From Mytilus trossulus (lineage: Eukaryota), in the NCBI RefSeq assembly GCF_036588685.1, contig NC_086379.1, positions 62,062,001 through 62,126,000 of the forward strand: a stretch of 64,000 nt of DNA, read 5' to 3'. Positions 1-64,000 of this stretch are shown here, piece after piece. The translations under genes were made by a program, and so were the position numbers. Under the pieces are notes generated by a model. It did not search any database. It worked only from the letters and a program-made list of their open reading frames with translations, and was not told the DNA's origin. Position 1 is the first letter of the stretch, and each line of letters begins with the position of its first letter.

Positions 1-673
1 TAATATTTTTTTTTTTAAATAAAGTTAAAATATCTTACTGTTCGTTCAAATAACGGTTCCCTTCCAGCAAGACATTGTAAATAGGCTACGTTTGTTATAT
101 GAGTGAATGAAACCACAAATATTGTAATTATGTGAAGGAAATTTCTACTATTACAACACTTCAACATGCACTTCAAGTAGGGTGATGTTTCATAAAGAAA
201 ATCAATTGATGCGATATAAGGCGTAGGAAGAGTACTGGTCTACCATCGGTTCAATTCATATTTTCGCCATATTTTTTCTTTATGTAGTTTACGCAAGCTT
301 GAATGGAAAACGTTTTTATTAACCATAACAATCATTTCAACCGACTTTCAACGTATTTAACATTGCCACAATGTGTACATGTGAATTATCTAAAATAAGT
401 TTCTTATTGACTCTTACCATATAACTAAAGAATAAAAACACACATGCTACTTAAATATATCTTTTACATCTTTTGACATTTTATATTTGACATTCCACAC
501 AAATTACGCATAAAATGGCTAAATCTAAACAGATGTTTACTGTAAAGGGTTATTTCCCTTTTTTATAAAGAGCTGATTACTATTACAAAGATCCATGCTT
601 TTTGTTTCTACTCTGTGCCTATTGATCGCATCATGCTGCGTTTATTTTTATTTTTTTGTATGCATGGTCTCAC

Positions 674-745
674 CGAATAGTCCTCATCGGTACAATGTAG
701 TTAAATTGGGGAGTACTTGATTCAGAATGTCTACGTGTACGCCGG
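674..745 (-). CDS. Candidate further 72-nt exon of the PDZ/ZM gene (RRTRRHSESSTPQFNYIVPMRTI)
   Basis: Acceptor ttattacag and donor gtgaga; the frame is open in the phase-2 register left by exon 2389-2171 and exits in phase 2. Confidence 0.55.
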
Positions 746-2170
746 CTGTAATAAGATTTCTCAACAGATGTAGAATAATCGTCATGAATACTATTGCTGT
801 TTACATGTTTGAAAACAATTAGTTAACATGATTAATAAAAATATAAACACACACGTTCTAAAATTAGTAGAACTTGAAACCACTCCAAAACTGCAGGCAA
901 CTTGTCAATGTTATAAACAGAAACAGTATACGGCTGCAAAATGTAAGTCAGATTCCACATTAATGAGTAAGACACAAATGTGATTTGCTAACAAATGTAA
1001 GCGTGAAGATAAATGATAATGGCATTAAATTATTTAGAAATGGAAACAACATAAATATGCAGGTAATAAAAACATGGACTAAAACAAACTGAAGAAATTG
1101 CTTCATTTTATTATGTGGAAGGTCATTAATATTAACATTTCAATCTTTTATCATAATTATAATTGATAGTTATACCACAGACTTGCCGTTCGAGGTTGCC
1201 AGTTTGGAAAAGATTGTCGTCATGTTTGTTACAAATTTTATAAATAAGAAGTTTCTGAAGAGATGATTTCATGTTTTCTCTCCATAAAAGCATTCGGACA
1301 ACTAATGTTTGGCAGTATGGGCGATGTGATAAGCATCTAATTGTGGAAGAAACTCCCATATATAAACTTATTAATTTCGGGTTTTTTTTCAAATGGAATT
1401 CATACAAATACCAAAACCCAATTCACAAAATTTGCGTTGTGGCAAATTGCGACGAATCAAACATTTGATTAATTCTTTAACATGACAATCGGGTACACCT
1501 TCTGTTACTGTGAGAATAAGTGACAAATTAATATCAGAATTGGAATTTTGAAGTTATTTTGCAAAATAGAGGAAATTGTGCTGATGAATGAGTGTTTAGA
1601 CTGGATAAAAATCAATCAAAATGACTATCGTTGCTTGGAATAAGCAACATTTTTTTAAGATTAAAACTGTATCAAATCTATTGAAACTTTATAGGAATGT
1701 GAGTTTCCATGATGTATATAACCAGTTTGAAAGTTTCAAAATAGCTACCATCATCTTGGAATCTGCTATTTTTGGTATAAAGTTCGTTATTCAGTAAACT
1801 AGTAGTGACAATAAAGTAAAAGGCAATATCAATCATATTAAAGTAAACATGGTAAAAGACGTTTACTTTGACCATGTTTTGTACAAACTGATAATCAATT
1901 GTTTTTGTTACTTAATTCTTAGTGTCTGAATACTTTTGTTCATCTTTTTCGATTCGTTAATTTTTGTTCGTCAACTTATGGTTTCTAGTTATCTTTTTTT
2001 TCGTTTTATTACTGTTTTCATTGGGTTTTTTTAAATATATCAACGGACTCCGAAAACAGTGTGGTTCAGTAGTTTAAACCTTATTTAATTTAAAGTAAAA
2101 TAAAAAGAAAAAAGTAAGGAAAATAGCACTTCGTAAGGAATTGTTAGACAATGTTCTGTACTTTACTTAC

Positions 2171-5100
2171 CCAGAAACCGCAGTTACTGAACCTTGACTC
2201 TGTGTCCTTAGTTGCTGTTCCGCATTATCCTTAGAGTACATATTTATAGGATTATTATATTGCACATGTTTATATGGGCCTTGCTGTGGTGGATTCTTTA
2301 CTGGTTTTGGTTTACTGTAAGCCACTTCAGCTTCATCATCTACAGTTGGACCTTTGTAGCCCTTTGGCATTACCTTCGGTGGTGGACGACTGTAATAGAA
2401 ACAAATACAACATAGCATATAACGTCCATGTTTTGTTTTTGGCTTCTATTTTCTAATTATTGCGTATTTCTTATTTATAAACATACTGTAAATGCCGCGA
2501 CTATTGATGTACGTTGCAATTCACGATACTACTATACCATAACTATATCATAGACTTTGGAGATGTTCGGTGGTCACGTAGACCATTATGTTTTTACTAT
2601 TTTAGCTTCTCTCCCGTTTTTGATTGAATATGAACATACTATTCAGATTCATAAGCAAAGAAAGCAAAAATTCAAGTAAAACTTAATGAATTGAACTTTC
2701 AACAAGTGTTTGTATATCTCACATTTTTTAAAACTCCCCTCTTAAAGTATTATATGGGTTTATGGACTGTTTTGAATTTGGTTGCTGAACAGAGTTATCA
2801 AGATACACAGAGGAGAAACTGTTTTGTATTCGAAGAGGGATAATAATACCACTCAATCAAAAAAAAATTTAAAGACAAAAAAGATCAGGATATTTAATAC
2901 CGTATCCATGTCAAAATTGTTGAATGATATTACTTACTTTCGTTTCTTAAATTCTTTCAGATCAATACCACCTGTAAAATAGGCAAAAGGTTTGGGCTGA
3001 CCACTGCCTTGTTGTTTCATCATGGTGTTAAGAACTGCATCTGGAATACTTTGTTGATCTCCAGCTGGTTCCTCAGAAGGTGGCTTTTAAAACAGACATT
3101 TTCGAGTTAGATTGAAATTGATGTGAAACAAAACAAGGTTTAGTTATACTGCATAAACCCCAGAAAAAAACGAAGCAATTTTAGAATTAATTTTCAAATT
3201 TTTCAGCATTTCAATATTTGTGTATCCGATTTATAGAAGTAAGGTAAGCTTAATCACTTCCTTACAGTGTAAAATCTTTTTTTTTAAATCTCTTTCAGGA
3301 AAAAAGCCTGTCTTATTTTTATAGAATTATCAGGCATCTATCAAAACTCATCAAGTAGTTACTAGTAAAAAAAATTCAGTAGTTGTTAAACATTAGTGGT
3401 TACAAATCGTCCACCACATTAAAATTACGAGAAGGTACTGTAAATTATTTAGAATAAAAATAGTTGTGCTAACGCTTCATTGTCACTTTTAGATGAAGAA
3501 CAGCAATATAATCGTTGTTCCTTTGTTTTTGTGTGTTTTCGTGAATGGACTGATTTTGTGTCGTGGGATACATTATCACATATTCTTCCTTTTCAATCAA
3601 TGAAAGGTATGCAATTTTCAATTGTGAATGATAATGATTTGCAATGTACGAATTCCCTTGTGCATTTTAGCCTGATGGTAATTTACTGTTCATATGAATT
3701 CGATCAACACGTTTATTGGGGAAAGGGGAAATTATTGAATGCATCAATTACTACTGACAATATCTTGTGATACAAAATACATCATGTACATCTTTTTCTG
3801 CTTAAGAAAACAAGATTAGCTTGGACGAAGAGAACAGTAAATACAATATGAAAAACAGGTGTTTTCCCTATGATAATTACATGACTGTTTCTTCGTCTAA
3901 AGCATTAAAACTATCTCTAGTTATCTACATTCCACTGTTTCTCGTCATTCACGCAAAGTGATTGCCATGTTCTGTAATTAATTATATGTACTAGCTGCCA
4001 ATTCTTATAGATTTGTATGTATGCATGTCTTATGAGTTCTCTTTCAGAAAGTACTTCAGTAAAATAAAAAAACGCACACTTTGCTATGCCTATACTGCAC
4101 TTACATATATATATATATCAATAGCATTACACATCCGTCATCTTGCTATTCTTGTGTTCTGATTATTACGGCATCTCGCAGTGTCAGTAGTGTCATATAA
4201 TGTAATATAATGTATTATCTATAAACGTAATGGTAAAGGTATGCATGCATAATGAAAATACAAGACATTCTTAACACACAGAAATTAGTCGAAGACTGAT
4301 ATAGAACAAAGACAATGTTACATGTATTAAAAATTATTCCTTTAATCTTACCTGTATTTTTCTTTTTGGTAGAGACCATGCTCCGGGTAATGGGAGTACT
4401 GGGAGAGGTGGTGGTGGTGGCGGTGGTGGTGCAAAGTCTGAGGGAGGTGGCAATGGTGGTGGTGGCGGCGGTGGTGGTGGTGCAGGTGCCGCCGATACCT
4501 GAGGCGACGAAGGTGTTTGAGAGTAGTCCTCCCTCATGGGACTCATTGGACTGTACATCGTATTCATTTGATTCATCTGATTATCAGAGACACTATCCTG
4601 GTATGTCGGACTAGGACGAAGATCTGATGATGTGCTTAATGGCGATCCGAAACCACGTGGTGGTTCCGATATGTCTGAAGCAACCCCACTATCAGTTTCT
4701 TGTTTCGGTTCATTTGATTGTTTAATAAACTCGTTATAATAATTAGGGAATTTTTCAAACGGTGATAATATATCCTCAATACTACTTATTCCAGTTGGAA
4801 CACTACTCTTTTTAGGATTCAAAATTTTGTTTTGATTTCTGTAATTCTGATTCACTTCATTATCTTTCGTTAAATAACCTTCCGATGGAGTACCGGCGGA
4901 ACAGATTTTAGCTTCGTAAACAGGAGTTTTCGGAAATGAGCCTCCAGAAGTCTGTCTTTGATAATTCGGTCGCGACTCCTCCCGAACTGGAGGGGATGGT
5001 GGTGTTTGTTGTTGTTGTTGAAGTCCACCAGGGAAAGCGTTAATCCTACTTACTTGTACAGGCTGTCGTCCATTGTTTATCTGTGGATGTTGTTCGTAAG

Positions 5101-8100
5101 ATGGCTGACGTTGATATCCTGTAGATGTTTGCCTCTGAAGAGATGTATCATTAGACTGATAACTTCTTTGTTGATTATCGTCAGGTCGTTGATGTTCGTA
5201 CCCATTGTAAGATCTAATGCCTGCGTCTTGACGTTGGTATGGCGACTGTGATTCATTGTAATTAGAATTTACATAATATCCATTATTACCTGGCTGAGAG
5301 TCATACGATGGAACGTTCTGATTTTGATACATATTTGATGATGTTTGTCTTGAGTAAGATGGACCACTTGTATTACTTCCTCTTCTTTGCTGTGTTTCTC
5401 CATAAGTTGGTGGTGCTATGCCATATCCAGGGGGACCAGAACTGAAGTTAGGACCTGGTGATCGGTTTTGATCAGAACTGAAGTTTGGAACTGGTGATCG
5501 GTTTTGATCAGAACTGAAGTTTGGACCTGGTGATCGGTTTTGATAAGGATCTTGTTGATATGGATCGTATATAGCCTGTTGCTGTGGTTCAGGCCTGTAA
5601 GGCGATGTATTATACCCTGGACCGTAATTTTCATTTTCGTTTCTCATTTGACTGTATGGTTGTTGTTGTTGTTGAAAGCCAGCATTTGGACGATACGGTG
5701 TCGGTTTTGGCATAGTTTGTGTACTGTACTCTTCACGACGTGGTTGTTGATGTTCATATTGGTCCTGGTAGTTTCTGTATCCGCCGCCTGCGTGTCTTGG
5801 TAAAGATGCAAACTGCCTAGGACTATCACGTTCGTCGGGGTACATTCTTTGTTGATAAGGGTACCCTTGTTGGTACATAGGATAGTTATCTGAGACTGGT
5901 GACAAACTTCTGAATGAACTTGGACTTTCTGATTGTGTGCCGTACTGATTATACTGGGACATAGGTGTTGGACTTACTGGAGCACTAGCTGCAACTCTTG
6001 GACATCTAAAATGAATATCCATACGAATTAAATGGGATGGCAAGATATTTCTAGTACCGGTATCTAAATTTAAATAATATATCTTCTTTCTTTATCTATC
6101 ATATAGAGACACTTTGAAATTACTTAACTTCAGAAAACATTTTGTTCCATGTCAATAATTACATGAACTAAGTAATGTATTAAAAAATAAAGTACTGAGC
6201 AAAATGGCATGCATCGAACGATATAACATAAGGGGACACATAGTACCTCAAAACAAGTGAGGGGATATTGGCGTTTGTTTAAAAAGTAAAAAACAGACAT
6301 AAATGTGATAAAAACATAAAACACATCAAAATTATTTCAAGACAAGTTATTCATGGAATCGTACAGATTTAGAGTTCTATTCTGTGTAGATCAAAGTGTA
6401 CCGGAATATTAAGACACTCCCGACAGAACGACTTTTGAAGGTCAAATTTCAACTAAAAACATATTTAAACCATGTAAGGGGTATATGGAGAAGTATATTA
6501 CCACGGGTTTAAAAAAAAACTATGTAAACCATGTAAGGGGTATATGGAGAAGTATATTACCCCTGTTTTTTTTTTATAGCTATGATTGAGAACGAAACGT
6601 CATAAATCTTTTAATTTATTGGTGTTTAACGCCACTTTTAACACTACTGTGCAATTTCGTGGCGGTCAGTTTTTATTGGCGAAGAAAGCCGGAGAGAACC
6701 CTCGACCTTCTGTAGGAAATCTGACACTCCTAGTCAATTAAGATTGCAGTCGAGTGCATCTCCGTTCGGTCAACGATGCCCCTGTTTGTATACGATGTAG
6801 CCTCAAACTGGGATAGTAAATACATGTTGGTCAGCTGCATGTTTCATTTAAGTTTTATATGCATGTGCACAAGGCCTTTCAACGTTTTTCAAAGTTCAAG
6901 CCTAGCGTAACTTCGGCATTTGTAAAATATGAGACCATAATACTTTTCCTGGTTTGTTTTTATCCTTTCAGATAAGGGCAAATGGAGGATAACAAGTTAA
7001 ACTGCGAGCTACTGCTCACTGATGATACCCCCGCCGCAAGTGGATAATATAAATAGTTTAAAAATATGCAAGTGTTCGGTAAACAGGAAGTTGTCGAGTG
7101 ATGAATCTGAATACGCATCACACGGTATAGCTGACTTATATAAATCCTGAAACCAAATTTCAGAAATCCTTGTATTGTAGTTCCTTAGAAAAATGCGACG
7201 AAAATTTTCAACTTGGCTATCATGTGTTAAATCATACAAGTGTTCGGTAAACAGGAACTTGTCAAGTGATCAATCTGAAAACGCATCACACGGTATAGCT
7301 GACTAAGATAAACCCTGAAACCAAATTTCCGAAATCCTTGTATTGTAGTTCCTGAGAAAAATGCGACGAAAAATATTCATGAGACGTACGGACTGACTGA
7401 CGGACTGACGGAAGGACAGACAGAGGTAAAACAGTATACCCCCCTTTTTTAAAGCGGGGGTATTATTAAACTTGAACATTTTTGTTTGCACTCATACGAT
7501 AACAAAACATCAGTAAGCAACACAACGAACAATAAAAAGAAAATACAATAAAACCAGCGGAAAGAGAAAAACAAACATACTGTGTATAAGAAATAGAGTA
7601 TGCAATCTGATAGATTTGTCTGTTAGGGCCATCAACAAAACCTGCTTAACATCATATTTTATCTAAACTTAAACCAATATGCCGTTAAATGAAATGTAAT
7701 ATGATGTATTTATCATGCTTTCTAATAACGGTCAGATCGCTGAACGATACCATAGCTCCTAAATTATTAAAAAACTACAATTCTACGTATTTATTGACAA
7801 TTATATTTTGGTGTAAATTATATACACCCATTCGGGCTAACACTCCAAGGTGTATCTTATACAAACAAGCATGCTGACTTCCTACCAATAGGAAAGTACT
7901 TCTTGACAAACCAATTAACATTTCCAACCCTAAGTCTCAATCTACGGATTTCCGTATACGTTAAAATTAGATTTCGGGAGTAAAACACACTTTTACCTAA
8001 AAAAAAGTTTTATATTAAAAATTATCTACTATTTTTTTGTATAGTAAATATGATCAAAATATGCATGTTCAATAACCTTTAAACAGTTCTATACATCTGT

Positions 8101-11100
8101 GTATGTATATATAACGGGTAAATTGATTGACATATCAAACCACTCGAAGATACATGGTATTATTTATATAATTTTGCATCTTGCTCTATCCTAATTAGAC
8201 TTGTGGACCTGTTTTTGGTCCATATACATAAGACATCAAGAAAGCAACTAACCTTTTGATGGTTAACTGTAAAAGATCTCCAGAATATCTGATTAAATCC
8301 TGTCCTTCGTTGTGTGAAACGTTTGTTACGTTGTTATTACCGATCTTCAAAACAATATCTCCAGGAACGAGAACATTACCTGCTACACTTCCAGGTGTAA
8401 CCTATAACAAGAAAAGCCAATTTAACAGTGTGAAACTCCTGGTGTTATCTATAACAAGAATACCCAATTCAAAAGTGTGAAACAAACTTTTTGTATCACA
8501 TTCTGATGTACCTCTCCTTTTGATAATCTTTAAAATCGTAAATCTTTATCAGTCGAGCTGAATAATAGGGTAACGGGTGATTTCAATATTAATTTCACAA
8601 TTTTAGTAAATAAATTTGTTTTGTTTTCGAAACTTAGGTTGTTATAATCTTGATCGTTTTACAAGCACAATTGATTTTTACTAGATTTTGATGAAGGGTT
8701 CAGATACCCCACGATTACAGGTAAATACCTGTTTTACATCATTTAAGTTTATGAATGAAATAGTTAAACAATTACGCCATTATTACACTGAGATTTATTG
8801 TTCACTTAGGGAGAAAACCTCTGTCAATTGATACCTATACTTGTTTCACCGTTTAATCATTGTGGGTCACTCAGTATGATATTGGTCTATATACAAAGAC
8901 AACATCTAACTCATACAGAAATACGTAAACATTTTATCAAGAGGAACAAGATTGATTTATAAAGTACAATCCATCATAAATATGCAAAGTCAGAATAGTA
9001 TATATGACTCAAAAAGTAGATGTGATATATACCCGACCTCGTTTGTACCGTAGCACATATTATTGTCACCTACGCAAGAAATAAGTGGCGTTAAATCAAT
9101 ACAGTAGTACAAATGATGCATTGTTGTCGTCTTTGAAATTGACGGCTCTTATTCTACCAGTACAGAAAGGTTATAGTACGGATCTCGTTCTACTAGTAAA
9201 AGAAGTATTCTACCAGTAAAGAAAGATCCTTCCATTGGTAAACAAAGATATCACAGAACGGCTCGCATTCTACTAGTATTAGTAAAGACAATACGGTTCT
9301 AATGGCAAAGTAAGGTATTTGTAGGACTCTCAATCAACTAGTAAACAAATGTCACAATACGGCTCTTATTCTTGTGTAAGAAAAGATCACCATACGGCTT
9401 TCGTTCTACCAGTAAAAAATAAACAATGTATGTCTCCCATTCTACTTGTACAGAAAATTCACCGTACGGCCTTCATTTCTACTAGTAAATAAAACTCATC
9501 ATGTGTACGGCTATTACACAACTAGTAGAGAAAGTTCACCGTATGAATCTCTTGTTTCTTGTTGTTTCTTGTAAAGAAAGCTCGCCATATAACTCTTATT
9601 CTACCAGTGAAGAAAGATCCCTTTACCACTCTCAATTTTCTTGTTTAGAGAGGTCAACTATGACACTATTTCGACTATTAAAGACAGAAAAGTTAATTCT
9701 GCAATTTAATAAAGATTGTCATACAGCAGTCACTCTGCCAGGAAACGGTCACAGTGCGGCTCTCTTTCTTTTGGTAAAACAAACAACAATACATTTCTCC
9801 TTCTACTAGTACGGCTCTCTTTCTACTTGTAAAGAATATTCACATGACGGCTTTCTTTCTACTAGTAAAGAAAAGTCACATTGCGGTACTTATTCTACTA
9901 GTAAAGAAATGTCACCTTACGGCTCTCACTCACTAGTAAAGGAAAATCAACGTACGACACTCATTCTACTAGTTTAAAGAGGTCATTGTACGGTTGTCAC
10001 TCTACTTGTTCAGAAAAGTCACCGTACGGCTATAATTCTACTTGTTAAAAAAAGTCAACTAACGGCTCTGACTCTTCAAGTTTAGTAAAGAAAAGTCACC
10101 TTACGGCTCTCTTTCTTCTAGTAAAGAATAGTAACATAACAGTACTTATTTTACTAGCAAAGAAGTGTCACCTTACGGCTCTCACTCTACTAGTAAAGAA
10201 AAATCAACGTACACCACTCATTATACTAGTTTAGAAAGGCCATCTAACGGCTGTCACTCTACTTGTTCAGAAAGGCGACCGTACGGTTCTCATTCTACTT
10301 GTTAAAAAAAGTCACCGTAGGGCCCTTACTCTTCTAGTAAAGAAAAAGTCACATTACGGCTCTCTTTCCGGTCTCTTTCTACTAGTAAAGAATAGTCATA
10401 TTACGGCACTTGTTCTGCTAGTAGAGAATTGTCACAAGTTACGGCTCTCATTCTACTATTAAAGACAATAAACGCTAAGAAAGGTCACTGTAAGGCTCTC
10501 GTTCTACTAGTTAAGAGAGGTCATAGTACGGCTCTAATTCTACTTATTAAGAAATGGTACCGGACGGCTCTCATATCTATTAGTTAAGAAAGTTCACACG
10601 GTACGGCTCTCATGCTATTTTTTAAACAAGGTCACCGTACTGTGGCTCTCATTCTACTTGTAAAGAGAAGGCCGTCATTCAGCTCTCAATCTACTAGTTA
10701 AGAAATGTCATCATACGGCTGTCATTGCTAAGAAAGGTCACCGTACGGATCTCACTCAACTTGTTAAGAAATGTCACCATATGATCCCATTCTACTTGTT
10801 GAGAACGGTCACTGTGTGGCTTTCATTCTACTATATACTGTATAGCTAGTTAAGAAAGGTCACCCTACATACGTCTCTGATACTCATTCAAGGTCACGGT
10901 ATGGTTCTCATTCTCCCCTTTTCTCACACTCCGAGTGTATCAATGAACAAAATATTTCACCATATAAAAAAATATTTCTTAGTTTATATGTATGCCGATT
11001 TAAAAACTTTATGAGTAAAAGGTTAAAAGTATTTGTATGTAAATGTTTGGAATTTATAAGAGGGATGTGTCCATAATAATACACTTATACAATATTTATG

Positions 11101-12864
11101 AAACAAAAGATGATTAACTACGAAAACGTGTAAATATCTCGTTTAATAGTCATTGAACTAACTTTTCAAGATGTTTACGCCAAGTTCTAAACAACCTTAC
11201 AAAATCATGTAAATCGTTTTACATTGCCGAATCGTTTTGGCACTTGTGAGTCAATCGTCTGCAATTTGCTGTTAACCTTCAGAAGGAGAAATATTTATAG
11301 TATAAATGTACGTTACCGTGGAGTTTCTACAGATATTTATTTTGGATTGTTTATCGTAAATGTGCAGATTTTACAGACGATTATCAAACTTAAAGCACTA
11401 TTTATGTATCGGTACTTCTTACACGTTCATTGTTATCATTTATCAACTTTAATTTTCTTGATTGTAATAATTAAAAAAAATACGAGATAATCTAGCTATC
11501 TAAACGATCCTAAACCGCTAGGTTTGATTTTGTATTCTATAAAAATTGAGAGATGTGGCAAGATTGCCAATGAGAAAACTATCCACCAGAGTTAAAAGGA
11601 GAGGCAGTGGACGATTTCATAGACCACCTAGGTTCTATTATATTCCGAATAGGAAACTGCTACTTCATCCCGAATGAAACCGAAGAATTTGATGAACAGG
11701 TGCACGACATGCAATACATAAGTACAGTAGTCTATGTAACTGATAGGTATAGATAAGATAAAATGTAGGTATCCGATAAACTTCGTTATATCATCAGTCA
11801 TTAACAAAGCAATCCAGTTTCTCTCAAAATAGACAGACTCATCAACAAAGTACTCCTTCTTTTATTTGATAAGAAAATGGTTTTTATCATTAATCTGTTT
11901 ATCTTGATTGATAGTAAAATAAAGATAAACACCCTAAAAAATCTGAGCATTTGGTTCAAATGAAAAGCTTATAAAAAATTGGTAATACATGTATTTTTTG
12001 TTAAATTAGATTATTTTTTTTCTGTTTTCTACATGTATGTTAACTTTACTTTTCATCATTAATTTTCCAGTTGTTTTTTTTCAATTAAATCTTCAAAACT
12101 TACCGAAAAGTTTGATTTATTCAAATCCTATATTTTATCCTTGCACATTGCCGATCGATTTGATAAGTATGATCTCGAATCACAAAAGCACTTGTAATAT
12201 TACTAAAGAAACGTAACATCTGTTTCGAATTAATGGAGAATATTAATCTCTGTACTAGAAATTAGTGTGATTTGTGTATTTTTGTTTATCGTATTTATTG
12301 AAGGTACTAAGTTAATTAAGACCAGTCAGTCACTCGTTAACTTTGTTTGCTCTGAGGTGTCTGGAGATGATAAGAGGTACATTTTTGTATGTAATATGGT
12401 ATAACACACAAATAAAAGGGGGGATAAATAACCTAGGGGTGTAATATGACATCATAATACATAAAGTGATAATGTACATCAAATATAATTATTGTAAAAT
12501 TGAATAATTGAATTTGTAAAAACAAAATAGTTTTCTTGTCATTACGTATTGTAGTATATGTTAAAAAGTATATAATAAGAATACATGTAGAATAACTGTT
12601 AGTCTCCGCCGGTCTCGCTTTTTAAGAACGAAAAAAAGTTAATTCAAAATGGAAGAACCAAGATGTTTAAAACAACGCTCTTATATATTTTATTTGTTAC
12701 AAATTTACCATAAAAACATCATATGAAAGTTTTTTCCGAAAGTAATAAAAGTTGTGTATTCCTACCTTTTGTACTGATAAAGGCTGAGCGAATTCACGTC
12801 CCCCTTGTAAACGAAATCCCCAGGGGACCTCGCCACTGGACCTCTGTAGCCAAATAGTTTCCAT
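2171..12864 (-). CDS. PDZ-domain / ZASP-motif protein (Zasp/PDLIM/ALP-Enigma-like), 5' part; no stop codon found, so the gene probably continues left of the window
   Basis: Exons 12864-12766 (METIWLQRSSGEVPWGFRLQGGREFAQPLSVQK; PWGFRLxGG PDZ signature), 8401-8253 (VTPGSVAGNVLVPGDIVLKIG...LQLTIKR), 6005-4352 (551-codon P/Q/S/Y-rich exon), 3083-2938 (PPSEEPAG...PKPFAYFTGGIDLKEFKKR) and 2389-2171 (HVQYNNPINMYSKDN, ZM-like motif). All introns are GT-AG with compatible phases (0,2,0,2,2). Confidence 0.88.
5437..5545 (-). repeat. Coding tandem repeat, 3 x 36 nt (QNRSP[G/V]PNFSS[D/G])
   Basis: Three near-identical gaactgaagt(t/a)...ggtgatcggttttgat units inside the large exon. Confidence 0.9.
6466..6561. 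repeat. 37-bp direct duplication (period 59)
   Basis: taaaccatgtaaggggtatatggagaagtatattacc at 6466-6502 and 6525-6561. Confidence 0.9.
6615..6760 (-). mobile_element. Degenerate V-domain-type SINE fragment
   Basis: The reverse strand reads ggttctctccggctttcttcgccaataaaaactgaccgccacgaaattgcacag...aaagtggcgttaaacacc, resembling the V-domain core and tail of mollusc SINEs (recognised from memory). Confidence 0.5.
6991..7463. mobile_element. Helentron-associated non-autonomous element (HINE/DINE-1/pearl-like)
   Basis: Starts aacaag; internal tandem duplication of a ~170-bp core (7069-7237 and 7238-7372); GACG/GACT/GACA microsatellite at 7385-7424; terminal palindrome tatacccccc...gggggtat. Homologous to 51325-51740. 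Confidence 0.7.
9145..10915. repeat. Degenerate 36-bp tandem satellite (~49 units) in intron 1 of the PDZ gene
   Basis: Consensus approximately TACGGCTCTCATTCTACTAGTAAAGAAAGGTCACCG repeated head-to-tail; diagnostic variants recur at a ~256-bp offset. Confidence 0.92.
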
Positions 12865-15547
12865 ATTTAAAGCCCAGCCCTTCTACTGGGCAATATTCTG
12901 AAAGAGAAGGTGGCAAGAGGAATGTACGAAAATTTTGGAAGATGTAGCTACAGAGATAATTTTAGATAAGACGTTGCTATGGTAACAGCATACATCACAA
13001 ACACCCCATCGTCTGCAAAACAGATACATCTTGTCTGTTCGAAGGATTTATCTGTTTGATATGTTATTCATTTTCTTACGGAAGCAGAAATAGAATTTCT
13101 ATTTCTACCAATTTTTTTTTAATTTGAAACTTTCATGAAACCGATAAGACACGTTTATATTTAAGTTATGACTCATTTCATATTTATGTAATAACTTGAA
13201 TATTCACATTTCAAATCTTTTTTTTTCAGTTTTATTGGTAAGAACAAAATTAGCTGGTGATATTTACTTGAAAGTTATACATAATAACAAACTTTTTTGT
13301 CTCCATTTTAGTTACAATGCCGAATTCAAAGTTCATCGAACAAAAGACATATTTAAGTAGTTTGTCCTTATTTGAGCTGTCATACGTCAGTCTTGATTTT
13401 TTTAGTTTTCATTTCTTCCAATTTTGTTTAAAATTTGGTATAAAGCTTATCATTTCTTTATTTGGATATTTATTCTATTGTTTATAAAGTCGATTTATTT
13501 ATATCCATTCGTATCAGTAAAAGTACAAAGACTGCTGAGTATAATTATTAATGTGCATTAACTTTGAAGATTTATATTAAAAAACAATGTAAATAAACAA
13601 AATATATGGCACATCCACAGGGGATAAGATTAGTTCTTCAAATAAAACGATTCAGATACTTATTTAATATGGGAATTACATATTAAATTGAAACATATAA
13701 TTTGTCAATCTAGATAATGACGGTACTAGCCTCCCAAGTCGGTTATACAATTTACAAGCAGATAACCTTCTACAACCTATAACACAAAGTTATCATTGTT
13801 TCTTCCAATTAGTCGTCAAGTTATCTTGCTTATACATTGTAGGAGTAATGTATAAACTTGTATCGCGTGCATAGCACGTGCATGTTATTGTGTACTTTTA
13901 TCTTTAATTTTTGATATCCTAAAACTTTGTGATACTTAAAGTGACAAAAAAGAGAGGCAAAAGATATCAAAGGGATATTTCAACTCGGAAATCGAAAATA
14001 AACTGACAACGCCAGGGCTAAAAAAGAAAAAAAAACACAAATAAAAAACAGATCAAAAACATAGCATATAAAACTATTGGAACTGGGGAACACGAACCCC
14101 AACCGAAAAACTGGGTTTGAACATCTTATTTCATACAACTATCCTGACATGTTATTTACATTGAGGAGGAAACCAAATTTCTTCTTTACACACCAATGTT
14201 CATTTATTACTTTTCTAAATCATAAATGGACATAGCCAAGTGTAGTAAAAAAATGTTTGATAAGCACTCAATTCATACTCGAATTTACTATCTTACTGTT
14301 AATTTAAAATTTGAGGCTTTAATGTGTATACCATCGTGCTAAAGTTTTGGAGAAAGACAAGCTGTATTCTAAATACCAATTGTTAAATAAGTTGACTTAA
14401 ATATTTGACAGATGCTCAAGGTATTCTAGTAAATGAACGAAATGTATCAGGTATTTGTTCGAGATTTGTTCATCAACGGTAGGTTTATGAATGTATAGAT
14501 GTATGCTTTACGTGGTACATGTAGATATATTTTGTTGTAAAACTAGAAGCATTTGATATTTGATAAAACACAAACCATATGATAACATCAGGATATGGGA
14601 TGTCAAGAAAATTAAGAAACTGTTGCGTTTGATGGGAAATCAAGTTAAATCTATAAATTGCACATATTTAAATTTTCTTATCATGATTTCGTGTAAACTT
14701 TTACGCAGATATGGTACTGGAAAATAAAGAGTTCAGGGAAAAAATAGGAAACAGCGTACACATCCAATAAAGACAAACACAGTGATCCCATCTTCTCCTG
14801 GTGAATTTTCCTTTCCGTGATGAAAATGCCGCTTTTTTAATGAACATTAATATTCTTGTTTCAAATGTCCAAAAGTGAACATATATTTTATAAACTTTAG
14901 TAAATTAACATTTAAAACGTTTCGGCAATTCCACAGGCCTTCTTCGTTTGTTTTTTTCATTGTCCTTCTCAACTAGATGACATATAGACATTTCACTTTT
15001 ACAATCATTAAATTGTCATATGATAGATATAGTTTTGTTACGTTATCATTTCCGTTTGAAAATTGATAGATAAATATACATTTGTGTAATACATGCGTTA
15101 CGTGTTATAAAATTGCACACTGCTTCAGGCATCATATATATGTCTTTGAAACTGGTTCAATAATCATTGTTCTTGAAAATATATCACGTGACAGTCATTA
15201 CAAATACATAAGTATTGCTTTTGTAAATTAATGTATGTCCTCAATATGCATAATATAATATTCATATATTTATATATTTGAGCAGTAAGAATAAAAAATA
15301 TGCAAGGCCCTGAAAAAAAACTATAGATTATGTTAAAGCTATATATATATTTAAGATGAATGCGATGTACATTACATACTAGTCAACAAAAGAACGTTTG
15401 AATTCAAATTTACCATAAAATATAATATATAGGAAAAGACTGTTAAATTATTGAATCGAAACATTTCAGTTGCAAAGTAAATGCATATGATTAAAAAGAT
15501 CTGACAACATCGGAAGTAGATAAAATACCGTGATAATAAGCACAGGG

Positions 15548-18500
15548 TTCAAATTCAAAATTCAAAGCTTTTTTTATAGTCGGCATGTTACATAACAAAT
15601 AAACATAAGCTCTCTGAGCTTTTATAAACGACAAATGCATACATTTACATAACAATCATACACAATACAAATATTAAAACATAAAAGACATAGAACATAC
15701 ATTTCATGCACATTTAGACTGCACTTTTTAAATACTATATTATACACATGCATAAGCATAAGCACTAAAAGCAAACATAAAAACTAAAGCCCAGCATTCA
15801 CAAATTATAAAAAGCTAAGCAAACATTCACAAAAAGCAGCACTATTATATTTGAAGTTGTAACATGAAATAAATAAAACTAAGCACATGCATTGCAATGG
15901 CATGAGTTGCCATTCCATGAGTTTATTAGACTCTTGAATTGGGTAAAAGATGTTTCAGTTCTAAAGTGGTTTGGCAACTCATTCCATAGTTTGGCAGCAG
16001 AATATCTGAAAGATTTCAAGCCATACCTTGTTGTTCGGTGTTCTTACGTCAGGTATTTCAGCTTAATTTTGGTATCTGAAAGAATATTTTGTTTTTTTAA
16101 TATTTATAAGATCATTTAGGTACACTGGATTTTCACGATTGACTGTTCTAAATACCTCTGTTGCCATGGTTCTTATGCGTCTTACTTTAAGTGATGGCAT
16201 TTTTAATTTTAAAAGTAAGTCTTCATATGTGCTATTGTGATCCTGGTAAATGAAGCGAAGTGCTCTTTCTTGTACTTTTTCAATTTTTGTAGTGTTGGCC
16301 TCGCTGCAGAAATGCCAGGACAATGAACAGAAATTAAAGTTTGACATGATAAAGAAAGGAGTGATATATTGTTAGTTTTCCAAGTTTGTTTAAGTATTTG
16401 CCAAGTCTTTTTAAAACATTTAGTTGTCTGGATGCTTTTTTGCAGATGTTTGATATATGCGTGTTAAAATTTAGTTCAAAGTCAATGGTGATGCCTAATA
16501 TAACTATAGTTTGACCTCTTTTTCACATTTTATTTTGTTACCTGCTAGATCAAATGTAATGTTTTGCCCATTGTTTTTTTGCCAATTGCCAAAGCTTAAA
16601 ATTTTTCAGGGTTTGCCTTCATTTGATTGGAAGAATCGGTGTCTATATCTCTATTTGCATAAGATAATGTGTTGTCATCAGCATAATTGTATAGTGAACT
16701 GTTTGTGTTGAAGTGAAATATGTCATTAATGAAGATGTTAAACAGTATAGGACCTAGAATAGAACCTTGTGGTACTCCTTTGTATATGTTTTGCCAATTG
16801 CTCAGACTAGAGCCAACTCGAACACATTGTTTCCTGTTAGATAAGTAATTTTTAATGAGTTTTAATGAGGAAGTTAAAAGACCATATGCTTCAAGCTTAA
16901 GCAGTAGAAGATCGTGAGGGAGACAATCGAAAGCCTTAGATAGATCCATTAGAATTGAGCCAATAAACTTATTTTGATCAAGTGCCATTTTCCAGTCCTC
17001 TATTATTATTATATTCTGAGTAGAGTAGTTTGACATCCATATTTTGGTCGAAAAGCAGATAAGTATGGATGGAGTGTGTATTGAAGTATCCAACTAGCTG
17101 GTTGTAAATTGCTCGTTCAAAATATTTTGAAATTGCTGGAAGTATACTTACTGGTCTATAGTTGCCCATATCAAGTACATTGTTCTTTTTGTGCAATGTT
17201 ACAACTTGTGCCTCTTTTAATTTGTCTGGAAAAGTGGCTGATTTTATAGTCTTGTTTATCAATTCAGTTATTGGTTTTGTGATAACTGGTTGTGCTAGTT
17301 ATAGATCTTTAACTGATATGCCATATATTCCTGTTGCCTTTTTTATGTTTAATTTTTTAAGTTGTTTATCTACACATTCATTTGAGATGACACTAAATTC
17401 TAGTTGTTGTGTGGCAGTTTTGTTTTCGTGTATTTTTTTAACACTTGGATGGTTATTATTAGCAGGTGTGTTGTTGCCAATATCTTTAGCCACATTTATA
17501 AAAAAAAAGTCATTGAAGTGTTCTGCTTCTTTCTTTTGATCACTTATTATGGTTTCTTCATCACATAGAATGATATTTTTTGTGAAGTTTCTACCTTTTG
17601 TTTGTAATAAAACTTAAGGTTTAATTGTAGGCCAGAAATCAGAGGTTTTTGGTCCGTCTATGCAGCGTTCGTAAAAGTATGTTTTAATGAATTTTTTCTT
17701 TATTTTGTTGACTAGATTTTTCTGTTATCTATAGAGTTCCCAGTTATTACCTGATTTTTGTTTGTTATTATTGTACAGTTGTCTTTTTTTACACTGCTTT
17801 TCGTAACTCCTGGTTCATAAATGGTGCTGGTTGTTTACATTGTTTTCTTTTTTTCAAGGGAGCATGTTGGTCTAAAACATTTACCACAGCCTTTTCAAAA
17901 TCTGAATATACCTGATTTATATCATCTTGATCTATTATTTTAGAAAATTCAATTTTTTCTAAGTCTGAAATAAAAATATCTTGATCTAATTTTTTAAAGC
18001 TTTTATAAGTTTTATACTCTGTGGTCTTATTTGAAATTTGACTCTTTATCTGTACACTGATCATATTGTGCACATCACTAATACCAGTATTAAATTCTTT
18101 TATATTCGTACATAAACTAGATTTATTTGTCAGTACAACATCTATCAGACTTGGATTATTCCCCTTAGTATGACATGTAGGCTCATGTACCAGATTTGTT
18201 ACAGCGGATTCCACTGAGTGTGTAGGAAAAGGTAATATCTTTGGTTTGCTTGCTTGTTAGCTGAACCGTGAAGTCATTGTTAGGTTAGGTAAACTACCCT
18301 ACTTTAAGAATAGACTAGTCCGACAGAAAACCAATCTATCTGTCTGTTGGACTATGCTACTTCGAAAGGAGGGTAGTATACCTGACCTAATAATGACTTC
18401 ACGGTTCACCTATCAAGCAAGCTAACCAAAGATATTACCTTTGCCTTCACACTCAATGAAATCCGCTGTAAATCACAAACATCACAAGCATCTTTTAAAG

Positions 18501-19700
18501 TATTAATTTTCTCATTTACTAGCATATCATAATTGAGATCACCTAACATTAAAATATTATCATATTTTGTTGAAGCTTTGTCAAAGGTATCTATAAAGTC
18601 TTTGCTAAATTCTGAATTTGACATAGATGGTGGTCTATATAACCCTGTTATTAGCCATTTTCTATTAATGACAAACAGGTCTACACAAATTGATTCTACT
18701 GAGTTAAATTCTAAATTACACTTCCTGTCACATACCAGATCGGATTGAGCATATGCGACAAGTCCTCTCCCGTTTTCAATTCCATCCGCTCTCCAAAAAT
18801 GATAGTCATTTACACGAAACTGAGCATCTGGAAAAGAACTGTCTATTTTAGTTTCAGCAATAAATAACTTTTCAACTAGACTAGATGATAGCAAGTCTTC
18901 AATTAAGCAATATTTATGTCTTAGGCTATTTATATTTACGTATGCACAGGTGAATTGCATTGGATGTCTCTTTTTAAGTTCTCTGAGTTGGTCAAATACA
19001 TCGCTTTCACTTGGTGATTCATTCCTGGCTGATGTATCATTTTGGTAAATAGGTGATGATGAAAGTGAGGAGAAAGAATTTTCCTCATTACTATTGATCT
19101 CAATAGGAATTGTTGAAAAAGGAGTCGCTGAAGTGAAACAAGTTGCACTCTGGAATACCCAAGGATCGTCAGTATTGCCCCACATCTTATAATCTGTTGG
19201 GGTAATGTTCGCACATTTGATATGACACCAGCAGTATCATGATTCACGGTATATTGCTCGATGGTTTTTAGCAACTGGTCTATGGCATAGGCCACATGGA
19301 TTCTTTACTGGACCAGGATTTAATGATATATCACCGTTTATTATCAGAATTATCATTAGTCTATGACATCTTTGTGAAATATTTATAGGTTGAAAACATA
19401 GAGGTGGTCTGCTGTATTTCATATGGTAAGACAGCATTGAATGATTGTCAACATGCAGGTAATTTGCAAGGGTTACCTCATAATTATAAAATAGCTGTTG
19501 TTTACTATTTACACAAGTTGAGGTGCCAGTTTGTGTTGGTACCTTGGACTCATATGTAAACTGATGGAATAGTTCTTGTTGTGGCTTTTCAGAGATATTC
19601 GTATTCAAATTTATTTTGCAGAAATGATGGTCGGCACTTGCTTTCGAAGATGAGAATAAAGTATTCAAGTATCTGTAAAGGCAATCAAAATTGTAAGCAG
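15548..19700 (-). mobile_element. Decayed CR1-group (CR1/L2/Crack-like) non-LTR retrotransposon: 2A-like peptide, PHD finger, APE endonuclease, reverse transcriptase
   Basis: Frameshifted ORF pieces: GDISLNPGP followed by CGLCHRPV...WCHIKC (PHD); NINSL, AETKID, GLYRPP, LGDLNYD, PTC...SLIDVVL, SDVH (APE); NYRPVSILP, MDLSKAFD, GVPQGSILGPILF, YADD (RT); IEKVQERALRFI; 3' (TTTGAA)n tail at 15548-15566. The 5' boundary is uncertain and may extend to ~20350. Confidence 0.93.
18202..18468. mobile_element. 267-bp fully palindromic MITE with TA target-site duplication (Tc1/mariner-type), nested in the LINE endonuclease
   Basis: Ends CAGCGGATT...AATCCGCTG, arms pair over ~120 bp, TA at 18200-18201 and 18469-18470; removing it restores the LINE frame. 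Confidence 0.92.
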
Positions 19701-22269
19701 ATCATTTTTAATTTTTAAGTATTAAATTGTTAGATATCGATTTTTTAAATTTTTGGTCATAATCGCGTACTAGTATTTGGCTTAACTATAATGAGCAAGT
19801 ATCAACTTTACTAAATACTATTTCTAGGCATATCAATAAATACTAAAATACTATATATAGCCGATAGCCCAGCAATACTGGTGGACCCCATATTTTATTA
19901 AATATAAATATAATATATATATACACAATATACATGAAGCATAAGTATCAATCAACTAGGAATCAACTTTCATAAGGAATTCTGTAGAAAAACCAGTAAA
20001 TTGTGTAAAAATATGGGCTCTGTCATCAACGATCCCGCCGGCCAGGAAAAACCAACAAAAACGAGTTACCTCGGTTCAAACTCCATTTAAACTGCAGTCA
20101 AAAGACTACATTTTAAATAAAGTGGAAAATTTTGGAAACCTGTGTTCAAACCCAAATGCTCGGAAGACCGTCTCGAGAGGTACACTTGGACTGTATATAA
20201 CTGAATAAATATATACTATTTGAAATAATAATTCAATTTACTAAATAGTAAAATATAAATCCCTACTAAATACAAATTAGAATAACAATTCAATATAAAA
20301 TGAAATTTATTTCACTGTTGTCCAGTCTGATGCTTGGCTAGAAGTGACCAACAAGGGAAAATATTCCCGCTCAATATCAGTATCACGTGATACATGTATG
20401 TATATACGTGTACATAAGTACCCGTATCAATAGTATTCACTAGTACCGTTATTACAATAATTTCCCACTATACTATCGAACCGTTGGAAATTATAATGAT
20501 TGTGTGAAGAAAATGCTACTGGAAATATATGACCAATTGGGCAATTATTTACCTTGTTACAATGTATACAATTTCATTATATATGAAAAATACAATGCCT
20601 TGATCGAATCATTTATTTTATACTTTGTTGACTATTTATAGTTTATTTATAACTGAGGATATTTTATATATATATATAAATAACGAAATTGACCAATTAT
20701 AACTTTAAGACTCATATATTATGCTCCGAAATTAGAATTATTGGATATACGAAAACAAAAGATAGTATTTTTCTCCTAGCTATAATAATTTTGTTTACTA
20801 GAAGCATTGCCCCCGTTTTGTTGATGAGAGTGCATGAGGAGTGCATTGTATGTGTAGGGACATTTGGTTTTAGATAAATGTCGATGTTTTATTTCGTTCA
20901 GTATACACAGACCTATCTATCTAGAAGCGAAATCCTTCTTTAATAAATTTATTTTTGGTGAATAATTTAACCTTTTATTCACTTTATATTGGTCAAATGG
21001 CTAACATTTATTCTGATTACACCCCCACAGAACCCCAACTATTAATATAGTATAATAGATAAGTGTGTATTGGTGTGTAAATAAAAACTGTAAGTATATA
21101 TTATAGACTCCCGGCAAAAATGTTATAATGTTAGGCCTTTTAAATTGACTTTATATCCAAAAATGTGCGGTAGCTTAATTTAATAACTTAAAAGTGTTAC
21201 AGTAAGATTAAGGGGTATGTGTATTGCTATTACAAAAGATACGCTTGTATTTTTAGGTTAAAAAACTAACGTGATGCACTTGGCTGAATGTAACCAAAAT
21301 TTCATATCCTTTATAGGTTGAAATGATTTGAGTAACTCGGAAATATTATTTTTTTACATCAAGTAAAAAGGAGCATATGATTTTTATAAGAAAGGTATGA
21401 TGGAAGGACACTATTTATACCAATAGGAATGCTTTAAACTTTTTATGTCAGCAATATATAGCCTTTCGAATTAAGAACTCCTAGTAGCAGTTTGTTATTG
21501 AAAAAACGTTGCTTGTGAGTATAAATAGTGCAGTTTAGACATAACACACAAAACGTATCACAAATAATGTAATACTTAGAAGTAACTATATATATAAAGA
21601 CCTTTTCAACCGAATCTAATGGATCGCAACATCAACGTTCATTTAAACTGAATTTGTTTTCAAACCAGAGAGAAAAAAATCTTATATATAGGTCATGATA
21701 ATTTTATTAAACATTTTTTTGTAGATATAAATATAATTGACAGTGTTTCAAAATGTTATGACTATAGAGACGTAATTCGCGAAACCATTTAACCAGTATA
21801 CCGTTTCATATTCCATAAAAATGAATAACTAAACATGTTTGAAATCAAAACTGATACAGGATATTGTTATATACATGTACCTCCAAAATGTCATTAAAGT
21901 TTATAAAACGGATATAACAATCAATGTGTTTTAAAACTGGATTCGTGCCATTTAACAATTAGAAAATGATAGTGTTTCATCCAACAAAATGAACAAACAC
22001 TTAATATATATAATATGTTAGAGATACTTGTTAAATGACAAAACCATACCGTGAGGAAGTGACATATGACACAATCGTCAAACCTGCCACTTCAAACACA
22101 AAGGTAACGATATATTATACATGACTATTATTCTTTTTAATTCTTTATATATGTACACATTTTGAAAAACGACCTGAAGCGCTAGAGTGCAAGAAGAAGC
22201 TGCATATACAATTTAAAAGGTCTCTTTACACCCGGTTACATATTTGAAAAAAAACATTGTATAAATCTT

Positions 22270-22605
22270 TTCTACATTGGCTAGAGGTATAGGGGGAGGG
22301 TTGAGAACTCACAAACATGTTTAACCCCGCCGCATTTTTGCGCCTGTCCCAAGTCAGGAGCCCCTGGCCTTTGTTAGTTTTGTATAATTTTAATTTCAGT
22401 TTCTTGTGTACAATTTGGAAATTAGTATGACGTTCATTATCACTGAACTAGTATATATTTGTTTAGAGGCCAGCTGGAGGACGCCTCCGGTTGCGGGGAT
22501 TTCTCGCTACATTGGAGACCTGTTGGTGACCTTCTGCTGCTGTTTTTTCTATGGTCTGGTTGTTGTCTCTTTGAAACATTTCCCTATTTCCATTCTCAAT
22601 TTTAT
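22270..22605 (+). mobile_element. SINE-like interspersed repeat
   Basis: Shares tagggggagggttg...aacatgtt(t/a)aaccccgcc...gcctgtcccaagtcaggagcc with 58415-58497 and, more diverged, with 54250-54300. Confidence 0.6.
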
Positions 22606-22818
22606 AAATACTAATTTCGGCTGTTATCTGCTTTTCGATCGGGTTGTTGTTTCTTTGACATAATCCCCTTTTCCATTCTCAAATTCAAGTATTAAACTAC
22701 AAATATCTATTAAGAAAGACAGACGAAAACCACAAAAATTGACACAAGAAAGATATCTAAAAACCAATTTCAACGGTTACCGATTGAAAGAGAGATAACT
22801 AGCAACTAATATACTTCA

Positions 22819-22904
22819 CAATCTCCCATACAGACAGAGTTATCGTCCTTTCCTCCTCAGACTGAGGGGGAAAGGACGATAACTCTGTCTGTATTGGGAG
22901 ATTG
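22819..22904. mobile_element. 86-bp near-perfect hairpin MITE with 8-9-bp TSD
   Basis: caatctccca-tacagacagagttatcgtcctttcctcctcag|a|ctgagggggaaaggacgataactctgtctgta-ttgggagattg, flanked by tatacttca (22810-22818) and aatacttca (22905-22913). Confidence 0.85.
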
Positions 22905-24740
22905 AATACTTCACCTATCAGCACTCATGTTCTTTTTATAAATATTTTTTTTACAGAACTGAATAAAAAACCAAAAGGACAGTCAATATTATGTTGCATG
23001 ATATAATGTGAAATAACGTTTTAAATAAACACTTTTAACTAAACCTACAATGTAAAAGGGTCATGTCAAAACAAGCAATACGGGGATAGACATACAAAAA
23101 TAAACATAAGTGGAACCAAAGTGATTTGCTCTCAAAATCAGACAAGAAAACATGCTTACATTTGTCGCAAAAAACATATGCTGCTCGTAACACCCAGTCA
23201 TTAAAAACAATAAAAATCCTAATTGTTTTTTACATGATGCAAAGAAAAGAATAGAAAGAATGTCTTCATTTATTTTTGCAAGACCTAATGCTGTGTCCTT
23301 TATTTGCGATGCAATCCTTATATGACAGTCACTCTATTGTGTACTAAAGTATAAAAAAAATCTGTTTATCCAGACTGTAGGTTTATCACATTCACATTTT
23401 GTATGAAATAAACATTGAAATAAAAAAACTTTGACACTATTGTCGCTGTACCGTATGCTTTGAACTAAACACAAAATTTCAATGATGATCACTCTCAAAA
23501 ACGCGCAAAATGTATGTATTTGTATGTATCTATCAACCAATAACTTAGATCCATCGTCTCTTTCTCTATATGTACTATTCCCTTTAACAATTTGTCAAAT
23601 AAAAAAAAAATACTACAGTACTGGTAGTAGTAGTCAACATTTTTACTATTCAATTGCCGGATTTGAAAGGGAACATTTAAGGTTATTTCGATTTTCAATG
23701 CATACTATATACATGTATAAAGTGTTGCTGCTAAAACTTTCAAGATATCACAAAAATACCAAACTCCGAGGAAAATTCAAAATATCAAGAAATTCCCTAA
23801 TCAAATGTCAAAATCTAAACCTCAAACAAAGCAAACAAATGGACAACAACTGTCATATTGCAGAGAACTAAAAAGATAATTTTAAATGCAAAGGCACACA
23901 ATATGCAAACAATAATTAAGTAGCATTGTGTGTGAAGTCAGAAGAACGACAATCAACACTGTGTCACATCCATGAGTATACAGTGTTAAAAAGGCTTAAA
24001 AAGTATAATAACCAAAAATACAAAACTCTTAACAAAATTCCAAACGGAACGTCTATAATCAAATGGGAAATTCAAAAGCTGAAAACATCAAACGAATGGA
24101 TAACAACTGTTATATTACTGAAAAATTTAACAAATTTTGAAAAGCTCAGGATTTCATAAATATTATATTCGAAAATTCAGTAAGTTTCATTAAAATCATT
24201 AAATGAGTATATGTTAAGAAGAAGAGGCTCAAACTGTATATACTTCATATAATCGTATTTTAGATTATTTGGAATTATCCTATATTGAACAATTTGCTTT
24301 CTCCATTAATATTTATAGATTAGTCGTATATTATAGGGGTGAATTAAAATCCAAATATTTGTTTAGTGCCAATCTGGTACTATAAAAAGCAAAATCACAA
24401 AAATACTGAACTCCGAGGAAAGGAAAATCCATATTCGAATGACAAAATCAAAAGCTCAAACACATCAAATGAATTGATAATACATTGTAACTGTCATATT
24501 CCTGACTGGTTATATACATGCATTATCTTATGTAGAAAAATGGTGGATTGGACCTGTTTTTATAGCTAGCTTAACCTCTCACTTGTATGCCAGTCGCTTC
24601 AAATTCAATTTTGTTGTCTTTTTCAATCATATTTGGACCTGTACACATGAATAACATCGTCATTCTAACATTATATACACCAAACACAAATATGATATAA
24701 TGATTGTTTATATCTTTTTCATTTATACTTTTCAGAAGAA

Positions 24741-27225
24741 ATGAACATGAAACTGATCTTACTGGTATTTACTGTGAATATTTCTTATTGTTTAGTAACC
24801 TGCGAACAAATCACATTAAGAACAAAACTTGGGAATATAACTGGTGTAGAAAGAAATATATCAGATAACAAACTTTTGGAATTCCGCAAAATTCCATATG
24901 CCAAAGCTCCAGTGGGTGATTTGCGATTTGAAAAACCAGTGCCTTATGGGTCGTGGACAAGCCCATTAGACGCAACCACATATAGCCCATCTTGTTATCA
25001 GGAATTACCGGAAAACGTGAAGAATGTTTTGGCAAACAAAATCGTAACTGAAGATTGTTTATTCCTCAACATTTATGTTCCCTTTACAGTTACTCCCAAG
25101 ACCCCCAAATCTGTGATGGTGTGGATTCATGGAGGAGGATACTCTACTGGACAGGCGGCTCTATATGACCCTGGACGGTTTGCTACAACTGGAGATGTAA
25201 TTGTTGTTACTATAAACTATCGCCTAAACGTGTTTGGATTTTTAAGTACTACCGATTTGAATGGGAACTACGGAATATGGGATCAGATATTAGCAATTCA
25301 GTGGGTTAAAAACAATATTGATTCCTTTGGTGGTAATAGCGATTCTATTACAATTTTTGGCGAGTCCGCAGGAGCATTCAGTGTTGGACTCTTATCGATC
25401 GCTCCAAGAAATGACGGATTATTTAAAAGAGCCATAATGCAAAGTGGTGTAGCCATCTCCCCCTACTCTATGGGCAAAAAAGCCAACTCTTCCCTAGTTT
25501 CGCAATTTTTAAATTGTACACATAATGATGAGAACTTAGTCAGCTGTTTGAAGAAGAAAACTTCGCCTGAACTGTATGAAGGATTGCTGAAGTCTAAATT
25601 TGCACAGCAAGCTCTTTTAGAAATCCAATTTGCTCCCGTTGTCGACGGAGAACTGTTTCTTGACAACCCACTTAAGCTTTTAAATGATGTTGATTCTCCA
25701 GCATCTCAGTTTTATAGGTCATTAGATGTCATAATAGGAACAACAAGTGGCGAGTCATCCCTTTTTGTTTTTACGCTTCAAAAACTTCAGATACTATTTC
25801 AATTCAATGTATCAGACGGAATTCCGAAACGTGTTCTTACAAACTTTCTTGCACCACAAATCGCTAATGCATACTTCAATGGCAACCCTAGAGTCATCGC
25901 TGCTATTATTAAGCAATATGGTCAATCAAATGATAGAATGAGACAAACCTTTGATATTCTTGATCTGTATACAGATTTGCTGTTTTTTGTACCGGCTGTA
26001 CATTCTTTGCTGTTACATGATCCAAACAATGCAAAGAAAAGTCGCCAGTTTCAGTATGTTTTCCATGGCCTACCATCGTTTCCTTTGTTTGGACCACTCC
26101 CACCTTGGTTCAACAGGTCTGAACATGCAGCTGACACTACGTATCAATTTGGCAATAGCTTTGTGTCTCTCCCAACTCTTGACACTGACCTATCAAACAA
26201 ATTCATTAAATACTGGGCAAACTTTGCAAAAACTGGGTAAGTTCTTTATGTTGAAGTTTGTATAAATTGTGCATGTTCATGTACAGATTTATGATTAAGT
26301 ATATATTTATTACGCATGTACATTTACAGTACATTTAGTAATGGCTCTTTAAATTCAACATGAAATAATATTGAAAAATATGTCCATATCAATTATCATC
26401 CTATATAAATATGCTATGGGATAATTTCCAACGGGAAAACTCTTCACAAGAGACCAAATGACAAAGAAATTAACATGCAACAAAATGTCACTATACGACC
26501 TTCAACAATGATCAAAGCACAAAATATCACATAGTTAAGTTTGCATATGTTGTCTACTTTATTTTATACAGAACAAGTTTTTTTTTATTATATCATATTT
26601 TGATATCAAATGTATATGAGGAATTGTATATTGTATTTAGATATTACCAACATGTCTGTCACTCGTTAAAACAACATACCAATAGTGTTAATACTAGTCA
26701 TCATTCCACTTAAATTTGTAAGAAATTTGGAAATACAGTCCAAAAGCTTTAGCTATTGGCAAGGTGTTTAAAATCAGACTCAGAAGAGATAAAAGAAGGA
26801 ACAAAAACTTAGAGACTGACAGTATTTGACAAAACCCCAAAAACCTCGAAATCTGTAATCATTTTTCCACTTATATTTCATGAATAAATATATACAAACA
26901 AGAATAATCATTACAAGCAGGTAACAAAAACATGTTGTGCCCTTAATCGGTTGAAGTTTTGATTATTCTTTTTTATTTCAGAGATGTAAATGACGCAGAC
27001 CTGCCAATGTGGAAAGAGCATGATGCCGTTCAAGCACATTACATTAATTTAGATGTCAATATTACTACAGGTCAGCATTTGTTCCAGGATCGTGTTCAAT
27101 TTTGGTTAAATGATATCCAGCAATTTCAGAACCCAACATCGAGTGGAACGTGTCTAAGGCAAATTACCATTGGATGGCTTATATTTGTTTCATTCATGTT
27201 TAGTCCTGTATTTTTCTACCATTAA
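24741..27225 (+). CDS. Type-B carboxylesterase (cholinesterase-like alpha/beta hydrolase), 579 aa, signal peptide and probable GPI anchor
   Basis: Exons 24741-26236 and 26982-27225 (phase 2, GT-AG). Motifs: EDCLFLNI, WIHGGG oxyanion loop, NYRL, NYGIWDQ, FGESAG nucleophile elbow, GTTSGE acid, SEHAAD His, YWANFAKTG; hydrophobic N- and C-termini. A tttcag acceptor just before the ATG implies a 5'UTR intron. Confidence 0.95.
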
Positions 27226-30200
27226 TAATAAGAAGTTATGATTAGTTTGGCATTTATTATTCACTGAAGCATCATGTTTTATTTACCTTACGTTACAATA
27301 ATAGCATAGAGTTTTATGTTATAAGGACCGGTAGTTCGATCAAACTCTTCAAAATAATGTAGTGATTGGTACATATTTGAACTTACACAAAGACAGCAAG
27401 TACAAGCGAATTACTCGGTGTTCCCAACAAGAAGGAGTTACCACGACAAAGACGACTAGGAAGATGAAGAAATCTTAACGATGCATTGCGCATTCATTTA
27501 CCTCCCTTTAGTTGAATATATTGTATGTTTAATCAAATTTATATTACTATATAAATATATCAAATAAATACAGGTTCGTTTTGTTGCGATGTTCGTTGGA
27601 AAACTTGATTGTTTTTCATATCTACTGACGAAAACAGAAAAAATCTTAGTTTAGTTTAAACATATTTATTTATAGTGGATTGGGAAAGAAGTTTTGCAAC
27701 TTATATTAATCTCTTTCCACTTTGCGGGTGCGAGTGCTGCCTTGTAGCGGCATTAGCCTACTCTTTTTCGAAATCTACAAGGGTGTCTTTACCGTGCAAG
27801 AGATATGGCTCTCTCTTTACACGGGTCAGCTATTTATCGTCCCCTTCCGACGAACTATCATCGTTTCCTCAAGACCACACTCGCAAATGGTGTCAAGGCA
27901 GAGCCAAAAATTGAGTTTCTGAAATTTTCATCCCGAAATTTTCATTAAGAAAAATCTTAAATCAATTCGAATCAACCGGTCGACGAATATGTTTGGAAAT
28001 AATTCTTATCTATGCTTTCCCCCAGAAAATTCTAATCATTTTGGTTATTCCGGTTATAGCTCTTCAATTGTTACGGTTAATATACAACTTTGCCTTTGAA
28101 ATATTATGCTTTGAACGTTACTTTGAGTATGAGTTTAATCCAGAATGAAAAGTGCTACAGACGTATGTTATTTATAACGAGTTGCTTCATTTTTTTTACT
28201 AATTAAAATTACTTCAATTTCAATATTTTAATTTCTCCCCGGTTCTGATATGTTGGGCATCAAGGTGTGATTTACGCAATGCAGCCTTCTGTTACCTCTA
28301 CCTCGTCTTCCTGTTTCAAATTATCTTCCCTTCTTTATGACATTTTGTACAAATCCAAGTATTTTCCTCAACGTCAGTAATTTCGAAAGACGGTATTATG
28401 TTTTTTACATTGTTTATCTGTCTAACAAAGTTCAAGTTAACAAGTGTTACCTCAAATTCCATTGGTAGAGGATACATCTGTGTGAAAAAAGGCACACAAC
28501 AAACACACATAATATATGCTAGTACTTCGAGGCGGTAAAACATATTCTTTTTTTTTATATTTATTTCCACTAAAGTGACCTCGGGTTTTATCTACTACAA
28601 CTGTAAAATTTCGAAAGGACTGAAAATATTGATCCAATTTAATGACCGATAAATATGGACAACTAATCATGAAATAAAGAAAACACCTATATATCAAGCA
28701 TTTAAGTTTGAGAATCAATATATGATACTCTAGATTAAGGACCAAAGATTTCAAGAGACATTGGAATCACTACACACATTCTCAGATCTGAATTGGCAAT
28801 GGCTTGTTTTTTGTTAGATGAAAATCGAGTGACATTACAGATTTCTGCTATCAATAACCAGAGTTACACGAAGAAATTGTAACAGAAGCCTGCAGTTAAG
28901 TGTTTGAAAATAACTCTTTGCGCTAACAAACAAAATAAGTCGACAGTAGCCGTTTACCGCTGTTCAAATCTCCACAGTCTTAGCGTCTCCTGATGTGCAT
29001 GCGTCACCCTCCATTCGTATTCACACTCAGTAAAATTTTACAATCGGGAATAAGACACAATCGGTTACATTACATATCTAACGACTTTACAGGTATTAAA
29101 GACATATGGGGCAATATGCGTAAAAGATTCAACATAGGCGGTTATGTTAACGTTTTCTTCTGTTGCTCAGGCCATATCGTAAACTTGGATATGTATGATA
29201 GCTCATTTTGAAGCTGAGACAATTGCACATATGTGTGCGAAATCGGGTGGCAAGTGTGATTCGGTTTCCCGTCAAGTGCCCAACCTCGAAAGATAGTAAA
29301 AAATGTCATTCTCCACAGGGAATAATCCCAAAATTCTGACCATATAAATCATAAAAAAATATGTCCTTTTTAATTTTTTGTTCAGGTTTATTTTTGTATA
29401 CTTTTTTTCACATCACATCAGATCTAGAAAACACACGTTCTAGTTCATTTATGTCAATTTTTATAATCACAGCTCCCACATATGTATGGCGGACTATTTT
29501 TTTAATGACAGTCAAAAATCTGTGTTCCTCATCTCAAGGTCCTTTAGGGATATTGTCCCATATGACTGTGCATACATCACTTGTGAGTTGACAAATATTA
29601 TCAGTTAACCAATTCGTGATGGTGACCGTAAAACTTATGAAGTGTTGATTTCAGTCGTTTTTCCTTATTTCTCTGTAGTAGCAGGGTTTTTGATAAGGAA
29701 TGTCACCAGTAATGAAGTCTTTTAAACGGTACTGAGATATGCAAATGTCATACGATGAGAATATGTAACTATTAATGGAAAGTTGAAATCATCATGTTTG
29801 TCATAGGCTCTACTTTGAAGTTGTCCATCTGTTTCAATATCGAGGAAAACTATCAAAATTTGAAGCAGGTAGTTTTCTTAATTAAAAGAATACAGAATAT
29901 ATAAAATACGAGAAAACGGATATCACAGCAAAACTGTCCTCCCCTTTTCTGTTTTGTTTCTTTAATGAATCCACATGAACTAGTGGGAAAATGTCATGGA
30001 AACAACGAAATGAATTTTTTAGCCCAACAGGCAAGGAGTATGAAGATAAACCGAAAGCGTTGAAAAAAATCTTCAATATGAAAACTACTGATATCAGAGA
30101 ACTATATAATGCTCATCACGTTGTAATTTTTGCCAAATTTGAGAAAATGAAATACTAACAAAAACCAAAATGAAAGTGATGATATTTTTTTTAATGATGG

Positions 30201-30511
30201 CAATCAATAACATGTGAAACAATCAATAAATCAATACATATTTAAACAATTCACAATCACAAATTATTCTAAAACAGGACTTACATTTTCTTATTATTCA
30301 TATTCGATATTTCTCTATATTAAAATACACTGGGGTACAGCTGATGACTGTAATTCGATTCACGGTCATCCCAAGATGGCGGATAAAAAATTAGATCACC
30401 AGCTTTACCCAGTGAAAATAAGCCTCGTTTGGGATCAATACTATCATCGGTACCAATGTTAGCATAATTGACCTGAGATGAATCTATCTATTTTATAAGG
30501 TATTTTCATAC

Positions 30512-31610
30512 ATGTCCAAGACCAAACAAGATGTCGATATCGAATCGCACCATGACAAAACATACTATCAATATCGACAATTTCGGTATGATATTGACGA
30601 ATGAACATACTGTCGACATCGTCGATATCGACAATAACAACACGATATCGAATCGATTTCGAACATTTCTGACTGAAAATGTTTATGAACAAACAAGACG
30701 TCGATATCGTCGATATCGACAATAGCGATACGATATCGATTCGATATCGACATAGAAAATTTTAAATCTCTCCCCGATGATATATGGTATATGGATATAC
30801 ATTAAAGGAGAAAAAAACATAATCTTAAAAGAAGTGTTGACAACCAAAGACTATCTTAAAAGAAGGGCAAACAGAGGACAAAAGACAAACCCGGTAACAA
30901 ATAAGACATACAAGGACAAACAACAACATTTGACATTAAAACTAAAAACGAATGAAAAACGCAGACCCCGAAATACTTGGGCGACCATACCATAAATTCT
31001 TAATGCGTTAACATCTATGTATGGATGAATGTCAAGTTAAGATATTTTACATGATCTCTTAAATGCATCGCTAACATAGACAAAAATCGTATGTAAACTG
31101 GATTTAAAAAGAAAATTTACGGATCAACTCCAACCGGAGGAAAAAAAAGTATAAACGCACATAGTCCCCCCTTCTAATGATACAATCAATAATCAAATTA
31201 CCCTCATACGTTGTCAAATAAAGATCTTCATAGTGTTAAATATCTTATACAATGTAGTTTTGTTACTTAATAATCAACATAGAAATTTACATAAAACAAC
31301 ATCATAGACAAAATGTCTATTGTGTCAAATGGTCAATTTATTTTAAAATATTTCAAACTTTGCTCGTGTAGCGTTTTCTTATCATATTATCTTCATTGTA
31401 TATATCACATATTGAATCGACAACCAAGACAGAGGTTTCAGGCCGTTGTTCAAGCTATGGAATGTTTGTCGATATCGACAACCAAGAAAGAGGTTTCAGG
31501 CCGTTGTTCAAGTTATGGGATGTTTGTCGATATCGATTCGATATCGTCGATAACAACATACATACGAAAAGTCGTGTATCGATATCGAATAAACATCGTG
31601 TCTTGGACAT
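30512..31610. mobile_element. Probable TIR element remnant with TCGATATCGA-rich subterminal arms
   Basis: Inverted 11-mer ATGTCCAAGAC (30512) / GTCTTGGACAT (31600); both arms (30530-30755 and 31415-31600) are packed with GATATC/ATCGAT palindromes; ~57-bp tandem duplication at 31416-31535. Confidence 0.55.
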
Positions 31611-32330
31611 ACCTCGGTATTTTTTGTCATATAGCATTTCAATTGTATGGGTTAAATAAATCCTGGGCTTTTAAGTATTTGGCTTGAAGAGTTCTCGTTG
31701 AAGGTAAATACAACAAAGCGCTTCGGACGCATGAACTTTATACATCGTGTTTTTTTCCTTTTTTTTATTACTCCTGATGCGTATTCCGACAATACAGTTT
31801 CTTTAGTGATGCCAAAGGACGAACATTTTAAAGTTCTAAACGTTTTAAAAACAAAAATGAACAGCTTATCAAACAAAAAGAGAAACCGTATAATACAAGC
31901 CAAGGAAAGAGATTAAGACACTTGAGTTATCTCTCATTAAATACAATTAAATGAACTTTTTCAAAATACAAAATGAAAAATATCTAGTAATACAACAAGA
32001 TTGAAATAATTTATTGATGTTCATTATCATAAAACAAGAGGAAACAAGCCATAGTACTTTTTTTGTCATATCAGTTCCACGTTGATGCAGCTTTTTCGGC
32101 CTGTACGAACATAAAACGCCTTGCAAGTACTACACGTTTGTTTTTAATTTTTGAGATATATTTATTAAAAAATCGACAATATTAAGACACTGTTTTTTCA
32201 AATTGAAATTGCACAGTTTATCAGCCTTCTCACATTTGCATCATTTAACAGTACGATCATGACTTGTATGGAGAGCTGTCTCACAGGCACTCATACCACA
32301 TCTTCTTATATCTATGATCTGTACATTTAT

Positions 32331-32539
32331 GAGGGTTTGGATGGGGTTAAATGATTAAAGAATAATGCCCTTAAAAATGAAGATTAGAGAATAATGAGCC
32401 AAAAAATAGAAGATTAGAGAATAAAAGGGTTAATTTTTGGAAGATTAGAGAAAAAAGGGGTTATTTTTTTAAAGATTAGAGAAAAATGGGGTGAAAATTA
32501 AATGTTTACAGAATAACAGACCCCCCCATCCATACCCTC
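32331..32539. mobile_element. MITE with internal gaagattagaga tandem repeats
   Basis: TIR GAGGGTTTGGATGGGG / CCCCATCCATACCCTC; flanking ATTTAT duplication (or TTTA if the termini are TG..CA). Confidence 0.75.
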
Positions 32540-32937
32540 ATTTATTAAAAGTGCTAGATAAGATGATAATGCACAATTCTGTTTATGTTTCAATTTTCAA
32601 AAAGTACCTTTGTGATCTTCGCATTTGTCAACTCGAGACGTCCTGCTGTGGCAAAATGCTATTACGTGTTCAGTAATAAAATGAGAACCGATTTTGTATC
32701 ATACTCGATATTTATGTAATGTTAACTACAAATTCACATTTGAACTAGTTTGCATAATAATTGATGTCAACCATTGTTTATGAATAATCATTAGAGATCA
32801 TCAAATGTTATGTTGCGTTGATTGCGTCTTATGCGTTTGCCATGAAACTTTGATTTTTATCAGCAATATGCCCTGCCAATAGAGGAAACTGTAGATAAAC
32901 TCATTTGTCCAATTCTGTTGTATTAGTTCTTATCCGT

Positions 32938-48365
<15,428 letters not shown>

Positions 48366-48437
48366 TCTAGTTCTCCGGATGTAAAGAAAAGTATTAAACA
48401 GGATATATTATCTTACAGTGAAATACATACTATTAAA

Positions 48438-48469
<32 letters not shown>

Positions 48470-48471
<2 letters not shown>

Positions 48472-49504
48472 TAAGTACGTCTGAGTCAGTGACAACCCTA
48501 CAACAGATGTATCCATCGGATCGCCATCAATGATGGTGATACATGGCTGTGTACATAATGTATATACAACTCGTCTAAACATCAACCCAACAATGTTAGA
48601 TCTGTAAATTTGCTTTCGCAAATTTTTGGTTCTTCCCTCGCCGGGATTCGAACCCATGCTTCTGTGATATCGTGACACCAAATCGCCTGCACTGCAGCCG
48701 TCCCGCTAGACCACACGACCACCTGGGCTCTCAAAAAAAGAGCTTTCGGTGGCCATATGTTACCTTTCCACGTCAGTTTTAATCTAGCGGCGTACTACAG
48801 TACATGATATATAAGGCATGAAGATGTTATTGTTACAGATCAGCTAAATTATCTATAGTAAAGGATCCTACAAATTAATGTAAGATACAGTCACAGAAAA
48901 TAACGTCGTGTGGTCTAGCGGGACGGCTGCAGTGCAGGCGATTTGGTGTCACGATATCACAGAAGCATGGGTTCGAATCCCGGCGAGGGAAGAACCAAAA
49001 ATTTGCGAAAGCAAATTTACAGATCTAACATTGTTGGGTTGATGTTTAGACGAGTTGTATATACATTATGTACACAGCCATGTATCACCATCATTGATGG
49101 CGATCCGATGGATACATCTGTTGTAGGGTTGTCACTGACTCAGACGTACTTATGAATATAATTATTTTCTGTGACTGTATCTTACATTAATTTGTAGGAT
49201 CCTTTACTATAGATAATTTAGCTGATCTGTAACAATAACATCTTCATGCCTTATATATCATGTACTGTAGTACGCCGCTAGATTAAAACTGACGTGGAAA
49301 GGTAACATATGGCCACCGAAAGCTCTTTTTTTGAGAGCCCAGGTGGTCGTGTGGTCTAGCGGGACGGCTGCAGTGCAGGCGATTTGGTGTCACGATATCA
49401 CAGAAGCATGGGTTCGAATCCCGGCGAGGGAAGAACCAAAAATTTGCGAAAGCAAATTTACAGATCTAACATTGTTGGGTTGATGTTTAGACGAGTTGTA
49501 TATA
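48470..49504. mobile_element. Composite insertion of a 441-bp tRNA-headed (Pol III) unit in (TA)n: one minus copy plus 1.36 permuted plus copies
   Basis: 48470-48719 = reverse complement of 48905-49154; 48720-48903 = reverse complement of 49162-49345; 48905-49063 is repeated at 49346-49504 (period 441). A box TGGTCGTGTGG at 49344-49354, B box GGTTCGAATCC at 49411-49421; (AT)n on both sides. Confidence 0.88.
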
Positions 49505-49851
49505 TATGCATATATATATAAGCTCATCCTTTATATTAAACACTGCCTCCAATCATATTTAGACCAATAGTTTTCTACGTCTTTATTTTATTATGATCCA
49601 AAAATTCACGTGTTTAAAGAAAGGTAAGAAGTGAAATTTTAGCTTCCTGTTATATAATTGTTGGTTTTTATTTTTGTTGTGAAATTAAACTACATGTATT
49701 TTAACAATGCGCTTTACCCATATTAAATGTTGTTAATATTTTTCTTATTTTACCTGATTCAAAAATTGATATTTTACTTGTATAATTACGTTATCACTGA
49801 AAACTAGTTCTATGAAAAGGATAATGTTATGTGTGTGACATGCATTTAAGA

Positions 49852-50002
49852 ATTGAATTCTTCTTTTTGTAAATTAATTGTTGTGTAAAAGCGTTGAACG
49901 AAGTACATTTTGTATGAAGCGCTTATGTGCTCTATTCTAAAATTGTGCGCACCGTCAACGCTTTTATAACCCTATATATAATTACTTAAAATAGTATTCA
50001 AT
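49852..50002. mobile_element. Degenerate palindromic MITE
   Basis: Inverted arms attgaat...taaaagcgttga / tcaacgctttta...attcaat. Confidence 0.55.
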
Positions 50003-50912
50003 AATTTTAGTTACATTTTTTTGCTAGGATCACCAAAACAAGATTTTAATCACGTTTTTTTCTTTTATTTACCTTTTCAATTTATTGTGGAAGCTCGTGT
50101 CACATGTATCATGAACTTTACATTTTCAGTTTCATTTTAAATTGAAGGTAAATTTAAGAATGACGCGATATTGCTGTGTTATTTGATACTGACAAGATTA
50201 ACCATTCTGTCTAACTAAATGAAATGCCAAAACCAATTTTAAAGTATATTTCCATTTCTACAGAAAGAAATATTCCAGGATGATTATCCTTAAACACAAA
50301 TATAAAGTAATTCTGCAAAATATTGACGGTTCCAAGAACTAGAAGTAGCTTTTGTAAAAATGCAGAAATATAAAATTTAAAAAAAATCTATTCAGAAAAT
50401 AGATTGCAAATGCACCAAGCTTTTTACTTTTTTTATCCAAATTGCATGGACCGCAAAACTAAAACAAGTACACGCACACCATAACAGTTAGCTACATATG
50501 CACACTTTAAGTGGAAATTATGTCTAGTTGTAGGGTTTCTTTATATTGAATATTAGTATGCACTTTTTCCCCTATATGTTCATTTTCTAAACATTTTGTC
50601 TAATCCTAGATACACACAGGGAGACATCTAGATAGACATGCTTAGAAAGATAACCTTTCATAGATTCACAAATTCAATTTTGAACTTTAAAAGTATGTGT
50701 AGAAACCTAATCAAGAACAGTTAGAAGAATTACATTCTTATGTTTACAGTAATGTTGTTTGAGACCGTTAACTTATATGCTCAAGACTGACTTTGTAAAG
50801 GAGGCCTATTTATCAATTAAAGATTTGAATATAAGAAGAGCTATATGTAAAATGAGAAAAGTACTCATGATCTTAGAATTGAGAATTTTAAGATAGATAT
50901 TGTAAAAATTAC

Positions 50913-53383
50913 GGTTACACGCCATTATTCCGACAGCCCATTATTCCGACAGCCCATTGCTCCGACAACCCATTAGTCCGACAGCCCATTGGTCCGACAA
51001 CCCAATAGTCCGACAACCCATTGCTCCGACAGCCCAATACTCCGACAACCCATAAGTCCGACACTTATCAAGTCAAGTTTATGGGTTTCAGGGTAAAATA
51101 AAACTTGTCTGTCTGTATTACGTTTAGATAATTATGTAATTATATATTTTAACAAATAACTCCGTATATATAACATAAGGCTGAGGTAGTTCGAATACTT
51201 TCTATACACTCAATTCGAAATCTTTATATAAAAAAGACCAGAAAATATTATTTTTTTTCCCAAATTAAAGGGTATATAAACAGCACATAAATAAAAAAAA
51301 CCAAACAAAAAAAAACAGTGATTGTGCGAGCTTCTGATGATGCCCCCGCACAAATACTTCGTTGTTGAGTTGTGAATCTGAAAAAACCTCACACCGCCTA
51401 TCTGACTTATTTAAACCTTGAAACCAAATTTCAGTAATCTTTGTTTTGTAGTTCCTGAGAAAAATGTTACGAAAATTTTCAACTTGGCTATCATGTGAAA
51501 AGTGTTCGTTAAACAGGCATTTGTTGAGTAATGAATCTGAAAACGTATCGAACGATATAGCCGACTTCAAAAAACCTTTCAGAAATCCTTGTAATGTCGT
51601 TCATGAAAAACATGCATCAAAAATATCCATGGGACGGACGGGCGAACTGATGAACTGGCTGACTGATGAGTGGACGGTTGAATGGACGGACAGACAGAGG
51701 TAAAACGGTATGTTCCCACTTTTGCGAAGCGGCGGTATAATGGGTCAATTTTAAGACTTTACAATACTAAATAGCATAGTAATATGATATACTTATCTTT
51801 ATAACACTGTAAGCCTCGGTCATAATCGGACTAGTACATTGATATTAAGTAACAGTCAGTATCAAACCATGTACTACATAATTCAAAAGAACTAACAATA
51901 TAATCATCATTTTTCCCCCTAAAAAAGTAAAGTTTTTTTGTGTTTACATCGAAGATTAATCATATTTATCTAACTTTTCAAAGTTCTGACATGTGCTCGA
52001 CTGAATATGCTAAAAGAGTAAATCCCTCTTTTGATAATGTGAGCATTCGATTGAAAAATGACGCTCATCCTCAACTTTATCAGCTGTACATTACGATTTT
52101 TGAAATTGGCATTTTCAATTCTTAATGTAATGGGTGAGCGCCGATTCTTAATTAACATATAAACTTTCTTTCTTAAAATCAATCATTGATATCTACATAT
52201 TTTTCTCCTTGAAAACAATCTTTAAATGAAAAAAAGGTGTCAAGTTTGCCACAAAACACATAATGTAGTAAGTTTCCACAATTCGACAATTTAAGAAAGA
52301 CACAAGCAGGACAATAATGGCACACATTGTCTTAGATTTCTTACTAGTTGTTAATGGCTTTTATACTGCACTCATTCGTTCTATTTGAGCAGTCGAAAAA
52401 ACGTTGACTGTATATTTCTATCTCACCAACAGTCACCGACCCGATGAATATTTTTAAAAATAGAAGTTGCCGAAATTTTCATGTCCGTCATATACTTTTC
52501 GTAATAAGTTTTGTTGTAAATCATCAGTTATGCACTTCTTTTATAAAAGAGGCATATTTTTCTAGATTTTGAAATATTTTTTAAGCTCGGTATCACTACA
52601 AAAAAATTGAGTGTCATCTCTCAGACTATGTCTGGTCGATCGCTATTGGAAGTGCTATATAGATATACTGTCTCCGTATTTCGTGGATTCACATTCCCGA
52701 ACATGATACCGTATTCATAATTGGAATTGCAAATCTTTTCTGAGCACAAATTTCGTCCGATTTGTCATCTTATTTTTAAGGCTCTGGGTATGTATGTGTC
52801 TTTTTGTTTTTTCTCAATTTGACTGAAGACCAAAGAGGGCGGTAGTGTTATCCAACTCCGATATATATTCTTTATGTAGTTAATAGTGATGAAACCTCAC
52901 TCCCCTGATACACGAAAGGGGGTAACCGACGATCTAGTGAAAGAAGCTAAATTAAGACAAACACAAAAAACACAGCGAACAAGAACAGCTCAGACTAACA
53001 GTCGACACACAAACGACGAAATGTAAAGAAAAATGAAATACCTCTACTAGAGACACGTAAAACGAAAGAGGGACCAGCTAGGTAAGGACTGAGCAGTTGC
53101 AATAAGCATGTGTATCAACTCCAGAATACTGAGACTTATATCCCGCATGGAAAGAATAATTGGGATCAAAACGGACAATCACAAATATTACAGAGAACGG
53201 AGTTGGACTTTTTAGAGAAAATTTACCGATACACTTAAGAAAAAATTATTGTCGGAATAATGGGCTGTCGGAGTATTGGGTTGTCGGAATAGTGGGCTGT
53301 CGGAGTAATGGGCTGTCGGAATAGTGGGTTGTCGGAGTAATGGGCTGTCGGAATAATGGTTGTCGGACTAATGGGATGTCACC
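50913..53383. mobile_element. 2.47-kb non-autonomous TIR DNA transposon with 16-bp tandem subterminal arrays and 8-bp TSD (Merlin-like termini)
   Basis: Ends GGTTACACGCCATTATTCCGACA / TGTCGGACTAATGGGATGTCACC; (CCCATTATTCCGACAG)n at 50921-51063 and inverted at 53249-53375; AAAATTAC at 50905-50912 and 53384-53391. Confidence 0.88.
51325..51740. mobile_element. HINE/Helentron-like element, same family as 6991-7463, nested in the TIR element
   Basis: Shared core (aaaccaaatttcag..atcttt/ccttgt..tgtagttcctgagaaaaatg..acgaaaattttcaacttggctatcatgtg), GACG/GACA microsatellite, gacagaggtaaaac and a terminal palindrome. Confidence 0.7.
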
Positions 53384-54008
53384 AAAATTACATAGGGAGA
53401 ACCCAACGTCTGTGTCATCACTGCTTATCACATGGATCAAATTCTATTGAAGATGAGACCCATTTTACAGTAAATTGTCCTTTATATAATGAACAGAGAA
53501 ATTTATTATTTGATAAAGTTAACACTTTTTGTACTAATTTTAAAGAACTACCTAAGGATAAGAAATATTTCTGGCTGTTAACAAATGAGCATTTACCAAC
53601 TCTCATATGCCTAGGAAATTACATGATTAAAGGTTTAGAAATAAGATCAAGATGAAAGCAAAATATATGAAATGATATTTTATTATTATAAGATTTAATA
53701 TAATAGTAATATAAGACACATGTCGTGTTAGGCTCTGATCCTGTCCATAACGTTATAGTATGGTATTAGTTTTCTGTTTTGCTTTTTCCAATTGTATCGT
53801 CATAATATTGTTGTAAAATGATGCCCTTTATGGGTTCTTGATTAGATTAAGAAAATTCTTATCTTATCTTATCTTATTCGTATGGTCGGCTATAAAAGGC
53901 AGATACATGAAAACTATGAAACAATTCAATTAAGAAAACTAACGGCCTAATCTATAACAAAACAATTTATAAAAACCCAATATGACAGACATGAAAAAAA
54001 CGAACTAC

Positions 54009-54170
54009 CAGTGGCGGATCCAGAAATTTTGATAATAAGAGGGGGCCCACTGACTGCCTTCGAGGGGCCCGCTCTCGTCATGCTTCAGTAAATCCCTATA
54101 TAATCAACCAAATTTTTCCACTAAAACGGTGGATCCAGGCCCCCTGAAAAATCCTCTAAATCCGCCTCTG
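54009..54170. mobile_element. Short MITE with CAGTGGCGGAT TIR
   Basis: CAGTGGCGGATCCAG...TAAATCCGCCTCTG; a truncated sibling lies at 59610-59738. Confidence 0.75.
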
Positions 54171-54249
54171 CCTACATGCTCCTAACTTGGGATAGGCACA
54201 ACACCACTCTTAAAGATCAGGGGATGGTTGAACGCTCACAGTTGTGCTA

Positions 54250-54562
54250 AACCCTGCCATATTTTACCGGTATATGTGTCTGTCCCAAGCCAGAAGCCTG
54301 TATTTCAGTGGTTGTCGCTTGTTGCTTTCTGTCATATTCGTTTTGGTATATTGTTTTGTTATACATAAGGTTGGTTTGTTTTCTATATTTTGAATCGTTA
54401 CCTATTTTGTCATATCGGGCCTTTTATATCAGACTATAGGGTATGGGTTTTGCTCATTGTTGAAGATCGTACGGTAGCCTTTAGTTGCTTAAATCTGCCT
54501 CGTTTATACACTGTTGTGTTGTAGTTTTTGTCATTGGCAATCATACAACATCTTCTTATTTT
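54250..54562 (+). mobile_element. SINE-like repeat, diverged sibling of 58250-58755
   Basis: ctgtcccaagccagaagcctgtatttcagtggttgtcg...gctcattgttgaag..cgtacggt...cattggcaatcatacaacatcttctt. Confidence 0.65.
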
Positions 54563-55703
54563 ATAAAGATTATAGAACGTTTTTCATTAATTTTGATTCA
54601 TTGTTTCACCTTATATATCATAAAAATTATAGTACGTTCTTTGGTGGAATGTAAGTTAATATCTGAAATGCATGTATATTCCTACATAACACAAATTGTC
54701 ATAGTTTAAAGATTGTGACCATCCCCACAAAGATTACCAGTCATTACCTGTATCACGACACCTCACACAATCATTACGATGCATGTCTAAGTATTTGACA
54801 ATTAGATGACTTGCTCCGTTTTTCATAGAAAGCTACAAGGATTTTGTTTTAACATTTATCATAATGATAAAGTGAATTAAACATGTATTTTCGTGTATTC
54901 AATTTTAATGACTTTTTTCTCGGAATCATAATTATTTGATTATAACAACAACACGTTTGTAATCAATCAACTTATTTCTTAATCACTGACTTTTTTACGT
55001 TGCAATTTGGTTTATCCTAAAGGCAGGCGTTTAATACAGGATTTTTCCTAGGCATTCAGTAGCATACAAACAATGCACTGATATATCTATCTCATAAACG
55101 ATATTTATAGATTATCGTTGATTATCTCAACGAGAATGATTTTCTCGCTTGAGCTGGAACAGCGAAAGTGAGAAAAGCAATCGAGTTGAGATGACCAATG
55201 ATAATCTGTTTATCGCTATTTTACCTCTGACGACGTTGTCAATTTCAATGTCAATTTCGTTAACAACGCACGTGGCGTCCTTAGTTTCTAGCGATAATTT
55301 TTCCATCTCAAGCGAGTAGCATGATATGAAAATTATCACAAATAAAGATCAAAGGAAAAATGCACAAAATAGCGATAATGTCAATTATATAAACATTTAC
55401 ACCTGTTTATCCGGATGTCGATATGATATATAGTTGTTTGTTTGTATTCTAACAGTACAGTACCCTACGTCAAAGCAATAATATTTTGATGGTATTCAGG
55501 AAATATTGTCGGACAAGATTTCTGGTTATAATCTTACAAGAAACCACATTAACAAATCAAGGTCACAAACATTGATAAAACAGAAAAACAACACGAAGCA
55601 AGACCAATGAAATTAAAGACACAACTTGATGTTCCTGTCAAATAATTATGGGAAATAACTAACATTTCGATTCAACTAAATTGTTAACACTTACTTTCCA
55701 GAT

Positions 55704-58700
55704 ATGACGAAAAATGACGTTCGAAAAATGGCAAAACCGGAGGTTTCTACAATTCCAGATGTTTTAATCACTCAAACAGGATCTGAGCCATCATCGAAAG
55801 CAGCAAAAGAAAAGCTTTACAGCGATCTTTCATTGGAAATGACTTCTTTAGACGAGGCATCTGATGGAGGATGGGGATGGTTCATTGTGGTCAGCAGTAT
55901 GATGATCCATTTTATTGTTGGTTTGTATCTAAATTTAACGACATTATACCGTTGAGCAAAGGAGTATGATCTTAGCTTGCGAAATTAATCAATAAACTGT
56001 AGAGTAGATAATTTATTTAAACAAATTGTTTAATATTTGACAATATTTACTGTATATAATTGACAACTTTTTGAAATAAAGGTAATAGTATAAGAAGTAA
56101 ATACCAATTTATATAAAGAAATTTAACAATATTCATACTTTTCATCATTTATTTTTATTCCAGCTGGTTTAAATAGGGCAGCAGGAATATTATACTTGAG
56201 GTTTGAAGAGAAATTCAACAAACCTGCTTCAATCACAGCTTGGGTTACTTCATTGTCGGTCAGTTTGACATTGGCAGGAGGCGAGTACTTCAGAAATTCT
56301 TTAACACTTGATTGACATGATAATGTTTTTATGCATAGCTCTTATTCCTTTTCCAGGTTTTACTATACTTTTGATTTTCGTTTATATATGCTTACCAAAC
56401 AAAAAGGGGGAAGATGTCAAAAGGAACAATCAAAATTCATAAATCGAAGAAAAATCGACGACATCTGAGCAATAAACGAAAAGAAAAACGCAAGCCAATA
56501 AAACAAAATCAACCCATCGCTTCCCAGAAAACTTAAGCGGATGTAATGTCAGGTGCATCGGAAAGGTCAACACATCCTGCTTGGAGAGTATCGCAATAAT
56601 AAAACCTCGCTATTATATATATCTGATACATAAATCTATATGCAGATTTCGCATTTCTGTCCATTCTTTAAATTTCGCAATAATAAATGGACGGAATAAT
56701 TTCACAGAATATTGAAAGTGATGGTTTGGTCATTTTGTTTTGAAGGTCCTGTAGCATCAGCATTATGTAACAGATTTTCATACAGATGGGTTGTTGTAGC
56801 AGGGGGAATTGTTTTAGCTGTATCCATGGTGATGTCGGCATTCTCTTCCAACTTGTATGTTTTGTTTGTCAGCTATGGGGTTATTGGAGGTATACCAATA
56901 AATTATGTGATTTTATTTATACAATAGAGAACACAATCATACTTTTTTTTTATTATAACTATCCTGTTTAAATCGTAAAAGAAGTTATTTGGGTGTCAAG
57001 ACACATCTGTGTTTCATATAACAAATATGCATAAGAACAACACATTTAAAACCCTATAAAATTAGAAAAAGAAACATTCAATTCTTATAATAACTTTTCT
57101 TCATGCATGCCCAGCCATGAAATTAAGAGAACTTTAAAATATTTTTTCAATATCCATTATTTTGACATTGTCACGGGAAGCACGTGCAGTCACTGCGGTT
57201 GTATTATATATACAGATATTTTCGAGTGCCTTTCGTTTGTTGTACGTAAGTCAAACTTTTTATTTTCCAATTAAATCCTACACTCACGACAGCACGTACT
57301 TCTTGTGACAACACCTAAACGATAGAAAGATAAAAGAAATTTTTAATGAAATTCGTAATTGCATGGTTATACATATATCATTTAAAGAGGCAAAAGATAT
57401 CAAAGTGACATTCAAACTCACAAGTTTAAAAAATAGTTCTTTCGTGTCATGCTCTATGCTCCTTTTAACATGGATAGGCATTATCTTTGTTTATGTCTTA
57501 GCGAGGTATTAAATGTTTACAAATATAATGCCTACACATGTTAAAATGAGAATAGAGCATGACATGATAGAATTATTTCGGTTCTAGTAGGACAAATTTG
57601 AACATTTGTACTTTGAATCGGACCTATAATACACACTCGAAAGGCATCCATTTTGATTTAATGAACAAAACACATAAAACAAGAATGTGTCCCAAGTACA
57701 CTGATGCCCCATCCGCACTATCATTTTCTATGTTCAGTGGACCGTGAAAACGGGGTAAACACTCTAATTTGGCATTAAAATTAGATGGCTCATATCATAG
57801 AGAACATGTGTACTAAGTTTCAAATTGATTGGACTTACACTTCATCAAAAACTACGTCGACCAAAAACTTTAACCTGAAGCGGGACAGACGGACGGACGA
57901 ACAGACGAACGAACGAACAGACGGACGCACAGGCCAGAAAACATAATGCCCATCAATGGGGCATAAAAACCAACAGTTTGACGATAAAAAATTCACTGAC
58001 ACATTTTACTTAATTTTAGAATGAGTTTATTTAATTTCCTAGCGAGCAACACCAACACACATGTCCATGTTGATCTCCGGCTTTGTTCAAAATTCAACTG
58101 ACGTTGCAATTATAATTGTGATTGTGACTAGCCTCAATCACGCGCAGCCCATGTTTTATTGGAATAAGAACATGTCTTTGTATCCAAAGCCAAAGAAGAA
58201 CGTCAAATTAGAAAAGAAAATAAACAGTTTAGTCTTAGATGCATGATTTTTTTATTAGTTGTTAGTGGCTCTCAGATCTGTTCATTGTGTCTTTTTGTGT
58301 CGGGATGTATAAGTACCCGGCCACGTCCACTTGTATTTTTGTCCATCTGATGAGTTAAGCCTTTTTGATTTTTCTAGTTCGTTCTTATGTTGTACTGTTA
58401 TACCACTGTCCCAGGTTAGGGGGAGGGTTGGGATCCCGCTAACATGTTAAACCCCGCCACATTATTTATGTATGTGCCTGTCCCAAGTCAGGAGCCTGTA
58501 ATTCAGTGGTTGTCGTTTGTTTATGTGTTACATATTTGTTTTTCGTTCATTTTTTTTACATAAATAAGGCCGTTATTTTTTCGTTTCAATTGTTTTTCTT
58601 GTCTTATCGGGGCCTTTTATAGCTGACTATGCGGTATGGGCTTTGCTCATTGTTGAAGGCCGTACGGTGACCTATAGTTGTTAATGTCTGTGTCATTTTA

Positions 58701-61570
58701 GTCTTTTGTGGATAGTTGTCCCATTGGCAATCATACCACATCTTCTTTTTTATATTGACATAGCCATGGCCAAAAAAGAAAATGACAAACAGTACACTAA
58801 ACACAGCACAGAAAATCATAGACTGGGCTTCATATTTGACACCCGGTAAACCAACTCGTGATGACGTCCGTAAAATTTACGAAGGGATCATTTCCAACTT
58901 CATCACTCGGGACTCGTGGTTTAATAGCTTCAATAAAGTGTAATTATAAGAATTGAATGCTTCGTTTTGTAATTTTGTAGTGCTGTAAAATGGTTGATCG
59001 CACATTTTTGTCGAAAGCGTGTCATACAAAATGTGTTTCGGTCAACGCTTTTACTCCCCGATAAAAAACCAGAAAGAAGCATTAAACTCTTAAATGAAAT
59101 ATGAATTGCATGCATGGTAAATAGTAGATTAAATGCTTTGAAGATTTTTAGAGATACTACAAATTCATGAAGTGGAAAAAAGTATAAAGAAAAAGATCGA
59201 ATGAGGTTAAAACAAATAATTCAGACGGTCTATATTAAGCGCAGTGCTTTACTTTTTTCAGGTATCGGTAAGACTTTGGCTTACGGACCGGGTGTGGTAA
59301 TCGTAGGAATGTATTTTAGTCGAAGACGTGGTATAGCAGTTGGTCTGGGTACCTCCGGTGTGGCACTAGGTGCCTTTGCTGTGCCAACTTTGGTTGAGTT
59401 CTCATTTTCAGAATACGGATATTTTGGAGCTTTTATAATCATGACAGGAATTGCTTTACAGTTGGTTGTGTGTGGATTTCTATTGCGCCCATTATCATTA
59501 CACAAACAGATTACAGAATATGATAGAAGGTTTGTCTATTATATTTATACCATATATAAAAAGAACTTCAACCAAGTCACGTGTTAATGTTAAAGAATAA
59601 CTTACGTATCAGTGGCGGATCCAGAACTTTTCCTAAGGGGGGGGGGGGGGGGGGGGGGCGCTGACTGGCCTAAGGGGGGCCCTCTCCAGGTATGCTTCAG
59701 TGATTCCTTATATAATCAACCAAATTTTTCCCACGAAATCAGTCAAAATGTCGAAATCGGGAAAAAAGACACAAATAGTCAAAACTAACGACAAAAGTTA
59801 ACCAAGTTAAATGTATAATTGATTATATGTAACATATTTTATATTGGTTATATTTATTGATTGGTGTTTGCTTTACAAACAAAAAAAGCAAAAAAGGCTA
59901 TATCGCTGCGAGAGCTTATTCTATTCAAAGTTATATTAGTTATAACGTCTGCACGTGCGATTGAAATGAAATCGGGTAGTTAAACAGAAAAAACATCAAT
60001 ATTTTATTTTTATTTTGTAGAAAACTACAAATATTGAAGTGGAATGATGATAATAAGAGTCTCGTATGTTTGGCTAAATCACAAGAACATGCTAAAACTT
60101 TACCAACGGATACAGTGCACAGACCTAGTAAAATAATTGTTAAGGATAGTAACCGTTTTGCTAATGCCAGTCTGAAAGTCGATGAGAAAAATAAAGAAAC
60201 AAAACAAAATGGAAAGTTTTGTGACTTTTCTCTCTTAAGAAATAATCGTTTCAGTAGTTTATGCGCAGCAGTTGTGCTTTTTAACGTTTCTTACCAGTCC
60301 AGCATGATATTTCTTCCCGCGCTTTCAGTAAAATTGGGAATCGATGAGTTTGAATCGTTTCCGGTTGTAGTTGTCGGTATTTGTGACGGCCTTGGGAGAA
60401 TCATATCAGGATTTCTGTTTGACCGCAAGTGCATAAAGCCTATAAGATGCTATATTTACAATGCAGCGCTATTCTGTTTGGGAGTTACGACAATGTTTAT
60501 CCCGTTGGTTAGAAATACCACACAATTCGGTATAGTATGTGCTATACTTGGATTGTTCCTTGGAAACGGTGTATCTCAGCAGTCAGTTGTTATTGTTGAT
60601 ATCCTAGGAGAAGAAAACTTATCTTGTGGTTTTGGAATACTAATACTGTTTCAAGGAATAGGAACATTTATAGGTCCTCCTTTGTCTGGTACGTATATAC
60701 ATAGCAAGGTTATAGGTAAAATAAATGGCTTCAAATAAACAGCTGATTCCAAGGAAACAACCAAATTCAAATATCAAAGTAATGATGGATACAACATAAT
60801 AACTATATTCAAATCTCCTTCAATAACAACTAGTATAACAACAACAACAATAACAATACACCTATCACCCTCAATAACAAGACCAGCGACACCCACATTA
60901 ATGTAACAATTATATGCACACGAAACAGTCGTTCCATCTTTAAAGACTGAAGCTAGAAAATATAAAACATTGAGAGCGTAAATATCCAAAAAGGACTTGG
61001 AATGAAAAAAAACACATCCATATTGATGACTTTCGTCTGTGGGAGTTGCACTCTTTGGTTTAAGTTTAATTACTAGAAATGGAATACTAGTAATTATACT
61101 ACAACTTTTTATTTAATTACAGTATTGTGTACTATTAACAAATGTTCTTTGGAGTAATTGTTAAAATCATCTGTCCATTTTCTTCATCCATCTAAATGTA
61201 TGTCCCTTTTGTTAAGTTATCCTCATCCTGTATTTTAATTTAATTATTTTCAAATTTCAGTTGCTAGTGTTTCTTAACGTGGCGCTTTAGATTTAGACTT
61301 TTCTTTTCAATTATTGACTGTGGTCAAATGTATTTGAATAAAACTGAATATTCCATACGTTACCATGAAACCTAAACTACACTCAACTTTCTCTTTGTAG
61401 GTTTACTAAAGGATATAAATGGATCGTACGATTATGCCTTTTATTTAGGTGTTGTATGTGCTATCCTTGGTGCAGCTATTTTTATGGGAGCCAATATTGT
61501 GCATTATAAATTGGAGAAAAATATGTACAGTATAGAATCAAAAGACGCTTTTAATTGTCATAAATTATAG
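55704..61570 (+). CDS. Monocarboxylate transporter (SLC16 family, MFS), 527 aa, 6 coding exons
   Basis: Exons 55704-55920, 56164-56280, 56746-56889, 59262-59529, 60021-60688, 61401-61570 (1584 nt). SLC16 motifs: DGGWGWFIV, AWVTS, GPVASALCNRF, SYGVIGGIG, YFSRRRGIAVG, LLRP, GRIISG, GPPLSGLLKDINGSY. Intron 2 has a GC donor. Confidence 0.93.
57431..57578. mobile_element. Palindromic MITE in SLC16 intron 3
   Basis: ~60-bp arms aaatagttctttcgtgtcatgctctat...ttttaacatg..taggcattat / ataatgccta..catgttaaaa...atagagcatgacatgatagaattattt. Confidence 0.75.
57678..57968. mobile_element. HINE/Helentron-like element (second family)
   Basis: Starts aacaag; (GACG/GAAC/GACA)n at 57882-57926; terminal palindrome atgccc-atcaat-ggggcat. 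Confidence 0.65.
58250..58755 (+). mobile_element. SINE-like interspersed repeat
   Basis: Shares a central motif with 22270-22605 and body and tail with 54250-54562; the tail ttggca(a/c)tcataccacatcttct also occurs as fragments at ~32270-32310 (+) and ~33525-33570 (-). Confidence 0.65.
59610..59738. mobile_element. Truncated CAGTGGCGGAT MITE with poly-G tract
   Basis: Colinear with 54009-54122; lacks the right TIR. Confidence 0.7.
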
Positions 61571-64000
61571 ATCTTTAAGAAATTGGTAGAAGAAAATTGA
61601 AATGTTTCTAATGTATTTATTATTTATTGAAAATATCCGTTAATTGTTACTTTTTAATTCAAGGAATAAAAGATCATACACAAGTCTTTTCTTTTGTGTT
61701 TATATTTTTAAATTCTTGGGATTCATGTCGTTTTTTGGGTGTTTTTTTTTTGGGGGGGGGGGGTCGAGGTGTTTAGTTGCTACATAATACTTACAAATTT
61801 TTGAATAATTGTTTAAGAAAAAACTAGTGCGTGCTTTGCTACAGAAAGTTCCAAAACCATTTTTCAAAATGTAAGAAAACAGACTTACATCATTTTACAA
61901 AGTAGTGAGTCGTCTGAAGTTATATCTGGAACTCATGCTGAGTAAATCACCGATGGAATATTCATAACAATTTGACAAGATTTCTTACATAATTTCAGCC
62001 TTACATTGTGCAATTTCATTTTTGAGTTTTATGTGGCATTACATGTACACAAAAAGGGTAGACGTGTCATATCTGCAGCTATTAGCTGGATTTCGATAAA
62101 ACTTTCATAGAACCCGTTTTACATAATATAATGGCTATTGTGCACTCCTTTTATCTGCATATTTTGTGGTATTTTATAAAGCAAATGTTAGCTTGGCATA
62201 TCGATGTACCAATGGGAGTGGACGCAGGTTTATATTTGTGACCTCCTATACAGTTATCAGTTATTTTGCGACGTAAGTATCGCTATAAACTTCGTTGTTT
62301 TTCTGTTTCATGTAAATCAATAACTCCTTGTCAATCGTTATTGGTACATATGTACTCGTTCTCCGAGGAGTGCAAGCACGTAGGTATTTCGAAATGTATT
62401 ATTTCAACTTTATAATACACAAATGAATACTATTTTTGATAAAAAAAAACAACAAAAAAAACCACTAAAACATAAGCGTTTTGGATTTCATAAATTTGTA
62501 ATTTTAAAACTTCATTCAAAAGTGACACTGAGATGTATTGTATCTTTAAATATCCATAAACAAATTTAAAATAAGATTTAACCTGGAAAATATTTCGGTT
62601 AAATGGTGAACGAATTTAATATTTGGTATTCGGGTGTTTATTTATCATTTTTGTCTCTTATAGAAATGTTGCATACTAATCTAAAATTGCCTCTATATCT
62701 AAACTTAATGTTGGAATGAAACCTGAAAGAATACAAATTGCTATTACGAGAATTAAAAAAGAACATGGTATGGCTTACACCAAGACCGATAAGACAAGAA
62801 GGTGAATTTCTACACACCGGCTGGTTGTCGTAAGGTTTACAACAGTTTAATGTTCAAGGTTCTATGTTTTGATGCGATTGGGCATCTTTAGGCCTTCACA
62901 AGAGCCACCTCAAGTATTTTATTTCACAGTTGGTTCTCACACACCAAACTTTGCTTTTAAAACTCTTTATTTGTAATGTATATCTTAAACTCTAAACAAG
63001 GATGTCAAATTAACCGAATTAACAACTGACAACATTAAACAAGTAGATCTAAACATAACTAAATATGCATTACAATATTTGCTATTTTTGTACAGTTATG
63101 AGTTTTCATGATCTCTAATTCTGACTGTCGATACTGTAAATCTATAATTTGACATTGTACAAGGTCATATATTTCTCAGGCTGTTTTTCAATGTGAATCA
63201 TTTTACTGCACTTTTTTCCTGGGATGATATAAAATTAAGCAATGCTTTTCTACCTTTTTATGTCGTTTTGAAAAATATTGGTTAGTATGAAATAAATCAC
63301 ACGAATTGTTCATTTGAATGAAAATTTTACTAGTAAATTGCATTCCTGCAATAAGTTTTCTATAATAACACGCTGAAATTTCTAGTAGTAGGAACTTTTA
63401 CTCAGTTTTTAAAGTTTGTTTTTTCTTCAATTTTTAAAATGTTGAGCAACACTAATTTTGTTAACATATAGAAAATACATTGCAAATAATTATCTTTTTA
63501 TAGACTTGTTGCAGATTTATATATGGTTCAAATTGAATTGTCTATCTTTTACAAGAAAAGAAAATCAACTAATACAAAAAATATCATCACAAATGTACAG
63601 AAGTAGGTAACATAAGGTTAAGTTTTTATTGTCAGCCGTTTCAGGCGGAAACCCAGTTGAAATAGAACAAAAGAATCGAAACTCTTTGTTAGAGAAGGCG
63701 ACAAATGCTTACTGTTACGTGTTATGTTTACTATGACTATAGTAACAAACATTTTAAAAGATAATAGAAACAAATAAAACGACAATTTTTTTCTCAATTA
63801 CGAAGTATTTTATATTTAAAACACCATTTGCATAAGTTTTCAATTTATCTATTATATATTAATGCAGAACAATTAGATATCAAGTCAAAGACATGGGTAC
63901 TATCTATCAAGTTGGATGTAGAAAAATGCAAAAAACAAAGATTTAAAAAAAAACACGGACGGAGAACATATCAATCTATTAGTTCAGTAATTTTCGTGTC

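Follow-up and report, generated by a model that had tools for sequence, protein, structure and literature searches.

A high-copy 441-bp unit set head-to-head into (TA)n in Mytilus trossulus, probably by an enzyme of Penelope-like elements

The window, a stretch of 64,000 nucleotides from Mytilus trossulus (C7:62062001-62126000), carries an insertion of ~1.07 kb that is embedded in (TA)n and holds one 441-bp unit in both orientations. The locus raises the question of which process sets such a unit, inverted and in partial tandem at once, into a microsatellite. Among retrotransposons, Penelope-like elements (PLEs) form the least understood class; only recently have their tandem and inverted products been tied to internal initiation on both strands. 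The locus probably arose in a single recent insertion, made in trans by a PLE RT/GIY-YIG enzyme, of a non-autonomous retroelement that is non-coding and present in many copies.

Sequence reading and a repeat finder, applied to 48200-49800, placed the unit once in inverted orientation at 48470-48903 (minus strand) and 1.36-1.37 times in direct orientation at 48905-49504 (plus strand). Position 1 of the unit is window position 48905. The inverted arm of ~1.0 unit runs from unit 258 to 441 and on from 1 to ~250-256, with its 3′ end at site B, outward to the left. The direct arm runs from unit 1 to 441 and again from 1 to 162, with its 3′ end at site A, outward to the right. Both meet head-to-head (5′-to-5′) at a single filler base (48904), which is unmatched in the unit mapping. 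The repeat finder reported a direct repeat with a period of 441 nt (48905-49066 versus 49346-49507, 99% identity) and two pairs of inverted arms, 48558-48903/49162-49507 (346 nt, 100% identity) and 48459-48719/48905-49165 (261 nt, 99% identity). Mismatches between the arms, which are 99-100% identical, are confined to the zones merging into the flanking (AT)n. One inverted and 1.36 direct copies of practically identical sequence had been described in an earlier note made by eye, and this description holds. Because the arms differ in phase, starting and ending at different points of the unit, the structure at 48470-49504 is not a simple foldback, as the same note maintained.

The target lies on both sides of the insertion. 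By direct reading, the left part is (AT)14 at 48441-48468 with ATGCA just before it (48437-48441), and the right part is TATGCA(TA)5 at 49505-49519. The outer ends merge into (AT)n and ATGCA(TA)n flanks both sides, as previously noted; the TSD proposed from these flanks is possible, with limits that cannot be set. An internal copy of the site A module (..TTTAGACGAG..GTATATA) is located at 49030-49066 (plus strand), and its terminal copy at 49471-49504 forms the right end. The site B module (..CTCAGACGTAC..TTATG) has an internal copy at 49117-49160 (plus strand) and a terminal copy on the minus arm, 48470-48510, which forms the left end. Two other very-high-copy short repeats flank the insertion at 49824-49971 and 48048-48121; the summed contig depth over them is ~1e4 to 4e5, compared with ~18 for unique sequence.

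The inverted joint at 48903-48905 might be a chimera, of the assembly or of a read, that masks a simple tandem insertion. None of the listed reads or contigs covers the central joint, and PLE-type structures are known to trouble assemblies (PMC8557442). Against a chimera, the arms are unlike in phase and length, and the right junction is confirmed by a contig of short-read run X1 (independent or source run), which spans 49482-49872 with 0 differences. The (-,+) topology with outward A/B ends recurs as head-to-head pairs at loci L040, L046 and L062 and on contig C1, where 13679986/13681423, 28335831/28337175 and 2825617/2837010 are among many coordinate pairs. Within the initial 45 Mb of C1, at least 10 (-,+) pairs of ends are separated by ≤3.5 kb, against ~0.6 expected for independently scattered ends. 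Since the topology recurs at many loci, a chimera is highly improbable here.

The unit is non-coding, as had been claimed: every frame contains 7-9 stops per unit. Its G+C content is 41%. An A-box-like motif at unit 7-17 (48911-48921 and 49352-49362, plus strand; 48703-48713, minus strand) was called by direct reading against the type-2 Pol III consensus. A perfect B-box motif was read directly at unit 66-76 (48970-48980 and 49411-49421, plus strand; 48644-48654, minus strand). A candidate Pol III terminator, the T7 run at unit 422-428 (49326-49332, plus strand; mirror A7 at 48733-48739), is a hot spot of array-specific variants and sits ~14 nt upstream of the next unit head. A T4 run is located at unit 261-264. 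ARAGORN made no tRNA call for the unit head, and Rfam returned no tRNA at E≤10, either in 1.4 kb or in 196 nt alone. Of the tRNA-promoter head described earlier, the A and B boxes are thus present, while a tRNA is called by neither program; the "tRNA-like" head therefore means promoter boxes, not a tRNA fold. Transcription of the unit by Pol III from this head is suggested by the A and B boxes and the T runs.

The absence of a recognisable ribozyme, also stated before, agrees with the Rfam search, which found no hammerhead, twister or other ribozyme in the 1.4 kb or the 196 nt (E≤10), or in related loci and families. A CUGA..GAAA ribozyme look-alike upstream of the T7 run was dropped on inspection by eye, as core positions are missing. 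The sense RNA of the unit is more stable than shuffled sequences (-135 kcal/mol, z = -4.3). Unit 365-390 (window 49269-49294) contains an 8-9-nt inverted copy (CCGCTAGA) of the A-box region at unit 1-17 (window 48905-48921). In the predicted fold, this CCGCTAGA copy pairs with the head and would close most of the unit into one domain.

A search of the whole 1.30-Gb assembly with the unit gave 183 scored matches with 96-100% identity from 353 candidates. For array mapping, 38 further loci were taken with their flanks, and removal of two duplicated loci left 60 arrays of 0.34 to 16.75 units. The tabulation of phases, orientation and flanks across the genome, a check proposed in the earlier note, revealed fixed internal 3′ ends, scattered 5′ ends and (TA)n targets. 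The 3′ end was at unit 150-165 (site A) in 33 of 59 arrays and at unit 245-262 (site B) in 12 (chi-square p ~4e-39, 37 loci). The 5′ ends were scattered across the whole unit (p = 0.04), with a mild excess at the TATATAT inside the unit (341-350) and another immediately before the head. Of 58 5′ ends, 17 fall close to the predicted transcription start (unit 399-441 and 1-7), where ~6.6 are expected; this enrichment is broad and does not decide the matter. (TA)n is the target in almost all cases. At loci whose target deviates from pure TA, TSDs of 5-12 bp occur (L053, 12 bp; L032, 6-12 bp; L055, 5-9 bp; L035, 5-8 bp). The element joins the TSD directly at these four loci, hence (TA)n is the target and not the tail of the element. 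The structure at the locus and the ends across the family are read directly from the assembly. Neither fixed-end monomers starting at the tRNA head nor plain arrays without (TA)n preference, which the earlier note had named as contrary outcomes, are what the family shows.

These ends also bear on transport by a DNA transposon, i.e. a tandem repeat carried by a Helitron, a Helentron or a similar element. Helentrons are known to carry dispersed short satellite-like arrays in oysters (PMC7492417). Helitrons and Helentrons have fixed termini and no TSD. The 441-bp family has no fixed 5′ end, no terminal inverted repeats and a variable 5′ truncation, and TSDs are present. The end statistics contradict this explanation, which retains next to no probability, and cut-and-paste elements are ruled out by the free 5′ ends and the TSDs as well.

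Genome-wide junctions were counted with exact patterns; reversed-pattern controls were all 0. Site A (unit ~162) is joined to (TA)n 2583 times, and in 4139 cases the sequence continues past it into the following part of the unit. Site B (unit ~256) is joined to (TA)n 534 times. The 441-bp family comprises thousands of insertions in the genome and is not a one-off. As the unit contains no longer perfect TA run than site C (unit 348-356), this site serves as the key control. It was counted 3 times as a 3′ end and 25 times as a 5′ joint. As site C is almost never a 3′ end, the 3′ ends are set by a signal specific to A and B, not by TA microhomology with the target. As a genomic proxy, the 3′-end counts of the three sites correspond to internal RT starts at two defined sites, independent of homology to the target.

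A different enzyme could leave part of this pattern. A SINE-type element may be moved by a (TA)n-specific LINE, with priming on UAUA of a read-through RNA and inversions from L1-style twin priming. The fixed 3′ ends, 5′ truncation, TSDs and ~20% inverted insertions observed in the family are also features of twin-primed LINE insertions. Tandem and palindromic tRNA-SINE structures have been reported in bivalves (PMC11481361). With priming by microhomology, the contrast between 2583 3′ ends at site A and 3 at site C stays unexplained. Two internal start sites combined with multi-unit arrays are the published PLE signature, and no LINE with a matching tail was encountered on incidental inspection. 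A LINE as the responsible element is considered unlikely.

Spread at the DNA level was weighed with the same counts. A satellite-like repeat could pass through extrachromosomal circles or replication/repair and re-integrate by microhomology at fragile (TA)n. Such a route accommodates the tandem arrays, the TA-rich sequence at both junctions and the palindromes common at (TA)n. It predicts symmetric breakpoints, whereas the observed 3′ ends are fixed and the 5′ ends free, and site C is found at 25 5′ joints against 3 3′ ends. The TSDs of 5-12 bp and the thousands of dispersed short arrays speak against it as well, so that this route is very unlikely. Nor does the 441-bp family behave like satellite DNA in general, whose long arrays occupy few loci and lack a TSD, a target and defined ends.

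Sites A and B derive from one module by duplication and divergence. The motif TYAGAC-N5-7-TA is common to both sites, to both ends used by a family with a 574-bp period, and to a third element beside L038. The 574-bp-period family is a second non-coding tandem family, present at L067:2488-3487 and in the flanks of L031, L036, L047-L049, L056, L061, L064 and L066. It ends at (TA)n after ..TTTAGACTCGT or ..TTTAGACCCTT, with ~1400 such junctions genome-wide, and its arrays often stand tail-to-tail with 441-bp arrays. The third repeat lies in the right flank of L038 (L038:3663-3712, minus strand) and ends with ..TTTTCAGACGTG, a TYAGAC-type terminal motif, directly at (TA)n.

Inverted pairs inform on the template. 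Private variants are common to both arms in L040 (T362C), in L046 (+T421 and G145T) and in L062, where four are shared (T38A, A59T, T191C and a T-run deletion). Each head-to-head structure is therefore one event from one template. Tail-to-tail neighbours (L038, L052, L068) carry different variants and are thus attributed to repeated insertion into one and the same microsatellite. Joints vary: a 1-nt filler in the window and in L040, a 9-nt overlap at a palindrome in L046, and no filler in L062.

Units differ from one another by a median of 0 within an array and of 5 between arrays. In young arrays, variation is concentrated at unit 421-434, which comprises the T7 run and the bases that lead up to the head. 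Variants in this segment are array-specific and common to all units of an array, and to both arms in L046 and L062. Two older arrays (L044, L067) have a two-unit higher-order period. Homogeneity within arrays, array-specific boundary variants and the two-unit period argue against serial jumps between separate monomer RNAs. The circular or multimeric RNA proposed earlier implied a template longer than one unit, and such a template is supported by the identity of units within arrays and the array-specific T7/head variants. Two forms are suggested, and both fit: a homogeneous read-through multimer, or a rolling-circle copy of a monomeric or dimeric circle closed at the T-run/head boundary. The unit, with the boundary between successive units, is represented in contigs from RNA libraries, which DNA carry-over of so abundant a repeat could also produce. 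One such contig of 471 nt equals 441 nt plus a 30-nt self-overlap; it is compatible with a circle and is not proof of one.

PLE insertions are strongly 5′-truncated, form partial tandems and often have an inverted 5′-truncated copy at the 5′ end (PMC8557442, Craig et al.). Naiads lack hammerheads, prefer (TA)n and form tandem and inverted insertions, and non-autonomous Chlamys elements yield multicopy head-to-tail insertions (PMC8557442). A purified PLE protein initiated reverse transcription within the RNA, at two sites without homology to the DNA that was cut (PMC11167929, Frangieh et al.). The same protein, from the lizard Poseidon element and not from a mussel, cuts AT-rich DNA and extends both strands, and a multi-copy RNA template was proposed (PMC11167929). 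Each of these published properties has a counterpart in the 441-bp family. The PLE-like footprint suspected at the single locus recurs across the family: 3′ ends are fixed at internal sites and 5′ ends scattered, the targets are (TA)n, and partial tandems stand beside an inverted 5′-truncated copy (cf. PMC8557442, PMC11167929). Features of a PLE-dependent element, namely 5′-truncated copies with partial tandems and an adjacent inverted 5′-truncated copy, and a microsatellite or AT-rich target, were both found. We infer a PLE as the enzyme class.

A mechanism may be proposed on this basis. A PLE enzyme would cut the (TA)n microsatellite. Reverse transcription would then start inside an RNA longer than one unit, multimeric or circular, at site A (~162) or site B (~256), each 5-7 nt downstream of a TYAGAC motif, and synthesis would stop or switch at a variable 5′ point. 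At the present locus, both strands of the break may have been extended from the same template, the left inverted arm from site B and the right direct arm from site A. The two cDNAs would subsequently have been joined 5′-to-5′ with the one filler base.

Naiad-type and other EN+ PLEs (PMC8557442; PMC11167929) resemble the 441-bp element: they target (TA)n or AT-rich DNA, are 5′-truncated, form partial tandems next to an inverted 5′-truncated copy, and start RT at two internal sites. The segment between sites A and B behaves like the optional "tail" of PLEs. Unlike these PLEs, the 441-bp element has no ORF, its "tail" measures 94 nt versus 30-40 bp in PLEs, and its arrays exceed 16 units. The family looks like a ribozyme-free, tRNA-promoter-headed hitch-hiker of PLEs.

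Potential donors of the enzyme are abundant. Genome scans for GIY-YIG and Naiad RT located many PLEs: Naiad RT candidates that carry an N-terminal GIY-YIG number >12000, and copies of several C-terminal-EN PLE families end at (TA)n. PLE copies abut 441-bp arrays at common TA runs in L034, L069 and L070. In L069 and L070, the PLE 3′ end is followed by the TA run and a 441-bp copy of like orientation. The 16.75-unit array of L034 meets a 5′-truncated C-terminal-EN PLE head-to-head, and a neighbouring partial 441-bp copy is joined head-to-head to a Naiad fragment. This adjacency is suggestive; it may reflect the common (TA)n target only, because two elements with one target would adjoin anyway. 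An autonomous GIY-YIG/RT element sharing a terminal segment, anticipated in the first reading of the locus, was not found in the compared parts of Naiads (short of the 3′ tails) and of two C-terminal-EN PLEs: blastn and a motif scan gave no significant similarity and no TYAGAC..TATA. A match of 11/12 between the PLE 3′ end of L070 and the unit was rejected as too short. The C-terminal Naiad fragments in L034 and L053 are degenerate and have no clean 3′ end.

Three PLE families with a C-terminal GIY-YIG were observed, at L069:529-1950 together with L076, at L070:1041-2862 (minus strand) and at L034:8642-9066. In two of them, the 3′ end passes into (TA)n (..TTAATTTTTAA and ..GGCAATTTA). Compared with one another and with the Naiad enzyme, the endonucleases of the three families show 30-39% identity. 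Naiads have their GIY-YIG at the N terminus, and all copies in L072-L080 start at one point, ~330 nt upstream of the endonuclease match. Judged from match coordinates, full Naiad copies elsewhere in the genome form tandems with a period of ~4277 bp. At L034:560-830, short palindromic repeats of the CATATGTTT type are densely arrayed and interrupt a Naiad fragment.

Animal non-LTR retrozymes and Chlamys MRC1, of which the former reach ~5000 hammerhead copies in mussels, are likewise short AT-rich non-coding units of a few hundred bp, dispersed as head-to-tail multimers (PMC7229834; bioRxiv 10.64898/2026.07.22.740005; PMC8557442). They share TSDs >4 bp and are also thought to be copied by PLE enzymes. 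Retrozymes carry a self-cleaving hammerhead in every unit; the 441-bp unit, in contrast, has no hammerhead or other known ribozyme and possesses an A/B-box head and a T7 run. It also differs from retrozymes and MRC1 in having no similarity to a pLTR or 3′ end in the compared PLE parts. Sm-alpha/Sj-alpha of schistosomes, as cited in PMC2770079, have a tRNA-derived Pol III-type head and occur in thousands of copies, both tandem or satellite-like and dispersed. By the same account, Sm-alpha has an active hammerhead and tRNA-Gln pseudogene calls, whereas the mussel unit has neither. Bivalve tRNA-derived SINEs (PMC11481361) are similar in their A and B boxes, TSDs and occasional arrays of 4-15 units and palindromes. 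They are monomers starting at the head and ending in a LINE-derived tail, with arrays formed by recombination; the 441-bp family has free 5′ ends and 3′ ends inside the repeating unit. Its array ends do not conform to tRNA-derived SINEs, i.e. monomers extending from the head to a LINE-type tail or poly(A).

No description of the 441-bp family or of a tRNA-headed PLE-dependent SINE was found in the literature searched. Nor did it yield an account of a family that lacks a ribozyme, has a head of tRNA boxes and combines a PLE-type footprint with two defined start sites; non-autonomous PLE parasites and tRNA-headed tandem elements with hammerheads are already known. The idea of a PLE parasite is thereby extended from hammerhead retrozymes to a ribozyme-free element that is perhaps driven by Pol III. 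A more specific scheme is offered tentatively and has the odds against it: Pol III might transcribe from the tRNA-like head to the T7 run, yielding an RNA of exactly one unit, which would be circularised without a ribozyme and copied by a PLE enzyme in a rolling circle, with TYAGAC-N5-7-TA as the start signal in cis. If true, the family would be the first "SINE of Penelope-like elements" to be defined, and would provide a natural map of the signal for PLE initiation. Young, short, non-coding insertions, present by the thousand in a chromosome-level genome, record start sites, a better TA match that was ignored, and the joining of arms, and the cis requirements of a PLE enzyme thereby become directly testable. 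Such structures affect repeat annotation and assembly quality of bivalve genomes.

Further features were observed in the window. Two type-I hammerhead matches, at 42975-43018 (plus strand, 33.0 bits) and 37784-37827 (minus strand, 32.1 bits), score just below the Rfam threshold of 34. Their sites are two copies of an unrelated ~200-bp repeat, and no tRNA-like head adjoins them. Long open frames match the carboxylesterase family at 24741-26240 (plus strand, E = 6e-120) and the Major Facilitator Superfamily at 60034-60738 (plus strand, E = 4e-12). Both frames are probably host gene exons or intronless copies.
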